A stretch of DNA of 64,000 bases, taken from the NCBI GenBank assembly GCA_020832985.1, contig JAJHRE010000002.1:22991-86990 (forward strand), in the 5' to 3' direction. Of this stretch, positions 1 to 64,000 are shown in pieces; the first letter of the stretch is position 1; every line of letters begins with the position of its first letter. Source of the stretch: Desulfurococcaceae archaeon. Its GTDB lineage: Archaea; Thermoproteota; Thermoprotei_A; Sulfolobales; NBVN01. The notes under the pieces were generated by a model. That model had not been told where the DNA came from, made no database searches, and worked only from the letters and a program-made list of their open reading frames with translations. The translations under genes and the position numbers were made by a program.

Positions 1-1
1 T

Positions 2-763
2 GTAGATGATCCTGAATTCATAGCTGAGATGGCTATCTTAGAACATAGGAGGATCGTAAGTGGTTATAGGAGGAGGACTTCTGAAGAAATGTTTAGAGAA
101 GCTCTAAACCCTAAACACGTAGCGATCAGCTTAACTGGTGAGCCAACACTATATCCGAGACTATCAGAACTTATTGAGGAATTCCACCGTAGGGGTCTAA
201 CTACATTCTTAGTGAGTAGGGGTGTTAGACCTGACATACTAGCAAGTCTTGAGGAGGAACCGAGTCAACTATACATATCTATAGAAGCTTACGACCGTGA
301 GACGTATAACTACTTCAACAGACCGTTAATACCTAATGCTTGGGAATTAACACTGAAGACTTTAGAAATACTTCCGAGCTTCACATCACCAACAGTTATT
401 AGGATTACTTTGGTTAAGGGGTTTAACATGAGTTATGAAGCTGTTAAGAAGTTTAAGAAGTTGTTGGAGTTAGCCCAGCCTACGTATATAGAGACTAAAG
501 CGTATATGCATGTAGGTGGTTCTGTAGGCAGGTTAGGTAGGGAGAATATGCCTTCATTTAATGAAGTTATGGAATTCGCTAAGAAGTTATCTGATGAGGT
601 TGGGTATAAGATAGTCTCTCATAGTATAGCTTCTAGAGTAGTACTACTGACTAGACTTACTAAACCTATAAGAGTAGGTGAGGGATGTCCTAAGGGTTGG
701 GAGGAGGTTGATACTTGTGAGGAGGAGATTGGTGAGTATAGTAGGGTTGAAGAAGCTATCTAA
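2..763 (+). CDS. taw1: tRNA 4-demethylwyosine synthase (Taw1/TYW1 radical-SAM), C-terminal part; 5' end lies outside the window
   Basis: The frame is open from nt 2 with no stop before the ATG at 29. ISLTGEPTLYP...GLTTFLVSRG is typical of the Taw1/TYW1 family. Confidence 0.75.
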   Translation, partial: VDDPEFIAEMAILEHRRIVSGYRRRTSEEMFREALNPKHVAISLTGEPTLYPRLSELIEEFHRRGLTTFLVSRGVRPDILASLEEEPSQLYISIEAYDRETYNYFNRPLIPNAWELTLKTLEILPSFTSPTVIRITLVKGFNMSYEAVKKFKKLLELAQPTYIETKAYMHVGGSVGRLGRENMPSFNEVMEFAKKLSDEVGYKIVSHSIASRVVLLTRLTKPIRVGEGCPKGWEEVDTCEEEIGEYSRVEEAI

Positions 764-764
764 A

Positions 765-2099
765 CTACTCGAAAGGTTTAGTGATGTTTAAATCCTTAAC
801 GAGTATGTAGGGTACTTTAGAAGGTACTTCAACCTCCCACCACTTAATCAAATAGCATTTACGGCCGACTAACCATATATTACTTAACAACCTACTTAAG
901 TTATCAGCAATCCTAACCCTCCTAGCATTACCTACTACCTCACCATCACGTATAACTAATACAGCATCCCTACTAACTGTTGAGAAAGCACCCTCAACAT
1001 AATTCTGAAGTCTAGTATACCAGTTATTACTTATTAGTAATCCATTCCTAACCTCCCTAACCATCTCATCAACATCTGAATCACCTGGAGCTACCGCTAT
1101 ATTCCAAGGCCTAGGTGTTATCCAGCCAGCATTCCCAGTGGACACCGTGTTAAACTTCCTAGCCGTCTTACTATTATGTAGTAAAGTCTTTAAGGAACCC
1201 CTACTTATTAACTCTTTATTGTAAGTCTCAACACCTTCATCATCGAAAGATGTCGAACCACTTAACTCTATATCTCTAGGCACATCAGCTAATGTTAACT
1301 TATCAGTAGCTACTACATCACCTAATGACTTACTAATAAACATTGAGAAACCAGCTAATACGTTAAATGCTGACGTCATACTGACTACTAACTCCATGAG
1401 GTTACCGACTACTAACGGTGATAGTATGACGTCATACCTACCTGGGGGTATGTCTATAAAGCCCTTAGCATATGATGCGTACTGAGCTGCAGTCCTACCT
1501 ACATCCTCAATACTCTTAAGGTCTAAGAACCTACTCCCGTAAGCCCAATGACCTGAGTAATCACCTTTAAACACCCTCAAGTATGTAGACACCTCACTAC
1601 CTACTTCAAAACCTTCAAACCCATTACTACTTACTAATGCCTTAGACCTCACACCTAAGCTTAAAATACCTGAAACCCTTTCAACACCCTCATTAACTGC
1701 TGAGTTTATCAGTACTTCACATAGTTTAGCTGGTTCACCCATATACTTAACCACATTACCATCCACTAAATTACCTAACGGCTTAACCTGTCTAGGTTCA
1801 GGTAATGGAGCATATAACTCAGACTCCTCGATAATATGTACATACTTACTGATATCGTCAGCAGCCCTAGAGAGTTGATTTAAATCTGATGTTGAGGACT
1901 CTAGAATTAATACCTTCCTACCCTTAACTAGGTATAACCCCACGTTGTAGGACTTTCTAGAGTACTTAAGGGCTACGTTATTATTTACTATTTTAACCAT
2001 AACTGAATCTATACCGTTAATCATAACTGCTAACTCATCATAACTACTACGTAACTTCCTCAGTAACGTACCTGCAGTATCTAGTAGTTCACTACTCAT
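765..2099 (-). CDS. pmbA: PmbA/TldE-family metalloprotease partner
   Basis: 444-aa ORF with TldE/PmbA-like sequence. It overlaps the tldD stop by 4 nt, the usual paired arrangement. Confidence 0.8.
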   Translation of the reverse strand: MSSELLDTAGTLLRKLRSSYDELAVMINGIDSVMVKIVNNNVALKYSRKSYNVGLYLVKGRKVLILESSTSDLNQLSRAADDISKYVHIIEESELYAPLPEPRQVKPLGNLVDGNVVKYMGEPAKLCEVLINSAVNEGVERVSGILSLGVRSKALVSSNGFEGFEVGSEVSTYLRVFKGDYSGHWAYGSRFLDLKSIEDVGRTAAQYASYAKGFIDIPPGRYDVILSPLVVGNLMELVVSMTSAFNVLAGFSMFISKSLGDVVATDKLTLADVPRDIELSGSTSFDDEGVETYNKELISRGSLKTLLHNSKTARKFNTVSTGNAGWITPRPWNIAVAPGDSDVDEMVREVRNGLLISNNWYTRLQNYVEGAFSTVSRDAVLVIRDGEVVGNARRVRIADNLSRLLSNIWLVGRKCYLIKWWEVEVPSKVPYILVKDLNITKPFE

Positions 2100-3532
2100 A
2101 CAGTAACACCTAACCTAACCTTAGATAACCTAATATTAGGACCTCCAAACCATACTGGAACACCTTGTGGTGGGTCACCCTTACCACAAGTCCCTGGGTA
2201 GAATCTTAAGTTCTTATCAACACCAACTACCTTACTATAGAGTCCAGCAGTTGTTAACTCCAGTACTGGGTTCCTGACATAACCTCTTAACTCACCATTA
2301 ACTATTAAGTAAGACTCTAAACCTACGTACCTCTGATTCCATCTAATATCATCTATATTCCACTCCATGTAGGACTTAATATAAACACCCAACCCTATAT
2401 CCTCAATAAGTTCTTCGAACTCCATATCACCCGGTTTAAAGTATGTGTTAGACATCCTTATCAGTGGTTCGCTAGCGTAGTCCATAGCTCTCGAAGAACC
2501 ATTACTTCTAGTCCCGAATACGTAGGCTGTCTGCCTATTATGTAGTGGTTCATATATTATACCTTCCTTATATAAGTACCTAGGTCTAGCCTTAATACAC
2601 TCATCATCGTATTCGTAGTAACCGTAACTCCTAGGTATTGTAGGGTCTTCAACAACTGTGACATACTCACTACCAATCCTATAGCTACCTACGTATTCAG
2701 GCTTCACGTATGACTCTCCAGCCTGTGCTGACTCCCTACCTAAGATCCTGTCAGCCTCCATAGGATGTCCTGCAGACTCATGAACTATAATACCTACAAC
2801 CTCAGGACCTAACACAACGTCTACAGGTTCCTTAGGTGGTTCAACACCTTCAACTAAACTCTTCTCTAAATTCTTAACCTCCTCCTCAACAACCTTGAAT
2901 AAGTCCCACTCATCAATTAATTCTAAACCTCCTGAAGCACCGAACTCTATAATCCTCTGAATACTGCCTTTCTGTGGGTGGTGTAGGACTAAATTCAATA
3001 TAATTAGTAACCTAGGTACCCTACCCCTCACAAAACCACCATCACTATTAACTATTAACTTCTCCTGTATATGCTCGACATACTCACAGTAGGTAGTAGG
3101 TACTTTAACCTCCTTAACACTACTGACTATGACCTCATGTAACTCAGCCAACAACTTAACCTTCTCACTAATGTCTAAGGAGTTGAAGTCCTTAGTAGGT
3201 ATTACTTCATAAGAACCTCTACTGACGACGTCATCACTGAATCTAGTAGGTGTCTTAACTAGGTGGGTTGTTGCTCTAGCCCTACTAACAGCATCCCTAA
3301 CAATACCTACTAACTCATCCCTACCTAACTTATTAGTTGCTGAGAACGTCAACACATTATCATATACTAACCTAATACCTACACCATCATTAATAGAAGT
3401 ACCTAGGGTTACTAACTTACCATTCCTTAAAATTATAGTGAAGTACTTATCTAGTTGATATCTAGCTTCAGAATACTTAACACCTAAACTCCTCGAATAA
3501 TCTACCACATAATTTAGTAGGTCTTCACTCAA
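2096..3532 (-). CDS. tldD: TldD-family zinc metalloprotease
   Basis: 478 aa with the HESAGHPMEAD (HExxxH) motif and a TldD-like C-terminus. Confidence 0.85.
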   Translation of the reverse strand: MSEDLLNYVVDYSRSLGVKYSEARYQLDKYFTIILRNGKLVTLGTSINDGVGIRLVYDNVLTFSATNKLGRDELVGIVRDAVSRARATTHLVKTPTRFSDDVVSRGSYEVIPTKDFNSLDISEKVKLLAELHEVIVSSVKEVKVPTTYCEYVEHIQEKLIVNSDGGFVRGRVPRLLIILNLVLHHPQKGSIQRIIEFGASGGLELIDEWDLFKVVEEEVKNLEKSLVEGVEPPKEPVDVVLGPEVVGIIVHESAGHPMEADRILGRESAQAGESYVKPEYVGSYRIGSEYVTVVEDPTIPRSYGYYEYDDECIKARPRYLYKEGIIYEPLHNRQTAYVFGTRSNGSSRAMDYASEPLIRMSNTYFKPGDMEFEELIEDIGLGVYIKSYMEWNIDDIRWNQRYVGLESYLIVNGELRGYVRNPVLELTTAGLYSKVVGVDKNLRFYPGTCGKGDPPQGVPVWFGGPNIRLSKVRLGVTV

Positions 3533-3573
3533 TAAACCACCCTAATAATTAATTGAGGAGGGAAAAATAATAT

Positions 3574-3855
3574 TTAACTTAATTCCTTCTCAGTCTCCCT
3601 TCTCTTAATGTACTTATCAAATACTATCCAAGCCCTATACCATTCCTCATTATACTTCTTCAACAACTCTAAGATCCACTTAGTTAATTCCTTAGCATCA
3701 ATCTTCTCTAAGTCCTTCTCATAAATCCTACCCTCAATAACCTTACAGATCTTCCTAGCGATATCTACTGGAGCTCCAGTCTTTAAGACACTTACAACAA
3801 TCTTCTCAGGGATGAACTCCTCCTCCCTACCATCCCTCTTAACAACTTTAACCAA
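3574..3855 (-). CDS. Stand-alone ATP-cone domain protein
   Basis: 93 aa. The N-terminus VVKRDGREEEF..EKI is the ATP-cone signature. Confidence 0.6.
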   Translation of the reverse strand: MVKVVKRDGREEEFIPEKIVVSVLKTGAPVDIARKICKVIEGRIYEKDLEKIDAKELTKWILELLKKYNEEWYRAWIVFDKYIKRRETEKELS

Positions 3856-3924
3856 AACTTAACACCATTAGAGAATTAAATTAATAGTTAATAAGTATTA
3901 ATGGTAATGAATATTACCTGAGGT

Positions 3925-4662
3925 GTGAATACGTTTAAATTAGTTGATGCACACTGCCACCTACATGAATTCACAGATGATGAGTTGATTAATTACTGTA
4001 AGGACGACTTACTAATTAATGCTGTCTCAGACGATTACCTAAGTTCTCTAAGGACCTTAGACATAGTTAGTAAGTGTGGGAATGTAACACCTTCAGTAGG
4101 TCTACACCCTTGGAATGTAGGTAAAGTAGATATTAGTAAGGAGTTAAAGTCTTTAAGTGAGTTAGTCGATAAGGTTAGGTTCTTAGGTGAGGTAGGTATT
4201 GATAAGAGATTCGTCCCAGAAACATATGATAAACAGTTAGAGGTGTTTAAATACTTCCTAGAAGTAGCCCGTGATCATGGGTTAGGTGTTAATGTACATG
4301 CTGCAGGTACTTGGGATGAAGCGATTAAACTACTCGTTAAGTATGACATACGTACAGCTATAATACACTGGTATACAGGACCTACAGAACTACTCAAAGA
4401 TGTGGAATCCTTAGGATACTACATAACTATAAACCCAGCGGTAAAGATACAGTTAAAACATCGTGAAGTAGTTATGAAGGCACCTATAGAGATAATACTA
4501 ACTGAGAGTGACGGCCCCTACACATATAGAGGTATGAGGTTAGTACCTACTATGGTCTTAGAAACACTCCATGAAATAGCTAAGATCAAATGTATGAGTT
4601 TTGAGGAGGTAAGTACTTCAGTACTTAAAAACTTTATGAAGGTCTTCAAGAGTGGTTTATAG
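3925..4662 (+). CDS. tatD: TatD-family metal-dependent hydrolase
   Basis: Has the VDAHCHL motif near the N-terminus and conserved His/Asp positions of the TatD fold. Confidence 0.75.
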   Translation: MNTFKLVDAHCHLHEFTDDELINYCKDDLLINAVSDDYLSSLRTLDIVSKCGNVTPSVGLHPWNVGKVDISKELKSLSELVDKVRFLGEVGIDKRFVPETYDKQLEVFKYFLEVARDHGLGVNVHAAGTWDEAIKLLVKYDIRTAIIHWYTGPTELLKDVESLGYYITINPAVKIQLKHREVVMKAPIEIILTESDGPYTYRGMRLVPTMVLETLHEIAKIKCMSFEEVSTSVLKNFMKVFKSGL

Positions 4663-4705
4663 CAGAGGTCTTTAAATTATATTCTCAACCTAGTTAGGTT
4701 TAGGG

Positions 4706-5635
4706 ATGATATTGACTAAGTATCAACTACCTCCACCACCTACTAACATCTCAGAGCTTAGTTTATGGGATGCTCTTGAGGAGTTCTTAATGGCTTTAAG
4801 GTCTTCAGGAGCTTCTGAAAAAACTATTAAGGCTTATAGAGCCGGTATTTCAGACTTCATCAAGTTCTGCGGTAAGGGTTTCGTTAAGGAGGTTACAGTT
4901 AATGACGTAATTAAGTGGAGGTTGAGTAGGTTGAGGGAGGGTTTTGATAGGAGTGTTAAGGATGATGTTAAGGCTAGGCAACTAACTCTCCATTACTACT
5001 CACTCTATGTTAGGTCATTTCTTAAGTGGTTAGGTTTGAAGGATGAGGTAAGTATTGTTAAAGCACCTCGTAGGAGGTCTATAACTACATTATCTGATAA
5101 TGAGGTAGTTAAGTTATTAAATGCTTCTAGGGATTTATTAGACCTACTGATAATCTGCCTCCTCATTGAGACAGGCCTTAGAGCTCAAGAATTACTATCA
5201 TTAACTATAGACGATATAGATTTAGAGGGTAGGGAGATTTACGTTAGGTCTGGTAAGTATGGTGAGGAGAGGGTAGTGTTCATAGGCCCTCTAACTGAGA
5301 GAGTATTAAGTAAGTATTTAGAGGGTTTCAACAGTAGTGACGGTAGGTTAATACCACTAACATATTCAGGACTTTATAAGAGGTTGAAGACATTAGCTAA
5401 GAGGGCTGGTTTAGACCCTAAGAAGGTAAGACCACACATACTTAGACATACATTTGCAACAGAAGCGCTTAAGAAGGGGTTAGCACTACCAGCACTCCAA
5501 GCGATTTTAGGGCATAAGGATATTAAGACAACTCAAGTATACCTACACCTACTGAAGGAGGATATTAAGAAGTTATACATGAACATATTCTCAAAACAAC
5601 CTACACTAGGTAAAGAACTAACTCAAACCACGTAA
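4706..5635 (+). CDS. xerA: Tyrosine recombinase, XerA-like
   Basis: The C-terminal catalytic region HILRHTFAT...LGHKDIKTTQVYLH carries the R..HxxR..Y signature. An N-terminal SAM-like core-binding domain is present. Confidence 0.8.
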   Translation: MILTKYQLPPPPTNISELSLWDALEEFLMALRSSGASEKTIKAYRAGISDFIKFCGKGFVKEVTVNDVIKWRLSRLREGFDRSVKDDVKARQLTLHYYSLYVRSFLKWLGLKDEVSIVKAPRRRSITTLSDNEVVKLLNASRDLLDLLIICLLIETGLRAQELLSLTIDDIDLEGREIYVRSGKYGEERVVFIGPLTERVLSKYLEGFNSSDGRLIPLTYSGLYKRLKTLAKRAGLDPKKVRPHILRHTFATEALKKGLALPALQAILGHKDIKTTQVYLHLLKEDIKKLYMNIFSKQPTLGKELTQTT

Positions 5636-6436
5636 ATTCCTAAAATATCTTATGGAACTCTTAATCACGTAAGTAGCTATAGTTGTTAACGATATCGTTA
5701 GAGCTATTGCTGAACCTATAGGTATGTCGTATAGAAAACTTAGGAAAACACCTACAGGTGTTAATATCATCCCGAATAAACATGAAATTACTAACTGTAA
5801 ATCAGCTCTAGAAGTCATGATTACTGAGGCTATGTACGGTACGTAGATTAATGAGAATACTAGGAAACCACCAACAACTTCCAACATCAATACTATAGCA
5901 AAACACATAAAGACTATAACTACCGTAGAATGTAATTTAGTGTTAATACCTTCAGCTTCAGCTAACTTCTTATCGAATACTATAGCATCTAACTTAGACT
6001 TAAACAATATGAGGTATGTTATGAATATACCTGTGAGGACTACCATATACGTAAACCTATCTATAGTGACCGCTAGAGGACTACCCCATAAGAGACCGCC
6101 AACCCTAGTAGTAGCTAGGACTACAGCATTACTTAAGTATATAGCTAAAAGTGTTATACTATTAAAGAATGTGAAGAACATCATTGATAAGTTATTCATA
6201 ACCTCACTGCTAACTCTAGTCAATGCAACACCTAACACTAATCCCAGAGATAAAGTCAATATTATCGGTAAGATGTATGAGTCCATATTTAGGATAGTTG
6301 ATAGTGCTAAACCAGCTAATGCAGCATGCGCGGCTGAGAAAGTTACTGTGCTTAAGCCTAACCTCGATATGTAATAACCTACTAAAGCTAATATGAACCC
6401 ACCAACTACTGATGAAACTACTACTAACTCTATCAT
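5618..6436 (-). CDS. Metal (Zn/Mn-type) ABC transporter permease, ABC-3 family
   Basis: 272-aa polytopic membrane protein in an operon with an ATPase and a TroA/ZnuA-like binding protein. Confidence 0.75.
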   Translation of the reverse strand: MIELVVVSSVVGGFILALVGYYISRLGLSTVTFSAAHAALAGLALSTILNMDSYILPIILTLSLGLVLGVALTRVSSEVMNNLSMMFFTFFNSITLLAIYLSNAVVLATTRVGGLLWGSPLAVTIDRFTYMVVLTGIFITYLILFKSKLDAIVFDKKLAEAEGINTKLHSTVVIVFMCFAIVLMLEVVGGFLVFSLIYVPYIASVIMTSRADLQLVISCLFGMILTPVGVFLSFLYDIPIGSAIALTISLTTIATYVIKSSIRYFRNLRGLS

Positions 6437-6445
6437 GACTATACC

Positions 6446-7147
6446 TTAATATGGATTACCTAAAACACTTATTAACTCACCGTTAGATATGGTTAGTACT
6501 GCATCAGCTACCTTCTCTAAACTCTTATCAACGATATGTGAAACTATTAAAGCTGTAGCATTTTTCTCACGTATGTAGTCATTAATTAACGCTGTGACCT
6601 CCTCCCTACCACTAGGATCTAGGCTTGAGAACGGCTCATCCAAAAATAGCATTAGTGGTTCTCTAATAAGAGTTCTAGCTAGGAAAACTCTTTGTTGCTG
6701 ACCACCACTAAGTTTACCTACAGGCTCATTAAGTAATTCATCAATACCTAATAACTTAGCTATGTTTTTAACCTTAGCAAGATCGTCATTAGTTAATGTG
6801 TTCGGGAAACTCTTAATTGAGAGTAAGCCCATAGTAATGACTTGTTTAACAGTGTATGATTCATGAGGACTTCTCATGAAGTTCTGAGGTAAATAACTAC
6901 ATAACTTCCTAATACTGTATATTTTACTATCAGTTGTATGTATACCTAATAACTTAACAATACCTTTAAAAGGCTTGAGTAGACCTAAGCAAGTCTCAAG
7001 TAATGTAGTCTTACCAGAACCGTTAGGTCCTGTAATAACTATTAGTTTATTCTCACCTATGAGTAGGTTAATACCTTTTAAAGCAGGTCTTTCAGGGTCT
7101 TGATAAGTTACGTGTACATCCTTCAACTCAATTCGAATAACTCCCAA
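6446..7147 (-). CDS. Metal ABC transporter ATP-binding protein
   Basis: Walker A GPNGSGKTT, signature LSGGQQQR and Walker B LFLDEP. Confidence 0.85.
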   Translation of the reverse strand: MGVIRIELKDVHVTYQDPERPALKGINLLIGENKLIVITGPNGSGKTTLLETCLGLLKPFKGIVKLLGIHTTDSKIYSIRKLCSYLPQNFMRSPHESYTVKQVITMGLLSIKSFPNTLTNDDLAKVKNIAKLLGIDELLNEPVGKLSGGQQQRVFLARTLIREPLMLFLDEPFSSLDPSGREEVTALINDYIREKNATALIVSHIVDKSLEKVADAVLTISNGELISVLGNPY

Positions 7148-7524
7148 TCCTTAAGCCCCTTAACATAATCTACAGCTTCCTCAATAGACTTAAAACTTAA
7201 TAACCTATCTAGTACCTCCCTCCTCAACTTAAGTCTTAATACCTCCTTACTAACCTTATTAACGAATATGAATTCAAAGCCTTCACAATCTTCAACAACT
7301 ATATTCCCCTTACCTAAAGTACAGCAAGCTGATGTCTGCACACCATCAATACTACAGGAGTAGGGTATTCTATTAGGTACTCTAACGATACATTGGATAT
7401 CGTGGAAGTCCTTAGGCTCTAACTTACTCTTAGCTAATACACCAGCTCTATAACCAATTACTAACCAAGGACCTAAATGACCGTGGAATCTAATAGCTTC
7501 ATCTAATGATAAACCCCAACTCAC
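7123..7524 (-). CDS. FmdE-domain (formylmethanofuran dehydrogenase subunit E-like) protein
   Basis: FHGHLGPWLVIGYRAG motif plus a Cys-rich central segment. It overlaps both operon neighbours. Confidence 0.65.
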   Translation of the reverse strand: MSWGLSLDEAIRFHGHLGPWLVIGYRAGVLAKSKLEPKDFHDIQCIVRVPNRIPYSCSIDGVQTSACCTLGKGNIVVEDCEGFEFIFVNKVSKEVLRLKLRREVLDRLLSFKSIEEAVDYVKGLKDWELFELS

Positions 7525-8492
7525 TTCTTAACACCTCTCAACTTAACGATAGCTACTATCAGACCTACCAACAATATTACATTCGTTATTACTGAGATAC
7601 TTAAGTACATGGTTAGGAGGTCATTACCTCTCTTAAGCTCTGAGACTTGAGTACTTAATGCTTCGATAGTCTTGGTAGTATTAGCAGTTTTTAAAGCATT
7701 TGATATTAACTTAACATTATATACCCACATATCAGTTACATTCATTATCTCAGGTGCTGCCTTAGGGAAGTTATGAATAGCTACCTCAATAGCTCCTACC
7801 TCCCTAGCAATCTTCATACCTAAGTCCACACCACTAGGTAGGTTATCAATTACTAGGAGTGCATGTGCTTTAGTAGCATTAGTTATGACCTCACTATACT
7901 CTTTAAGAGTTACTGTTTCCGGAGGTCCAAACGATGCCACGATATTAAAACCTAAGTAGTTAATGAATGACCTCTGCCACCTCATAACCACTACTGGAGT
8001 ACCTATAAACCCATTCTCCTTAGAGAAATCCCTCAACCAACTAGCTATATAGTCTATAGTATTTAAAGACTTATTCAAACCCTCATCAACCGGTACACCT
8101 AAGTACTTCTTAAGTATATCTGCAACTTCAACATAACATTTCCTTAAATCCTCAGGAGTACTCCACGAAGTACAAACTCCCTTAAATACTTGAGCTCTAG
8201 ACCCACTAGCATTTACTAACTTATCAATCCATGGCTCAATACCGTGTGAAAGTACTATGGATGCATACTTAATTTTCTCAGCATCACTAGGTTTAACATC
8301 GTAATGTGCTGGGCAGAGCGATGGTAATGATATATACTCAACAACTACTTTATCACCTGCTAAATCCTCAACTATAGATGCTAATACAGTAGTCGTCGCT
8401 ACTACAGTAGGTTTCTCACCATGGAGAACTACAACCGCTAGCGATAGGAGTAGTAGGGATATCATAATGAGACTTAAAACTATTTTCACCAC
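7521..8492 (-). CDS. Metal ABC transporter substrate-binding protein (TroA/ZnuA-like) with C-terminal membrane anchor
   Basis: N-terminal signal/TM segment, a periplasmic-binding-like core and a hydrophobic C-terminal tail. It is the first gene of the operon. Confidence 0.65.
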   Translation of the reverse strand: MVKIVLSLIMISLLLLSLAVVVLHGEKPTVVATTTVLASIVEDLAGDKVVVEYISLPSLCPAHYDVKPSDAEKIKYASIVLSHGIEPWIDKLVNASGSRAQVFKGVCTSWSTPEDLRKCYVEVADILKKYLGVPVDEGLNKSLNTIDYIASWLRDFSKENGFIGTPVVVMRWQRSFINYLGFNIVASFGPPETVTLKEYSEVITNATKAHALLVIDNLPSGVDLGMKIAREVGAIEVAIHNFPKAAPEIMNVTDMWVYNVKLISNALKTANTTKTIEALSTQVSELKRGNDLLTMYLSISVITNVILLVGLIVAIVKLRGVKK

Positions 8493-8542
8493 ACATTACA
8501 CCTTTAATGGTGTTTAGTACACCTTTATAAACCTTACTTAAA

Positions 8543-8581
8543 CCCCACCTCTTTATTAAACCCAGACCTTTGGAGGTGGGG
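8543..8581. repeat. GC-rich inverted repeat (hairpin) between the kinase-like gene and the metal ABC operon
   Basis: CCCCACCTC (8543-8551) and GAGGTGGGG (8573-8581) are perfect reverse complements separated by 21 nt. Confidence 0.7.
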
Positions 8582-8592
8582 CGGATCGTCAA

Positions 8593-9303
8593 CTAAACCT
8601 TTAGTATTAACTCTACAATATCTTTAAACAGATCCTTCCTACCTAATTTATAGGTTTTAAGAAGTCCTCTAACATGTGTTAAGTCTTTACGTTTAATTAG
8701 GTGTATGTATGCTGAGTAAACCCTACATAAGTTACAGGGTGTTTCAGATATCCTAGCACTTTCAAAGTCTAAGAACTTCACATTACCGTCTCTTAAAACC
8801 ATTACATGCTTATGAGGTTTTGAGAGTTCTAAGTGGTCTACAGAACTTAAGTCTAGTTTATGAGATGCTTCGAAAACCTTAAGAAATACCTTAATAACTT
8901 CCTCAGTACTATGTAGCCTAATGTAATCACCTAGTAAAGTACCGTCTAGGTACTCCATCATTATGAAGTCATCATCGTAGTAGTAGACCTTAGGTACTAC
9001 ATCATACTTCACTAAACTCATTATGTAGCCTTCATTAGTTAGGGACTTCCTCTTAGAATCTAATCTCCTGACCTTAACTACTACATCACCTAATGATTCA
9101 TGACTTACTAGTAAAACTATTGATGCATGCCCCTTACCTAAGACCTTAAAACCGTTAACTGCTACAGAGCCGTAGTTATATACCCCTCTAACACCTAAAG
9201 ACCTTAACCTCTCAACTCTGAAATCACTAATATCCTTAACATCGTATGGGTATGTAAGTAACTTACGTATACTTTCCAGACCTACTAATTCCTTCCACAT
9301 CAC
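8593..9303 (-). CDS. Small protein-kinase-fold protein (RIO/Bud32-like, archaeal predicted Ser/Thr kinase)
   Basis: G-loop-like LGKGHASIV, a VVVKVRR lysine and an FLDFE (DFG-like) motif. Confidence 0.5.
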   Translation of the reverse strand: MMWKELVGLESIRKLLTYPYDVKDISDFRVERLRSLGVRGVYNYGSVAVNGFKVLGKGHASIVLLVSHESLGDVVVKVRRLDSKRKSLTNEGYIMSLVKYDVVPKVYYYDDDFIMMEYLDGTLLGDYIRLHSTEEVIKVFLKVFEASHKLDLSSVDHLELSKPHKHVMVLRDGNVKFLDFESARISETPCNLCRVYSAYIHLIKRKDLTHVRGLLKTYKLGRKDLFKDIVELILKV

Positions 9304-9791
9304 TAACTCTTAGATAATTCCTTAAGTATTAAGTCTATAAACTCAGAGTATGATAACTCAATACCGCAGTATATACATCTAACCCTTAAACTACTATCTA
9401 AAGTTTCGAACGTAGTTTCAATACCTTCATGTCTAGTGATGCAGGTCTTATTAGGACATTTAATCAGTTTTGATATGTACTTAGGTATTGATACCTTCCT
9501 CTTCTCAACTACTTCGAAATTCCTAACTATGTTTATAGTTGCTGTAGGTGCTATCAGAGCTACTATATCTGTCTCCTCCTTACTTAAGAATCTATTCTCA
9601 ATCTTAACTATGTCCTTCCTACCTAACTTACTTGACTCAACATTAACTACTACAGCTATTCTAATACCTTCCTTACCAGTAAGTCCTAAGACCTTAAGTA
9701 CCTCGAATGCCTTACCAGCCGGTATATGATCTATTACGGTACCGTCCTTAATCTTACTAACTATTAACTCACGTATAGACACCCTCAACAC
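9303..9791 (-). CDS. pyrI: Aspartate carbamoyltransferase regulatory chain
   Basis: [13 protein letters not shown] motif and a C-terminal Zn-binding CxxC...CxxC. It overlaps pyrB. Confidence 0.9.
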
Positions 9792-10728
9792 CTCCTAGTA
9801 TTAGTGTGAGGAGGGCTGCTCTTAAAGGTACTCCGAAGGATGCTTGTTTAAAGTATACTGCATGCTTAGTATTATCTAAAGACCTATCCAACTCATCAAC
9901 CCTAGGTAGTGGGTGTAGTATTATTAAATCATCCTTACACCTCTTAGTGATTTCAGCTGTCACCCTATACGCATTCTTAACCTTCTCATACTCTAGAGGG
10001 TCTGGGAACCTCTCCTTCTGAATCCTAGTTACGTAGAGTACGTCTAACTCACTCAATACCTCATTAATATCGAAAACCTCCTCAACCTTAACATTCCTAG
10101 ACTCTACAAACCTCCTCACATCCTCTCTCAACCTGAGAAGTGGGTGTGATATTAAGTAGACCTTCTTAGGCTTAAATATAGTTAGTATGTATAGGAAGGA
10201 GTTCACAACCCTAGCATACTTTAAATCTCCTATAAGCCCTATAACCAAGCTACTCACATCACCTCTAAGCCTATATATAGTGTATAGGTCTAACAACGCC
10301 TGTGTAGGATGTTCATTCCTACCATCACCAGCGTTAATCACTGGGTGTTCAGCAACTTCAGCAGCTAATTTAGCACTCCCTTCATACCTATGCCTAACAA
10401 CTATCACATCCGCGTAGGAGTCTAACATCCTGATAGTATCTATGAATTTCTCACCCTTAGCTACTGATGTACCCTCCTCACTAGAGAACCCTATTACAGA
10501 ACCACCCAACCTACTCATAGCTGCTTCAAAAGATAGTCTAGTCCTAGTACTTGGTTCGAAGAATGCTACAGCCATTACCTTACCACGGAGTACTTCCTTA
10601 TAACCATTACTTAAGTAGTGGTCTGTAAGTTTGAATAAGTATTCGATATCCTCCTTACTAAAGTCAAGTACTGAGATCACATCCCTACCCTTAAACCTAG
10701 AAGCTATGCTGGAGTTCATCGCCCTCAA
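9769..10728 (-). CDS. pyrB: Aspartate carbamoyltransferase catalytic chain
   Basis: [13 protein letters not shown] and HPLPR motifs. Confidence 0.95.
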
Positions 10729-10765
10729 ACCTACTTACTTAGAAAAATTTTTATAAGTTTAGGTT
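10728..10765. promoter_or_regulatory. Compact bidirectional pyrB / pyrF promoter region
   Basis: The 55-nt divergent intergenic region has a central AAAAATTTTTATAAG flanked by AACCTA (10728-10733) and TAGGTT (10760-10765). Confidence 0.5.
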
Positions 10766-10783
10766 ACGTTATTCTGAGCGGGT

Positions 10784-11500
10784 TTGTTGAGTAGGTTATT
10801 AGATCTGATTAGGAGTGGTAGGGGTAGGGTTATAGTAGCTGTTGATGACCCACTAATAACTCTGAGTAGGTTTAAGGAGTTAGTTATGAAGACTAAAGAT
10901 GTTGTCTCAGGGTTTAAGTTAGGTCTACCCTATATATTGAGTTACGGCTTAGATAGTATTAGGTCTGTTATAACTGATTTCAGAGATACTTACTATATAG
11001 CTGATTTGAAATTAGCTGATATCGACGTCGTTATGAGTTTAACTACTAAGGTGGTATGTAGGGTAGGTTTTAACGGAGTCATAGCTCACGGATTTGTAGG
11101 TCTTAAGGGTGGTTTAGACGGTTTAAAGAGTGTTTGTGATGAGTTAGGTGTTGACTTATATATAGTTACGTCTATGTCACACCTAGGTAGTACTGAGATC
11201 TATGACTTAGTCATTGATAAGGTATTAAGTGTTGTTGAAGGTTTAAGACCTACAGGTGTTATAGCACCAGCTACTAGACCTGAAGTCATTAGGAGGGTTA
11301 GGAGTTACTTAGGACGTACATACTTAATACTATCACCTGGTGTTGGTGCTCAAGGCGCTTCACCAGGGTCAGCTATATGTGCTGGTGCTGACTTAGAGAT
11401 TGTTGGTAGAGCTATAACCTCATCTCAAGACTTTGTTAAAGCTTCTGAAGAAGTAATTAAATCACAGCTTAAGTACTTAGAAGTTAGTAGGTGTTACTGA
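10784..11500 (+). CDS. pyrF: Orotidine 5'-phosphate decarboxylase
   Basis: DLKLADI motif, operon context and size. Confidence 0.85.
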   Translation: MLSRLLDLIRSGRGRVIVAVDDPLITLSRFKELVMKTKDVVSGFKLGLPYILSYGLDSIRSVITDFRDTYYIADLKLADIDVVMSLTTKVVCRVGFNGVIAHGFVGLKGGLDGLKSVCDELGVDLYIVTSMSHLGSTEIYDLVIDKVLSVVEGLRPTGVIAPATRPEVIRRVRSYLGRTYLILSPGVGAQGASPGSAICAGADLEIVGRAITSSQDFVKASEEVIKSQLKYLEVSRCY

Positions 11501-11501
11501 G

Positions 11502-12098
11502 TTGTTAGAGGATATAGTCTTAAACCTATATAGGGTTGGAGTGATTAGGTTCGGAGACTTCATACTAGCTTCAGGTAGGAGGAGTCAGTACTACTTCGAC
11601 TTCAGGATACTGCCGTCATACCCTGAACTCTACTCTAAAGTCATTAACTTATGGTTAGATACCTTAAGGAGTTATGATTTAAGATTTGATGGTGTTGTAG
11701 GTATTGCTTCCGCAGGTATAGTTCATGCTGCAGTACTAGGATTCCTTATGAGGAAGCCTGTAGGTTACGTTAGAGCTGAGAGGAAGGACCACGGTACTAG
11801 TAAGTTAGTTGAGGGGGATCTTAAAGGTCTTAAAGTTATCGTAGTTGATGATGTAGTAACTACTGGAGGTACTTTAACGAGGGCTTACAACATACTTAAG
11901 GAGGAGGGTATTGACGTAGTAGCTTTCTCAGTAATCCTAGACCGTGAGGAAGGTGCTACAGAGAGTTTAAAGTCTTTAGGTATACCGTTAATACCGCTTA
12001 TGAGGACTTCACAAGTGTTTAGGATTCTTAAGGATTTAAATGTGATTAGTGATGAACTCTACAGCACATTAACCAAGCACTTAGGTAGTCCTAAATGA
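11502..12098 (+). CDS. pyrE: Orotate phosphoribosyltransferase
   Basis: PRPP-binding motif VIVVDDVVTTGGT. Confidence 0.9.
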   Translation: MLEDIVLNLYRVGVIRFGDFILASGRRSQYYFDFRILPSYPELYSKVINLWLDTLRSYDLRFDGVVGIASAGIVHAAVLGFLMRKPVGYVRAERKDHGTSKLVEGDLKGLKVIVVDDVVTTGGTLTRAYNILKEEGIDVVAFSVILDREEGATESLKSLGIPLIPLMRTSQVFRILKDLNVISDELYSTLTKHLGSPK

Positions 12099-12829
12099 TA
12101 CCTTCTAAAGTAGTTGAGAAGGTAGTTGTTTGTAGGGACGTAGCTCATATATACTTAAAGTTACTTAAGCCTATTGTTAAACCAACACCAGGTCAGTTCG
12201 TTATGGTTTGGGTACCTGGTTATGAGGAAATACCTATGAGTGTTAGTGATTTTAGTGACGACATCTTAAGAATTACCGTTAAGTGTAGGGGGCCTACAAC
12301 TAATTACTTAGTTAGGGAGTTACCAGTAGGTAGTTACTTAGGTGTTAGAGGTCCTTACGGTAAGGGAGTTACTGAAGATTTAATTAGTGGTAAGGGTCTC
12401 TTCATCGTTGGCGGTATAGGTATTGCCCCAATACTCTACCTAGTTAAGTACTATAGGGAGTTGATTAAAGGTTCTAAACTATTAGCAGGCTTCGTAAGTA
12501 GGGATGAGTCTAAAGTTACTGATGAATTAATTAATTACTTAGAAGTAGATATGGTTTCTGAAGATGTTGATGGTGCTACAGTTATTGACCTACTTAAGAA
12601 GTACTTACCAAGTATTAACAACTACGACTACTACCTGGTATCAGGACCTAAAGCAGTATTAGACCAGGTAGTTAATTTAGTAGGGGATAGCTTGAGGGGT
12701 TACGTACTTACTGAGTCTTTAATGAAGTGTGGTTTAGGTTTCTGCGGTTCATGTGCTTTAAAAGACTTTTTAGTTTGTAGAGATGGTACTTTAGTAGATG
12801 CTAGTAGGTATAGGTGGTTGATATCTTGA
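12095..12829 (+). CDS. pyrK: Dihydroorotate dehydrogenase electron-transfer subunit
   Basis: FNR-like fold with a C-terminal 2Fe-2S motif CGLGFCGSC...C. It has a 4-nt overlap with pyrE. Confidence 0.85.
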   Translation: MIPSKVVEKVVVCRDVAHIYLKLLKPIVKPTPGQFVMVWVPGYEEIPMSVSDFSDDILRITVKCRGPTTNYLVRELPVGSYLGVRGPYGKGVTEDLISGKGLFIVGGIGIAPILYLVKYYRELIKGSKLLAGFVSRDESKVTDELINYLEVDMVSEDVDGATVIDLLKKYLPSINNYDYYLVSGPKAVLDQVVNLVGDSLRGYVLTESLMKCGLGFCGSCALKDFLVCRDGTLVDASRYRWLIS

Positions 12830-14094
12830 TCGATAAAGTCTTCTACATAAGGACTTTAATTAACGGTTCAGTATCAGAGTTAACACTCTATGTAGGTGAT
12901 GACGGGTTTATTAAGAAGGTTAGTTATGGTAGGGAGTTAGTCAGCGGTTATGAAGTTATAGACCTATGTAGGGGTAGGCAAATAACCTTGCCTGGTTTTA
13001 TAGATCTACACGTACATTTAAGGGATTTTAAACTTAGTTATAAGGAGGATATAGTTAGTGGTTCTTCAGCAGCTGCTTCAGCAGGTTATGTATTGGTTTG
13101 TGATATGCCTAATACAAACCCACGTATAGATAATGCCGAGGTACTTAAGATGAGGGTTGAGGAAGCTTTGAGGAAGTCTTACGTGGATTACGGAGTATAC
13201 TGCGGTATACCTAGTGAGGCTAGAGTAGTTAATGACTTATTAAGTCTTAAGAACTTATTTGTAGGTTTTAAGATATACCCTGAGGACTTAGCAGATAGAT
13301 TTGCAGTTATTAAGTACTTATTAAGTGTTTATGACGGCTTAGTAGTAGTACATGGTGAATTACCTGAGTATGCTTTAAGACCTTCAATACGTGATTTAAG
13401 TCTCAGATATTTAGATAGGCCTTCATGGGGTGAGTTAGTAGTTGCTAACATACTATCAAGTATTAATAAGGCATCTAAGATACATATAACACATGCTTCA
13501 CACCCATCAACACCATACTTATGTAGGTCTCTAGGCTTTACAGTTGATACAACACCATATTACTTCCTATTAAGTAGTGATGATGTTAGGGATTGTTGGA
13601 GTAAGGTTAACCCACCGATTAACGACTTCGTAAGTAAGACGTTAGTATTCAGTAACGTGGTTAAGGGTGTTTACGACGCTATAGTCAGTGATCACGCACC
13701 ACATTCTGTTGAGGAGAAGTTAAGTGATTGGAGGTTATGTCCTTCAGGTATTACAGGTGTTGAAGTTAGTAGTAGGGTGTTGCTGACGTTATTTGTTAAA
13801 GGATTCATAAGTTATGAGTTACTTATTAAGTACTTATGTAGAGGTCCTGCTAAGGTCTTAGGTATCGATGACTTCTTAGGTAGTTTAAGTAGTGGTTTTA
13901 GAGCTTCATTCACCGTCATAGACTTTAGTAGGGAGGGTATAGCGTATACTAGGTATTCTAAAGCTCTTAAGTCATGTCTTGACGGTTTTAGATATGTTGG
14001 TGAGGTTGTTAAGACTGTAGTCGGTGGTACTTTAGTATTTGATGAGGGTGTGTTTAATAAGCCTAAGGTGGTGGTACTTGGTAGTAAGTCTTGA
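12814..14094 (+). CDS. pyrC: Dihydroorotase
   Basis: DLHVHLRD metal-binding motif, amidohydrolase fold and pyr operon context. Confidence 0.85.
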   Translation: MVDILIDKVFYIRTLINGSVSELTLYVGDDGFIKKVSYGRELVSGYEVIDLCRGRQITLPGFIDLHVHLRDFKLSYKEDIVSGSSAAASAGYVLVCDMPNTNPRIDNAEVLKMRVEEALRKSYVDYGVYCGIPSEARVVNDLLSLKNLFVGFKIYPEDLADRFAVIKYLLSVYDGLVVVHGELPEYALRPSIRDLSLRYLDRPSWGELVVANILSSINKASKIHITHASHPSTPYLCRSLGFTVDTTPYYFLLSSDDVRDCWSKVNPPINDFVSKTLVFSNVVKGVYDAIVSDHAPHSVEEKLSDWRLCPSGITGVEVSSRVLLTLFVKGFISYELLIKYLCRGPAKVLGIDDFLGSLSSGFRASFTVIDFSREGIAYTRYSKALKSCLDGFRYVGEVVKTVVGGTLVFDEGVFNKPKVVVLGSKS

Positions 14095-14995
14095 GGTCTT
14101 AGTAGGTGGTTTAAGACTTAAGCACCCTGTAATGGTCGGTTCTGGAGTCTTAGGTGATAAGCCTGAATTGATTGAGAGGTTAGTTAGGGAGGGTGATCCA
14201 TCAGCAGTTGTTACTAAGACATTAACTAAGTATAGACGTGAGGGTTACCTACCACCAATAATAGTTGAATTAGGTTGTGACTCATACCTAAATGCTGTAG
14301 GTCTAGCGAATCCAGGTATTGAAGTAGTTAATGACTTAGTTAGTGTTGGTTTAAGATATGGTATACCGGTAGTAGTTAGTATTGCAGGTAGTAGTATTGA
14401 TGAGTTTGTAGAGTTAGGTATTAAGGCTGAGTTAGGTAAGGCATCAGCTATAGAGTTAAACCTTAGCTGCCCACATGTTAAGGGGTTAGGTGCTGAGTTA
14501 GGTAGGGATCCACAAACGACTTATGAGGTTGTAAGGAATGTTAAGTCAGTAGTTAAAATACCTGTATGGGTTAAGTTAGGTCCTTGGGATAACGTAGTTG
14601 AAGTAGCTTCTAAATCATTAAGTGCAGGAGCTAACGCATTAGTACTGATAAATACCTTAAGGGGTATGAAGATAGATATATACAGTAGGAAACCAATACT
14701 AACAGCACGTGTTGGAGGCCTATCAGGGAAAGCACTACACCCAGTAGCTGTTAGAGTGATCTACGAAGTATATAAAGAATTAAAATGTGATATAGTCGGA
14801 GTTGGCGGTGTCCTAAATCATGAAACAGCAATAGAACTAATACTAGCAGGGGCAAAAGCAGTACAGGTAGTATCAGCATTAATTAAAAATCCACCAACAG
14901 TAATAAAGGAAATCGTAAACTCAATATCAAACTACATGAACGAAATAGACATTAAAGACATAAAACATTTAGTAGGAGCAGTAACGCATGATTAA
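14039..14995 (+). CDS. pyrD: Dihydroorotate dehydrogenase 1B catalytic subunit; start uncertain (ATG 14039 or in-frame TTG 14078)
   Basis: LKHPVMVGSG and NLSCPH motifs. The first ~15 codons of the tracked ORF overlap pyrC and look non-native. Confidence 0.9.
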   Translation: MMRVCLISLRWWYLVVSLEVLVGGLRLKHPVMVGSGVLGDKPELIERLVREGDPSAVVTKTLTKYRREGYLPPIIVELGCDSYLNAVGLANPGIEVVNDLVSVGLRYGIPVVVSIAGSSIDEFVELGIKAELGKASAIELNLSCPHVKGLGAELGRDPQTTYEVVRNVKSVVKIPVWVKLGPWDNVVEVASKSLSAGANALVLINTLRGMKIDIYSRKPILTARVGGLSGKALHPVAVRVIYEVYKELKCDIVGVGGVLNHETAIELILAGAKAVQVVSALIKNPPTVIKEIVNSISNYMNEIDIKDIKHLVGAVTHD

Positions 14996-15141
14996 CCTAA
15001 CTACATAACATTAATTCCCTCCTAATCTCATTCAAAACTCTTGATGAATTAGTAAAACAATAAAGTTCAAGAACTACTACCTAAGCTTTTCAATAGGTTA
15101 TTCCTTAGATATTATGCTACTTACGGTTTAGAATTACGGTG

Positions 15142-15942
15142 TTAAGTGTTTTCTACTAGGTATTTCATCAACTTTTCTACTAGTTCTTTAGGTATTTCTA
15201 GTGATTGTGTTAGTGCTGTGTCTGTACATACTGTTGTATGTGTTATGTCTGCACTTACCTTACCTGTGGTTATGTTCTTCACTACACATCTCCATTTGAT
15301 TGACTTACTTCCTATGTTTTCAACCCATACATATAGTTCTAAGTCGTTATCTAATCTTGAGGGTGTTAATACTTTATAACTTACTTCAGTGGTAGGTATG
15401 AAAATCCCGTACTCATGTATTAATCTACTATAGCTGAATCCTAGATTAGCTAGTAGTTCTGACCAAGCCCTCTCACAAAATCTTAAGTAGTTAGTGTAGT
15501 GTACTACTTGTAGGTAGTCAGTATCAGCTAATGTAGTCCTAACTCTGTAGACGTAAGCATTATCAGGTATTTTAAAACCTTCCTCACTAACCACCTCGAA
15601 ATCCTTCCTCTGATTCTCTAACATTCTTAAGTACTTCCTAACATCAATACCTAATGAGTTAACCACGTTCTTAAACTCCTCAATAGCTTTCTCCCTAGCT
15701 GTAGACTCATCTAAACCATCACTAACATAGTTACTTACCTGTAATTCTGTTAACGCAGCTAAGTTACTTATTACTTCATCCTCACTTAACTTACCAACTA
15801 TTAAACCTGCATGAACTACAACATAATCACCTACCTCAACGCCATCAACACCAACTACAGTATCTACTATAGTACCACCTATATTCACCTTAGCATACAT
15901 ACCGTCAACCTCAACAACCCTACCTGGAGTACCCCAACACAT
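15142..15942 (-). CDS. hypC: HypC-type hydrogenase maturation chaperone fused to a 4HBT/YbgC-type hotdog acyl-CoA thioesterase domain
   Basis: The N-terminus MCWGTPGRVVEV...GDYVVVHAG is the HypC/HupF signature, including Cys2. The C-terminal ~130 aa (YRVRTTLADTDYLQVVHYTNYLRF...) is a hotdog thioesterase signature. Confidence 0.75.
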   Translation of the reverse strand: MCWGTPGRVVEVDGMYAKVNIGGTIVDTVVGVDGVEVGDYVVVHAGLIVGKLSEDEVISNLAALTELQVSNYVSDGLDESTAREKAIEEFKNVVNSLGIDVRKYLRMLENQRKDFEVVSEEGFKIPDNAYVYRVRTTLADTDYLQVVHYTNYLRFCERAWSELLANLGFSYSRLIHEYGIFIPTTEVSYKVLTPSRLDNDLELYVWVENIGSKSIKWRCVVKNITTGKVSADITHTTVCTDTALTQSLEIPKELVEKLMKYLVENT

Positions 15943-15943
15943 C

Positions 15944-17140
15944 CTAGACCCCCCTAACTAACTCTACACCACCATATAAAGCCCAGATCCTACATGTCCC
16001 TTCAGAGGAGACCATACAAGGACCTAAAGGTGATTCAGGCTTACATACCTTCATAAATAACGGACATTTAGTAGGTTTCTCAATACCTAATACGACCTCA
16101 CCACACCTACACCCAGGAGGTAACTCCCTCTCATAGGGGTTTGAAGTAGCTGTAGTTAATACGTAGTCAGTAGGTTTAGGTACCCTCAACTTAAACTCCT
16201 TAACAGCATCATACCTACTATAACCATCCCTTAACTCTAAACCACTCTTAGGTACGTAGCCGATACCTCTCCAAGCAGCGTTAACGGCTTCGAAGACCTC
16301 ATCAATTACCTTCTTAGCCGTTAAATTACCCTCCCACCTCACCAACCTACTATACTCAATACTAACTCCTGGCCTACCATCAACTAACATCTTAAGTATC
16401 CTAGCTACAGCTACTAAAACATCAATAGGTTCGAAACCAGTAACTACTGTAGGTATTTTAAACTCCTTAGGTAGGAATTCCCAAGCCATACCGCCAACAA
16501 TAGCTGATACATGTCCAGGAGCTATAACACCTCTAATAGGCATTAAACCCCTCTCCCTAAACAACTTAATCACATACCTCATAACTGGTGGTGTAAGTCT
16601 TAAAGCACTTAATAACTTTAGATTCTCAGGTACCTCACCAGACTTAATAAGTAATGCGTATGAAGGTGCTGTAGTTTCAAAACCAATACCGAAGAATACC
16701 GAGTCCCTACCGTACTCCTTAGCATCCTTAACAGCCTCTAAGAAACTATAGACGACCTTAACATTACCACCTAATGCTTGAGCTTCAGCTAAGTTCTTAG
16801 GAGTCTTACCAGTAGTTGTAGGTAGTTTATAAGCGTCACCGAATGTGTAAATCCTAATACCTTCTAGAGAAAGTCTAACTAACTCATCAACATATACCCC
16901 AGGAGTTATACATACTGGACATCCAGGACCTGCAACTAATTCAATACCTTCAGGCATTAAAGACCTTAAACCGTAGTACGTAGTGGTCCACTCATGAGTA
17001 CCACAGAAATTCATGATCTTGATAGGACTGCCTAAATCCTGAACCAACTTCTCAGTATAATTACTTATGAGTTTAACTAGGGACCTAGCCAACTCAGCAT
17101 TACTCCTAAATACCTTAGTAATCACTCCCTCAAGATCCAA
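15944..17140 (-). CDS. hypD: Hydrogenase maturation protein HypD
   Basis: GPGCPVC motif and C-terminal Cys cluster. It lies 1 nt upstream of the hypC fusion gene. Confidence 0.9.
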   Translation of the reverse strand: MDLEGVITKVFRSNAELARSLVKLISNYTEKLVQDLGSPIKIMNFCGTHEWTTTYYGLRSLMPEGIELVAGPGCPVCITPGVYVDELVRLSLEGIRIYTFGDAYKLPTTTGKTPKNLAEAQALGGNVKVVYSFLEAVKDAKEYGRDSVFFGIGFETTAPSYALLIKSGEVPENLKLLSALRLTPPVMRYVIKLFRERGLMPIRGVIAPGHVSAIVGGMAWEFLPKEFKIPTVVTGFEPIDVLVAVARILKMLVDGRPGVSIEYSRLVRWEGNLTAKKVIDEVFEAVNAAWRGIGYVPKSGLELRDGYSRYDAVKEFKLRVPKPTDYVLTTATSNPYERELPPGCRCGEVVLGIEKPTKCPLFMKVCKPESPLGPCMVSSEGTCRIWALYGGVELVRGV

Positions 17141-17218
17141 TACCCATACCTAAGATACAATTACTAAACACGTACTAAACCTTTAATTACTGAAACACAT
17201 AGATAGTATGGTGTTTCT

Positions 17219-17773
17219 ATGCCTAAATACGCAGTGTTAGTAATTGATATGCTTAAAGACTTCATATACGGTAGCCTAAGGTGTGAGAGAGCTCTACACA
17301 TAATACCTAATATTAAGAAGTTAGTAAGTATTGCTAGGGATTACAGGATCCCAGTAATATATGTTAATGACTCACATATTAAGGGTGTAGATCGTGAACT
17401 TACGCTATGGGGTCCTCACGCAGTTAGAGGTACTGAAGGTTCTGAAGTCATAGATGATTTAAGACCTACTGAGAAAGACTTCATAGTCTTAAAGAGGAGG
17501 TATAGCGGTTTCTTCGAAACTGACTTAGACCTACTTCTTAGGGAGTTAAGTGTTGATACGTTAATACTTACTGGGATACATACCCATATATGCGTAATGC
17601 ATACCGCTGTAGATGCATTCTACAGAGGTTATAACTTAATCATCGTTAAAGACGCTGTAGAAGCATTTAGTGAGGACTACCATAAGTTAGGGCTTGAGTT
17701 CATGGAGAAGCTCTATAGTGCTAAGTTAGTGAATACTGAGGAAGTTATTAAGTTAATCACTATAACGACATGA
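17219..17773 (+). CDS. Isochorismatase-family cysteine hydrolase (nicotinamidase-like)
   Basis: N-terminal VLVIDMLKDF, the catalytic Cys context GIHTHICV, and size. Confidence 0.7.
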   Translation: MPKYAVLVIDMLKDFIYGSLRCERALHIIPNIKKLVSIARDYRIPVIYVNDSHIKGVDRELTLWGPHAVRGTEGSEVIDDLRPTEKDFIVLKRRYSGFFETDLDLLLRELSVDTLILTGIHTHICVMHTAVDAFYRGYNLIIVKDAVEAFSEDYHKLGLEFMEKLYSAKLVNTEEVIKLITITT

Positions 17774-17812
17774 GTAAAAATTTAAATTTTAGGTTAAGCA
17801 AGAGTTTTAGGT

Positions 17813-19714
17813 TTGGTTATGACTAGAAGGACTTTAAGTAAGAGGGTTGAGGCTGTAGTTATTACAGTCCTAGCATGTATGGCTATCTACAACATATACG
17901 TATTACTATTCACAGCATATGATGTAATACTCCACATGGTTTTAAATATGGCTTTCGTACTCCCACTAACCTTCATAGTCTACCCAGCAAGGAAGAAAGA
18001 CGTTAATAGAATCCCTTGGTATGATTACTTACTAGCTATAGTCTCTGCAATACCACCTATAATCCTATACCTCCACCCACCATGGATTTACGAGAGGATG
18101 TGGTTTGCAACGGCTTTAACAACCGAGCAGTTAATACTAGGTATTATATTTATGGTTACTGTGATTGAAGCTACTAGGAGGACTAGCGGTCTAGTAATAA
18201 CGTTGTTAGTGGTATTCTTCTTAATATACTTATATATAGGTCCATACATACCCGACCCATTCAGACATAGAGGTATGAGGTTTGATAGAATCATAGAACT
18301 CAACTACCTAACCTCATACGGGACCTTCACAACACCTCTCCAGGTAATGTCTACTTATGTTATAGCTTTTACTATTTTAGGTGCTTTCTTTTCTGAGGCT
18401 GGTGTTGGTAGGTTTTTTATAGATCTTGCTAAGGCTTTAGTTGGTAGGTTGGTTGGTGGTCCTGCTAAGATTGCTGTTGTTGCATCATCATTATTTGGGA
18501 CAATCAGTGGTTCAGCACCAGCGAATGTCTACGGTACTGGTATTGTTACTATACCTACTATGAAGTCTTTAGGTTATCCAGCATATTTTGCAGGTGCTGT
18601 TGAGGCTGTATCATCTACTGGTGGTCAGATTATGCCTCCTGTAATGGGTGCTGCAGCATTCGTAATGGCTGAATTACTAAACGTACCATACGCTAGGATA
18701 ATGATTGCAGCAATAATACCAGCACTACTATACTACTTAGGGGTTTACGTACAGGTACATTATTTCTCATTAAAACACGGTTTAAGAGGACTACCACCAG
18801 ATCAAGTACCTAGTCTTAAGAATGTTCTTAAGGAGAGGGGTTATATGTTAATACCTATGGCAGTACTTGTTTATATAGTTGCAGTACTTATGTGGTCACC
18901 AGTAACAGCAGCATTCATAGCAATGTTCATAACAATAGCTATAAGCTTCATAAAGAGAGAAACATGGATGACACCAAAGAAAATATATAAAGCACTAGCT
19001 AAAGGAGCTGAAGATGCTTTATCCATATTAGTTATAGGTGCTGCTGCTGGTATGGTGATAGGTTCTATATCCTTCTCAGGTACTGGGCTTAGGTTAAGCA
19101 GTATAGTTCTTGAGGCTTCTATGGGTATATTAGTTCTAGCTCTGCTCTATGTTGCACTATTAACGTTAATTATGGGTATGGGTGTACCTACTACAGCTGC
19201 TTATGTGATGACTGCAGCATTATCAGCACCTGCATTATCTAGGTTAGGTGTTGATCCGTTCGTAGCACACTTCTTTATATTTTACTATGCAACTATATCA
19301 GCTATAACACCGCCTGTAGCTTTAGCTGCTTTTGCGGCAGCAACGTTAGCTAAGGATGATCCTATGAAGGTAGGGTTTACAGCTACTAAATTAGGTATTG
19401 CAGCAATAATAGCACCCTTTATACTTATCTTTAAACCAGGACTACTACTAGTCATTAAAGAACCACTACCAATAATCATCGAAAACATAGCAACAGCATT
19501 CATAGCAGTATACGCAATAGCGATGGGAATCGAAGGATACTACAAAACAAACATGAACATCATAGAGAGGTCATTACTAATAATTAGTGGATTACTACTC
19601 TTCGCACCAACTGATTTAACGATAGATTTAATATCTATAGTAATAATAATCGCTGTATTGTTAATACATAGAAGGAGAGCAAATAAGACAAGAACTCCTA
19701 ATCAGAAGATGTAA
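17813..19714 (+). CDS. TRAP-type transporter, fused 4TM/12TM permease (TAXI-type)
   Basis: 633-aa highly hydrophobic protein resembling fused DctQM-like permeases. Confidence 0.7.
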   Translation: MVMTRRTLSKRVEAVVITVLACMAIYNIYVLLFTAYDVILHMVLNMAFVLPLTFIVYPARKKDVNRIPWYDYLLAIVSAIPPIILYLHPPWIYERMWFATALTTEQLILGIIFMVTVIEATRRTSGLVITLLVVFFLIYLYIGPYIPDPFRHRGMRFDRIIELNYLTSYGTFTTPLQVMSTYVIAFTILGAFFSEAGVGRFFIDLAKALVGRLVGGPAKIAVVASSLFGTISGSAPANVYGTGIVTIPTMKSLGYPAYFAGAVEAVSSTGGQIMPPVMGAAAFVMAELLNVPYARIMIAAIIPALLYYLGVYVQVHYFSLKHGLRGLPPDQVPSLKNVLKERGYMLIPMAVLVYIVAVLMWSPVTAAFIAMFITIAISFIKRETWMTPKKIYKALAKGAEDALSILVIGAAAGMVIGSISFSGTGLRLSSIVLEASMGILVLALLYVALLTLIMGMGVPTTAAYVMTAALSAPALSRLGVDPFVAHFFIFYYATISAITPPVALAAFAAATLAKDDPMKVGFTATKLGIAAIIAPFILIFKPGLLLVIKEPLPIIIENIATAFIAVYAIAMGIEGYYKTNMNIIERSLLIISGLLLFAPTDLTIDLISIVIIIAVLLIHRRRANKTRTPNQKM

Positions 19715-19746
19715 ATATTTTTAACTACTAATTAAATTCTCACTCG

Positions 19747-21320
<1,574 letters not shown>

Positions 21321-21352
21321 TTAGTAATTAACATTTTAAAACTAATATATGA

Positions 21353-21976
21353 AGTATTTTACTGGGATATGTTATAAAGGTATTTAAGGAATCTGTAATT
21401 AGTATAGCTTCATACATAGCGAATTCCGTAAACATCATTAAGGAGTATCAGGTTGAGGACTTCTTAAAGAACCTCATCGAGATCTATAAAGAGGGTAGGA
21501 AGGTATTAGTCGTAGGTGCTGGTAGGTCAGGACTTATTGGTAGGGCTTTTGCTATGAGGTTAATGCATTTAGGTTTTAACGTCTACGTACTCGGGGATAC
21601 CGTAGTACCTCCACTGCGTGCTGGGGATGCTTTAATAGCTATCTCAGGTTCTGGTAGGACTAGGTCCGTAATTACTGTTGCTGAAGCTGCTAAGTCAGTA
21701 GGTGCTAAGGTAATAGCTTTAACCACATATATAAACTCACCACTAGCTAAGCTTTCAGATATTATTGTTGAGATACCTGGGAGGACTAAAGTAAGTAGTG
21801 AGAATGACTACTATACTAGGCAGTTAATAGGTATTTACGAACCGTTAGCACCTCTAGGAACTCTATTTGAGTTAGTAGCTATGGTAGTATTAGATGCTGT
21901 AGTAGCTGAGTTAATGGTTCAACTAGGTAAGACTGAGGAAGACTTAAAGAAACTACATGCGAATATAGAGATTTAA
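21353..21976 (+). CDS. 6-phospho-3-hexuloisomerase (SIS domain); true start unresolved
   Basis: The SIS motif VLVVGAGRSG (21503-21532) is encoded upstream of the first in-frame ATG (21554). The frame is open back to the TGA at 21350 with no in-frame ATG/GTG/TTG. Confidence 0.8.
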   Translation, partial: SILLGYVIKVFKESVISIASYIANSVNIIKEYQVEDFLKNLIEIYKEGRKVLVVGAGRSGLIGRAFAMRLMHLGFNVYVLGDTVVPPLRAGDALIAISGSGRTRSVITVAEAAKSVGAKVIALTTYINSPLAKLSDIIVEIPGRTKVSSENDYYTRQLIGIYEPLAPLGTLFELVAMVVLDAVVAELMVQLGKTEEDLKKLHANIEI

Positions 21977-22118
21977 GTAACTTAACAGTGGATCTTCGTA
22001 CTACCTCAGCATCACTTGGTTTGAAGTACGTATAACAACATTCAAATAGGTCTTCATGAGGTGTTAAGGATAGTTTTATAAACTCCACACCATAAAGACT
22101 TCCTTAGGTGTTTAAGGG

Positions 22119-22286
22119 ATGATGCTTAAATGCCCTATATGTGGTGGTAGTGTAGAAGTACCTGACGATGCATTACCTGGGGAGTTAGTAGATCATGATT
22201 GCGGTGTTACTTTAGAAGTAGTTAATGATGGAGGAACTATTAAGTTAAGACCTCTTGAAGGTGTTAGGGAGGATTGGGGAGAGTAA
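22119..22286 (+). CDS. lysW: LysW, alpha-aminoadipate/glutamate carrier protein (55 aa, not in the ORF track)
   Basis: Zinc ribbon CPICG...HDCG and the hallmark acidic C-terminus EDWGE. It overlaps the lysX start by 13 nt. Confidence 0.85.
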   Translation: MMLKCPICGGSVEVPDDALPGELVDHDCGVTLEVVNDGGTIKLRPLEGVREDWGE

Positions 22287-23134
22287 GGGTAGCTCTACTA
22301 TACGACATCCTCCGTTGGGAGGAGAAGTCATTCATAGAAACCTCTAAGAAATTAGATGTAGATATAGTCCCTATCCACATACCGACATACTATGGTAGAG
22401 TTGGTGATGGTAATTCCTTAAGTACTGATGTAGATATAGCTATACAGAGGGGTGTGAGTTTCTACAACTCATTAGAATCTACGATAATGTTTGAATCATA
22501 CGGTATCAACGTAGTTAATAAGTCGTACACGATAATGGTTTGTCAGGACAAGTTATGGACTACATCGTTATTAGTGAGGAATAAAGTACCAGTACCTGAT
22601 ACGTACGTAGCTTTTAGTCATGAGGTAGTTCCTAAGGTCTCTGAGAAGTTAGGTTATCCATTCGTGATTAAACCTATCTACGGTAGTTGGGGTAGGTTAC
22701 TAGCTTTGATAGATGATGAGGAGGATATGAGGACTGTAGTTGAGCATAGGACATATATGCATAACCCGATCTACAGTATATACTATGTACAGGAATTTGT
22801 TAAGAAGCCTGGTAGGGATATTAGGATATTTACAGTAGGTGATGAAGTACCTGTAGGTATTTATAGGTATAGTAATCACTGGATAACAAACACTGCTAGG
22901 GGTGGTAAGGCAGTACCACTACGTATCGATCCTGAGCTTGAGGATTTAGCGTTAAGGGCTGCTAGATCTGTTGAAGGTCAGTTCCTCGGGATAGATATAT
23001 TCGAACATCCTGAGAAAGGCTACGTAGTTAATGAAGTTAATGCAGTGACTGAGTTTAAGAATACTGTAGCAGTTACTGGGTATGACCTAACACGTAAGGT
23101 GTTAGAATACATTATAGGCTTGGTGAGACGTTAA
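22274..23134 (+). CDS. lysX: LysX, ATP-grasp alpha-aminoadipate--LysW ligase (RimK family)
   Basis: RimK-type ATP-grasp sequence immediately after lysW. Confidence 0.85.
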   Translation: MGRVRVALLYDILRWEEKSFIETSKKLDVDIVPIHIPTYYGRVGDGNSLSTDVDIAIQRGVSFYNSLESTIMFESYGINVVNKSYTIMVCQDKLWTTSLLVRNKVPVPDTYVAFSHEVVPKVSEKLGYPFVIKPIYGSWGRLLALIDDEEDMRTVVEHRTYMHNPIYSIYYVQEFVKKPGRDIRIFTVGDEVPVGIYRYSNHWITNTARGGKAVPLRIDPELEDLALRAARSVEGQFLGIDIFEHPEKGYVVNEVNAVTEFKNTVAVTGYDLTRKVLEYIIGLVRR

Positions 23135-24315
23135 TGCCTCTTAAATACTTAAGCCTCTACGGTTCTAGAGGTATTAAAATTGTTAAGGGTGAGGGTCAGT
23201 ATGTATGGGATTCCAACGGTAATAAGTACCTAGACTGCCATACATGTCATGGAGTTGCCTTCTTAGGACATAGACATCCTAAGATTGTTAACGCAATTAA
23301 AGAACAACTAGATAATATGATATCACTATCAACAGCTTTTGAAAGTTTTTTAAGGGATGAAGTCTTAACAGCTTTAGAGCGTATAGTACCTAGGAGGTAT
23401 AACTACGTATACTTCCTTAACTCAGGTTCTGAGTGTGTAGACTTTGCATTGAAAGTTGCTAGGAAGGTTAGGAAGAAGGTTAAATTCATATCATTTACTA
23501 ATGCATTCCATGGACGTACTTTCGGGGCATTATCAGTTACTTGGAACCCTAAGTATAGGGAACCATTCAAGCCGTTAGTACCTGAGGTTGAATTCTTAAA
23601 ATATAATGACGTCAATTCCTTAGATAAGGCTGTAAGTGAGGATGTAGCTGCTGTAATTGTTGAACCTATTCAGGGTGAGGGCGGTATTAACCCAGCAACC
23701 CAGGAATTCATGAAGACGTTGAGGGAGGTTACTCAGGAGAGGGGTGTTATATTAATAGTTGATGAGATACAGACTGGTTGTGGTAGGACTGGATATACTT
23801 GGGCTTCAGATATGTATGGGGTTTACGGTGATATAATGTTGGTTGGTAAGGCAATAGCCGGTGGTTTCCCAGTATCTATAGCTTTCCTAACTGATGATAT
23901 TGGTAGTCAGTTAGGTGAGGGTGATCACGGATCTACATTTGGTGGTAATCCGCTAGCATTAGCAGCTGTTAAGGCAGGCGTTGATGTGATTACTGGTGAG
24001 GACGTCCCAGGTAGGGCTAGGGTTATGGGTAGTAAGTTAATGAGTAAGTTATCTAGTATTGTTAAAGACTTCAAAATCGTTAGGGAGTTAAGGGGTTCTG
24101 GTTTAATGATAGGTGTTGAACTTAGGTTCGAACCTAAGCCAGTTATTGAATGTCTTCAGGCTGGTGGTGTGTTAGCGTTGAAGGCCGGTACAACAGTAGT
24201 TAGGTTCTTACCACCATATCTGATAAATGATGACGATGTTGAGAATTTATCATCAGTTATGAGTAGGTGTTTAAATGAGGAAACTACTAGAAGACTTAAT
24301 GTTAAGACTTCTTAA
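23134..24315 (+). CDS. lysJ: LysJ/ArgD-type [LysW]-aminoadipate semialdehyde / acetylornithine aminotransferase
   Basis: Class-III aminotransferase; DEIQTG motif and lys cluster context. Confidence 0.85.
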   Translation: MPLKYLSLYGSRGIKIVKGEGQYVWDSNGNKYLDCHTCHGVAFLGHRHPKIVNAIKEQLDNMISLSTAFESFLRDEVLTALERIVPRRYNYVYFLNSGSECVDFALKVARKVRKKVKFISFTNAFHGRTFGALSVTWNPKYREPFKPLVPEVEFLKYNDVNSLDKAVSEDVAAVIVEPIQGEGGINPATQEFMKTLREVTQERGVILIVDEIQTGCGRTGYTWASDMYGVYGDIMLVGKAIAGGFPVSIAFLTDDIGSQLGEGDHGSTFGGNPLALAAVKAGVDVITGEDVPGRARVMGSKLMSKLSSIVKDFKIVRELRGSGLMIGVELRFEPKPVIECLQAGGVLALKAGTTVVRFLPPYLINDDDVENLSSVMSRCLNEETTRRLNVKTS

Positions 24316-25324
24316 GACTTACAGCCCGACTGGTAGTGAAGAACTAGCTATTAAGGCTTATACAGACTTCCTAAAATCTATAGGTGTTAATACAGTAGAA
24401 GTCGATGATGTCGGTAACGCGTTATTCACCTACGGTTCCGGTAGTAAATGGTTGTTATTAGCAGGTCATATAGATACTGTAGAGGGTGAATTACCGGTTA
24501 GTTACGATGGTAAGGTATTTAGGGGTAGGGGTGCTGTTGATGCTAAAGGTCCTCTCGTATCTATGACGATAGGTGCGTTGGAAGCTCTTAAGTACTTAGA
24601 TACTAGTAGGTATAGGGTAACCGTAGCTGCGTTAGTAGGTGAGGAGGGTAGGAGTCCAGGTGCTAAAGCATTAATTAGGAGGGGTTTAAAACCTACAGCA
24701 ATAGTTATTGGGGAACCTTCCGGATGTGACGGTGTTGTTATCGGGTATAGAGGGAGTATTAAGCTGAGGTTAGTGTGTAGAGGTACCGGCGGCCACTCAT
24801 CAAATCCTGAAGGCGGTATCTCAGCTATTGAGGAATTCATAAATACTTGGTTAAAACTTAAGGAGTTAAGTAAGACATTGAATGTGAGCATAGGTATGAA
24901 CTACATCAGCGGTGGTCAATTATTTAGTGTTATCCCTAAGTTGTGTGAGGGGGTTATAGATGTTAGGGTACCTATAGGTATGAAGTTAAGTGATGTTAAA
25001 TCTAAAATTGATGAGTTGTTAAGTACGTACTGTAGTTATGAAGTAATTGATGAGACACCTCCTGTTAGGGTAAGTGTTAACGTACCGGTGGTTAGGGCTT
25101 TAGTGAGAGCTATAATTAAGAATGGGTTGAAACCATCACCAGCTATTAAGTTAGGTACTAGCGATATGAACTTACTAGTAAGTCTAACAGATAATATAGT
25201 AAGTTACGGTCCCGGTAGGTCTGAACTAGCACATACAGACCATGAGGAGGTAAGTATTGAGGAGTTAGAATTAGGTGCTAAGGTCTATAAGGACTTAATA
25301 CTTGAGTTCTTCACCAACACTTAA
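24275..25324 (+). CDS. lysK: LysK/ArgE-type [LysW]-lysine hydrolase (M20 peptidase)
   Basis: M20 motifs GHIDTV and GRGAVDAKG; cluster context. Confidence 0.8.
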   Translation: MRKLLEDLMLRLLKTYSPTGSEELAIKAYTDFLKSIGVNTVEVDDVGNALFTYGSGSKWLLLAGHIDTVEGELPVSYDGKVFRGRGAVDAKGPLVSMTIGALEALKYLDTSRYRVTVAALVGEEGRSPGAKALIRRGLKPTAIVIGEPSGCDGVVIGYRGSIKLRLVCRGTGGHSSNPEGGISAIEEFINTWLKLKELSKTLNVSIGMNYISGGQLFSVIPKLCEGVIDVRVPIGMKLSDVKSKIDELLSTYCSYEVIDETPPVRVSVNVPVVRALVRAIIKNGLKPSPAIKLGTSDMNLLVSLTDNIVSYGPGRSELAHTDHEEVSIEELELGAKVYKDLILEFFTNT

Positions 25325-25699
25325 TTTCTGAGTTATAATCCTTGAGAGGCATAGGTATATACCTGAGATATAACCACCGTCAACACCAAGTAAATTAGTT
25401 AGTTCATCAAATAATACGAACTCACCCTCACTTAACCTCCTACTAATACCTACTAAAGTATTTACCCTACCGCTATACTCACTACATACGCTACCGAGTT
25501 CCTCAAGACATACATCAATTAACCCGTAATTTAAATACCTACATAACTTAACTATATCCAGACCTAACAACATTGTTAAGTACCTCAACGATAACTCACA
25601 ACATAAACCACTACATTCTCTAAGTACTCTAACAACCATAGTGACTAACTCACCATACCTTACCAACCAATACTTCAGGTATTCAACATCTACAACCAC
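25295..25699 (-). CDS. Hypothetical protein (134 aa)
   Basis: ORF only, with no motif I recognise. Its 3' end overlaps the lysK 3' end by 30 nt. Confidence 0.35.
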   Translation of the reverse strand: MVVDVEYLKYWLVRYGELVTMVVRVLRECSGLCCELSLRYLTMLLGLDIVKLCRYLNYGLIDVCLEELGSVCSEYSGRVNTLVGISRRLSEGEFVLFDELTNLLGVDGGYISGIYLCLSRIITQKLSVGEELKY

Positions 25700-25774
25700 T
25701 TTAACAACCCATTCAAATTGATGTAATGCAGAATTAAGTATTAATACTTTAAATTAATGTTTAAGTTGGTGTAG

Positions 25775-26092
25775 GTGTTGAAGATTTCATTAGAACCTAT
25801 GTTGAAGGACTTAGGGGCTGTGAGGGTTAAGACAGTTAAGCAACGTGAATGTGAGGTAGTAGTTGTTGAGTTTAAAGATGATATATTCCTAATATCGTTG
25901 AGTAGGGGTGGGATGACGGATAACTACGTAGCTAAGGTGGTACCGTCTACTAAGGTATATAGTTGGGGATGTATAGATATAGAATACAGCCCTTACGGAC
26001 TATACGTAGTTGCTGAGGATGAGGAGGAGCTTACTAAGAAGATCATTAGTAAATTAAATATTTTAAGGTCTCGAACTTCAGACCGTACTTAA
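25775..26092 (+). CDS. Hypothetical protein (105 aa)
   Basis: ORF only; divergent from the 25295-25699 ORF. Confidence 0.4.
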   Translation: MLKISLEPMLKDLGAVRVKTVKQRECEVVVVEFKDDIFLISLSRGGMTDNYVAKVVPSTKVYSWGCIDIEYSPYGLYVVAEDEEELTKKIISKLNILRSRTSDRT

Positions 26093-26153
26093 AACTTAAA
26101 ATATGCCATAGTATAAGTTTATTTACCTTACTAATGAATATATTCCGGTAGTT

Positions 26154-27395
26154 TTGATGCGTATACCTCAGTTACCCTCCATATCTGATGTTGATTTAAA
26201 CATGAAGAAAGTCCTTGTACGTGTAGATTTTAACTGCCCTATAGGTATTAATGGTGAGATATTAGATGATTCTAGGATTAAAGCTCATATACCGACTGTG
26301 AAGGAATTAATCAACCGTAACACCTCAACAGTTCTAATAACTCATCAGGGTAGACCTGGTGAGCCCGACTTCGTAACTCTTGAAAAACATGCAGAGTTAC
26401 TGAGTAAGTACTTAGGTATTGATGTTAAATTCATACCAGATGTTATAGGTCCTACAGCTATTAACGAGATAAAGAATTTAAAACCTGGTGAGGTTTTACT
26501 CCTAGACAACCTTAGGTTGGTTTCTGAGGAGGTTATTGAGGCTGTACCTGAAGTTCAGGCTAAGACCTACTTAGTCAGGAGGTTAGCACCACTCTTCGAC
26601 TACTTCGTATTTGATGCTTTCGCAACAGCTCATAGGAGTCAACCAAGTATTGTTGGTTTCCCAATGGTGTTACCGTCACTTATAGGTAGTGTTATGAAGA
26701 AGGAGTTAGATGCGTTAAGTAGGATTTTCAACTTTGCTGAAGGTCCTAAAGTCTTCGTATTAGGTGGTGCTAAAGTTCAAGACACTATAAAGATTATTGA
26801 GTTCTTAAATAGGAATAAAGCCGCTGATAGGATATTAACTACTGGGTTAGTAGGTCTTTTCTTCCATGTCGCTAAGGGGGGTAGGATTAGTAGTGAGTCT
26901 ATGAAGGTGTTAGAGTCTAAGGGTTTACTACCTCTAATACCTAGAGCTCGTAAGATAATACTTTCAGGAGCTCCTATAGAGACACCGTACGACTACATAG
27001 TACTGACACCTAATGGTGAGGTTAAGGAGGAGTCAGTATATAACTTAAGTGGTAGGGCTTTAGACATAGGTTCCTACACCATCACAATGTATTCTGAGTT
27101 AATGAAGGAGGCTAAGTTAATAGTTATGAGGGGTCCTGCCGGCTACGTAGAGGATGAGAGGTTTAGGAAAGGGACTGAAGAACTCCTTAAATCAGCACTT
27201 AATAGTAGTGCATTCGTCATAGTAGGTGGTGGTCATTTAGGTGCTATGATAGGGGATAATATTAGGGAGAACCTCCACATATCAACTGGTGGTGGTGCAC
27301 TACTGATATACCTCTCAGGAGAACCTCTACCAGCTATAGATGCATTAGTAGAATCTACTAAAAAGTTTTTCCCCACCAAACAATTAAGATCTTAA
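26154..27395 (+). CDS. pgk: Phosphoglycerate kinase
   Basis: VRVDFNCP and THQGRPG motifs and a C-terminal STGGGA. Confidence 0.9.
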   Translation: MMRIPQLPSISDVDLNMKKVLVRVDFNCPIGINGEILDDSRIKAHIPTVKELINRNTSTVLITHQGRPGEPDFVTLEKHAELLSKYLGIDVKFIPDVIGPTAINEIKNLKPGEVLLLDNLRLVSEEVIEAVPEVQAKTYLVRRLAPLFDYFVFDAFATAHRSQPSIVGFPMVLPSLIGSVMKKELDALSRIFNFAEGPKVFVLGGAKVQDTIKIIEFLNRNKAADRILTTGLVGLFFHVAKGGRISSESMKVLESKGLLPLIPRARKIILSGAPIETPYDYIVLTPNGEVKEESVYNLSGRALDIGSYTITMYSELMKEAKLIVMRGPAGYVEDERFRKGTEELLKSALNSSAFVIVGGGHLGAMIGDNIRENLHISTGGGALLIYLSGEPLPAIDALVESTKKFFPTKQLRS

Positions 27396-27408
27396 GTTAG
27401 GTGGTAGG

Positions 27409-27831
27409 ATGTCATACTATAGAGAACCTACATACTTGATAAGCTTCATGTTCAGAAGGATTTTAGTACCTATTGATGGGAGTGCTAGTAGTTTAAAAGC
27501 GTTGGATATAGCTTTAGACTTTGCTAAAAGGTACGGGTCTAAACTAACAGCATTGATAGTTAACGATAAAACAATAAATGTTGAGGAGGTTAGCGGGGAA
27601 ATCTCTAGTAAGGCACGTAAGTCCGGTATAGAGGTAGTCCTTAAGATTAAGGAGATTAGAAACCCTAACGAGAGCGTAGTTAGTAAGGTGTTGGAAGAGA
27701 TAAGTGAAGGTAGTTACGACCTAGTAATACTTGGAGCTAGGGGTAGGACACTTTCTGAGGACTTACTCATAGGGAGTACAGCATTATCAGTAATAATAAA
27801 TTCCCCCATCTCATGCTTAGTAGTTAGATAG
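27409..27831 (+). CDS. Universal stress protein (UspA family)
   Basis: ILVPIDGS start and the C-terminal GSTA..V motif. Confidence 0.8.
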   Translation: MSYYREPTYLISFMFRRILVPIDGSASSLKALDIALDFAKRYGSKLTALIVNDKTINVEEVSGEISSKARKSGIEVVLKIKEIRNPNESVVSKVLEEISEGSYDLVILGARGRTLSEDLLIGSTALSVIINSPISCLVVR

Positions 27832-27886
27832 TGACGAATCCACTATAATTTTGGATGATCCGTACTGCGGTTAGATGCGCTGAGTA

Positions 27887-27938
27887 GTGATGAACTTATA
27901 CCCTCAGATGAAAGCATCATGACATTAGACTTGACTGA
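27887..27938 (+). ncRNA. Candidate C/D box sRNA (2'-O-methylation guide)
   Basis: C box GTGATGA (27887-27893), D'-like CAGA (27905-27908), C'-like ATCATGA (27916-27922), an exact 12-nt spacer, then D box CTGA (27935-27938). Located in an intergenic region. Confidence 0.4.
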
Positions 27939-27969
27939 AGCCCAAAGAACTCACATCAAAACCTAACCA

Positions 27970-27993
27970 GCTAACGGTACTTGTACCGTTAGC
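27970..27993. repeat. Perfect 11-bp inverted repeat (hairpin) between convergent genes
   Basis: GCTAACGGTAC-TT-GTACCGTTAGC. Confidence 0.8.
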
Positions 27994-28088
27994 AGGGAAA
28001 CGTAACCTTATTACTCCCTTAAGTAAGTATCTAGTGATGATGAGTGTTAAGGTATGAGTGATGATTAAACTCCCATGGCCTGATAAAC

Positions 28089-29903
28089 TCATAGGAATTC
28101 CTCAACTAATAGCTTAACAACCCCTTCAAACTCTTTTAAGTCTCTAACAACTTTATTTATCTTCAAACCTAAGTACTTTCTTAAACTCCTCGATAAGAAC
28201 CTCCTATCACCTAATACTACTAAAGCCCTATCATCTTCAGACCTAATAGACCTACCTATAGCCTGTAATGTCTTTATAGATGACTCCATATTATATATGT
28301 AGTCCCAAGCCTCATCAGCACTAACCTTCATCTTCAAGTTCTTCATAACCTCTACTAGGTAGTCATCACTTTGTGGGTAGGGTACACCTGCTACGAAGAC
28401 ACAGTTAATTAATGACTTACCATCCCTAACTATTTCAATCCCCTCACATAACTTACCGCCAGCAACTGCATGTATTAGAGTGTTATCACTGACATAACTA
28501 ATTAACTCATCTATAGTTGTCATCCTACTCTCAGTAAATCCCTTACCAACATACTTAAACACATTACTCATGAACTCATAACTAGGATAGACTACTAACT
28601 TAACCCCACTTACTAATTCATCAACAACTCTAATGTACTTAGCATATAACTCGTAAATAGCCTCACCCCTAACCTCATACTTAGATGTTAACTGAGATGT
28701 AAGTAATATAACTAAGTTTTCGTAGGGTGACCAAGCACCTAATTCTAAAGCATCTACGAACTCTACACCCTTCATACCTATAACCTTCTCTAAGAACTCC
28801 TTAGAAGGTGGTGTCCCAGACATAAGTATTAAACTCTTATAACTACTTAAAACCCTATTAATCACGTCATGACTAGTCGCCATAGTCGTTAAGAATATAT
28901 TGTTTGAGTCCCTGTACGTGAAGAGTGCGAAGCCCTCGTAGGCTAAGTTCGATATGAGTGTAGCTACCTTAACTATGGATGCACCACGACTCATAACTGA
29001 TGACACAGGCTTACCACTCATAATTAATTCATCTATAATCATCTTCTTAATATCTAAAGCCCTACTCATGACGTAGTTTATTAAATCCTCATCTATGTTG
29101 AGTACGTCCTTATCTAAGATCCTTAATTTATCATCCTTTGCTTTAGACTCAGCAATACTTACTAGATTACTTAGGAAGTTCCTAAGAACTTCATCACCAC
29201 CTAAGTAGTGATTAACCTCATTAATTGCTGTCTTTACCCTGGAGGTACTAACCTCGTATGAGTATATAGTTGCTGGGTTAGTTATCATGTGAGCTTCATC
29301 AACAACTACTGAGTACTCGTTAGTGTTACGATCTTGGAATAGGTCCTCAAAGAATTCTAGGTTAAACACGTATGGATATGTAACTACGACGTAATCTGAG
29401 TAGTTAGCTAGTTTAGCTAGGGAGAAGTATGGACATACCTTAAGAGTATCAACTATCCTCCTCACAGCGTCGACATGATTTTCACTAGGGTAGACTACAG
29501 CCTCTATAACTTCAATACCTACCCTACCTAACCCCCTAAAAAACTCACATAACTTCAAGTCTCTCAATATAGAACAACTAATCCAGAAATCCTCAGGCTC
29601 GACATGCTTACCCTTAGTAAGTGGACACATAGTATGTGCTGAATGTATGAATGAATACCTAAGACTTCCTAACTTCCTACGTAGTAATTTCAAATCTCTT
29701 AAAACAGGTGTTATCTCATTCCTAGTCCTCACAGAATGTAGTACTGGAGGTCTCAACATACTTAATGAAATAGCTACTGAGGTCTTACCAAATCCTGTAG
29801 GTGCCTTAATAACTAATACCTTAGACCTACTTAATAACTCCTCACCTACCTTAAGTACCTCCTTCTGACCACGTCTGAAGGTGTCGTATGGGAAGAACCT
29901 TAT
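28089..29903 (-). CDS. xpd: XPD/Rad3-type 5'-3' DNA helicase (FeS-cluster SF2 helicase); start unresolved, frame open up to 29942
   Basis: Walker A APTGFGKT is encoded at 29781-29804, upstream of the first ATG (29759). DEAH box VVVDEAH and FeS-domain cysteines (CPL, C..C, CPY) are present. Confidence 0.85.
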   Translation of the reverse strand: MRFFPYDTFRRGQKEVLKVGEELLSRSKVLVIKAPTGFGKTSVAISLSMLRPPVLHSVRTRNEITPVLRDLKLLRRKLGSLRYSFIHSAHTMCPLTKGKHVEPEDFWISCSILRDLKLCEFFRGLGRVGIEVIEAVVYPSENHVDAVRRIVDTLKVCPYFSLAKLANYSDYVVVTYPYVFNLEFFEDLFQDRNTNEYSVVVDEAHMITNPATIYSYEVSTSRVKTAINEVNHYLGGDEVLRNFLSNLVSIAESKAKDDKLRILDKDVLNIDEDLINYVMSRALDIKKMIIDELIMSGKPVSSVMSRGASIVKVATLISNLAYEGFALFTYRDSNNIFLTTMATSHDVINRVLSSYKSLILMSGTPPSKEFLEKVIGMKGVEFVDALELGAWSPYENLVILLTSQLTSKYEVRGEAIYELYAKYIRVVDELVSGVKLVVYPSYEFMSNVFKYVGKGFTESRMTTIDELISYVSDNTLIHAVAGGKLCEGIEIVRDGKSLINCVFVAGVPYPQSDDYLVEVMKNLKMKVSADEAWDYIYNMESSIKTLQAIGRSIRSEDDRALVVLGDRRFLSRSLRKYLGLKINKVVRDLKEFEGVVKLLVEEFL

Positions 29904-30003
29904 AGACGTTACACTACACCTGATAATGTGTGTTATTAAGGGTTAATAATTATGAAGTATAAAATTTTTAAATCGTAGGTATCAATACTTTACGGGACCT
30001 TGA

Positions 30004-31056
30004 ATTGCATGTAGGAGTATTAAGGATAGGTTAAAACCTTGGTTATTAAATTCTGAGGGTTACGTATTCAGTGATGTTGATGCTGATGTAAGACTTCATC
30101 TGAATGAGTCACCATACCCACCACCTAAACATGTTGTTAGGTATGTTGTAGACATACTAGAGTATGGTAACTTATACATAAACTCAAAGCTATTTAGTAG
30201 GTTTAGAGAGTTATTAGCTGGGTATGCAGGTGTTGATGTAGAGAATATACTCCCTACATTAGGTGGTGATGGAGCTCTAAGAACTATATTCTACGAGTTA
30301 ACATACCCTAACGATGTGGTAGTAATCCTCAACCCAACCTATAGTATGGTTAATGTATTCACATCATTAAGAGGTCTTAAGAAAGTTACTGTAGAACTCC
30401 ATGAATGCGGTGATTGGTGGTGTGTAGACTTTAATGAATTACTAAATAATGCTAAGAACTCATACTTAGTAGTTATAGACGATCCTAACAACCCTACAGG
30501 CTCACCAATACTTAAGGGGAGTATCAAGTTAGTCTCAGAACTAGCTGAAGTTGTTGAGGGGTTCTTAGTAATTGATGAGACCTACTATGAGTTCTCAGGA
30601 TATACTGTAGTACAGTTAGTTAGGGATTACCCAAACATCATAGTTGTGAGGAGTTTAAGTAAGGCATTCTCACTAGCAGGTTTTAGATTAGGCTATATAG
30701 TAAGTAGTCCTGAAGTTATTGAGGTATTGAGTAAGGGGTACACACCATTTGATATCCCACTACCATCATTAGCTGTTGGGATTGCAGCATTAGAGGATAG
30801 CTCATACGTTAAGGTATTCGTAGATAGTATTAAGAGGAATAAGGAGTTACTCATTAATGGTTTAAGGAAGTTAGGTTTTAAGGTGTATAACTCACTAACT
30901 AACTTCGTATTAGTACGTAGTGATGTTAATATTAGGGAGTTACTCTTAAGGTACAGTATAGCTATTAAGTCCTTAGGTAATAACCTCTACAGAATCTCAG
31001 TAGGTTCTGAAGAACAGTGTGTTAAGTTATTAGAAGTCTTAGGTGATGTGTTATGA
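30004..31056 (+). CDS. hisC: Histidinol-phosphate aminotransferase; start unresolved
   Basis: RLHLNESPYPPP and GGDGALR are encoded in frame at 30004-30315, upstream of the tracked GTG. PLP-Lys context SLSKAFSLAGFRLGY. TGA at 30001. Confidence 0.85.
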   Translation: MACRSIKDRLKPWLLNSEGYVFSDVDADVRLHLNESPYPPPKHVVRYVVDILEYGNLYINSKLFSRFRELLAGYAGVDVENILPTLGGDGALRTIFYELTYPNDVVVILNPTYSMVNVFTSLRGLKKVTVELHECGDWWCVDFNELLNNAKNSYLVVIDDPNNPTGSPILKGSIKLVSELAEVVEGFLVIDETYYEFSGYTVVQLVRDYPNIIVVRSLSKAFSLAGFRLGYIVSSPEVIEVLSKGYTPFDIPLPSLAVGIAALEDSSYVKVFVDSIKRNKELLINGLRKLGFKVYNSLTNFVLVRSDVNIRELLLRYSIAIKSLGNNLYRISVGSEEQCVKLLEVLGDVL

Positions 31057-31910
31057 GGGTAGCAATACCTAATAAGGGTAGGCTACAACAACCAACTCTA
31101 AACCTACTCCAATCAGCAGGTATTAAGGTTATGTCAATAGATGAGAGGGCTCTCATCCTACCGACTAATTGGGGGAATGTTGAGGTAGTCATGGCTAGAC
31201 CTGAGGATATCCCATACATAGTTGAGTGTGGTGGTGCTGACATAGGTATTACAGGTCATGACTACGTAGTTGAGAGTGGTGCGTTAGTTGATGAGTTAGT
31301 TAGACTTGATTTCGGGCAGGCTAAGCTAGTACTAGCAGTTCCTGAGAAGTTAATGGTTAACGACGTTAACGACTTACCGCAAGGTATTAGGATAGCTACT
31401 AAGTACTACAACATAACTAGAAGTTATATAGAGTCTAAGGGTTTGAAGGCTAAGATCGTGAGGATTAACGGTGCAGCTGAAGTAATGCCTTACTTAGGAG
31501 CTGCTGATGCTATAGTTGATGTTATGAGTACCGGGACTACGTTAAGACTACACGGTCTTAAGATCCTTGATGTTGTTATGGATACCTACGCTACAGTCAT
31601 AGCATCTAAGGACTGGATGCGTAGTCCAGCTTCTGAAGATATAAACCTACTGATCACTATGATTAAAGGTGTCATAGCTGCTAAGGGTAAGAAGTTAGTC
31701 CTTATGAACGTCCCTGACGATAGGTTGAGTAAGGTGTTATCAGTACTTCCTGCAATGCTAGCACCAGCAATTACTAAGTTAAGCCGTAGTGATGTTTGGG
31801 AGGTAATTACTGTTATTAGTGAGGAGTTACTACCTGAGGTTATAGCTAAGGCTAAAGCCTACGGTGCTAAAGACTTAGTCGTAGTTGATATTGAGAAGGT
31901 GGTTGAGTGA
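31053..31910 (+). CDS. hisG: ATP phosphoribosyltransferase
   Basis: HisG-like sequence with a 4-nt overlap with hisC. Confidence 0.85.
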   Translation: MRVAIPNKGRLQQPTLNLLQSAGIKVMSIDERALILPTNWGNVEVVMARPEDIPYIVECGGADIGITGHDYVVESGALVDELVRLDFGQAKLVLAVPEKLMVNDVNDLPQGIRIATKYYNITRSYIESKGLKAKIVRINGAAEVMPYLGAADAIVDVMSTGTTLRLHGLKILDVVMDTYATVIASKDWMRSPASEDINLLITMIKGVIAAKGKKLVLMNVPDDRLSKVLSVLPAMLAPAITKLSRSDVWEVITVISEELLPEVIAKAKAYGAKDLVVVDIEKVVE

Positions 31911-32602
31911 GGGTATTACCAAGTATTGACTTAAGCCTAGGTAAGGTGGTTAAGAGGGTTAGAGGTGTTAGAGGTACTGGTTTAGTTGTTGGTGAAGCTG
32001 TTAGAGTTGCTGAGGAATTTTATGAGTTAGGTTATGACTCAATACATATAGTTGATTTAGACGCTGCTGAGGGTTTAGGAAGTAATGAGGATTTAATAAA
32101 GGATGTAGTTAAGGTTGGGTTTAAATGGGTTCAGGTTGGTGGTGGTATTAGAGATATTAGTAAGGCGATTAGGTTGTTATCTTATGGAGCTACTGCAGTA
32201 GTGGTTTCAACAATGTTCTATACATCACGTAATACTTTCGAGGAGTTATTAAGAGTTGTAGGTGGTGATAAGGTATTAGTAGCTGTAGATTATGATGACT
32301 CCCTAACAGTGAGGGTGAGGGGTTGGAGAGAGGGTAGTGTAGGTATTGATGAGGCGCTTAATGCTGTAAGTAGCTACGACGTATTAGGTGTCATATTCAC
32401 ATATATTGATTCTGAAGGTACTGAAGGTAGTGTTGATAAGAGGGTTGCTAACTTTGTAGGGATGGTTAAGGGTTTGAAGGAGTATGCTGGCGGTATCTCA
32501 ACAGTAGATGATTTACTGTTCCTGAAGGGTATTGGTATTGATTACGCTATAGTTGGTATGGCTATGTATAGAGGTGCTTTACTAGGTGTTAAGTATGTCT
32601 AG
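31907..32602 (+). CDS. hisA: ProFAR isomerase
   Basis: (beta/alpha)8 HisA/HisF family, starting PSIDL; operon position. Confidence 0.8.
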   Translation: MRVLPSIDLSLGKVVKRVRGVRGTGLVVGEAVRVAEEFYELGYDSIHIVDLDAAEGLGSNEDLIKDVVKVGFKWVQVGGGIRDISKAIRLLSYGATAVVVSTMFYTSRNTFEELLRVVGGDKVLVAVDYDDSLTVRVRGWREGSVGIDEALNAVSSYDVLGVIFTYIDSEGTEGSVDKRVANFVGMVKGLKEYAGGISTVDDLLFLKGIGIDYAIVGMAMYRGALLGVKYV

Positions 32603-33176
32603 GTCATCACGTAGAGTTAGGGAGACTAAGGAAACCTTAGTTGAGGTATCCTTAGATATAGATAGTTGTTGTTCTATTGAGGTATCAACACCTATACCGT
32701 TCCTTAACCACTTACTAACGACTATGTTCTTCTATATGAGGTCTAACGCATATGTTAAAGCTGTCGATAAACTCGGTTACGACGACCATCACTTAGTTGA
32801 GGATGTAGCGATAACTTTAGGTGATGTTTTAAGGGATTCTCTAGGTGATAAAGTAGGTATTAAGAGGTTTGCATACTCTATAGTCCCTATGGATGATGCC
32901 TTAACGTTAGTAGCTGTAGATATTTCCGGGAGGGGTAACGCTTATGTTAAACTCGATGTTAGGAGGGAGTTTATAGGTGGTTTAGCTATTGAGAACATCT
33001 ACCACTTCCTAGAATCCCTAGCTAGGAAGTCCGAAATAACATTACATGTAGTTCAATTAAGTGGTTATAACTCCCACCACATACTTGAGTCAGTGTTTAA
33101 GGGTTTAGGTATGGTGTTGTATGAGGCTACTAGAGTCGTAAGTGATTCAGTGATGAGTGTTAAGGGGTCTTTATGA
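32586..33176 (+). CDS. hisB: Imidazoleglycerol-phosphate dehydratase
   Basis: RETKET start and the DDHHLVED and HHILES motifs. Confidence 0.9.
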
Positions 33177-33928
33177 CTGCTAAACGGATTATCCCATGTC
33201 TAGATGTTAAGTGGGGTAGGGTTGTAAAAGGTGTTAAATTCCTTGATCTGAAGGATAAGGGGGACCCTGTAGAACTAGCTTCTAGGTATGAGGAGGAGGG
33301 TGCTGATGAGATAGTATTCCTAGATATCACAGCAAGTGTTGAAGGTAGGAAAACCTTATTTAATGTTGTTAGGGATACAGCCAACGTATTGAGTATACCT
33401 TTAACAGTAGGTGGTGGTTTAAGGACTTTAGAAGATATCTCTCAAGCATTTTCAGCAGGTGCTGATAAAGTAAGTATTAACACTGCAGCTGTTGAGGATA
33501 AGTCGTTAATAGCTAGAGCTTCTAAGGAGTTCGGTTCTCAAAGTATTGTAGTAGCTGTAGATGCTAAGAGGGTAGGTGATAAGTATGTAGTCTTCATACG
33601 TTCAGGTATGTACAACACTGGTTTAGATGTTAGGTACTGGGTTAAGACTGTTGAGGAGTTAGGTGCTGGTGAGATATTACTAACAAGTATTGATAGGGAT
33701 GGGACTAGGTTAGGTTATGATATCGAACTAACTAAGTTAGTTACTAGCTTAGTTAAGGTACCTGTGATAGCTAGTGGAGGTGCTGGTAAGTTAGAGGATT
33801 TCTATGAGGTACTGTATTTCGGAGGTGCTGATGCTGCTTTAGCTGCAGGTGTATTCCATGACGGTGTTATTAGGATTTACGAACTTAAGAAGTACTTAAG
33901 GAGTCGAGGTATTGAGGTGAGATTATAG
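33173..33928 (+). CDS. hisF: Imidazole glycerol phosphate synthase cyclase subunit
   Basis: KRIIPCLDV start and the [10 protein letters not shown] and SGGAG motifs. Confidence 0.95.
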
Positions 33929-33939
33929 TAGTTTGTAAG

Positions 33940-35130
33940 TTGTTGGATGAATTACTTAGGTTTAGAACTCAAAGTATGAGTAACTACTTAGATTACGTCA
34001 AGGGTATTATAGAGTATGTTAGGTCTTATGGTGATAGGGGGTTAATAGAACTTACAGCTAAATTCGACGGTGTATCACTAAAAGATGTTGTAGTTAGTTA
34101 TGACGAACTTAAAAGTATTGCTGACTTACTACCTGAGGATGTTAGAAACTCTATAGACCTGATATACAATCACTTAACCAGCTTTAACGAGTACTTCAAG
34201 CCTAGGGATGACTTCGTAGTTTATAAAGGTTTAAGACTAGGTATTATGTGGAGGCCTTTAGGTAGTGTAGGTATTTACGTACCTAGAGGTTTTAAGACAT
34301 ACCCATCAACATTACTTATGGCAGGTGTACCTGCTAAGGTAGCTGGTGTTAGTAGGATTTACGTAGCTTCACCTCCTAAGAAGGACTATATCGTTGACCC
34401 AGCTATAGCTTACTTAGCGATTAAGTTAGGAGTTTATAAGGTGTACTGTGTAGGCGGTCCTCAAATAATTGCTGCTATGGCTTACGGTACCGAAAGTGTT
34501 GATAGGGTTGATAAGGTCGTAGGTCCTGGGAACGTATACGTACAGGTAGCTAAGTACTTACTTCAGGGGGTAGTAGCTGTAGATGGTGTTGAAGGACCTA
34601 CAGAACTAGTAGTACTTGCTGATGATTCTGCAGACCCTGATGAGGTGGTCCTCGATATGAGGGCTCAGGCAGAGCATGGTAGGTCCTCAACTATAGTCTT
34701 GATATCAAGCTCTGATAAGTTAGTAGGTATTGTTGAGGATAGGTTGAGTTCTGATGAGCATACCTACTTCATAATTAAGGTTAAGGATGTTGAGGAGGGT
34801 ATGAAGCTAGTTAATGAGCTAGCCCCGGAACACCTCTCACTACATACATCAAGTAATTACGAATTATTAAGTATGGTTTCAAACGTTGGTGCTGTATCTT
34901 TGAAGACACCATCAGCTATCATAGATTACTTAGGCCCTAACCACATACTACCTACTAACGGCCTAGCTAGGTTTAGAGGTGCTTTAACAGTCTACGACTT
35001 CATGAAGGCTGTAGTAGTAGCTGATGGTAGGCCTGAGAAAGAGTTATTAGATGCTGCTACCTCATTAGCTAGGTACGAAGGTTTTAAACTACATAGTGAT
35101 AGTATGGGGGTCTTCTATGGACGTACTTAA
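33940..35130 (+). CDS. hisD: Histidinol dehydrogenase
   Basis: GPGNVYV and QAEH motifs, and size. Confidence 0.9.
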   Translation: MLDELLRFRTQSMSNYLDYVKGIIEYVRSYGDRGLIELTAKFDGVSLKDVVVSYDELKSIADLLPEDVRNSIDLIYNHLTSFNEYFKPRDDFVVYKGLRLGIMWRPLGSVGIYVPRGFKTYPSTLLMAGVPAKVAGVSRIYVASPPKKDYIVDPAIAYLAIKLGVYKVYCVGGPQIIAAMAYGTESVDRVDKVVGPGNVYVQVAKYLLQGVVAVDGVEGPTELVVLADDSADPDEVVLDMRAQAEHGRSSTIVLISSSDKLVGIVEDRLSSDEHTYFIIKVKDVEEGMKLVNELAPEHLSLHTSSNYELLSMVSNVGAVSLKTPSAIIDYLGPNHILPTNGLARFRGALTVYDFMKAVVVADGRPEKELLDAATSLARYEGFKLHSDSMGVFYGRT

Positions 35131-35395
35131 GGAACTCTATAACGTAGTAGTTGATAGGATTAGTAAGAAGCCTCAGGGTAGTTATACAGCTTACTTAGCA
35201 AGTATGGGTAAGGCGTACGTAGCTAGGAAGGTAGGTGAGGAGTCTTTAGAAGTTATTATAGCGTCACTGACTGAGTCTAAGGATAGATTAGTAAGTGAGG
35301 CTGTAGACCTCTTATACCACTTAATAGTCCTCTTAGTAGTTAATAATGTGAGTATTGATGAGGTTTATGAAGAGATCTTGAGGAGGAGGAAATGA
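35096..35395 (+). CDS. hisE: Phosphoribosyl-ATP pyrophosphatase (probable true start at the internal ATG near 35117)
   Basis: SYTAYL...EE..D.LYH pattern; operon position. Confidence 0.85.
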   Translation: MIVWGSSMDVLKELYNVVVDRISKKPQGSYTAYLASMGKAYVARKVGEESLEVIIASLTESKDRLVSEAVDLLYHLIVLLVVNNVSIDEVYEEILRRRK

Positions 35396-35994
35396 AAGCC
35401 TTAGTAGTAAATTACAGTGTAGGCAATATATTTAGTATCTCATCAGCTTTGAAGAGAGTTGGTTTTGACGTAAGTGTTGATGATGTTAATGATTTAGTAG
35501 GACGTGATTACGACTTAATAGTATTTCCTGGAGTAGGTTCTTTCTCGACAGTTGCTAGGTACGTTAACTCTAATACTGAAATACTTAATGAGTTGAGGGG
35601 TAGGGGAACCTACTTCCTAGGTATATGTATTGGGATGCATATAATGTTTGAGTACGGTCTTGAAGGAGGTTTTAACAGAGGGTTAGGGTGGTTTAGAGGT
35701 TATGTGGACTTAATTAGAGCTAATGTTAAGCTACCACATATAGGTTGGGATGTAGTATATGTAGATTATGTTGATGAGGTTAATGAGGTAATAGCTAATC
35801 AATACGTCTACTTCATACATAGCTACGTAGCATATACTGTTGATGAATCCTACAACACTTACAGTTACTACGGTATTAAATTTCCAGCCCTAATCACTAA
35901 GGGAAACGTAGTAGCTACTCAATTCCATCCTGAGAAGAGCGGTAAGGTAGGTATTAAGTTCTTAGAGAATCTTAAGAGGTGGTTAAGACGTTAG
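35392..35994 (+). CDS. hisH: Imidazole glycerol phosphate synthase glutaminase subunit
   Basis: Class-I glutamine amidotransferase with GICIGMH and QFHPEKS. Confidence 0.9.
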   Translation: MKALVVNYSVGNIFSISSALKRVGFDVSVDDVNDLVGRDYDLIVFPGVGSFSTVARYVNSNTEILNELRGRGTYFLGICIGMHIMFEYGLEGGFNRGLGWFRGYVDLIRANVKLPHIGWDVVYVDYVDEVNEVIANQYVYFIHSYVAYTVDESYNTYSYYGIKFPALITKGNVVATQFHPEKSGKVGIKFLENLKRWLRR

Positions 35995-36347
35995 TGATGA
36001 GTAAGGAGGTAGCTGAATCTATAGCTGGTAAACTTAATTACAGATTTGAAGGTAGTACAGTAATAGCTGTTGTACAGGACTACGAATCTAATGAGGTGTT
36101 AATGGTTGGGCGTATGAATAAGGAAGCACTGATAAAGACCTTAACCACCGGTTACCTACACCTCTGGTCACTTAGTAGAGGTAAGTTATGGTTGAAGGGT
36201 GAGTCAAGCGGTAATTACCAATTAGTAATGGATGTCTTAATAGACTGTGATTCAGATTCAGTCTTAATTAAGGTTAAGTCGTTAGGCCCTATATGCCATA
36301 CAGGTAATAAGACATGCTTCTTTAGGAAGATACATAACTTAACATAG
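35979..36347 (+). CDS. hisI: Phosphoribosyl-AMP cyclohydrolase
   Basis: WSLSRGKLWLKGESSGN and DCD.D..L..V motifs. Confidence 0.9.
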   Translation: MVKTLVMSKEVAESIAGKLNYRFEGSTVIAVVQDYESNEVLMVGRMNKEALIKTLTTGYLHLWSLSRGKLWLKGESSGNYQLVMDVLIDCDSDSVLIKVKSLGPICHTGNKTCFFRKIHNLT

Positions 36348-36385
36348 CCTTATTAAGTTGAAGTTAAGTTTACTTAGGTGTTGAT

Positions 36386-36925
36386 GTGGGGGTTAGTAAG
36401 CCTTATATAATCATCGATGACTTTAACTATAGATTCTGTGTTCATGCACTATCTTTAGGTGATGACTTACTAACTAAGGTATCTACAGCTGAGGGACATG
36501 TATTAAATGTTGATGAACCTAAAACTGTTGGTTGGTTAGGTAGAGCTCCAAACCCTGTAGAGATGTTCCTTACAGCATTAGCTACTTGCTTCATAATAAC
36601 ACTTAAGCTACATGCTAAGAGGTTAGGCTTAGTTATAGATTATGTAGAGGTATCTAGTGAAGGTTCATTCGATATTAGAGGGTTTATAATGCCTGAGAAG
36701 TTTACATCAGGTTTTAAATCACTATCACTGAAAGCTAATATAAATACTAGAGTTAACTGTGAGAAACTCCTTAAACTACTGAATAAGGTATTCAATGGTT
36801 GGATTGTCGGGAGTACAGTCTCGAGAGCTATCCCGATAAGTATTGATATTAGGGCTAAGTGTTTAGATGTTGATGGTAATCCTAAGGAGTTAACTATTAA
36901 TGAAGTTATTAGTAAGTCTCGTTAG
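36386..36925 (+). CDS. OsmC/Ohr-family protein
   Basis: PNPVEMFLTALATCF segment is typical of the OsmC fold. Confidence 0.6.
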   Translation: MGVSKPYIIIDDFNYRFCVHALSLGDDLLTKVSTAEGHVLNVDEPKTVGWLGRAPNPVEMFLTALATCFIITLKLHAKRLGLVIDYVEVSSEGSFDIRGFIMPEKFTSGFKSLSLKANINTRVNCEKLLKLLNKVFNGWIVGSTVSRAIPISIDIRAKCLDVDGNPKELTINEVISKSR

Positions 36926-37749
36926 AATGTATTTAAGATCATCTTAAGTAGTTTTACGATGTTATCACATCTCCTGAGGGAGTCACTACAGGCTACCTCA
37001 AGTACTGTAGTACCGTTGTAGTTAAGTTCCTTAAGGGTTGAGATGAAGATATCCCAATCTATAACCCCTGTATATGGTGGTAGGTGTAGGTCTTTAGAAC
37101 CATCATTATCATGTATATGTATTAATGCTACGTTAGGATGTAGTCGTTTGTAGAATTCATGTGGTTGGAAGTTATTTATTATGGAATGACCAGTATCTAA
37201 ACAATACTTTAAGTAATCATCATTTATAGTGTCTACAATATCTATTAAGTCTTTAGGTAAGTATCCGTAAACACCCCTCTCATACCTATTCTCAACAGCT
37301 ATGACTATACCGTAATCACGACCGAGTTCAGTTAATTTCTTAAAGAACCCTTGATTAACCTCCTTAACCCTCTGAGCATATGTGATGGAACTCTCCTCAA
37401 TACCTGCGTAGTTAAATGGTATGTGAGAAGCTACTACCTTAACACCTATCTCTGAGAAGAAATTTAACCACTTACTTAACTCATTAATAACCTTAGGTTG
37501 TTCTGAAGGATTCACTGCCCTATTAATTAAATCACCATAGGGTAGATGTGCCGCAACCACCTTAGACTTCAGAGATCGATACACATCCATAACACCCCTA
37601 ATCAACGTATAATAATCAACTCCTAACTTCCTAAAAAACTGGAAATTATCATAACTTAACTCTACATACTCAACACCCATCTCATTAAGTCTAGTAAGAG
37701 CCTCTGAAGGTTTTAACATCATATACACCATAGTTGAGACTGTAATCAC
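36922..37749 (-). CDS. Xylose-isomerase-like TIM-barrel protein (sugar phosphate isomerase/epimerase family)
   Basis: Family-typical pattern (VELSY..., HIHDN). Confidence 0.6.
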   Translation of the reverse strand: MITVSTMVYMMLKPSEALTRLNEMGVEYVELSYDNFQFFRKLGVDYYTLIRGVMDVYRSLKSKVVAAHLPYGDLINRAVNPSEQPKVINELSKWLNFFSEIGVKVVASHIPFNYAGIEESSITYAQRVKEVNQGFFKKLTELGRDYGIVIAVENRYERGVYGYLPKDLIDIVDTINDDYLKYCLDTGHSIINNFQPHEFYKRLHPNVALIHIHDNDGSKDLHLPPYTGVIDWDIFISTLKELNYNGTTVLEVACSDSLRRCDNIVKLLKMILNTF

Positions 37750-37993
37750 TTCAACCCCCTAAGACCTACTACGCCTAAACTTAAATAAACATTAGGTATA
37801 TCCATTAAATTAGTACATATGTAACGTCTTCATAAACTAGGATTACTGTTCATTAAGGGGTCAGACATTCGTTAAGACTTATAACGTTTGGTGTTACTAC
37901 TTACTTCATAGACCATGATTTAATCTGCTGGGAAAAATTGACATATGCTTTTATAAGTTTTTAGTATTTAGAGTACTCGTATGGAGTGATAAA

Positions 37994-39151
37994 TTGCCTG
38001 ATGGACTTAGGATATTAGTGATACATCCACATATCCAACTCTTCGGGGGTAGTGAAGTACTAACTAGGATATTAGTTAGTGAGTTAAGTGATTTAGGTCA
38101 TGAGGTTATAGTCTTAAGTAGTGGTGTTGCTGAGGATGTAGTTAAGCTTAAGAATATTAAGTTTGAGGTTATAAGGGATGTATTTAGTAAGGTTCCTACA
38201 GACTTCATACTTTCTATGAGGACTGAGAGGATTATTAATATAGTCTACACAGTTGATGAGGTCCTCAATAGGTATAAACCAGATGTATGTCTAGTCATGA
38301 TTCAAGAACCTATATACGTCATAGCTACTAAGTTAGCAGATCCTAAGATGGGTACAGCGTTATACATACACTACCCATTTGAGGAGGAATTAACTAGTAA
38401 TAACGTCTACGTATTCTTAACCCTATATAGATTCCCACATACATATGAAAATCTCTATAAGTTAGCAGATCTCCATATGACTAACTCAAACTATACGGCT
38501 TCAGCTTTATATAGGTCATTCGGTATTGAGAGTAACGTTGTATACCCAGCAATTAGTTGGGAGTACTTCAGGAATCAATTCGACCTCTCAGAGGATAGAA
38601 AGGATATAATATTAACTGTTGGTAGGTTCGTACCTCAGAAGAGACAGGACGTACTGCTTGACTGGTTTAAGAGGTTTATAAAACCTGAGGTACCTGATGC
38701 TGAGTTAGTGATTATTGGGATGCCTGATATGAGGTTCTTAAACTACTACGACAGACTTAAGAAGTTATCTTCGGAGGTTGAGGGGGTAACATTTATTGAT
38801 AAGGTATTAACACCTGATGAGATGATGAAATACTATAGGATGGCTAAAGTATACATACATCTAAGGTTAGGGGAACACTTCGGTATGGCTCCAGTAGAAG
38901 CTATGAGTCAAGGAGCAATACCTATACTCCCTGAACAATCAGGACTTGCTGAATTAGTAACTAATGGTAGGGACGGATATATAGCACGTAACGATGAAGA
39001 ATTCATAAAATACCTAATAAAGCTGATGAAAACCCCTAATCAGGAATTAATAAATATGAGGAACTTCGCATATAGAAGAGCTTGGTACTTCAACCCAGAT
39101 AGGCTCGCTAAGGAAGTACTACATTACCTAAAAATAATATCTAAGAAGTAA
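37994..39151 (+). CDS. GT4-family glycosyltransferase
   Basis: GT-B fold with a C-terminal E..G....EAM motif (EHFGMAPVEAMSQG). Confidence 0.75.
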   Translation: MPDGLRILVIHPHIQLFGGSEVLTRILVSELSDLGHEVIVLSSGVAEDVVKLKNIKFEVIRDVFSKVPTDFILSMRTERIINIVYTVDEVLNRYKPDVCLVMIQEPIYVIATKLADPKMGTALYIHYPFEEELTSNNVYVFLTLYRFPHTYENLYKLADLHMTNSNYTASALYRSFGIESNVVYPAISWEYFRNQFDLSEDRKDIILTVGRFVPQKRQDVLLDWFKRFIKPEVPDAELVIIGMPDMRFLNYYDRLKKLSSEVEGVTFIDKVLTPDEMMKYYRMAKVYIHLRLGEHFGMAPVEAMSQGAIPILPEQSGLAELVTNGRDGYIARNDEEFIKYLIKLMKTPNQELINMRNFAYRRAWYFNPDRLAKEVLHYLKIISKK

Positions 39152-39449
39152 TGAATACACTACCTATAGGCAATCAAATAAGGTAATAGGTCATCCACTA
39201 GGTGTTGATGTTTAAGTAATCCCGCCTAATCAGACCCTCAACATGAGAACATTCCTTATATTTAGAGTGAAATAGTATCCTTAAGCTTACAATCATCAAC
39301 TTCCTATTAATGTTTTAACGGGTGCTCCATAAAGAAGTTGCTTTAATAGATATCTACCTATTAAAATTCCGTAGCTGTATTAAGTAGATTAAAATTAAAA
39401 ATGGTTAAAAATTTAAGTCTTAATTACGTAATTTAATTTCGGTATTATT

Positions 39450-41333
39450 ATGTTTAAAGGTTATGCTGGTCGAATACTTAAGATCGATCTACCATCTAAG
39501 AATGTTGTGAAGGAAGTTCTTACGGAGGGTTTAATAAGGAATTACTTAGGTGGTTTAGGTCTTGCAGCTAAGTTGTACTATGACCTAGTACCACCACGTG
39601 TAGACCCCTACGATCCTTCTAACGTGGTCATATTTGCTATAGGACCTGTTCAAGGTACACTCATACCTGGTTCTGGTAGGGGTTTATTCGTATCGAAATC
39701 ACCACTAACTAATAGGTTCTTCAGCTCTAATTTCGGGGGCTTTATAAGTAGTGAGCTGAAGAGAGCTGGTTATGATGTGGTAGTTATATCTGGGAGGTCT
39801 GAGAAGCCTGTCTACATAGTTATTGATGACGGTAGTGTTGAGATTAGAGACGCTTCCCATCTATGGGGTATGACTACTTACGAAACTCACAGGATTATTA
39901 CTGAGGAGTTAGGTGATCCTAGATTCCAAGTAGTTTGCGTAGGTCCTGCTGCTGAGAACTTAGTTAGGTTCTCAGCTATAATACATCCAACACCTCCCGA
40001 ATGTCATGCGGCTGGTCGTGGTGGTATTGCATCTGTAATGGCTTCAAAGAATCTTAAAGCGATAGCTGTACGTGGGAGTAAGGAGGTTGAAGTCGCTGAT
40101 AGAGATGGTGTAATCTCATTCTTTAAGGAGATAGCTGAGAAATGTAGGAAACACCCATTCCTACCGACTTACGGGACTCTCGATGTTTTAGGGACTGTTA
40201 ATAAGTTAGGAGGTCTTGGAACTAGGAATTGGCAGACTGAAGTGTTTGAAGGTGCTGATAAGATCCGTGGTGAGACTGTAATACCTAAGTATAAGATTGC
40301 TGATAAGGCATGTGCTTCATGTCCTATGGGTTGTGTTAAAGTAACTAAAGTTACTGAGGGTAAGTGGGCTGAGACTGTAGTTAAGGGTCCTGAATACGAA
40401 ACACTATATGCGTTAGGGAGTATGACTGGTGTTGATGATTTTGGAGCTATTGCTAGAGCTTCTAGATTATGTGATGAGTACGGATTAGATACTATATCCA
40501 CAGGTGTTGTTATTGCCTTCGCTATGGAGGCTTTTGAGAGAGGTATAATAAGTAAGGAGGAAACTGAAGGTTTAGAACTTAGGTTTGGTGATAGTGATGC
40601 ATTAGTTGAGATGGTTGAGAGGATTGCTTTTAGGAAGGGTTGGTTAGGTAACTTACTTGCTGAAGGTGTTGCCAGAGCTTCTCAAGTGATTGGATGTGGT
40701 TCTCAATACTTTGCAATGCACTTCAAAGGTCTTGAACTAGCTGGACACTCACCAAGAGCTGTTAAGGCATGGACCCTAGGATACTCAGTAGGTTGGAGAG
40801 GTGGTTCACACCATGATGCAAGACCACACGATATAGAGTATGCTAACCCAGTTGAGGTTAGAGCCTTCAGTACTGAAGGTAAGGCTGAGATAATATATGA
40901 TACCGTCTTAAGAGTCATGATTGAAGAAAGCCTAGTAACTTGTAGATTCTTCGGAGGATACTACGGTGTGAGAACACCTAGTGAAACACATGCTAAGATC
41001 CTTAAGATGGTTACAGGTATAGAGTGGAGTGTTGAAGAACTTGTTAAGACAGCTAAGAGGATTAGGACATTAATTAGGTGTTTAGAGGTTAGGGATGGTT
41101 TTGACGCTAGGACAGACTTAAACGCACCTCCGCTAAGGATACTTTACGAACCGATACCTGAAGGACCTTCAAAAGGTGCTTATACAAGTCCTAAGGAGTT
41201 TAAGTTTATGATTAAGAAATTCTATGACTTAATTGGTTGGGATTTGAGGACAGGTGTTCCTAAGCTAGAGATCCTGGAGGAGTTAGGTCTTAACTTCGTG
41301 ATTGAAGATTTTAAGAAATTAAAATTACTTTAA
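39450..41333 (+). CDS. aor: Aldehyde:ferredoxin oxidoreductase family (tungstopterin enzyme)
   Basis: N-terminus GYAGRILKIDL and the FeS-ligand region DKACASCPMGC; length 627 aa. Confidence 0.9.
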   Translation: MFKGYAGRILKIDLPSKNVVKEVLTEGLIRNYLGGLGLAAKLYYDLVPPRVDPYDPSNVVIFAIGPVQGTLIPGSGRGLFVSKSPLTNRFFSSNFGGFISSELKRAGYDVVVISGRSEKPVYIVIDDGSVEIRDASHLWGMTTYETHRIITEELGDPRFQVVCVGPAAENLVRFSAIIHPTPPECHAAGRGGIASVMASKNLKAIAVRGSKEVEVADRDGVISFFKEIAEKCRKHPFLPTYGTLDVLGTVNKLGGLGTRNWQTEVFEGADKIRGETVIPKYKIADKACASCPMGCVKVTKVTEGKWAETVVKGPEYETLYALGSMTGVDDFGAIARASRLCDEYGLDTISTGVVIAFAMEAFERGIISKEETEGLELRFGDSDALVEMVERIAFRKGWLGNLLAEGVARASQVIGCGSQYFAMHFKGLELAGHSPRAVKAWTLGYSVGWRGGSHHDARPHDIEYANPVEVRAFSTEGKAEIIYDTVLRVMIEESLVTCRFFGGYYGVRTPSETHAKILKMVTGIEWSVEELVKTAKRIRTLIRCLEVRDGFDARTDLNAPPLRILYEPIPEGPSKGAYTSPKEFKFMIKKFYDLIGWDLRTGVPKLEILEELGLNFVIEDFKKLKLL

Positions 41334-41406
41334 CGATCTAAAATTACTTTCTTCTTTTTATATTGATAATTTATTAAGTCTAAGTTGAATATTTCTTGGT
41401 GGTGTT

Positions 41407-42132
41407 ATGGTCTTCATAGATCAGAGTAGATGTATTGGTTGTGGTATATGTATTCCTTTCTGTCCTAGAGGTGCTATTAAGTTAAGTCCTGAGACTAAGA
41501 AGGCATATATAGTTGTTCCTGAATGTGTTGAGTGTGGTACGTGTGTTAGGGTTGTACAGTGTCCTAGGGATGCTATTGTAGGTGTTGTTGAGGGTTATGC
41601 TAGGGAGGTTAGAGGTCATTTCAGTGATCCAATAACTCCACACCCAAGTACTGGTATTCCTGGTAGGGGTACTGAGGAGATGAAGACTAATGATGTTACA
41701 GGTAGGTTTAAGAGGGGTGAAGTCGGTTTCGCGATAGATATTGGTAGACCTTTAGTAGGTGTTACCTTCGCTGAGGTTGGTAGATTCATTAAGGTGCTTA
41801 ACGAGGTTGGTGTTGTGTGGGAGAAGGCTAACCCAATACTATACCTACTTAAGGATTTAAAGGAGGGTAAGTTCCCTGACGAGTTAATGAATGAGAAGAT
41901 ACATTCAGCAGTTCTAGAGTTTAAAGTACCTATAAGTAAGGTTAAGGATGTCATCGAGAAACTTAAATACCTAGCTGAGACTACTGATACGGTATTCAGT
42001 GTTGGTGTGATATCTAGGGTTGAGCCAGACTTCACAATACCTGTAGTTAATATCTTGAAGGAATTAGGTCTTGAGGTAAGTCCTTGGGCTAAGACAAACG
42101 TAGGTTTAGGTAGGCCGTTAGTGGAGGGATGA
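41407..42132 (+). CDS. 4Fe-4S dicluster domain protein with an uncharacterised C-terminal domain
   Basis: CIGCGICIPFCP and CVECGTCVRVVQCP motifs. Confidence 0.7.
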   Translation: MVFIDQSRCIGCGICIPFCPRGAIKLSPETKKAYIVVPECVECGTCVRVVQCPRDAIVGVVEGYAREVRGHFSDPITPHPSTGIPGRGTEEMKTNDVTGRFKRGEVGFAIDIGRPLVGVTFAEVGRFIKVLNEVGVVWEKANPILYLLKDLKEGKFPDELMNEKIHSAVLEFKVPISKVKDVIEKLKYLAETTDTVFSVGVISRVEPDFTIPVVNILKELGLEVSPWAKTNVGLGRPLVEG

Positions 42133-42136
42133 GGTC

Positions 42137-42766
42137 GTGACCCACACTCACCATAGGGTAGGACCTATAGAGTCTTTAAAGAAGGACTTCGTAGTTCTGG
42201 TAATGGCTTCAAGACATATAAAGTATGAGGATGAGGTAGGTAGGTTTAGGAAGACTATGGAGATTTTAAGGAAGTATAACCCGGTCAACCTAGGTAATAT
42301 GGTTGTAGGTAATAAGTACTGGAGGGATGAGGAAGACATAGTGAGTAGGTTTAGAGAGTACGGTAATATAGTTCATGGTGTATACGCAAGTGCTGAGCAG
42401 GTTAAGGAAGTCCTTAAAGAACTTAAAGACGCTAATCTAGGGTTATCAGTAGTTGTTACAGGTGTTTATGAGGAGGTATTTAAGATACTTAAGGAGGTTG
42501 GATTAAGACCACATACTATAAACTTATCATTAGGTGTTTGGGGTAGGACTGAGAAACTACCTCCTAAGGAGGTATTAGAAATTACTACTATGTGTGGCCA
42601 CTGCATGGTATCACCATCATTAGTTATGAAGATGGTTAGTGAGATTAAGAAGGGTAGGTTATCACCAGCAAGTGCAGCTATAGAACTTGCTAGACCATGC
42701 GTATGCGGCGTATTTAACGTTAAGAGAGCTGAGGAATTACTGAGGAAGTTGGTTAGTAAGTATTGA
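42137..42766 (+). CDS. Conserved hypothetical protein with C-terminal Cys motifs
   Basis: 209-aa ORF starting 4 nt after the previous gene; has MCGHCM and CVCG motifs. Confidence 0.5.
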   Translation: MTHTHHRVGPIESLKKDFVVLVMASRHIKYEDEVGRFRKTMEILRKYNPVNLGNMVVGNKYWRDEEDIVSRFREYGNIVHGVYASAEQVKEVLKELKDANLGLSVVVTGVYEEVFKILKEVGLRPHTINLSLGVWGRTEKLPPKEVLEITTMCGHCMVSPSLVMKMVSEIKKGRLSPASAAIELARPCVCGVFNVKRAEELLRKLVSKY

Positions 42767-42930
42767 TACGTTTAAGATATGTAAGCATAGAGATTAAGAC
42801 CATAATCACAGTTTTCATACCATTAATCAATACCGTGATGAGTCTAAGACTCTAGGATATTGAGGTATTACATATTAACTTATTAAGAAAAGTTTTTATT
42901 ATTACCTTCACCACTATACTTGGTGTTTAG

Positions 42931-43809
42931 TTGACTGTCTATAGAGTTGATGTATGTGTTTTAAATGATGATTACTCAGGTTTTACTAAACTACTATCAT
43001 CTCATGGGTTATCACTTCATGTTAGGATTTACTCAGATAACGGTATTGATAATTTACTATTGGATGTAGGTCCTAGTAATCGTATAATTAAGTATAATTC
43101 AGAGTTGTTAGGGTTAGACTTAAGTGATGTTAAGGCTGTAGTTTTAAGCCATAGACATTACGACCATACTGGTGGTTTGAAACATGTGTTAAGGGTTAGT
43201 AATAGTGTTGGGAAGAGATTAACTGTTATAGCGCATCCATGGATTTTCAAACCATCAATAACTTTAAGTAGTGATAAGCAGGAGTTTGATAAGGGTATGC
43301 CGTACTCTTACGAGGAGTTAATCACTCTTAAACCTAATCTAATACTTACTAAGAGTTCCCTACGTATATCTGACTCTACATACTACCTAGGTGAGATCGG
43401 TAATTATATCGACCTCTCAAAGTATAAGGAGGGGTTCTACACAGTATTAGATGATGGTGAGTTAGTACCTGATAACCTACCAGATGATACTGGTTTAAGT
43501 GTTAAGGTGGAGGGTCTGGGGTTAATAGTTCTTAGCGGCTGTAGCCATAGCGGTATTGCTAATATAGTTAAGCAGGCGTCTGAAACGCTTAAGGAGAATG
43601 TCTATGCTGTTGTTGGAGGTCTCCACATGCTGAAGTATAGTGAGGATGATATACGAGAAAGTATTAGGATTCTGAAGGATTTAGGTGTTGAGTCAGTATA
43701 CGTAGGGCATTGTACAGGGTTTAAAGCCGAGAAGATATTAAGTGATGAGTTCAGAGATAAGTTCTATAAAATACATACAGGATTTAAAATCACCTTCAAA
43801 GGTGGATGA
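42931..43809 (+). CDS. Metallo-beta-lactamase-fold protein
   Basis: HRHYDHTGG (HxHxDH) motif. Confidence 0.7.
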   Translation: MTVYRVDVCVLNDDYSGFTKLLSSHGLSLHVRIYSDNGIDNLLLDVGPSNRIIKYNSELLGLDLSDVKAVVLSHRHYDHTGGLKHVLRVSNSVGKRLTVIAHPWIFKPSITLSSDKQEFDKGMPYSYEELITLKPNLILTKSSLRISDSTYYLGEIGNYIDLSKYKEGFYTVLDDGELVPDNLPDDTGLSVKVEGLGLIVLSGCSHSGIANIVKQASETLKENVYAVVGGLHMLKYSEDDIRESIRILKDLGVESVYVGHCTGFKAEKILSDEFRDKFYKIHTGFKITFKGG

Positions 43810-43837
43810 TATATCTAGGGCTAACTGGAGTTAGGTA

Positions 43838-44431
43838 ATGTATTTGGATGTAAACATACTATTAAGTTTATCAGTACAGCTCTACGCGATTATGGATCCA
43901 GTAGCTGCTATACCACAGTTTATGAGGGTACTTGAAGATGTTGAGGAAGATGATGTGAGGAGTGTAGTTAATAAGACTGCTATAGCTATCTTCTCCCTAC
44001 TAACAATATTCACATTATTCGGTAACTACATCCTGAGCTTATTCGGTATATCGATTTCTTCATTAAGGGTGGCTGGTGGTGTGATATTAATGGGTGTTGC
44101 TTTAGATACGTTGATAACAGGGCATAAACCATCTAAGGTTGAAGTAGGTGAATATATAATAGTGCCGCTGGCAACACCATTAATCGTAGGTCCTGGAACT
44201 ATGACGTTACTCATAGTATCTACTGGTGTTTACGGAGTATTAACTACGTTAATAGCTGCTTACATAGCGTTCGTGGCTGTTTACATAACATTACTCTTAT
44301 CACCAATAATATTAAGACTTACAGGACCTACGTTCGTAAATGGTTTAGGAAGGTTTATGTCACTGATAATAGCGTCATTTGCTGTTGAGATGTTAGTAGG
44401 TGGTGTTAGAGAATTATTAATGATTCATTAA
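43838..44431 (+). CDS. MarC-family (UPF0056) integral membrane protein
   Basis: About six hydrophobic segments and an N-terminal MDPV..IP pattern. Confidence 0.65.
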   Translation: MYLDVNILLSLSVQLYAIMDPVAAIPQFMRVLEDVEEDDVRSVVNKTAIAIFSLLTIFTLFGNYILSLFGISISSLRVAGGVILMGVALDTLITGHKPSKVEVGEYIIVPLATPLIVGPGTMTLLIVSTGVYGVLTTLIAAYIAFVAVYITLLLSPIILRLTGPTFVNGLGRFMSLIIASFAVEMLVGGVRELLMIH

Positions 44432-44453
44432 ACTTAAACCATATTGAGTTAAG

Positions 44454-44750
44454 TTATGTGTTTAAAGGTCTTCCCCTTAACCCCTTAACGTTATGTACAT
44501 GTACGTGTTCTCCAACACCTATATTCTTAGTAGCTACCCCTATAACTTCCCCATACTTTACTACGTATTCACCTTCTTTAATTTCTCTTATTGAGAATTT
44601 ATGTCCGAAGGGTATATCATCTAATAACTTTACCTTGATGTTGATGCCTTGAATAGATAATTCAACCTCATCACCTCTTTTTAAGTTTGTTAATGCTATA
44701 GCTACATTATCTTTCTCATTTAAGAGTAAAACCTTCCTCACAGACCTCAC
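44454..44750 (-). CDS. SAF-domain protein resembling the UxaA/altronate-dehydratase N-terminal small subunit
   Basis: DNVAIAL..L..G and FGHKF....I..GE.V.KYG pattern. Confidence 0.65.
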   Translation of the reverse strand: MRSVRKVLLLNEKDNVAIALTNLKRGDEVELSIQGINIKVKLLDDIPFGHKFSIREIKEGEYVVKYGEVIGVATKNIGVGEHVHVHNVKGLRGRPLNT

Positions 44751-45559
44751 CTATATAACTTTTCAATACTTTCTATATCTTCTTTACTCAACCTCCAACC
44801 AAGAGCTCCTTTAAACTCATCAACCCTTTCAACCTTCTCGGTCTTAGGAATTGCTACTACGTAAGGTCTTGAGATTAAGAAGTTTAGAGCTACTTGGACT
44901 GCAGTCTTACTGTATTTAGAACCTATCCTCATGAGTTCTCTATCATTAACTACTAAACCCCTCTCTAACGGTGAGTATGCCTGTATTGTTATACCTTCTT
45001 GAATAGCGTATGGGAGTAAGTCCTTCTCTATAGACCTATCATAAACACTATACTTAACCTGATTTACAACGATATCATACTTACTCGTAGCTTCTATAGC
45101 CTCCTTCAACTCAGTTAATGTGAAGTTTGAAACCCCTACATACCTACATAACCCCTCATCAGCTATAGCTTCGAGGGCTTTAACCTGCTTCTCAATACTT
45201 ACCCGTTTATTAGGCCAGTGAATGAGTATTAGGTCAACTGTGTTCAGGCCTAACCTACGTAGGCTAGCCTTAGCAGCCTTAATAGCCTCACCCTTATCAA
45301 CAAACCTCTCAGGTAGTAGTTTAGTAGTTATGAAGACCTCCCCCTTAAAATCCTTAACCACCCTACCAACTAATTCCTCAGCCTTACCGTAACCGTACAT
45401 CTCAGCAGTATCTATGAGGGTTAAACCTATACTTAAAGCATGTCTTAAAGCATTCTCAGCATCTCTGTAATTACGGATGTCCCAGGTACCTATACCTATA
45501 GCAGGTATTGACTCACCAGACCTACCAAGTGGTTTTCTATCCATAAAATCTATAAACAC
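44747..45559 (-). CDS. Aldo/keto reductase
   Basis: IDTAEMYG and HWP motifs; AKR length. Confidence 0.85.
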   Translation of the reverse strand: MFIDFMDRKPLGRSGESIPAIGIGTWDIRNYRDAENALRHALSIGLTLIDTAEMYGYGKAEELVGRVVKDFKGEVFITTKLLPERFVDKGEAIKAAKASLRRLGLNTVDLILIHWPNKRVSIEKQVKALEAIADEGLCRYVGVSNFTLTELKEAIEATSKYDIVVNQVKYSVYDRSIEKDLLPYAIQEGITIQAYSPLERGLVVNDRELMRIGSKYSKTAVQVALNFLISRPYVVAIPKTEKVERVDEFKGALGWRLSKEDIESIEKLYR

Positions 45560-45656
45560 TGACGTACTAACACCATTATAAATATAACGTTAACGACTTA
45601 AATCTAAAAACGTACCCCACAGAAACTACTAAATGTATTCCTAATATGTTGAAGTC

Positions 45657-46760
45657 CTACCATAGTGAATACTTAGGTTCTATACGGACTCCATACTCAT
45701 CCAAACGTTTGTAGAGTTCTTGAAGAGCTTCCTCATCAGACCTAGTTAGGGTTGGTGGGTGTTTAAAGTATGGTGCTGATGCCCAACTAGGTGCTCCGTA
45801 TATCCCTAAATCATTTAAGACCTTAGTTAATCTTATTACATCTACTAATACTGCTGACGCCATAGCTTTATCATCAACTACTAACTTCACGTCTAGTGTT
45901 ACTGGTAGTCCCATAAATCCTAGGGCTTTAATGTATATGTACGATACCTTGGTATTCGCTAGGAATGGTATGTATCCGTTAGGTCCTGCAAAAACCTTAT
46001 TAAAAGTTTCGTAGGGGTTTGATTGGGTTGAAGCTACAGCCATAGTCTTACTAATTTTCTTACTATGTAGTCTTGACTGTTCTAACATGTTTTTAAAGTC
46101 TGTATTACCACCTACGTTAAGCTGGTATGACTCTACAATCTCACCACCTCTCATAGCTATTAACCTAGCTAGTGCTCTATGAACTATAGTTGCACCTAAC
46201 TGACCCTTAATATCATCACCTAGTAACGTCGCTTTATTACTCATGAATAACTCCTGATACTTAGGGTCACTCGCTATGAATTCCGGTATACAGTTTATGA
46301 ATGAGACTCCAGCCCTAGCAGCAACATCAGCGTAGAACTTAGTTGCTTGAGAACTACCTACCGGGAGTAAGTTAATCAGTATATCTACACCGACATCTCT
46401 TAACTCACGGACTAACTCATCAGCTGTAGGTTCTGGCTCATCAGATGGTGTGAAGTCCTCAACCATATGCTCAGCAACACCATCTAATACCTTACCCATC
46501 CTCACCTTAACACCTGTTAAGCCAATATCAACTAGCTTAGGTACTAGGTTAGGTGGTTGGAATATAGCTTCAGCTAAGTCCTTACCAACCTTATATTTGG
46601 ATACATCAACAGCGTACACCACCTCTATATCACCAACACCATACTTACCGATGAAAGTATGTATTAACCCCTTAACACTCCCACTATACCTGTAATAATG
46701 AATTGACTGAATAAGCATTGACGCTATATTCCCGACACCGACTATACCAACCCTAATCAT
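45657..46760 (-). CDS. ino1: myo-Inositol-1-phosphate (inositol-3-phosphate) synthase
   Basis: VGIVGVGNIAS, GDDIKGQLGATIVHR, NVGGNTDF and SKKISKT match the MIPS family closely. Confidence 0.85.
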   Translation of the reverse strand: MIRVGIVGVGNIASMLIQSIHYYRYSGSVKGLIHTFIGKYGVGDIEVVYAVDVSKYKVGKDLAEAIFQPPNLVPKLVDIGLTGVKVRMGKVLDGVAEHMVEDFTPSDEPEPTADELVRELRDVGVDILINLLPVGSSQATKFYADVAARAGVSFINCIPEFIASDPKYQELFMSNKATLLGDDIKGQLGATIVHRALARLIAMRGGEIVESYQLNVGGNTDFKNMLEQSRLHSKKISKTMAVASTQSNPYETFNKVFAGPNGYIPFLANTKVSYIYIKALGFMGLPVTLDVKLVVDDKAMASAVLVDVIRLTKVLNDLGIYGAPSWASAPYFKHPPTLTRSDEEALQELYKRLDEYGVRIEPKYSLW

Positions 46761-46777
46761 ACTACTACCTCTAAATA

Positions 46778-46819
46778 CTTATATTTACAGGTATAAATAT
46801 TTACTTCTGTAAATATAAG
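46778..46819. promoter_or_regulatory. 13-bp perfect inverted repeat bracketing a TATA-like element (candidate PadR operator)
   Basis: CTTATATTTACAG (46778-46790) and CTGTAAATATAAG (46807-46819) are exact reverse complements. The 16-nt spacer is GTATAAATATTTACTT. Confidence 0.6.
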
Positions 46820-46850
46820 CTATGACATCATTAATTAACAGGTGGTATAA

Positions 46851-47180
46851 CTGAAAACAACTAAAGCCTACGAGAGATTAAAGAGGAAGTTAACTATAGA
46901 GAATCTATGGTTATACATAATTAAGATCTTAAAGGATGAGGGGGAGTTAAGAGCTTACGATATTAAGAAACACTTAGTAACGTCTTTTAATTTAAGACCT
47001 GCTACCATAACAGTATACTCAGTGATATATAAGATGGTTAAGGAGGGGTTAATAACGGATGTTAAGATGTCTGACGGTACTCGTTACAGAGTCACTGAGA
47101 AAGGGTTAGAGACTTTTAAACAAGGACTTAACTATATCAGTGAATTACTTAAGATGTTAAGTGATGACCGTAGTGATTAG
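46851..47180 (+). CDS. PadR-family winged-helix transcriptional regulator (not in the ORF track; start unresolved)
   Basis: An open frame from the TAA at 46848 encodes ...NLWLYIIKILKDEGELRAYDIKKHL...ATITVYSVIYKMVKEGLI, a PadR-like wHTH. The first in-frame canonical start is a GTG well inside the domain. Confidence 0.7.
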   Translation: MKTTKAYERLKRKLTIENLWLYIIKILKDEGELRAYDIKKHLVTSFNLRPATITVYSVIYKMVKEGLITDVKMSDGTRYRVTEKGLETFKQGLNYISELLKMLSDDRSD

Positions 47181-47188
47181 GTGTTGGT

Positions 47189-47614
47189 ATGGGTAGTGGA
47201 TTTAGAGTGTATATGAAAGAGGTTGAGGTTAGTAGTAAGAAGAAGTTTGAGGTAATAAGGATTACAGAATTAGTTAAGGAAGCTGTGAGGGAGTCAGGTA
47301 TTAAGGACGGCTTAGTATTAGTTTACGTACCACATGCAACAGCTACTGTAATAGTGAATGAGTATGAGCCGAGGATATGTGAAGACTATATTGAGTGGTT
47401 GAGGAGGTATGTACCACCAAATATTGGTTGGAGACATGATGAAATAGATGATAACGCTCATGCACACATAGCATCAGCTATAGTAGGTCCTGGAAGGGTC
47501 ATACCCGTACATAACGGTAAGTTACTCTTAGGTACTTGGCAAGAGATCATGTTGGTAGAACTTGACGGCCCTAGAGCCTCGAGAAAGGTAATTATTGAGG
47601 TTATAGGTGGTTGA
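47189..47614 (+). CDS. YjbQ/UPF0047-family protein (secondary thiamine-phosphate synthase family)
   Basis: HATA...NE.E and DDNAHAHI motifs. Confidence 0.75.
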   Translation: MGSGFRVYMKEVEVSSKKKFEVIRITELVKEAVRESGIKDGLVLVYVPHATATVIVNEYEPRICEDYIEWLRRYVPPNIGWRHDEIDDNAHAHIASAIVGPGRVIPVHNGKLLLGTWQEIMLVELDGPRASRKVIIEVIGG

Positions 47615-47667
47615 TAAAGTAGTCAGACACCACTACTTATACTTAAGTAGCTATAGATAATATATTA

Positions 47668-49143
47668 TTAAGTAATATTATTAAGTACTTGTTTAAGGTG
47701 TTCAATATACCTACTAATAACTTCCTCATCACTAATACTTGGGTTACAGCATAGTACCTCCTCATCACCAGCTACTATAACACCTACTCTAGAACCCCTC
47801 CTTAAGTTATTAATAACTAATGCGTGAGGTGCTAACACCGTTATTAAATCCTTATTCAAGTCCCTATAACTACCTATAGCTACTGGTTTGACTAACTCCT
47901 TAGATATCAGTCTAAACACTTTACTTAACTTAAGTAGGTCACCTACTGTTAATACCTTACTGACAATACCACCTAACTCTGGGGGTAGTGAATTCTTGAG
48001 GTATTCGTAATATTCCTTAAATTCAAGACTCTCTAAGCTGTAGTTATTAACTACGTTAACAATCCATACAACTAACCTATCTATGAGTGATTCATTATTG
48101 TAGTAAGTATCTAAGTCTGTATGATATACGTCATCTATATCCCTTAAATTATGGAGGGTTACTGTAGGGATACCTAAAGAACTAAATGAGATCCCATCAC
48201 TGTATGGGTGGTCAAACCCTTCATAGGAGTACTTAAGGGTTGAGTACTTGATGAAGAACTTACCAATCTCCGGGCCTGTAGCGTTAACTCTGATAGGTTC
48301 CATACATGCTGTATCTAAGTTTACAACAAATTCTAAATTACTTAAGTCTGTATTCCTCACAAATTCTCTAGAACCGTATGACCAATACCAAGGACTTAAG
48401 TTAGGATTACCGAATTCCTCAGCTGTAAAGCTTACTAGCCTTAACGTATGCTTAATCCTTGACTTACTCACAACCTCAGCTAGCTTAAGTAGTGTGTAAA
48501 GACCTACTACATTATCCCTATAACCTGTAAACCATCTATCATGATGTGCTGAGACTAAGACCTCACCCTCCCTACTACCACCTACAACTACCTCAACATT
48601 ATATCCAACACCCCCTCTAACATCTGTCTTACACCTAAGCTCAACATACTTACCAATCAACTCCTTCATCTTAACACCGTCTTCAAATCTCATATGAACT
48701 GCAGGTATTGGAGGGGGCCTACCACTCCCGAACGAATAACTCCAAACACCACTTACTACAATCCTCCTAAACCTTCCTGGATAACTATCGTAGAATATAA
48801 CTGCTTCAGCACCTGCCTCAACAGCTAAGTTATAGAGTACCCAGACATTATCCGGGAAGTCAGTAGTACTTAGGAGTAATACCTTACCGTAAGACTCGAC
48901 GATATTATCTGTTAACTCACCACGTACTTCAGAAGTAGTTATCGGTGGTAAACACCTACATACGTAATCATCAACATCACATGCTATATCCTCCCATGTG
49001 ATAACGTTAATAGGGTGTAACTTAACCTCTAATCCTAACTCTGTAAAGTAGTCCCTCAACTTACTAACTACGAGTAACTCCCTCTCAGAACCTGCTATAA
49101 CTTCATTAATACTTATTAACTCACTTAACAACTCCTTCAACAT
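47668..49143 (-). CDS. M28-family peptidase with PA-like insert
   Basis: SAHHDRW and FTAEEFG metal-site motifs. Confidence 0.6.
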   Translation of the reverse strand: MLKELLSELISINEVIAGSERELLVVSKLRDYFTELGLEVKLHPINVITWEDIACDVDDYVCRCLPPITTSEVRGELTDNIVESYGKVLLLSTTDFPDNVWVLYNLAVEAGAEAVIFYDSYPGRFRRIVVSGVWSYSFGSGRPPPIPAVHMRFEDGVKMKELIGKYVELRCKTDVRGGVGYNVEVVVGGSREGEVLVSAHHDRWFTGYRDNVVGLYTLLKLAEVVSKSRIKHTLRLVSFTAEEFGNPNLSPWYWSYGSREFVRNTDLSNLEFVVNLDTACMEPIRVNATGPEIGKFFIKYSTLKYSYEGFDHPYSDGISFSSLGIPTVTLHNLRDIDDVYHTDLDTYYNNESLIDRLVVWIVNVVNNYSLESLEFKEYYEYLKNSLPPELGGIVSKVLTVGDLLKLSKVFRLISKELVKPVAIGSYRDLNKDLITVLAPHALVINNLRRGSRVGVIVAGDEEVLCCNPSISDEEVISRYIEHLKQVLNNIT

Positions 49144-49261
49144 CTCTCAAACACCGCTAGAACTACATATCGAGGTTAAATAAGTAGTAATTTAAATGAC
49201 GTTAATAATTTAAATATGTAGCCGTAAGTGTATTTACGTAAGACGTTTATGTGGTGTTAGT

Positions 49262-50467
49262 ATGGGTGGTACCTACCCCTTAACAGGTATTAAAGTCTTA
49301 GACTTCACATCAGCTATGGCTGGACCCTTCGCTACTATGTTATTAGCTGATTTAGGTGCTGAGGTTATTAAGGTAGAACCTCCTACAGGTGATCATGCCC
49401 GTGATTGGGGACCTCCATTCTATATGGAGAAATATAGTGCGTATTTCGCATCTGTTAATAGAGGTAAGAAGAGTGTCGTTATTAACTTAAGGGATCCTAA
49501 AGGTAGGGAGATAATATATAAGTTAGTTAGTAGGTCTCGAATTGTTATAGAGTCCTTCAGACCTGGTGTAACGTCTAGATTAGGTATAGATTATGAATCA
49601 CTATCTAAGATAAACCCTAACATCATATACTGTTCAATCTCTGGCTTCGGTCAGTACGGTCCTTACAAGGACTTACCTGGTTATGACTTAATAGCGTTAG
49701 CTATGAGTGGTTTAATGGATTTAACAGGTGAACCTGATAGACCTCCGGTTAAGTTCGGAGTCCCTATATCCGATATAATTACTGGTATGTATGCAGTGAT
49801 TGCTATATTATCAGCACTTTACTTAGGTATTGGATGCCATATAGACCTATCACTACTTGATAGTTCTATATCCATACTCACACATCAAGCAGGATACTAC
49901 TTCGTAACTAATGAAGACCCTAAGAGGTTAGGTAGTGCACACTCCAGTATAGCTCCGTATCAAGCATTTAAGGCTAGAGATGGCTATATAGTAGTTGCTG
50001 TAGGTAATGACAGTATTTGGAGGGATTTCTGTACAGCTATTGGGAAGCCAGAACTAATTAATGATGAGAGATTCTACACAAATAGTGAGAGGGTAAGACA
50101 TAGGGAGGAGTTAGTTAAGATTCTTGAGGAATTACTTAGTAAGGAAGGTGTTGATTACTGGGTCAGTAAGTTAAGAAGTGCTGGGATCCCTGTAGCACCT
50201 GTATATAGAGTCAGTCAAGCACTTAAAGACCCGCATGTAGTGAGTAGGAATATGGTTGTTGAAGCCCAACATAAGGTTGTAGGTACTATTAAGATGATTG
50301 CAAACCCTATCAAATACCTAACTAGTAATGTAAGTGTTGGGATGTATAAACCACCACCACTACTAGGTGAACATACTGTCGAAGTACTTAAGGATTTAGG
50401 ATATAGTGATGATGAGATAAGAAATCTAATAAGGGATGGAGTAGTAGCTACTTACTATGAATTCTAG
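49262..50467 (+). CDS. Family III CoA-transferase (CaiB/BaiF)
   Basis: GIKVLDFTSAMAGPFATMLLADLGAEVIKVE is the classic N-terminus of this family. Confidence 0.85.
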   Translation: MGGTYPLTGIKVLDFTSAMAGPFATMLLADLGAEVIKVEPPTGDHARDWGPPFYMEKYSAYFASVNRGKKSVVINLRDPKGREIIYKLVSRSRIVIESFRPGVTSRLGIDYESLSKINPNIIYCSISGFGQYGPYKDLPGYDLIALAMSGLMDLTGEPDRPPVKFGVPISDIITGMYAVIAILSALYLGIGCHIDLSLLDSSISILTHQAGYYFVTNEDPKRLGSAHSSIAPYQAFKARDGYIVVAVGNDSIWRDFCTAIGKPELINDERFYTNSERVRHREELVKILEELLSKEGVDYWVSKLRSAGIPVAPVYRVSQALKDPHVVSRNMVVEAQHKVVGTIKMIANPIKYLTSNVSVGMYKPPPLLGEHTVEVLKDLGYSDDEIRNLIRDGVVATYYEF

Positions 50468-50485
50468 GGATTAGCTAGGTAGTAG

Positions 50486-50722
50486 TTAAACCTTACGTAT
50501 GAATACCTTCACATAACCTAAATTCTCCTCAACTGAAGCTACTCTAAATCCATGCCTATCTATTAAGACCTCTAACACCTTAACAGGTATGTCTTCAGGA
50601 TTAACCAGTATCACAGCTTCTGAATCCTTAAGCTCCTTTAAAACTCTATTTAACTTAGTTACTGGGTGACCACCACAACCAGGTTCTCTAAACCTTAAAT
50701 CAATTACAACCACCTTAAACAC
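50486..50722 (-). CDS. TusA/SirA-like small protein with a divergent Cys motif
   Basis: 78 aa. DLRFREPGCGGHPV occupies the position of the TusA D.RG..CP.P motif. Confidence 0.4.
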   Translation of the reverse strand: MFKVVVIDLRFREPGCGGHPVTKLNRVLKELKDSEAVILVNPEDIPVKVLEVLIDRHGFRVASVEENLGYVKVFIRKV

Positions 50723-50779
50723 CTCTACTGAGGCTTTACCTAGTTAACTTAATAAGTTACTGGTTAATAAGTAACGTAG

Positions 50780-50796
50780 AGATAACTAAGTTATCT
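50780..50796. promoter_or_regulatory. 7-3-7 perfect palindrome abutting the thi4 TATA box
   Basis: AGATAAC-TAA-GTTATCT lies directly upstream of CTTATAAATC (50801-50810). Confidence 0.45.
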
Positions 50797-50856
50797 TAAA
50801 CTTATAAATCATTACCTAAAGGTTGAGGTGGTGTTTAACACGTCCTTCGAAGGTAA

Positions 50857-51528
<672 letters not shown>

Positions 51529-51533
51529 GTTTA

Positions 51534-51665
51534 ATGTATTGTCAGGTATGCAGACGTAGATTAGCTACGTATGTTTGTAGGAGGTGTTATAGGAGGATAT
51601 GTGATAGATGTATACGTATTCATGGATTATGTGTTGAGTGTTCTAATGATTTACTAAAGTTATGA
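51534..51665 (+). CDS. Small 8-cysteine zinc-ribbon peptide (43 aa, not in the ORF track)
   Basis: MYCQVCRRRLATYVCRRCYRRICDRCIRIHGLCVECSNDLLKL carries four CxxC pairs. Confidence 0.4.
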   Translation: MYCQVCRRRLATYVCRRCYRRICDRCIRIHGLCVECSNDLLKL

Positions 51666-51736
51666 TAGCTGTTTTAATTAGTTGCTTAAGATATGTTAAA
51701 AAGAGGGGATTATATGGATGTTCTATTATTTTAAAA

Positions 51737-52054
51737 TTATGTAGTTTTAGTTGGGGGTTTACCCTCCTCAGCTGTAGTGGTTTTCTGAGTTTCACTTTCT
51801 AACTTCTTTAATTCTTCTTCAATCTCCTTCTCAATCTCCTCTATAGGCTTAGGTGGAGGTGTTGAAGCTAATGTATAGCCTATCCATGCTAGGATACCGA
51901 ATACCCCTGCTACTGCTATGAAGCCGGTTAATTTGAGTATGAGTAAAGCGTATTCACTTAGGAAGACTAACCACCCATATATGAGGATTACCACGATAGA
52001 GATTATCATCATTCCAAAACCTAAGGCTTGATCCTTACTCACTACATACATCAC
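51737..52054 (-). CDS. Small membrane protein with a charged C-terminal tail
   Basis: Three hydrophobic segments followed by a KPIEEIEKEIEEELKKLE tail. Confidence 0.45.
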   Translation of the reverse strand: MMYVVSKDQALGFGMMIISIVVILIYGWLVFLSEYALLILKLTGFIAVAGVFGILAWIGYTLASTPPPKPIEEIEKEIEEELKKLESETQKTTTAEEGKPPTKTT

Positions 52055-52119
52055 CTAGATATTATTGTAGGGAAGTACTATTTTAAGTCTTAATACTGAG
52101 TTAATTTCAGGACATACCT

Positions 52120-52599
52120 ATGAAGTACTGTGCTTTTGATGTAGACGGTGTGTTACTAGATGTTAGTGAGAGGTTTAGAATCGCTAAAGAACTCGTAGAG
52201 AGTGGTATGGAAAGGGATTTCTGGAAGGTGTTCTTCAGAGAAGAACTGTTACTACTGGATAAACCTAGAGGTATCTCAATAGAACTGATCAACTCTAGAG
52301 TAGGTAGGTATGGCTTAATAGTAATTACCGGTAGACCTGCTAACCTGTATAAGATAACGTTAGAACAGATCGTTCAGAACTTTAAATTAAGACCTACTAA
52401 GATATTCATGAGGAGAGTTAATGATTATAGACCATCCACTATAGTTAAGTTAGAACTTATTGAGAAGGCATTAAATGAAGGTTATGAAGTGGTTGAATAC
52501 CATGATGACGACTTACAAGTACTGAAGACCATTAAGAAGTTATATCCTGGAATAACGTTATACTTCCATCAAGGTGATTCATACCGAATACTAAGTTAA
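52120..52599 (+). CDS. HAD-superfamily phosphatase-like protein
   Basis: N-terminal FDVDGVLLD (DxDG) motif. Confidence 0.5.
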   Translation: MKYCAFDVDGVLLDVSERFRIAKELVESGMERDFWKVFFREELLLLDKPRGISIELINSRVGRYGLIVITGRPANLYKITLEQIVQNFKLRPTKIFMRRVNDYRPSTIVKLELIEKALNEGYEVVEYHDDDLQVLKTIKKLYPGITLYFHQGDSYRILS

Positions 52600-53147
52600 A
52601 GTCCTAAAACGTCGTGGATCTCCTTCAACGCCTCTAAAGACACCTTTACAAACTCCTCTAGACTTAGCCCTAACTTCTCACAATACATTATTCTAGACCT
52701 ATCAACACCTCTAGCGAAATCCTTCTGCTTAAACTTCTTAAGAACTGAATCCACACGTACTTCATCTAATTTCTTATTAGGCATTACTAAAGCAGTCGCT
52801 ATTATTAACCCTGAAACATGGTCTGAAGCTTTTAAAGCATATGCTATATCTAGGTTTGAGGTATGCCCAGTTAATTCGTTATGTGATGCTATAGCTTCTA
52901 ATGCCTCGTTAGGGAGGAGGTCCTTAAGTAGCTCAAGAGCTACTACTCCATGCCTACTTAAGTCCTTACCAACTAATTCGTAATCTATATCGTGTAGCAG
53001 TCCTGTAAGTCCCCATAACTCCTCATCCTTACCTAACCTCCCAGCTAACGCCCTCATTATAGCTTCAACTGCTAGACAGTGTTTGAAGTTCTTCTCATTC
53101 TTAATATACTTCCTTAATAACTCTAAAGCTTCATCCCTCTTAATCAT
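52596..53147 (-). CDS. HD-domain phosphohydrolase
   Basis: H...LLHDIDYE motif. Confidence 0.7.
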   Translation of the reverse strand: MIKRDEALELLRKYIKNEKNFKHCLAVEAIMRALAGRLGKDEELWGLTGLLHDIDYELVGKDLSRHGVVALELLKDLLPNEALEAIASHNELTGHTSNLDIAYALKASDHVSGLIIATALVMPNKKLDEVRVDSVLKKFKQKDFARGVDRSRIMYCEKLGLSLEEFVKVSLEALKEIHDVLGL

Positions 53148-53247
53148 TACATACTCACCAGGTTAAGATAATCATTTCCTGACTTTATAAAGGTGTTACT
53201 CTACATTAGGACTTAGATTTTTAAGTTGTACAGTATTGATGTTCTAG

Positions 53248-53994
53248 GTGGATATACTGTTTAAGATTAAAGTATTAAGTGAGGTTAAAGCAGATGATAA
53301 AGTACTAATCGTAGGTCTTCCAGGTATGGGTGGCGTAGCGTACACTACAGCTAATCATATAGTGAATACCATGGGTGGTAGGTTAGTAGCTGAGTTCTAC
53401 ACATATAGCTACCCACCACAGATAAACATCAGTGATGGGAGGGCTAACCTATTTAAGGCCTACCTCTATGAGACGAAGCCAGCCTTAGTCCTAACAGCTA
53501 ATGCACAACCAGCGACTCCTGAGGCTCAGAACGAATTCTGTGATAACGTTATCGGATTCCTCAGTAGGAAGGGGTTAAGGAAAATCATAGCTACTGCAGC
53601 TTACGTAACAAGTCATGTCGGTCCTCTAAGGAATGTCTATGTAGCTGGGAATGATGATTCACTAATTAATGAGTTTGTTAAATTGAATGCTCAGGTATTA
53701 AAAGGTGGTGTTGTCTCAGGTATTAATGGAGCTATAGTTGGGTGGGCTTCCTACTATGACATACCGGCTGTCGTATTACTTGCTGAGACTTGGGAAGCTA
53801 TAGTTCAAGTTGATGAATTTGACTATAGAGCTTCAAAACATCTACTAGACATCGTTAGTAAGTACTTAAAGAGTGAGGTAGACACAAGTGTTTTAGATAC
53901 GTTAGCAGAGCAGGTTGAGAGTAAGGTCATGGAGTTAATTACGAGGTCACTTAAGCAGTTCGAAGTTAAGAAACCTTCTAAAGATGTTATGTAG
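53248..53994 (+). CDS. PAC2-family protein (proteasome assembly chaperone-like)
   Basis: LIVGLPGMGGVAYTTANHIV matches the PAC2 N-terminal pattern. Confidence 0.55.
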   Translation: MDILFKIKVLSEVKADDKVLIVGLPGMGGVAYTTANHIVNTMGGRLVAEFYTYSYPPQINISDGRANLFKAYLYETKPALVLTANAQPATPEAQNEFCDNVIGFLSRKGLRKIIATAAYVTSHVGPLRNVYVAGNDDSLINEFVKLNAQVLKGGVVSGINGAIVGWASYYDIPAVVLLAETWEAIVQVDEFDYRASKHLLDIVSKYLKSEVDTSVLDTLAEQVESKVMELITRSLKQFEVKKPSKDVM

Positions 53995-54005
53995 GGTATT
54001 TTAAA

Positions 54006-54662
54006 GTGTACGTGAAGACAGTAATATTTGATTTAGATGGGACGTTAGTAGATAGTAATGAAGCTCACGCTATTTCTTGGGTTCAAGCATATAAGTTAGT
54101 TGGTTATGGTGAAGTCCCTGTAGAGACTATCCTTAAGTATATAGGTATTAGAGGAGACTTAATAACTGAGAAAGTTCTTGGTAGGGAAGCTCTTAAGGAT
54201 TATAAAAGGATAAGGTTCTATAAAGATAAAGTATTCCTTAAATTACTGAGGGAAGGTTACATAACACTCTTCCCGGAAGTATATGATGTATTGAAGGTGT
54301 TGAAGAGTTACGGGGTTAAGCTATGTGTAGCTACTTCAACATCTATACCCCTACTAATAACAATGTTAGAATACTTCAACATAATGAAGTACTTTGATGT
54401 CTTAGTAGCTGGTGAGGAAGTTCGTAGGAGTAAACCTGAACCAGACCTCTATCTAGAGGCTTTAAAACGTGCTGAAACTGATGGTAGGGAGGCTTTAATA
54501 GTAGGTGATAGTGAGTATGATGTAATACCGGCTAAGGCTGTAGGTGCTACTACGGTATTAGTAATGAGAGATAATCAGAAGAAGGGGTTAAGTGTTAATC
54601 CTGACTACATAGTTAAAGACCTTATAGACTTAGTTAAGAATGTACTTAAGTTAAGGATTTAA
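54006..54662 (+). CDS. HAD-family hydrolase (phosphoglycolate phosphatase / beta-PGM-like subfamily)
   Basis: VIFDLDGTLVDS, S.KPEP and VGDSEYD motifs. Confidence 0.8.
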   Translation: MYVKTVIFDLDGTLVDSNEAHAISWVQAYKLVGYGEVPVETILKYIGIRGDLITEKVLGREALKDYKRIRFYKDKVFLKLLREGYITLFPEVYDVLKVLKSYGVKLCVATSTSIPLLITMLEYFNIMKYFDVLVAGEEVRRSKPEPDLYLEALKRAETDGREALIVGDSEYDVIPAKAVGATTVLVMRDNQKKGLSVNPDYIVKDLIDLVKNVLKLRI

Positions 54663-55874
54663 TTACTCATACCTTAAAGCTTCTACAGGACTAAGTTTTG
54701 ACGCCCTCCACGACGGGTAGATAGATGCTACTGCTGTAGTTGTGAGGGATAACACCACAGCTATTAAGGTATATTGAGGATCTAACACCGGTGTATAACT
54801 AGTAAATGGGTTTGCCTGCGGTCCTGGACCCGGACTTCTAGGACCGATGGTTAAACTGAAAATGTGTGTGAGTGCTTGTGATAACACGATACCTAACCCG
54901 AAACCTGATAACCCACCTATAAGGCCTATCAACAACCCCTGAATCAGATATAACAGTAAGACCGTAGTATCACTCATACCTAAAGCTTTAAGCAGTCCTA
55001 TCTCCCTAACCCTCTCAAGGACTGACACCATCATTATGTTAAAAGTACCTAAACCAGCAGCTATGAATGAAGTACTAGCGATACTAACTAGCAGTAAGTT
55101 CATCTGATTTAATATATTAGTGAACGTATTTACCACTGACTGAACTGTCGTTACCCTAGCTCTAGCACCTAATAACATCCTTATATTATCAGCTACATCA
55201 CTAACTACGTTAACGTCTGAGGCCTTCACTATAACTACTGAATACCCTTGAACCCCACTAACCCTTCTGAAGTAGTCTAACGGTATGTATATACTATCAT
55301 CAGGTGATGAGAGGAGGAATGAAGATCCGTAATAATTAAGTATACCTACTACGCTGAAGATATACGTTCTAGTACCAACCCTCACAGCTATTGTCTGACC
55401 AACATCAACGACTTCACTACTGCTTGATTGGTCGTGAGCTATATTATAACCTATTAAAGCTATAGGTATTGGTGTGTCAGTAAGTGGGTTACCTTTAAGT
55501 AAGTTCACATCACCACCTAACAACTCTTTAAGTTCTGAAGCCCTAACACCAACCACTGTAGCCCTAACATTCAAACCTTCAACATTACCGCTTAATGTCC
55601 TCATAGGTATTACTATTGAAACCCCTGGTAACTCAGATACCCTATAAACATCTACATCACTTAATAATCTAGTACCAGTTGATGAGACTATTATCGTTGT
55701 AGGTCCGAGTCTTTCGAAATTAGCTATGAAACTAACGTATATCCCTCGGGCATGTGATGATAACGCTATTATAACCATAACACCGACAGCAACAGCTAGG
55801 ATAGTGAGGATCGTTCTAAGCCTCCTCTGAGTTAGTTGTTTCCATGCAAGTTTAACTACGTCGTAGATGTTCAT
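54663..55874 (-). CDS. FtsX/MacB-type ABC transporter permease
   Basis: N-terminal TM, a large extracytoplasmic domain and a C-terminal FtsX-like 3-TM bundle (GLLKALGMS). Confidence 0.8.
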   Translation of the reverse strand: MNIYDVVKLAWKQLTQRRLRTILTILAVAVGVMVIIALSSHARGIYVSFIANFERLGPTTIIVSSTGTRLLSDVDVYRVSELPGVSIVIPMRTLSGNVEGLNVRATVVGVRASELKELLGGDVNLLKGNPLTDTPIPIALIGYNIAHDQSSSSEVVDVGQTIAVRVGTRTYIFSVVGILNYYGSSFLLSSPDDSIYIPLDYFRRVSGVQGYSVVIVKASDVNVVSDVADNIRMLLGARARVTTVQSVVNTFTNILNQMNLLLVSIASTSFIAAGLGTFNIMMVSVLERVREIGLLKALGMSDTTVLLLYLIQGLLIGLIGGLSGFGLGIVLSQALTHIFSLTIGPRSPGPGPQANPFTSYTPVLDPQYTLIAVVLSLTTTAVASIYPSWRASKLSPVEALRYE

Positions 55875-55886
55875 TACCTACTCCAC

Positions 55887-58826
55887 CTACTTCCTCAACT
55901 TCTTAATAATTACTAAAGCAATTAACACAACCACTACTAAACCACCAGCTATTAAGATGTAATTACTGGTACCCTCACTTACCGGTCTCGACGGAGTTAT
56001 TTGTGTGGTATTGATCGGACTTCCAACCCTAATAACTACTTCGAATGTGGTGTTCTGAGGAGTTCTTAAGTTATCGAGGTATGAGATAGTTATAGGTAGT
56101 CTTAAAACTCTTTCAGAGGTATTCATAAGCTGTAGAGTTATTGTGGCTGCAGTTGTACTTCCTACATCAATATTACCTAAGTATACAGCCCTCTCCTCTG
56201 TAGTAGGTCTAAGCGGTAAGCCTGCTATTAATGGGTATATAAATGCTGAATATGCTGGAGTTACTCCAACGTTGATTAATGTTAGAGTTATTGAGAATGT
56301 CTGACCGGGTACTACAGTAGTAGGCATTACCACATAATCAGTAACTCTAATATCTGCCTTACCCCTAAGCAGGAGTGTAAAGCTCTTAACCTCATTCTTT
56401 AAAGTACCTAATACCTTATCTACGTAGTTGAGATTGATAGTTATGTATGATGTGTATTGATTAGTTAATGTTACATAGACTGGTAATTTAATAACTACTA
56501 CCTCACCAGGTCTTAATCTCTCTATATAACCATCACTACCACCTATGATATTTATAGCTGAACCAACAGATAACCCATAGTTAATCCCTTCAATCACTTC
56601 ATTACCTACGTTCCTTAAAGTTATACTGACATTATTTACAACTCCTATAAATAGTTCGTTAGTATTTATAGTTGCTTCTACATTACTTACTAATGTTCTA
56701 GGCTCTACAGATAACATCACAGTATACGTGTCACTATACAACTGATTTAAAGTGTCGTAGTATGTGGCTGTGATTGTTATAGGGACTGAGGTATACGTGG
56801 TTACGTAGCTAGACCTAACATTCACGTAAACATACTTAGAATCTCCAGGACTTATATCACCGATGTAGAACTTACTTGATGAATTAACTAAAGCGATTAC
56901 AGTACCTTGAACACTTACACTTACTACTAAGTCTCTAACTTCAGACTCCCCAGTATTTGAAATATTTATCGATAGTACATCAATACTACTAGATAGTATA
57001 TTCGTAGGTGTTATACTGATGTTTAAGGATACCCTAGTAGGCAATACTTTAATTACCTCATTATAAGTTTCAGTCCTTAAAACACCTGAGGAGTCTAAGT
57101 ACCTAACGTTAATAGTTAGTACGTACGTACCCGGTTTATTAGTAACTACGTAAGGTATCTCCACAATACGTTCATCACCAAACCTTAAACTCCCTACTAA
57201 CACATCATTACTACCACTTAAAATTAGGGGTGTACCACTACTAACTATGTTAAGTATGACGTTACTAACATTATCGTTACTTAATACTTTAACACTTAAC
57301 GAACCTGTTGATAGAGTTTTAAATGATTTAGGTTCTAAACTTATTACTAACCTCCTCTGAGCTTCAGGTGGTTTAATCATTATTACGAAGTCGTATGTAC
57401 CGCTGAAGTAGTTACCTAGATTGTCAGAATAACTTACCTGGTAACTAATCTTCACGTAAGTAACTGAGTCTACATATGGGGTCCTAACAATGAAGTCTAC
57501 ATAGACTGTTGAGAATGGGTTTAGGTTTCCTAACCTCACTTGAGGTTCACTTAATAACAATACGTTCTGAGGTGGGATTACCTGTATAGTTAGGTTGCTT
57601 AAGTAGTTATTACCTCCATTATACAGCTTTAAAGTTAAGTTACTGATATCACCGCCTCTAACTTCTTTAGTGATTAAGTCTAGGGTTAAAGGTGAGTCCT
57701 TAATAGGTTTTACAACTACTGGTATGTTGAAGGACTTACTACCACTTAACCCATACATATCGTTATAATCAATACTTACTGTAATGAATGTGTTGACGTA
57801 TGAGGTTGTAGGTGTTGAAGATATCGTTACTGGAATCACTATACTCTCGTTAGGTCCTACCTCATCAACTACGTAGAGTGTATTACCGTAAACTTGTAGT
57901 GGTTGCTGCGTTGTTAACCTAACCACTAAATCCTTAGCAATACCTCCACTATTGATTATTGTTAAGTTAGTTGTTAATGATGAACCACTTAATAATTCAT
58001 TAGAGCTTAGGTAAGCATTAAGTATGGGTTTGTTGTACTGTTCTACGTAGATATTATTCTTATATGTTAATGTATACATGATTCCTAATGGGCCGTAATA
58101 CGTTACTGTCGTTGTAAGGACTAACGTTGTATTAGATAGTGTTGGTGGTATGAATAACCCTACAGGTATCTTCACCTCATTAGCTGGTGAGATATCACCT
58201 ACTTCTAACTTAGTTATATTCGTATATACCTGAGGTTGAGTTAATAACTCAATAACTACATTCTCAGCATTTACTGTACCATTATTAACTAACCCGATAG
58301 TTAGTACCTGCCTTCCAGGACTTACAGATGTATCGTAACTATAGATTTTAATATTAGGTCTACCATTTACTGGAATATCTACGTATAATTCAGTAGTATA
58401 CACCCTACTATAGTATAGTACCTCAACAACATACTCCAGAACTAACTTAGCCTTATACGTCCCTAAAACCGCATCATCACTTACTCTAACCTTAAATTGA
58501 AGTTCAATAATAGATCCTGCAGGTATTGAAGAACCTGCAGCCTTATAGTATGTTACGACTTTAGAGTCTCCAGTTACTGAGGTTAGTCCTTTAGGAAGTT
58601 CTAAAGTAGCTGTTATCGTAGGTGATGATATAGTATTCATAGTTCTTAAAGTTATTGATAGCTGACCTATATCTCCAGGCCCTACCTCAGTAGGATTCGC
58701 TAGAGACCCCCATGTAACTGATAATACTTCAAGTTCTACTGTTTGAGCATTGAGTACCTGTAGCGGTATTACGTTAAGTATTACCAACATAACTACTAAA
58801 GCTACAACTACACTACCTACATTCAC
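55887..58826 (-). CDS. Large (979 aa) cell-surface protein: signal/TM N-terminus, repeated beta-sandwich-like segments, C-terminal TM anchor
   Basis: Hydrophobic N-terminus, a V/T/S/N-rich repetitive body with many N-x-S/T sequons, and a C-terminal YILIAGGLVVVVLIALVIIKKLRK anchor. Confidence 0.7.
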   Translation of the reverse strand: MNVGSVVVALVVMLVILNVIPLQVLNAQTVELEVLSVTWGSLANPTEVGPGDIGQLSITLRTMNTISSPTITATLELPKGLTSVTGDSKVVTYYKAAGSSIPAGSIIELQFKVRVSDDAVLGTYKAKLVLEYVVEVLYYSRVYTTELYVDIPVNGRPNIKIYSYDTSVSPGRQVLTIGLVNNGTVNAENVVIELLTQPQVYTNITKLEVGDISPANEVKIPVGLFIPPTLSNTTLVLTTTVTYYGPLGIMYTLTYKNNIYVEQYNKPILNAYLSSNELLSGSSLTTNLTIINSGGIAKDLVVRLTTQQPLQVYGNTLYVVDEVGPNESIVIPVTISSTPTTSYVNTFITVSIDYNDMYGLSGSKSFNIPVVVKPIKDSPLTLDLITKEVRGGDISNLTLKLYNGGNNYLSNLTIQVIPPQNVLLLSEPQVRLGNLNPFSTVYVDFIVRTPYVDSVTYVKISYQVSYSDNLGNYFSGTYDFVIMIKPPEAQRRLVISLEPKSFKTLSTGSLSVKVLSNDNVSNVILNIVSSGTPLILSGSNDVLVGSLRFGDERIVEIPYVVTNKPGTYVLTINVRYLDSSGVLRTETYNEVIKVLPTRVSLNISITPTNILSSSIDVLSINISNTGESEVRDLVVSVSVQGTVIALVNSSSKFYIGDISPGDSKYVYVNVRSSYVTTYTSVPITITATYYDTLNQLYSDTYTVMLSVEPRTLVSNVEATINTNELFIGVVNNVSITLRNVGNEVIEGINYGLSVGSAINIIGGSDGYIERLRPGEVVVIKLPVYVTLTNQYTSYITINLNYVDKVLGTLKNEVKSFTLLLRGKADIRVTDYVVMPTTVVPGQTFSITLTLINVGVTPAYSAFIYPLIAGLPLRPTTEERAVYLGNIDVGSTTAATITLQLMNTSERVLRLPITISYLDNLRTPQNTTFEVVIRVGSPINTTQITPSRPVSEGTSNYILIAGGLVVVVLIALVIIKKLRK

Positions 58827-59515
58827 TGATTAATCACCTCAACTACATTCCCATCCTTCATCTTAATAACCACATCAACATATTTTGTTAACTCAACATT
58901 ATGTGTAACCATAACTACTGTCTTACCGTGCTCGTCAACTAATTTCCTAAATGTCTCAACAACTACTTGAGCATTCTTAGAATCTAAATTCCCAGTAGGT
59001 TCGTCAGCAAGTATTAGGTTAGGCATATTAACTAAGGCCCTAGCTATAGCTACCCTCTGCTGTTCACCACCACTAAGTTCTAGAGGTCTCTTACTACTCA
59101 AGTCTCTAAGACCAAACACGTCTAAAGCCTTAAGTACTAATTCCCTACGTTCCCTAAAGTTAATACCTTTAATAGCTAGTGGTAATTCAACATTCTCAAA
59201 AACTGTTAAATAACTCAGTAAGTTGTACAACTGGAATACAAAACCTACGTATTTATTCCTATACTCAGCTAATTTCCTACCGTTAAGTCTAGTTATGTCA
59301 ATACCGTCAACTACTACAGACCCCCTCGTAGGTTTATCAAGACCGCCGATAATATTCAATAATGTCGTCTTACCACTACCGGAAGGCCCTACAACAGCTG
59401 TGAACGTATTACGTTTAATAACTAAGTTAACACCTCTTAAAGCAGGCCACTCAACCTTACCAGTCCTATATACCTTCCAAACATCATTAAGTACTACGTG
59501 AAACTCATCACCCAT
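58823..59515 (-). CDS. MacB/LolD-type ABC transporter ATP-binding protein
   Basis: GPSGSGKTT, LSGGEQQR and ILADEPTGNLD motifs. Confidence 0.9.
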   Translation of the reverse strand: MGDEFHVVLNDVWKVYRTGKVEWPALRGVNLVIKRNTFTAVVGPSGSGKTTLLNIIGGLDKPTRGSVVVDGIDITRLNGRKLAEYRNKYVGFVFQLYNLLSYLTVFENVELPLAIKGINFRERRELVLKALDVFGLRDLSSKRPLELSGGEQQRVAIARALVNMPNLILADEPTGNLDSKNAQVVVETFRKLVDEHGKTVVMVTHNVELTKYVDVVIKMKDGNVVEVINQ

Positions 59516-59654
59516 TAAAACACCTCCTCAGAAAAATAATGTTAAGGAAATATAAGGATATTTTTGAAACTCCTGAAACTCTTGTTCCATAGCTTAGAGA
59601 TTAAATAATGAGGGAGTAGTGTGGTAGTTAAGGATAAAAAGGTTTTGATTTTAT

Positions 59655-60209
59655 TTACTTACTAACGCATGGGCATTTACAAACACAGGTTGCCGGTCCC
59701 CAAATCTTAACTACTGTAGAGTTCTCTAAATCTACTAATACGTGAACTACACCTCCACCTTCCTTATGTAGTGTTACCCAAGCCCCTACAGCCTTCAACA
59801 CTACTGTACCGTCGTCCTGTACTACTAACTTAATTATAGGTCTTATAGCTGTGATGTTATAGCCTTCGTCTAGTAGTTTTGAAGTATTCTCATTACTCTT
59901 CAATATATTCATGACCTTCTCTTTAAATCCTTCACTAATCTCTATAAACTTCTTATTAAGCCATAGACCCCATGCTGGAGGTAGCTTACGTATGTTATTA
60001 AACATCTTCTGCATCATTAGTCCCTTCCCGTTACTGATACTCTCTTCATCAGCTGCTTGCAGTCCTCCATATACTAAGCTTAAAGCTTTAGGGTTAGGTT
60101 TAGCGTATGCTACCATACCTACTAAGCCTAACACAACTATAGCTAATGCTAGAGTTGCTATCACGTATACCCTAGCATTTAAATTCCTACCCACTTGCAT
60201 CACCTTCAA
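59655..60209 (-). CDS. Membrane-anchored/secreted hypothetical protein with a Cys-rich C-terminus
   Basis: N-terminal TM segment and a C-terminal CVCKCPCVSK. Confidence 0.5.
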   Translation of the reverse strand: MKVMQVGRNLNARVYVIATLALAIVVLGLVGMVAYAKPNPKALSLVYGGLQAADEESISNGKGLMMQKMFNNIRKLPPAWGLWLNKKFIEISEGFKEKVMNILKSNENTSKLLDEGYNITAIRPIIKLVVQDDGTVVLKAVGAWVTLHKEGGGVVHVLVDLENSTVVKIWGPATCVCKCPCVSK

Positions 60210-60318
60210 TTACTGAATTGTTAAGGAGTTATAAGAGGGATACCGTGGAACGATCAGGAGGGAGTAGTGGAACTCCTCAAGGAACCCTTTTAACTAATTA
60301 AGGTGTTAGTGTAGTTAG

Positions 60319-60795
60319 GTGGTAGAGTTGATAATACCTCCTCAATACTTAGTAAATTTAGGTTATAGTACAGAAATACTTGATTGTAGTGGTGTGAAGC
60401 TGACACTAGATGAAGTATTTACTACCGAGTCTGAAGGATTTATCGATATTGATACTAAGGTGATACCACATTATAAGAGGTTAGAACATGATAGTGATGG
60501 AGTTTACCACTTACCTCAAGGTTCATACGTAATTAGGTATAGGGAGTATGTTAAGGTCCCAGAAGACGCTATAGCTTTAGCAATCCCTAGGTCATCATTA
60601 ATTAGGTCTGGTTCTACATTATTTACAGCTGTTTGGGACCCTGGATATGAGGGTAGGGGTTACGGGTTGTTAGTAGTGTATAATAGTCACGGTATTAGGG
60701 TAAGGAGAGGTGCTCAAGTAGCTCAACTAGTATTTATAAAGATGATGGAGAGGAGTGTGAAGGTGTATAGAGGTACTTATTTTGGGGAACGTTAA
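60319..60795 (+). CDS. dut: dUTPase / dCTP-deaminase-family protein
   Basis: VWDPGYEGRGYGLL...G.RV.RGA.VAQLVF pattern. Confidence 0.75.
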   Translation: MVELIIPPQYLVNLGYSTEILDCSGVKLTLDEVFTTESEGFIDIDTKVIPHYKRLEHDSDGVYHLPQGSYVIRYREYVKVPEDAIALAIPRSSLIRSGSTLFTAVWDPGYEGRGYGLLVVYNSHGIRVRRGAQVAQLVFIKMMERSVKVYRGTYFGER

Positions 60796-60808
60796 TTAGG
60801 TTTATGAT

Positions 60809-61435
60809 TTAACTACGTCTACTCTTACTAGCCTCACTTATTATCTCAATCAACTTCTTAATAACTTCAGTGATATCTACCTCCTCTTCCTTCTTAGGTA
60901 ACTCTACCTTCTCACCCCTCAAGAACTTCTCCACCCTCAAGCTAAACTCCTCAACAATCTTAATTAATTCGTTAGAGTTCAACCTCCCTTCATATTTCTC
61001 CCTATAAACTACCTTCCCATCCCTGAAGTAGAGTAGGTATGTAGTTGGTGATGCATGTATATCGTACTCCTTAAAGGAATTACTCGCAGCTTCAGAGTTA
61101 CACTTCCGTGAAAACCATTCACAAAGGATTACTATGAAGTAGTGATTAGTCAGTCTTTTAGCTACTTCCTCTACATACTTAAACCAAGTACCATCGTAAG
61201 CCCTACAAGCACTACATTTAGAGTTGTCGAAGTATATGATATAGTAGCCGTCAATAGGTGGTTTGAACGCATTACCGCTAATTAAGGTTAAGATCCACTC
61301 ACCCCTAACCCTATCGTATACGTACACACCATGTGGTGACTCACTACTAACTACTTTAAATCTACTTAAGCTACTTAAATCAACTCCACCACCTACCAAC
61401 GCCTTAATTAATAATTCATCACCCACATATATCAC
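60809..61435 (-). CDS. Thioredoxin-fold-like hypothetical protein
   Basis: A CSAC (CxxC) motif sits in a Trx-like context. Confidence 0.35.
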   Translation of the reverse strand: MIYVGDELLIKALVGGGVDLSSLSRFKVVSSESPHGVYVYDRVRGEWILTLISGNAFKPPIDGYYIIYFDNSKCSACRAYDGTWFKYVEEVAKRLTNHYFIVILCEWFSRKCNSEAASNSFKEYDIHASPTTYLLYFRDGKVVYREKYEGRLNSNELIKIVEEFSLRVEKFLRGEKVELPKKEEEVDITEVIKKLIEIISEASKSRRS

Positions 61436-61490
61436 CTAACCAGTCTTGAAGTAATATTAAATTAATTAAGTTAATTAGGTTTAAATAATA

Positions 61491-62114
61491 TCACTCCTTA
61501 CATAACGGTTTTAGGTAATACTCCTTAGCTAAGTTGATCGACGATGGTGTAACATCGTTAGTAACTACATTAGTTAATTCTTGAAATACCTTAATTATAT
61601 CCTCTGGAGACATATGCAGTGACTTACATCCGTACTCCTTATACATTAGTGAGTATATGACTTCATGTATTGTCCATGGGTAGATAATCCATGCCCAAGA
61701 CTCTAACCTACTTACATAGTAGTCTGGTATATACTTAGACGTTGGCTTAATATGAAGTACTGCAGTCCTAACCTCTTCAGGGTTAAACATCTTAATACGT
61801 CTAACTACAGTATCCAGTGTTGACCCACTATCTACGACGTCATCAACTATTAAGACTTTCTTACCTTTAATTGGTAGTTCTACCTCCTGTATAACCACTC
61901 TATCAGAGACCTTACCGCCAACACCCCATAAACTAGCCTTAATACTGTACACCTCATCAACATTAATGATATCGCTTAAGACCCTTGCTGGGATTAAACC
62001 ACCCCTAGATATAGCTACTATAGAGTTAGGTAGGTAATTACTCGATATGATTTCCCCAGCTAATTCAATTGTTAACTTAATAGCCTCACCCCACGAAACA
62101 TATATGTACTTCAT
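61491..62114 (-). CDS. Purine phosphoribosyltransferase (type I PRTase)
   Basis: PRPP motif VLIVDDVVDSGST. Confidence 0.75.
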   Translation of the reverse strand: MKYIYVSWGEAIKLTIELAGEIISSNYLPNSIVAISRGGLIPARVLSDIINVDEVYSIKASLWGVGGKVSDRVVIQEVELPIKGKKVLIVDDVVDSGSTLDTVVRRIKMFNPEEVRTAVLHIKPTSKYIPDYYVSRLESWAWIIYPWTIHEVIYSLMYKEYGCKSLHMSPEDIIKVFQELTNVVTNDVTPSSINLAKEYYLKPLCKE

Positions 62115-62181
62115 ACCTGAGACTCCCTCCTAACAACATTCCTCAACATATACTTACTTAAGTTTGTGCTTAAAGAATAAC

Positions 62182-62796
62182 TTAAATAATCTTAACCACC
62201 TCATCAATACTCCTCCTAGGCCTAACTCTAGGCTGTTCTGAAGGATAGCCTAAAGCTATTATAGCTTGAAGTTCACAGCCCTCAGGTGGTTTTAAGAGTT
62301 CGTCGAATCTATCCTTCATTAGTAGAGGTACTCCTAACCATACACTACCTAAGCCTAAAGCATGAGCAGCTAATATGATGTTCTCTATAGCTGCTGAAAC
62401 ACTTTGTATTATGTATACCTTCTCAACCTCTGAATACTGTACATTATGAGTACTCCGTCTGAAGTCTGCATATACAGCTATATACACTGGTGCTAAGTAC
62501 ATCCCACCAACTATCCTCTGAACCCATTTACTAACCTTCTCAGGAGGTAGCGGTTCCTTAAGCACTGATGTAGCGTATAGTCTATGTGCTTCGAGGAGGA
62601 GTTTATGGATCTCCCTCCTTAACGATTCATCCTTAACAACTATGAAGTACCACGGCTCACTACCCCCGGCGTTCGGAGCCCTCACACCACACTCTAAAAT
62701 CTTTAATATCAGTTGATCCGGTATTGAGTCCTGCTTAAACAACCTTATACTACACCTACTTAATATCACCTTAAGTAAGTCTTCACACATTAACAT
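62182..62796 (-). CDS. Nitroreductase-family protein
   Basis: RCSIRLFK...AP.A...PW pattern of the FMN nitroreductase fold. Confidence 0.75.
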   Translation of the reverse strand: MLMCEDLLKVILSRCSIRLFKQDSIPDQLILKILECGVRAPNAGGSEPWYFIVVKDESLRREIHKLLLEAHRLYATSVLKEPLPPEKVSKWVQRIVGGMYLAPVYIAVYADFRRSTHNVQYSEVEKVYIIQSVSAAIENIILAAHALGLGSVWLGVPLLMKDRFDELLKPPEGCELQAIIALGYPSEQPRVRPRRSIDEVVKII

Positions 62797-62917
62797 ACCA
62801 TTAAGATTAGTATTAACGTGCTTATCTATTTAACTCAATAATACCGACATTATTAAGAACAGTTAAAAACCCTAGTTAACTAATTCATAAGGTGTTAATT
62901 AAGTGTTAACTCCTACT

Positions 62918-64000
62918 ATGAATACTAAGGAAATACTGCAGTACTTAGGTGGTGAGGCAGCTTTTACTTATCTTGCTAAGGCTAAGGAGTTAGAGAAGAA
63001 GGGGATGAAGATCGTTAATTTCGGTATAGGACAACCTGATATACCTACATTCGAACACATCATTAACGCAGCTAAAGAAGCACTTGACTCTAGATTCACT
63101 GGTTATACAGAGACTGCAGGTATCTACGAGTTAAGGGAGGCTATAGCTGAATACTTAAATAATAGGTATAGTTCTGATGTACAGCCTTCAGAGGTTATCG
63201 TAGCTCCAGGAGCTAAAGCAGCTCTCTTCCTAGCACTCTCAGCCTACTTAAGGGAGGGGGATGAGGTCTTAGTACCTGAACCATCATTCCCAGCATATCC
63301 AGAAGTTGCTAAGTTCTTAGGGGCTAAACCTATCTTCATACCGCTTAAGTGGTTAGGACGTGAGAGAGGGTTTAAACTAGATCTTGAATCTATTGAGAGA
63401 GCGATCACACCTAAGACTAAGATGATAGTTATAAATAACCCTCACAACCCTACAGGTGCTGTATTCAGTAGTGATGAGGTTGAGTGGGTTATGGACCTAG
63501 CTAGGAGGAAGAAAATCATAGTATTAGCTGATGAGATCTACGACCACTTCATCTACGATGACTTGAAGTTTAAGTCATTCTTATCATTCCCAGACTGGCG
63601 TGATTATGTGTTATATGTTAATGGATTCTCAAAGACTTTCTCAATGACTGGGTGGAGGTTAGGGTACTTAATAGCTAGGAAGGAAGTTATGCCTAGACTG
63701 ACTGTACTGGCTGTAAATGTATATAGCTGTGCAACTAGCTTTGTACAGAAAGCTGCAGTAGTAGCTCTTAAGAAATCTGAGGAGGACGTTAACAAGATGA
63801 TAGAACTCTTTAGGAAGAGGAGAGACCTAATATGTAGTAGGTTAGATGAAGTGAGGGGATTTGAGGTATGGCCTAGTAAGGGTGCTTTCTACATATTCCC
63901 CAACGTAGGTAAAGTACTTAACGAACTTAATATAACTGTTGAGGAATTCGTAAACAGACTACTCATTAGTAAGGGTGTTGTAGTCCTCCCAGGTACTGCA
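62918..64000 (+). CDS. Class I aminotransferase (aspartate aminotransferase-like); 3' end lies outside the window; absent from the ORF track
   Basis: ATG at 62918 and a frame open to the window edge. NNPHNPTG and the PLP-Lys context NGFSKTFSMTGWRLGY. Confidence 0.85.
   Translation, partial: MNTKEILQYLGGEAAFTYLAKAKELEKKGMKIVNFGIGQPDIPTFEHIINAAKEALDSRFTGYTETAGIYELREAIAEYLNNRYSSDVQPSEVIVAPGAKAALFLALSAYLREGDEVLVPEPSFPAYPEVAKFLGAKPIFIPLKWLGRERGFKLDLESIERAITPKTKMIVINNPHNPTGAVFSSDEVEWVMDLARRKKIIVLADEIYDHFIYDDLKFKSFLSFPDWRDYVLYVNGFSKTFSMTGWRLGYLIARKEVMPRLTVLAVNVYSCATSFVQKAAVVALKKSEEDVNKMIELFRKRRDLICSRLDEVRGFEVWPSKGAFYIFPNVGKVLNELNITVEEFVNRLLISKGVVVLPGTA

What the first reader, a model, noticed from the sequence alone, without database searches (positions are those of the whole stretch)
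15142..17140. HypC fused to a hotdog acyl-CoA thioesterase, paired only with HypD
SEEN: the 266-aa ORF starts with a textbook HypC module (MCWGTPGRVVEV..., essential Cys2, GDYVVVHAG). After a ~55-aa linker it continues into a complete 4HBT/YbgC-type hotdog thioesterase domain (ADTDYLQVVHYTNYLRF..., Asp-containing catalytic motif). It lies 1 nt downstream of hypD. No hypA/B/E/F or hydrogenase structural genes are in the window; the flanks are pyrD and an isochorismatase-family gene. ESTABLISHED: HypC-HypD form the scaffold on which the Fe(CN)2CO moiety of [NiFe]-hydrogenase is built, and HypC is normally a stand-alone ~75-90 aa protein. The aerobic CO-ligand route (HypX) proceeds via a formyl-CoA intermediate. 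INFERENCE: covalently linking a CoA-thioester-cleaving domain to HypC suggests that an acyl/formyl-thioester step is delivered directly to the HypCD scaffold, or that HypCD has a role outside hydrogenase maturation.
Basis: partly seen in the sequence, partly recalled or inferred. Interest (0 to 1): 0.65.

Follow-up and report, generated by a model that had tools for sequence, protein, structure and literature searches.

The report
HypC chaperone fused to a thioesterase
An archaeal hydrogenase-assembly chaperone (HypC) carries a conserved, apparently active acyl-CoA thioesterase domain on a flexible tether, and because relatives of this fusion sit inside complete hydrogenase and maturation operons, it points to thioester chemistry at the site where the enzyme's iron-carbonyl-cyanide cofactor is built.

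Summary
Window 15142-15942(-) is one 266-aa ORF with four parts:
- a canonical HypC module (Met-Cys start, VHAG histidine);
- a conserved two-helix extension;
- a variable linker of about 25 aa;
- a complete YbgC-type hotdog thioesterase with the catalytic Asp.

It starts 1 nt after a canonical hypD. It is not an assembly artefact. The same architecture occurs in 24 species-level archaeal genomes, all MAGs (Desulfurococcaceae/Sulfolobales order, Hadarchaeota, Geoarchaeota and others). The thioesterase is the most conserved part.

New here:
- hypD lies directly upstream in 14 of those 24 loci.
- In six loci hypE and hypF are adjacent.
- In three loci the fusion is the only HypC in an operon: HdrA-like, mvhD, [NiFe] small subunit, large subunit, protease, hypD, hypC-TE, hypE, hypF.
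- In a Geoarchaeota locus it lies beside an uptake-type [NiFe]-hydrogenase.

The family therefore belongs to hydrogenase maturation. The idea that a thioester step is brought to the HypCD scaffold is plausible but unproven. It fits published Cys2-dependent formyl/acetyl-like adducts on HypC and the unsolved origin of the anaerobic CO ligand. I found no prior description.

Verdict: a new variant of a known kind, of moderately high interest.

The parts
15944..17140 (-). hypD (398 aa). Canonical [4Fe-4S] scaffold protein with the CGTHE, GPGCPVC, GFET and PGHVS motifs and the C-terminal Cys cluster.
   Evidence: Pfam HypD E 2.7e-121. TIGR00075 364 bits against a 192.8 cut-off. Aligns end to end with T. 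kodakarensis HypD 2z1d, E 3e-87, with the motifs aligned.
15142..15942 (-). hypC-thioesterase fusion ORF (266 aa plus stop).
   Evidence: Identical protein in NCBI as MCC6021676.1, annotated only as a HypC/HybG/HupF chaperone.
15942..15946 (-). hypD stop (TAG), one base, then the hypC-TE start (only the A of its ATG falls in this range; the ATG is 15942-15940). The tight junction implies co-transcription and translational coupling.
   Evidence: Sequence. The same 1-nt junction is seen in relatives with a plain hypC.
15784..15942 (-). HypC OB-fold module (residues 1-53), with Cys2 (codon 15937-15939) and His44 of the VHAG motif.
   Evidence: Pfam. Aligns from Met1-Cys2 with T. kodakarensis HypC 2z1c and E. 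coli HypC 2ot2, including the VH.G histidine. AF2 predicts five beta strands. Cys2 is present in 25 of 26 homologues and H44 is invariant.
15643..15783 (-). Conserved helical hairpin extension (residues 54-100), shared with stand-alone 'long HypC' proteins.
   Evidence: AF2 helices 54-74 and 79-96. Stand-alone 102-110 aa HypCs align over residues 1-107 at 49-60% identity.
15559..15642 (-). Variable, partly disordered tether (residues 101-128).
   Evidence: pLDDT below 50 for residues 110-121. Mean pairwise identity is 22% here, against 52-60% in the domains.
15157..15558 (-). YbgC/4HBT-type hotdog thioesterase domain (residues 129-262). The catalytic-type Asp142 (codon 15517-15519) lies in the motif L-A-D-T-D-Y-L-Q-V-V-H-Y-T-N-Y.
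   Evidence: Pfam 4HBT_2 and 4HBT. Foldseek top hits are YbgC structures 5v10, 1s5u and 5t06 (rmsd 1.2-1.4 A, target TM 0.92-0.94). The DTD motif aligns with the EDTD of E. coli YbgC. D142 and 30 other residues of this domain (positions 129-262) are invariant in 26 sequences. dN/dS is 0.09-0.13.

Best explanation
This is a genuine two-gene unit, hypD plus a bifunctional hypC. The N-terminal module is a normal HypC. After removal of Met1, its Cys2 shares the iron of the nascent Fe(CN)2CO group with a cysteine of HypD.

The C-terminal module is an enzymatically competent YbgC-type hotdog thioesterase. It is held on a flexible tether of about 25 residues, long enough to reach the Cys2/HypD iron site in cis or across a hotdog dimer.

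The protein works in [NiFe]-hydrogenase maturation, as shown by the gene context of family members. The most likely job of the tethered domain is to handle an acyl thioester at the scaffold. It would bind a short acyl-CoA (formyl- or acetyl-CoA) and pass the acyl group to Cys2 of HypC, or turn it over there. This would feed or resolve the S-acyl-cysteine species that has been proposed as a precursor of the CO ligand under anoxic conditions. This last step is inferred, not shown.

As a by-product, hotdog dimerisation would bring two HypC-HypD units together, matching the 2:2:2 HypC-HypD-HypE complex.

Shown here:
- both domains, their conserved catalytic residues and purifying selection on both;
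- the operon link to hypD, hypE, hypF, the protease and hydrogenase structural genes.

Inferred:
- that the thioesterase is active;
- that it acts on the scaffold, and what its substrate is;
- any link to CO.
For: Domains and fold.

Conservation of the fusion:
- 16 protein clusters.
- 24 species-level genomes (all MAGs) in at least three archaeal phyla.
- Only 3-4 clusters at 50% identity among 1.84 billion representatives, so it is one coherent family.

Gene context:
- hypD directly upstream in 14 of 24 genome loci, plus the window, L002 and L036.
- hypE (ending PRIC) and hypF with all its domains adjacent in six loci.
- hypA in L014.
- L008, L010 and L016 carry abutting or overlapping genes in the order mvhD, [NiFe] small subunit, large subunit (RICGVC ... 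DPCHACGTH), HycI protease, hypD, hypC-TE, hypE, hypF.
- L015 has hypD, hypC-TE and HycI beside an uptake-type small and large subunit pair.
- The fusion is the only HypC-like sequence within +/-10 kb in every locus.

Constraint on the thioesterase:
- It is the most conserved region: 60% mean pairwise identity against 52% for the HypC module.
- dN/dS is 0.13 against 0.47 (window vs L003).
- Asp142 is invariant.

Literature:
- The origin of the anaerobic CO ligand is called 'the most pressing' open question, and formyl-CoA is one of the candidates (PMC12134894).
- HypC carries Cys2-dependent +26 and +28 Da adducts, interpreted as acetyl-derived and formyl. A thio- or N-acetyl group on Cys2 has been proposed as a CO precursor (PMC10847431).
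Against: - There is no biochemical evidence. The substrate is unknown, and YbgC-type enzymes normally just hydrolyse acyl-CoA to acid plus CoA, which does not yield CO.
- The domain is dispensable in close relatives. The HypD proteins most similar to the window's outside the fusion clade (67-71% identity) are followed by a plain 108-110 aa HypC with no thioesterase gene nearby.
- The nearest stand-alone thioesterases are not in hyp contexts.
- The fusion is rare and confined to uncultured thermophilic archaea.
- In ten species (the 'type B' clade) the fusion is not next to hypD.
- I could not show that this organism has hypE, hypF or a hydrogenase.
Confidence: 0.5

Rival explanations
1. The hotdog domain is mainly a structural module. 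Hotdog proteins form tight dimers or tetramers, so the fusion simply dimerises HypC (and with it HypCD) to favour the 2:2:2 HypCDE complex or to stabilise the chaperone at high temperature. Any thioesterase activity would be irrelevant to maturation.
For: - All carriers are thermophile or subsurface MAGs.
- The review states that two HypCD heterodimers bind one HypE dimer.
- The domain is dispensable in close relatives.
- The AF2 model shows two independent domains joined by a disordered tether, pTM 0.54.
Against: A purely structural role would not need the catalytic Asp and the whole D-T-D-Y-L-Q-V-x-H-Y-x-N-Y active-site motif to stay invariant across phyla. It would also not make this the most constrained part of the protein.
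Confidence: 0.15
2. The domain is an editing or housekeeping thioesterase. The N-terminal cysteine of HypC is chemically prone to acylation by cellular acyl-CoAs. The tethered thioesterase would remove off-pathway S-acyl groups, or deplete acyl-CoA locally, to keep Cys2 free for iron binding.
For: - Abundant Cys2-dependent adducts on E. coli HypC and HybG may be acetyl- or acetaldehyde-derived, and they occur even without the other Hyp proteins (PMC10847431).
- The accessory, lineage-specific distribution fits a protective function.
Against: From chemistry (inference): S-acyl groups on an N-terminal cysteine rearrange quickly to stable N-acyl amides, which a thioesterase cannot remove. No computed result here distinguishes this reading from the productive one.
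Confidence: 0.15
3. In this organism, and in the 'type B' clade, HypD and HypC-TE work outside [NiFe]-hydrogenase maturation. For example, they might build or carry another iron or thio-cofactor using an acyl-CoA-derived ligand.
For: - There is no other hyp or hydrogenase gene in the 64-kb window or around the closest relative L004.
- In type B genomes hypD and the fusion are more than 100 kb apart. hypD is paired with a formamidase-family gene. The fusion lies beside a 2-oxoacid:ferredoxin oxidoreductase and IscS/NifU.
Against: - The family sits in full hyp and hydrogenase operons elsewhere.
- The window's HypD keeps every motif needed for cyanide transfer and the [4Fe-4S] cluster.
- Scattered hyp genes are normal in this order (Ignisphaera aggregans, L042, L043).
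- Related Desulfurococcaceae have several [NiFe]-hydrogenases.
Confidence: 0.1
4. The fusion is an artefact: a frameshift, a lost stop codon or a chimeric assembly joining hypC to a neighbouring thioesterase gene.
For: None found.
Against: - The same uninterrupted ORF occurs in 26 independent assemblies from different studies and phyla.
- A short-linker variant exists (P0019).
- Selection is purifying across the junction.
Confidence: 0.01

Closest known systems
HypC/HybG/HupF hydrogenase maturation chaperones (T. kodakarensis HypC, PDB 2z1c; E. coli HypC, 2ot2)
   Same: Same N-terminal M-C-x-G-x-P-G start, OB-fold and V-H-x-G histidine. The gene is immediately next to hypD, and in relatives it lies within hypDCEF and hydrogenase operons.
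   Different: Canonical HypC is a stand-alone protein of about 75-90 aa. This one carries a second helix, a tether and a 135-aa enzyme domain. It scores below the NCBIfam TIGR00074 cut-off.
Stand-alone 'long HypC' of Sulfolobales-order and other archaeal MAGs (L042, L043, P0025)
   Same: 49-60% identical over residues 1-107, including the helical hairpin. It has the same 1-nt hypD-hypC junction and the same isolation from other hyp genes.
   Different: It ends exactly where the variable linker of the fusion begins. There is no thioesterase domain and no thioesterase gene nearby.
YbgC / 4HBT-class hotdog acyl-CoA thioesterases (E. coli YbgC 1s5u/5t06; P. aeruginosa 5v10)
   Same: Same fold (rmsd 1.2-1.4 A), full-length alignment, and the catalytic Asp in a D-T-D motif.
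   Different: - 24-27% identity.
- Below the TIGR00051 and TIGR02799 cut-offs.
- No tol-pal context, since these are archaea.
- Family-specific invariant residues, for example Y-L-Q in place of the A-G-G that follows the Asp, and Cys156 in place of Phe/Tyr.
- Covalently tethered to HypC.
HypX, the aerobic CO-ligand synthase
   Same: Only the concept is shared: a CoA-thioester-handling enzyme dedicated to [NiFe]-cofactor assembly. HypX makes formyl-CoA and decarbonylates it to CO (PMC12134894).
   Different: The folds are unrelated. HypX has a formyltransferase domain plus a crotonase-like domain, and no such Pfam match is found here. HypX is a separate protein found in aerobes, whereas the carriers of this fusion appear to be anaerobic thermophiles.

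Membership tests
HypC/HupF family (PF01455, TIGR00074) | Profile match above the curated threshold | tested here: met
   Pfam 55.9 bits against 28.5. The stricter NCBIfam TIGR00074 gives 41.2 bits against 48, which is not reached.
HypC/HupF family (PF01455, TIGR00074) | N-terminal Met-Cys, with Cys2 as the essential iron ligand | tested here: met
   The protein begins MCWGTPG. Cys2 aligns with 2z1c and 2ot2 and is present in 25 of 26 homologues.
HypC/HupF family (PF01455, TIGR00074) | OB-fold barrel with a conserved His in the V-H-x-G motif | tested here: met
   AF2 strands 5-52 with pLDDT of about 85-90. H44 is invariant and aligns with the His of E. coli VLVHVG.
HypC/HupF family (PF01455, TIGR00074) | Genomic partnership with hypD and other hyp genes | tested here: met
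   In the window it starts 1 nt after hypD. hypD is adjacent in 14 of 24 genomes. hypE and hypF are adjacent in six loci, and hydrogenase structural genes in four.
HypC/HupF family (PF01455, TIGR00074) | Forms a complex with HypD and carries Fe(CN)2CO to the large subunit | not testable with these tools
   Needs biochemistry or a multimer prediction.
YbgC/4HBT-class hotdog thioesterases (PF13279/PF03061, TIGR00051) | Hotdog fold | tested here: met
   AF2 model with pLDDT of about 85-93 over residues 150-260. Foldseek against YbgC structures gives target TM 0.92-0.94 and rmsd 1.2-1.4 A.
YbgC/4HBT-class hotdog thioesterases (PF13279/PF03061, TIGR00051) | Catalytic Asp at the N-terminal D-T-D motif | tested here: met
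   D142 aligns with the EDTD of E. coli YbgC and is invariant in 26 sequences.
YbgC/4HBT-class hotdog thioesterases (PF13279/PF03061, TIGR00051) | Profile match above the curated threshold | tested here: inconclusive
   Pfam 4HBT_2 47.9 bits against 25.5 and 4HBT 39.6 against 20.6 are both met. TIGR00051 60.1 bits against 68.7 is not met.
YbgC/4HBT-class hotdog thioesterases (PF13279/PF03061, TIGR00051) | Acyl-CoA hydrolase activity | not testable with these tools
   Needs an enzyme assay.
Tol-Pal-associated YbgC (TIGR02799 equivalog) | Equivalog score and tol-pal gene context | tested here: not met
   57 bits against a cut-off of 141.35. The context is an archaeal hyp cluster, not tol-pal.
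HypX (aerobic CO synthase) | N-terminal formyltransferase domain plus C-terminal crotonase-like domain | tested here: not met
   No such Pfam families match the fusion or HypD. The resemblance is conceptual only.

The most novel reading that the evidence does not exclude
The tethered hotdog domain is part of the long-sought anaerobic route to the CO ligand of [NiFe]-hydrogenases. It would take a formyl or acetyl group from a CoA thioester and place it on, or process it at, Cys2 of HypC next to the HypD-bound iron, where it becomes the carbonyl. In other organisms the same step would be done by an unfused, so far unrecognised thioesterase or acyltransferase. The fusion would then be the 'Rosetta stone' that identifies that enzyme class.
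Probability: 0.2. Interest if true: 0.9.

Novelty: new variant of a known kind. Interest (0 to 1): 0.62.

Why it matters
All [NiFe]-hydrogenases carry one CO ligand on the active-site iron. How anaerobes make it is described in a 2025 review as the most pressing unanswered question in hydrogenase maturation. Formyl-CoA and an acetyl or formyl adduct on HypC's N-terminal cysteine are among the candidate intermediates (PMC12134894, PMC10847431).

Here, nature has covalently tied a CoA-thioester enzyme to HypC and keeps it under strong selection inside complete hydrogenase and hyp operons. That is independent, genome-derived support for thioester chemistry at this site.

It also gives a concrete, small and thermostable protein to test. 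Suitable experiments are activity on formyl- and acetyl-CoA, adducts on Cys2, transfer of labelled carbon into the carbonyl, and complementation with and without Asp142.

If the domain turns out to be structural or editing only, the finding is still a previously unremarked HypC architecture that is currently annotated simply as 'HypC'.

Tried and rejected
1. Whole-genome check for hypE and hypF. I searched the 5.8-billion-protein set with a related HypE, hoping to find a cluster on the 1,337,702-bp contig that carries the identical fusion, or on the 1.41-Mb, 333-kb or 432-kb contigs. The 120 hits listed did not include any of these. Inconclusive, not negative.

2. The same trick with HypD did work for one type B genome. 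P0218 lies on the 333,766-bp contig.

3. Unfused partners. The nearest stand-alone thioesterases, P0020 and P0024, are on short contigs or in contexts unrelated to hyp (TenA, PadR, a giant ORF). This gives no support for an unfused hyp-linked thioesterase.

4. Foldseek against AFDB50 was not available.

5. Literature searches for HypC with thioesterase, hotdog or acyl-CoA thioesterase, and for Desulfurococcales or Hadesarchaea with HypC or HypD, found no description of the fusion. The library holds open-access papers only.

6. A neighbourhood paper lists a thioesterase-like alpha/beta hydrolase near hydrogenases, but that is a different fold.

7. tRNA and Rfam scans of the window found nothing.

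8. The artefact hypothesis was rejected.

9. A multimer model of HypD with the fusion was not attempted.
Full report
**1. What is in the window**

On the minus strand, 15944-17140 encodes a 398-aa HypD and 15142-15942 a 266-aa protein. The HypD stop (TAG, 15946-15944) is followed by one base and then the ATG of the second gene. This is a typical translationally coupled pair.

HypD is canonical. Pfam gives E 2.7e-121 and TIGR00075 gives 364 bits. It aligns end to end with the crystallised T. kodakarensis HypD, including the CGTHE, GPGCPVC, GFET and PGHVS motifs and the C-terminal cysteine cluster.

The second protein matches HupF_HypC over residues 1-64 and 4HBT_2/4HBT over residues 138-258, all above Pfam's gathering scores. 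With NCBIfam it matches the YbgC/FadM and hypC_hupF subfamily models just below their trusted cut-offs.

The flanks are pyrD and an isochorismatase-family gene. Nothing else in the 64 kb resembles:
- HypE, HypF, HycI, MvhD or the [NiFe] subunits (phmmer, no hit at E<=10);
- HypA or an Mrp-type HypB candidate (not confirmed as HypB);
- their signature motifs;
- a second HypC (tblastn).

**2. Anatomy**

An AlphaFold2 model built on 17 homologues has mean pLDDT 81. It shows four parts:
- a five-stranded HypC barrel (residues 5-52);
- a helical hairpin (54-74 and 79-96);
- a disordered stretch (110-121, pLDDT below 50);
- a hotdog domain (130-261).

The pTM of 0.54 fits two independently folded modules on a flexible tether.

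The HypC module aligns from Met1-Cys2 with T. kodakarensis and E. coli HypC, including the V-H-x-G histidine. The hotdog module superposes on YbgC structures (5v10, 1s5u, 5t06) at 1.2-1.4 A with target TM scores of 0.92-0.94. Its L-A-D-T-D motif aligns with the E-D-T-D of E. coli YbgC, which holds the catalytic aspartate (the role of that Asp is from established knowledge of the family).

Residues 54-100 are a conserved extension that also exists in stand-alone HypCs of 102-110 aa.

**3. A real, conserved fusion**

- A word-indexed search of 5.8 billion proteins found 16 clusters at 42-98% identity, all with both domains.
- An exhaustive HMMER search of 1.84 billion representatives found only 3-4 full-length clusters at the 50% level. 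One is a short-linker variant of 216 aa. After these come stand-alone thioesterases and stand-alone long HypCs.
- A scan of one genome per GTDB species found the fusion in 24 species, all metagenome-assembled archaea. They are Desulfurococcaceae and other Sulfolobales-order lineages, Hadarchaeota, Geoarchaeota, 'Nitrososphaerota'-labelled thermophiles and one bin labelled Hodarchaeaceae.

Across 26 sequences, 47 residues are invariant. These include H44, D142 and most of the D-T-D-Y-L-Q-V-x-H-Y-x-N-Y motif. Cys2 is present in 25 of 26.

The thioesterase is the most conserved region. Mean pairwise identity is 60%, against 52% for the HypC barrel, 43% for the helices and 22% for the linker. dN/dS against the 83%-identical relative is 0.13 for the thioesterase and 0.47 for the HypC barrel. 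A frameshift or chimera is excluded.

**4. Gene context**

This is the main new evidence.

- hypD lies directly upstream of the fusion in 14 of the 24 genome loci, and also in the window, its 98%-identical JGI twin and the short-linker variant.
- In six loci hypE (AIRS domains, C-terminal PRIC) and hypF (acylphosphatase, two HypF zinc fingers, YrdC and Kae1-like domains) are adjacent.
- One hadarchaeal locus also has hypA.
- In three related genomes (L008, L010, L016) the genes abut or overlap in one direction. The order is Fe-S/HdrA-like proteins, MvhD, [NiFe] small subunit, large subunit (RICGVC ... DPCHACGTH plus a cleavable tail), HycI protease, hypD, hypC-TE, hypE, hypF.
- In a Geoarchaeota genome the order is hypD, hypC-TE and HycI, next to a convergent uptake-type small (NiFe_hyd_SSU_C) and large subunit pair.
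- In every locus the fusion is the only HypC-like sequence within 10 kb.

The family is therefore the HypC of bona fide [NiFe]-hydrogenase maturation systems, serving at least two hydrogenase types.

**5. The isolated pair in the window**

In the window and its closest relatives (L003, L004), hypD and hypC-TE sit among unrelated genes. That is normal for this archaeal order:
- The HypDs most similar to the window's outside the fusion clade (71% and 67% identity) are followed, after the same 1-nt gap, by a plain 108-110 aa HypC. That HypC is about 60% identical to residues 1-107 of the fusion and stops where the linker begins. These pairs also lie among unrelated genes.
- The cultured Ignisphaera aggregans has a lone hypD between EF-2 and adenylate kinase.
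- Related Desulfurococcaceae with 1.3-Mb genomes encode several [NiFe]-hydrogenases (PMC11467010).

I could not inspect the rest of this organism's genome. An attempt to find its HypE through the contig-length column of a protein search failed. A non-hydrogenase role here is unlikely but not excluded.

**6. A second context, 'type B'**

Ten Sulfolobales-order species form a coherent clade (73-79% identity within the clade over the folded parts) in which the fusion is not next to hypD.
- On one 333,766-bp contig the fusion lies at about 85 kb and a lone hypD at about 200 kb.
- That lone hypD is followed in all four recovered loci, which represent two distinct HypD proteins, by a formamidase/acetamidase-family gene.
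- The fusion itself lies next to a four-subunit 2-oxoacid:ferredoxin oxidoreductase. A cysteine desulfurase, NifU_N, ThiI and an H+-pyrophosphatase are nearby.
- NifU_N and cysteine desulfurase genes also lie near the fusion in a hadesarchaeal locus and in the short-linker locus.

This recalls the report that the Isc machinery supplies the iron for the E. coli cofactor (PMC10847431). Synteny within one clade is weak evidence, so I record it only as a lead.

**7. Mechanism**

Shown: the protein joins a functional-looking HypC to a functional-looking acyl-CoA thioesterase by a tether long enough to let the two active sites meet, and it operates in hydrogenase maturation.

Inferred: the thioesterase handles an acyl thioester at the scaffold.

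Two published facts make this attractive:
[quoted passage not shown] Formyl-CoA is discussed as a candidate (PMC12134894).
- Native mass spectrometry of E. coli HypC shows Cys2-dependent +26 and +28 Da adducts, read as acetyl-derived and formyl groups. A thio- or N-acetyl group on Cys2 was proposed earlier as a CO precursor (PMC10847431). An S-acyl-cysteine is a thioester, which is the bond hotdog enzymes make and break through their Asp.

Against this:
- YbgC-type enzymes normally only hydrolyse.
- Close relatives do without the domain.
- The nearest unfused thioesterases are not hyp-linked.

Alternatives are a dimerisation or stability module, which would fit the 2:2:2 HypCDE complex, or an editing enzyme that keeps the reactive N-terminal cysteine free.

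I put 0.5 on 'maturation HypC whose thioesterase acts catalytically at the scaffold'. I put about 0.2 on the specific claim that it supplies the carbonyl carbon.

**8. Comparison, novelty and verdict**

As a HypC, it meets every sequence-level and context criterion that I could test. As a thioesterase, it meets the fold and catalytic-residue criteria of the YbgC/4HBT class. It is not the Tol-Pal YbgC equivalog, and it falls just under the TIGR00051 cut-off. It shares only a concept, not ancestry, with HypX.

Public annotation calls it simply 'HypC/HybG/HupF family chaperone', or occasionally 'acyl-CoA thioester hydrolase'. Five full-text searches found no paper that mentions the architecture.

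It is a new variant of a known kind. The interest lies less in the protein itself than in the testable hypothesis it offers for a long-standing question.

Noticed in passing
L037:10001-12292, L038:1162-3453, L039:10001-12283, L040:10001-12283: In Sulfolobales-order MAGs where the fusion is elsewhere in the genome, a lone hypD is always followed on the same strand by an FmdA_AmdA (formamidase/acetamidase family) gene. There is no hypC, hypE or hypF within 10 kb. A C1-amide hydrolase next to the cyanide- and carbonyl-handling scaffold protein is curious.
   Followed up: partly
L025:2314-9382 (also L007, L009, L011, L012, L018, L020, L022, L023, L026); L036:2226-2889; L021:12522-16733: In these loci the fusion sits near a four-subunit 2-oxoacid:ferredoxin oxidoreductase, a cysteine desulfurase (Aminotran_5) and NifU_N. 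NifU_N and cysteine desulfurase genes recur near the fusion in two unrelated contexts. This may echo the reported Isc-dependent iron supply to HypC, or it may be inherited synteny.
   Followed up: partly
L009:9998-10003: One fusion homologue has ACG (Thr) where the start codon before the essential Cys should be. The next in-frame start (GTG) would give a protein without Cys2. This is a sequencing error, a non-canonical start or a degenerate copy.
   Followed up: partly
L042:3129-5136: In a relative with plain hypD-hypC, an AIRC (LarB-like) gene and a Ni_insertion (LarC-like) gene lie 3-5 kb upstream. These are components of nickel-pincer cofactor synthesis, so two nickel-cofactor systems lie close together.
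   Followed up: no
L006 (bin labelled Candidatus Hodarchaeaceae) versus L013 (Hadesarchaea): The fusion in the bin labelled Hodarchaeaceae is 75% identical to hadesarchaeal copies. This suggests recent horizontal transfer or mis-binning.
   Followed up: no
P0135 (260 aa, from the representative search): This predicted protein joins the N-terminal part of a 2-oxoacid oxidoreductase-like sequence to a HypC fragment (residues 16-84 of the profile). It is probably a frameshifted or chimeric call, but it again places the oxidoreductase next to a HypC of this family.
   Followed up: no
window 10784-14995: Directly downstream of the pair, and convergent with it, lies a compact pyrimidine-biosynthesis cluster. 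Its parts are OMP decarboxylase, a phosphoribosyltransferase, a PyrK-like Fe-S subunit, a dihydroorotase-like amidohydrolase and pyrD. The last two ORFs overlap by 56 nt as listed, so the pyrD start is probably further downstream.
   Followed up: no
window 15146-15379 (+): A 77-aa antisense ORF lies inside the thioesterase-coding region. It clusters with similar antisense ORFs in other loci only because it shadows the conserved coding strand. It is spurious.
   Followed up: yes
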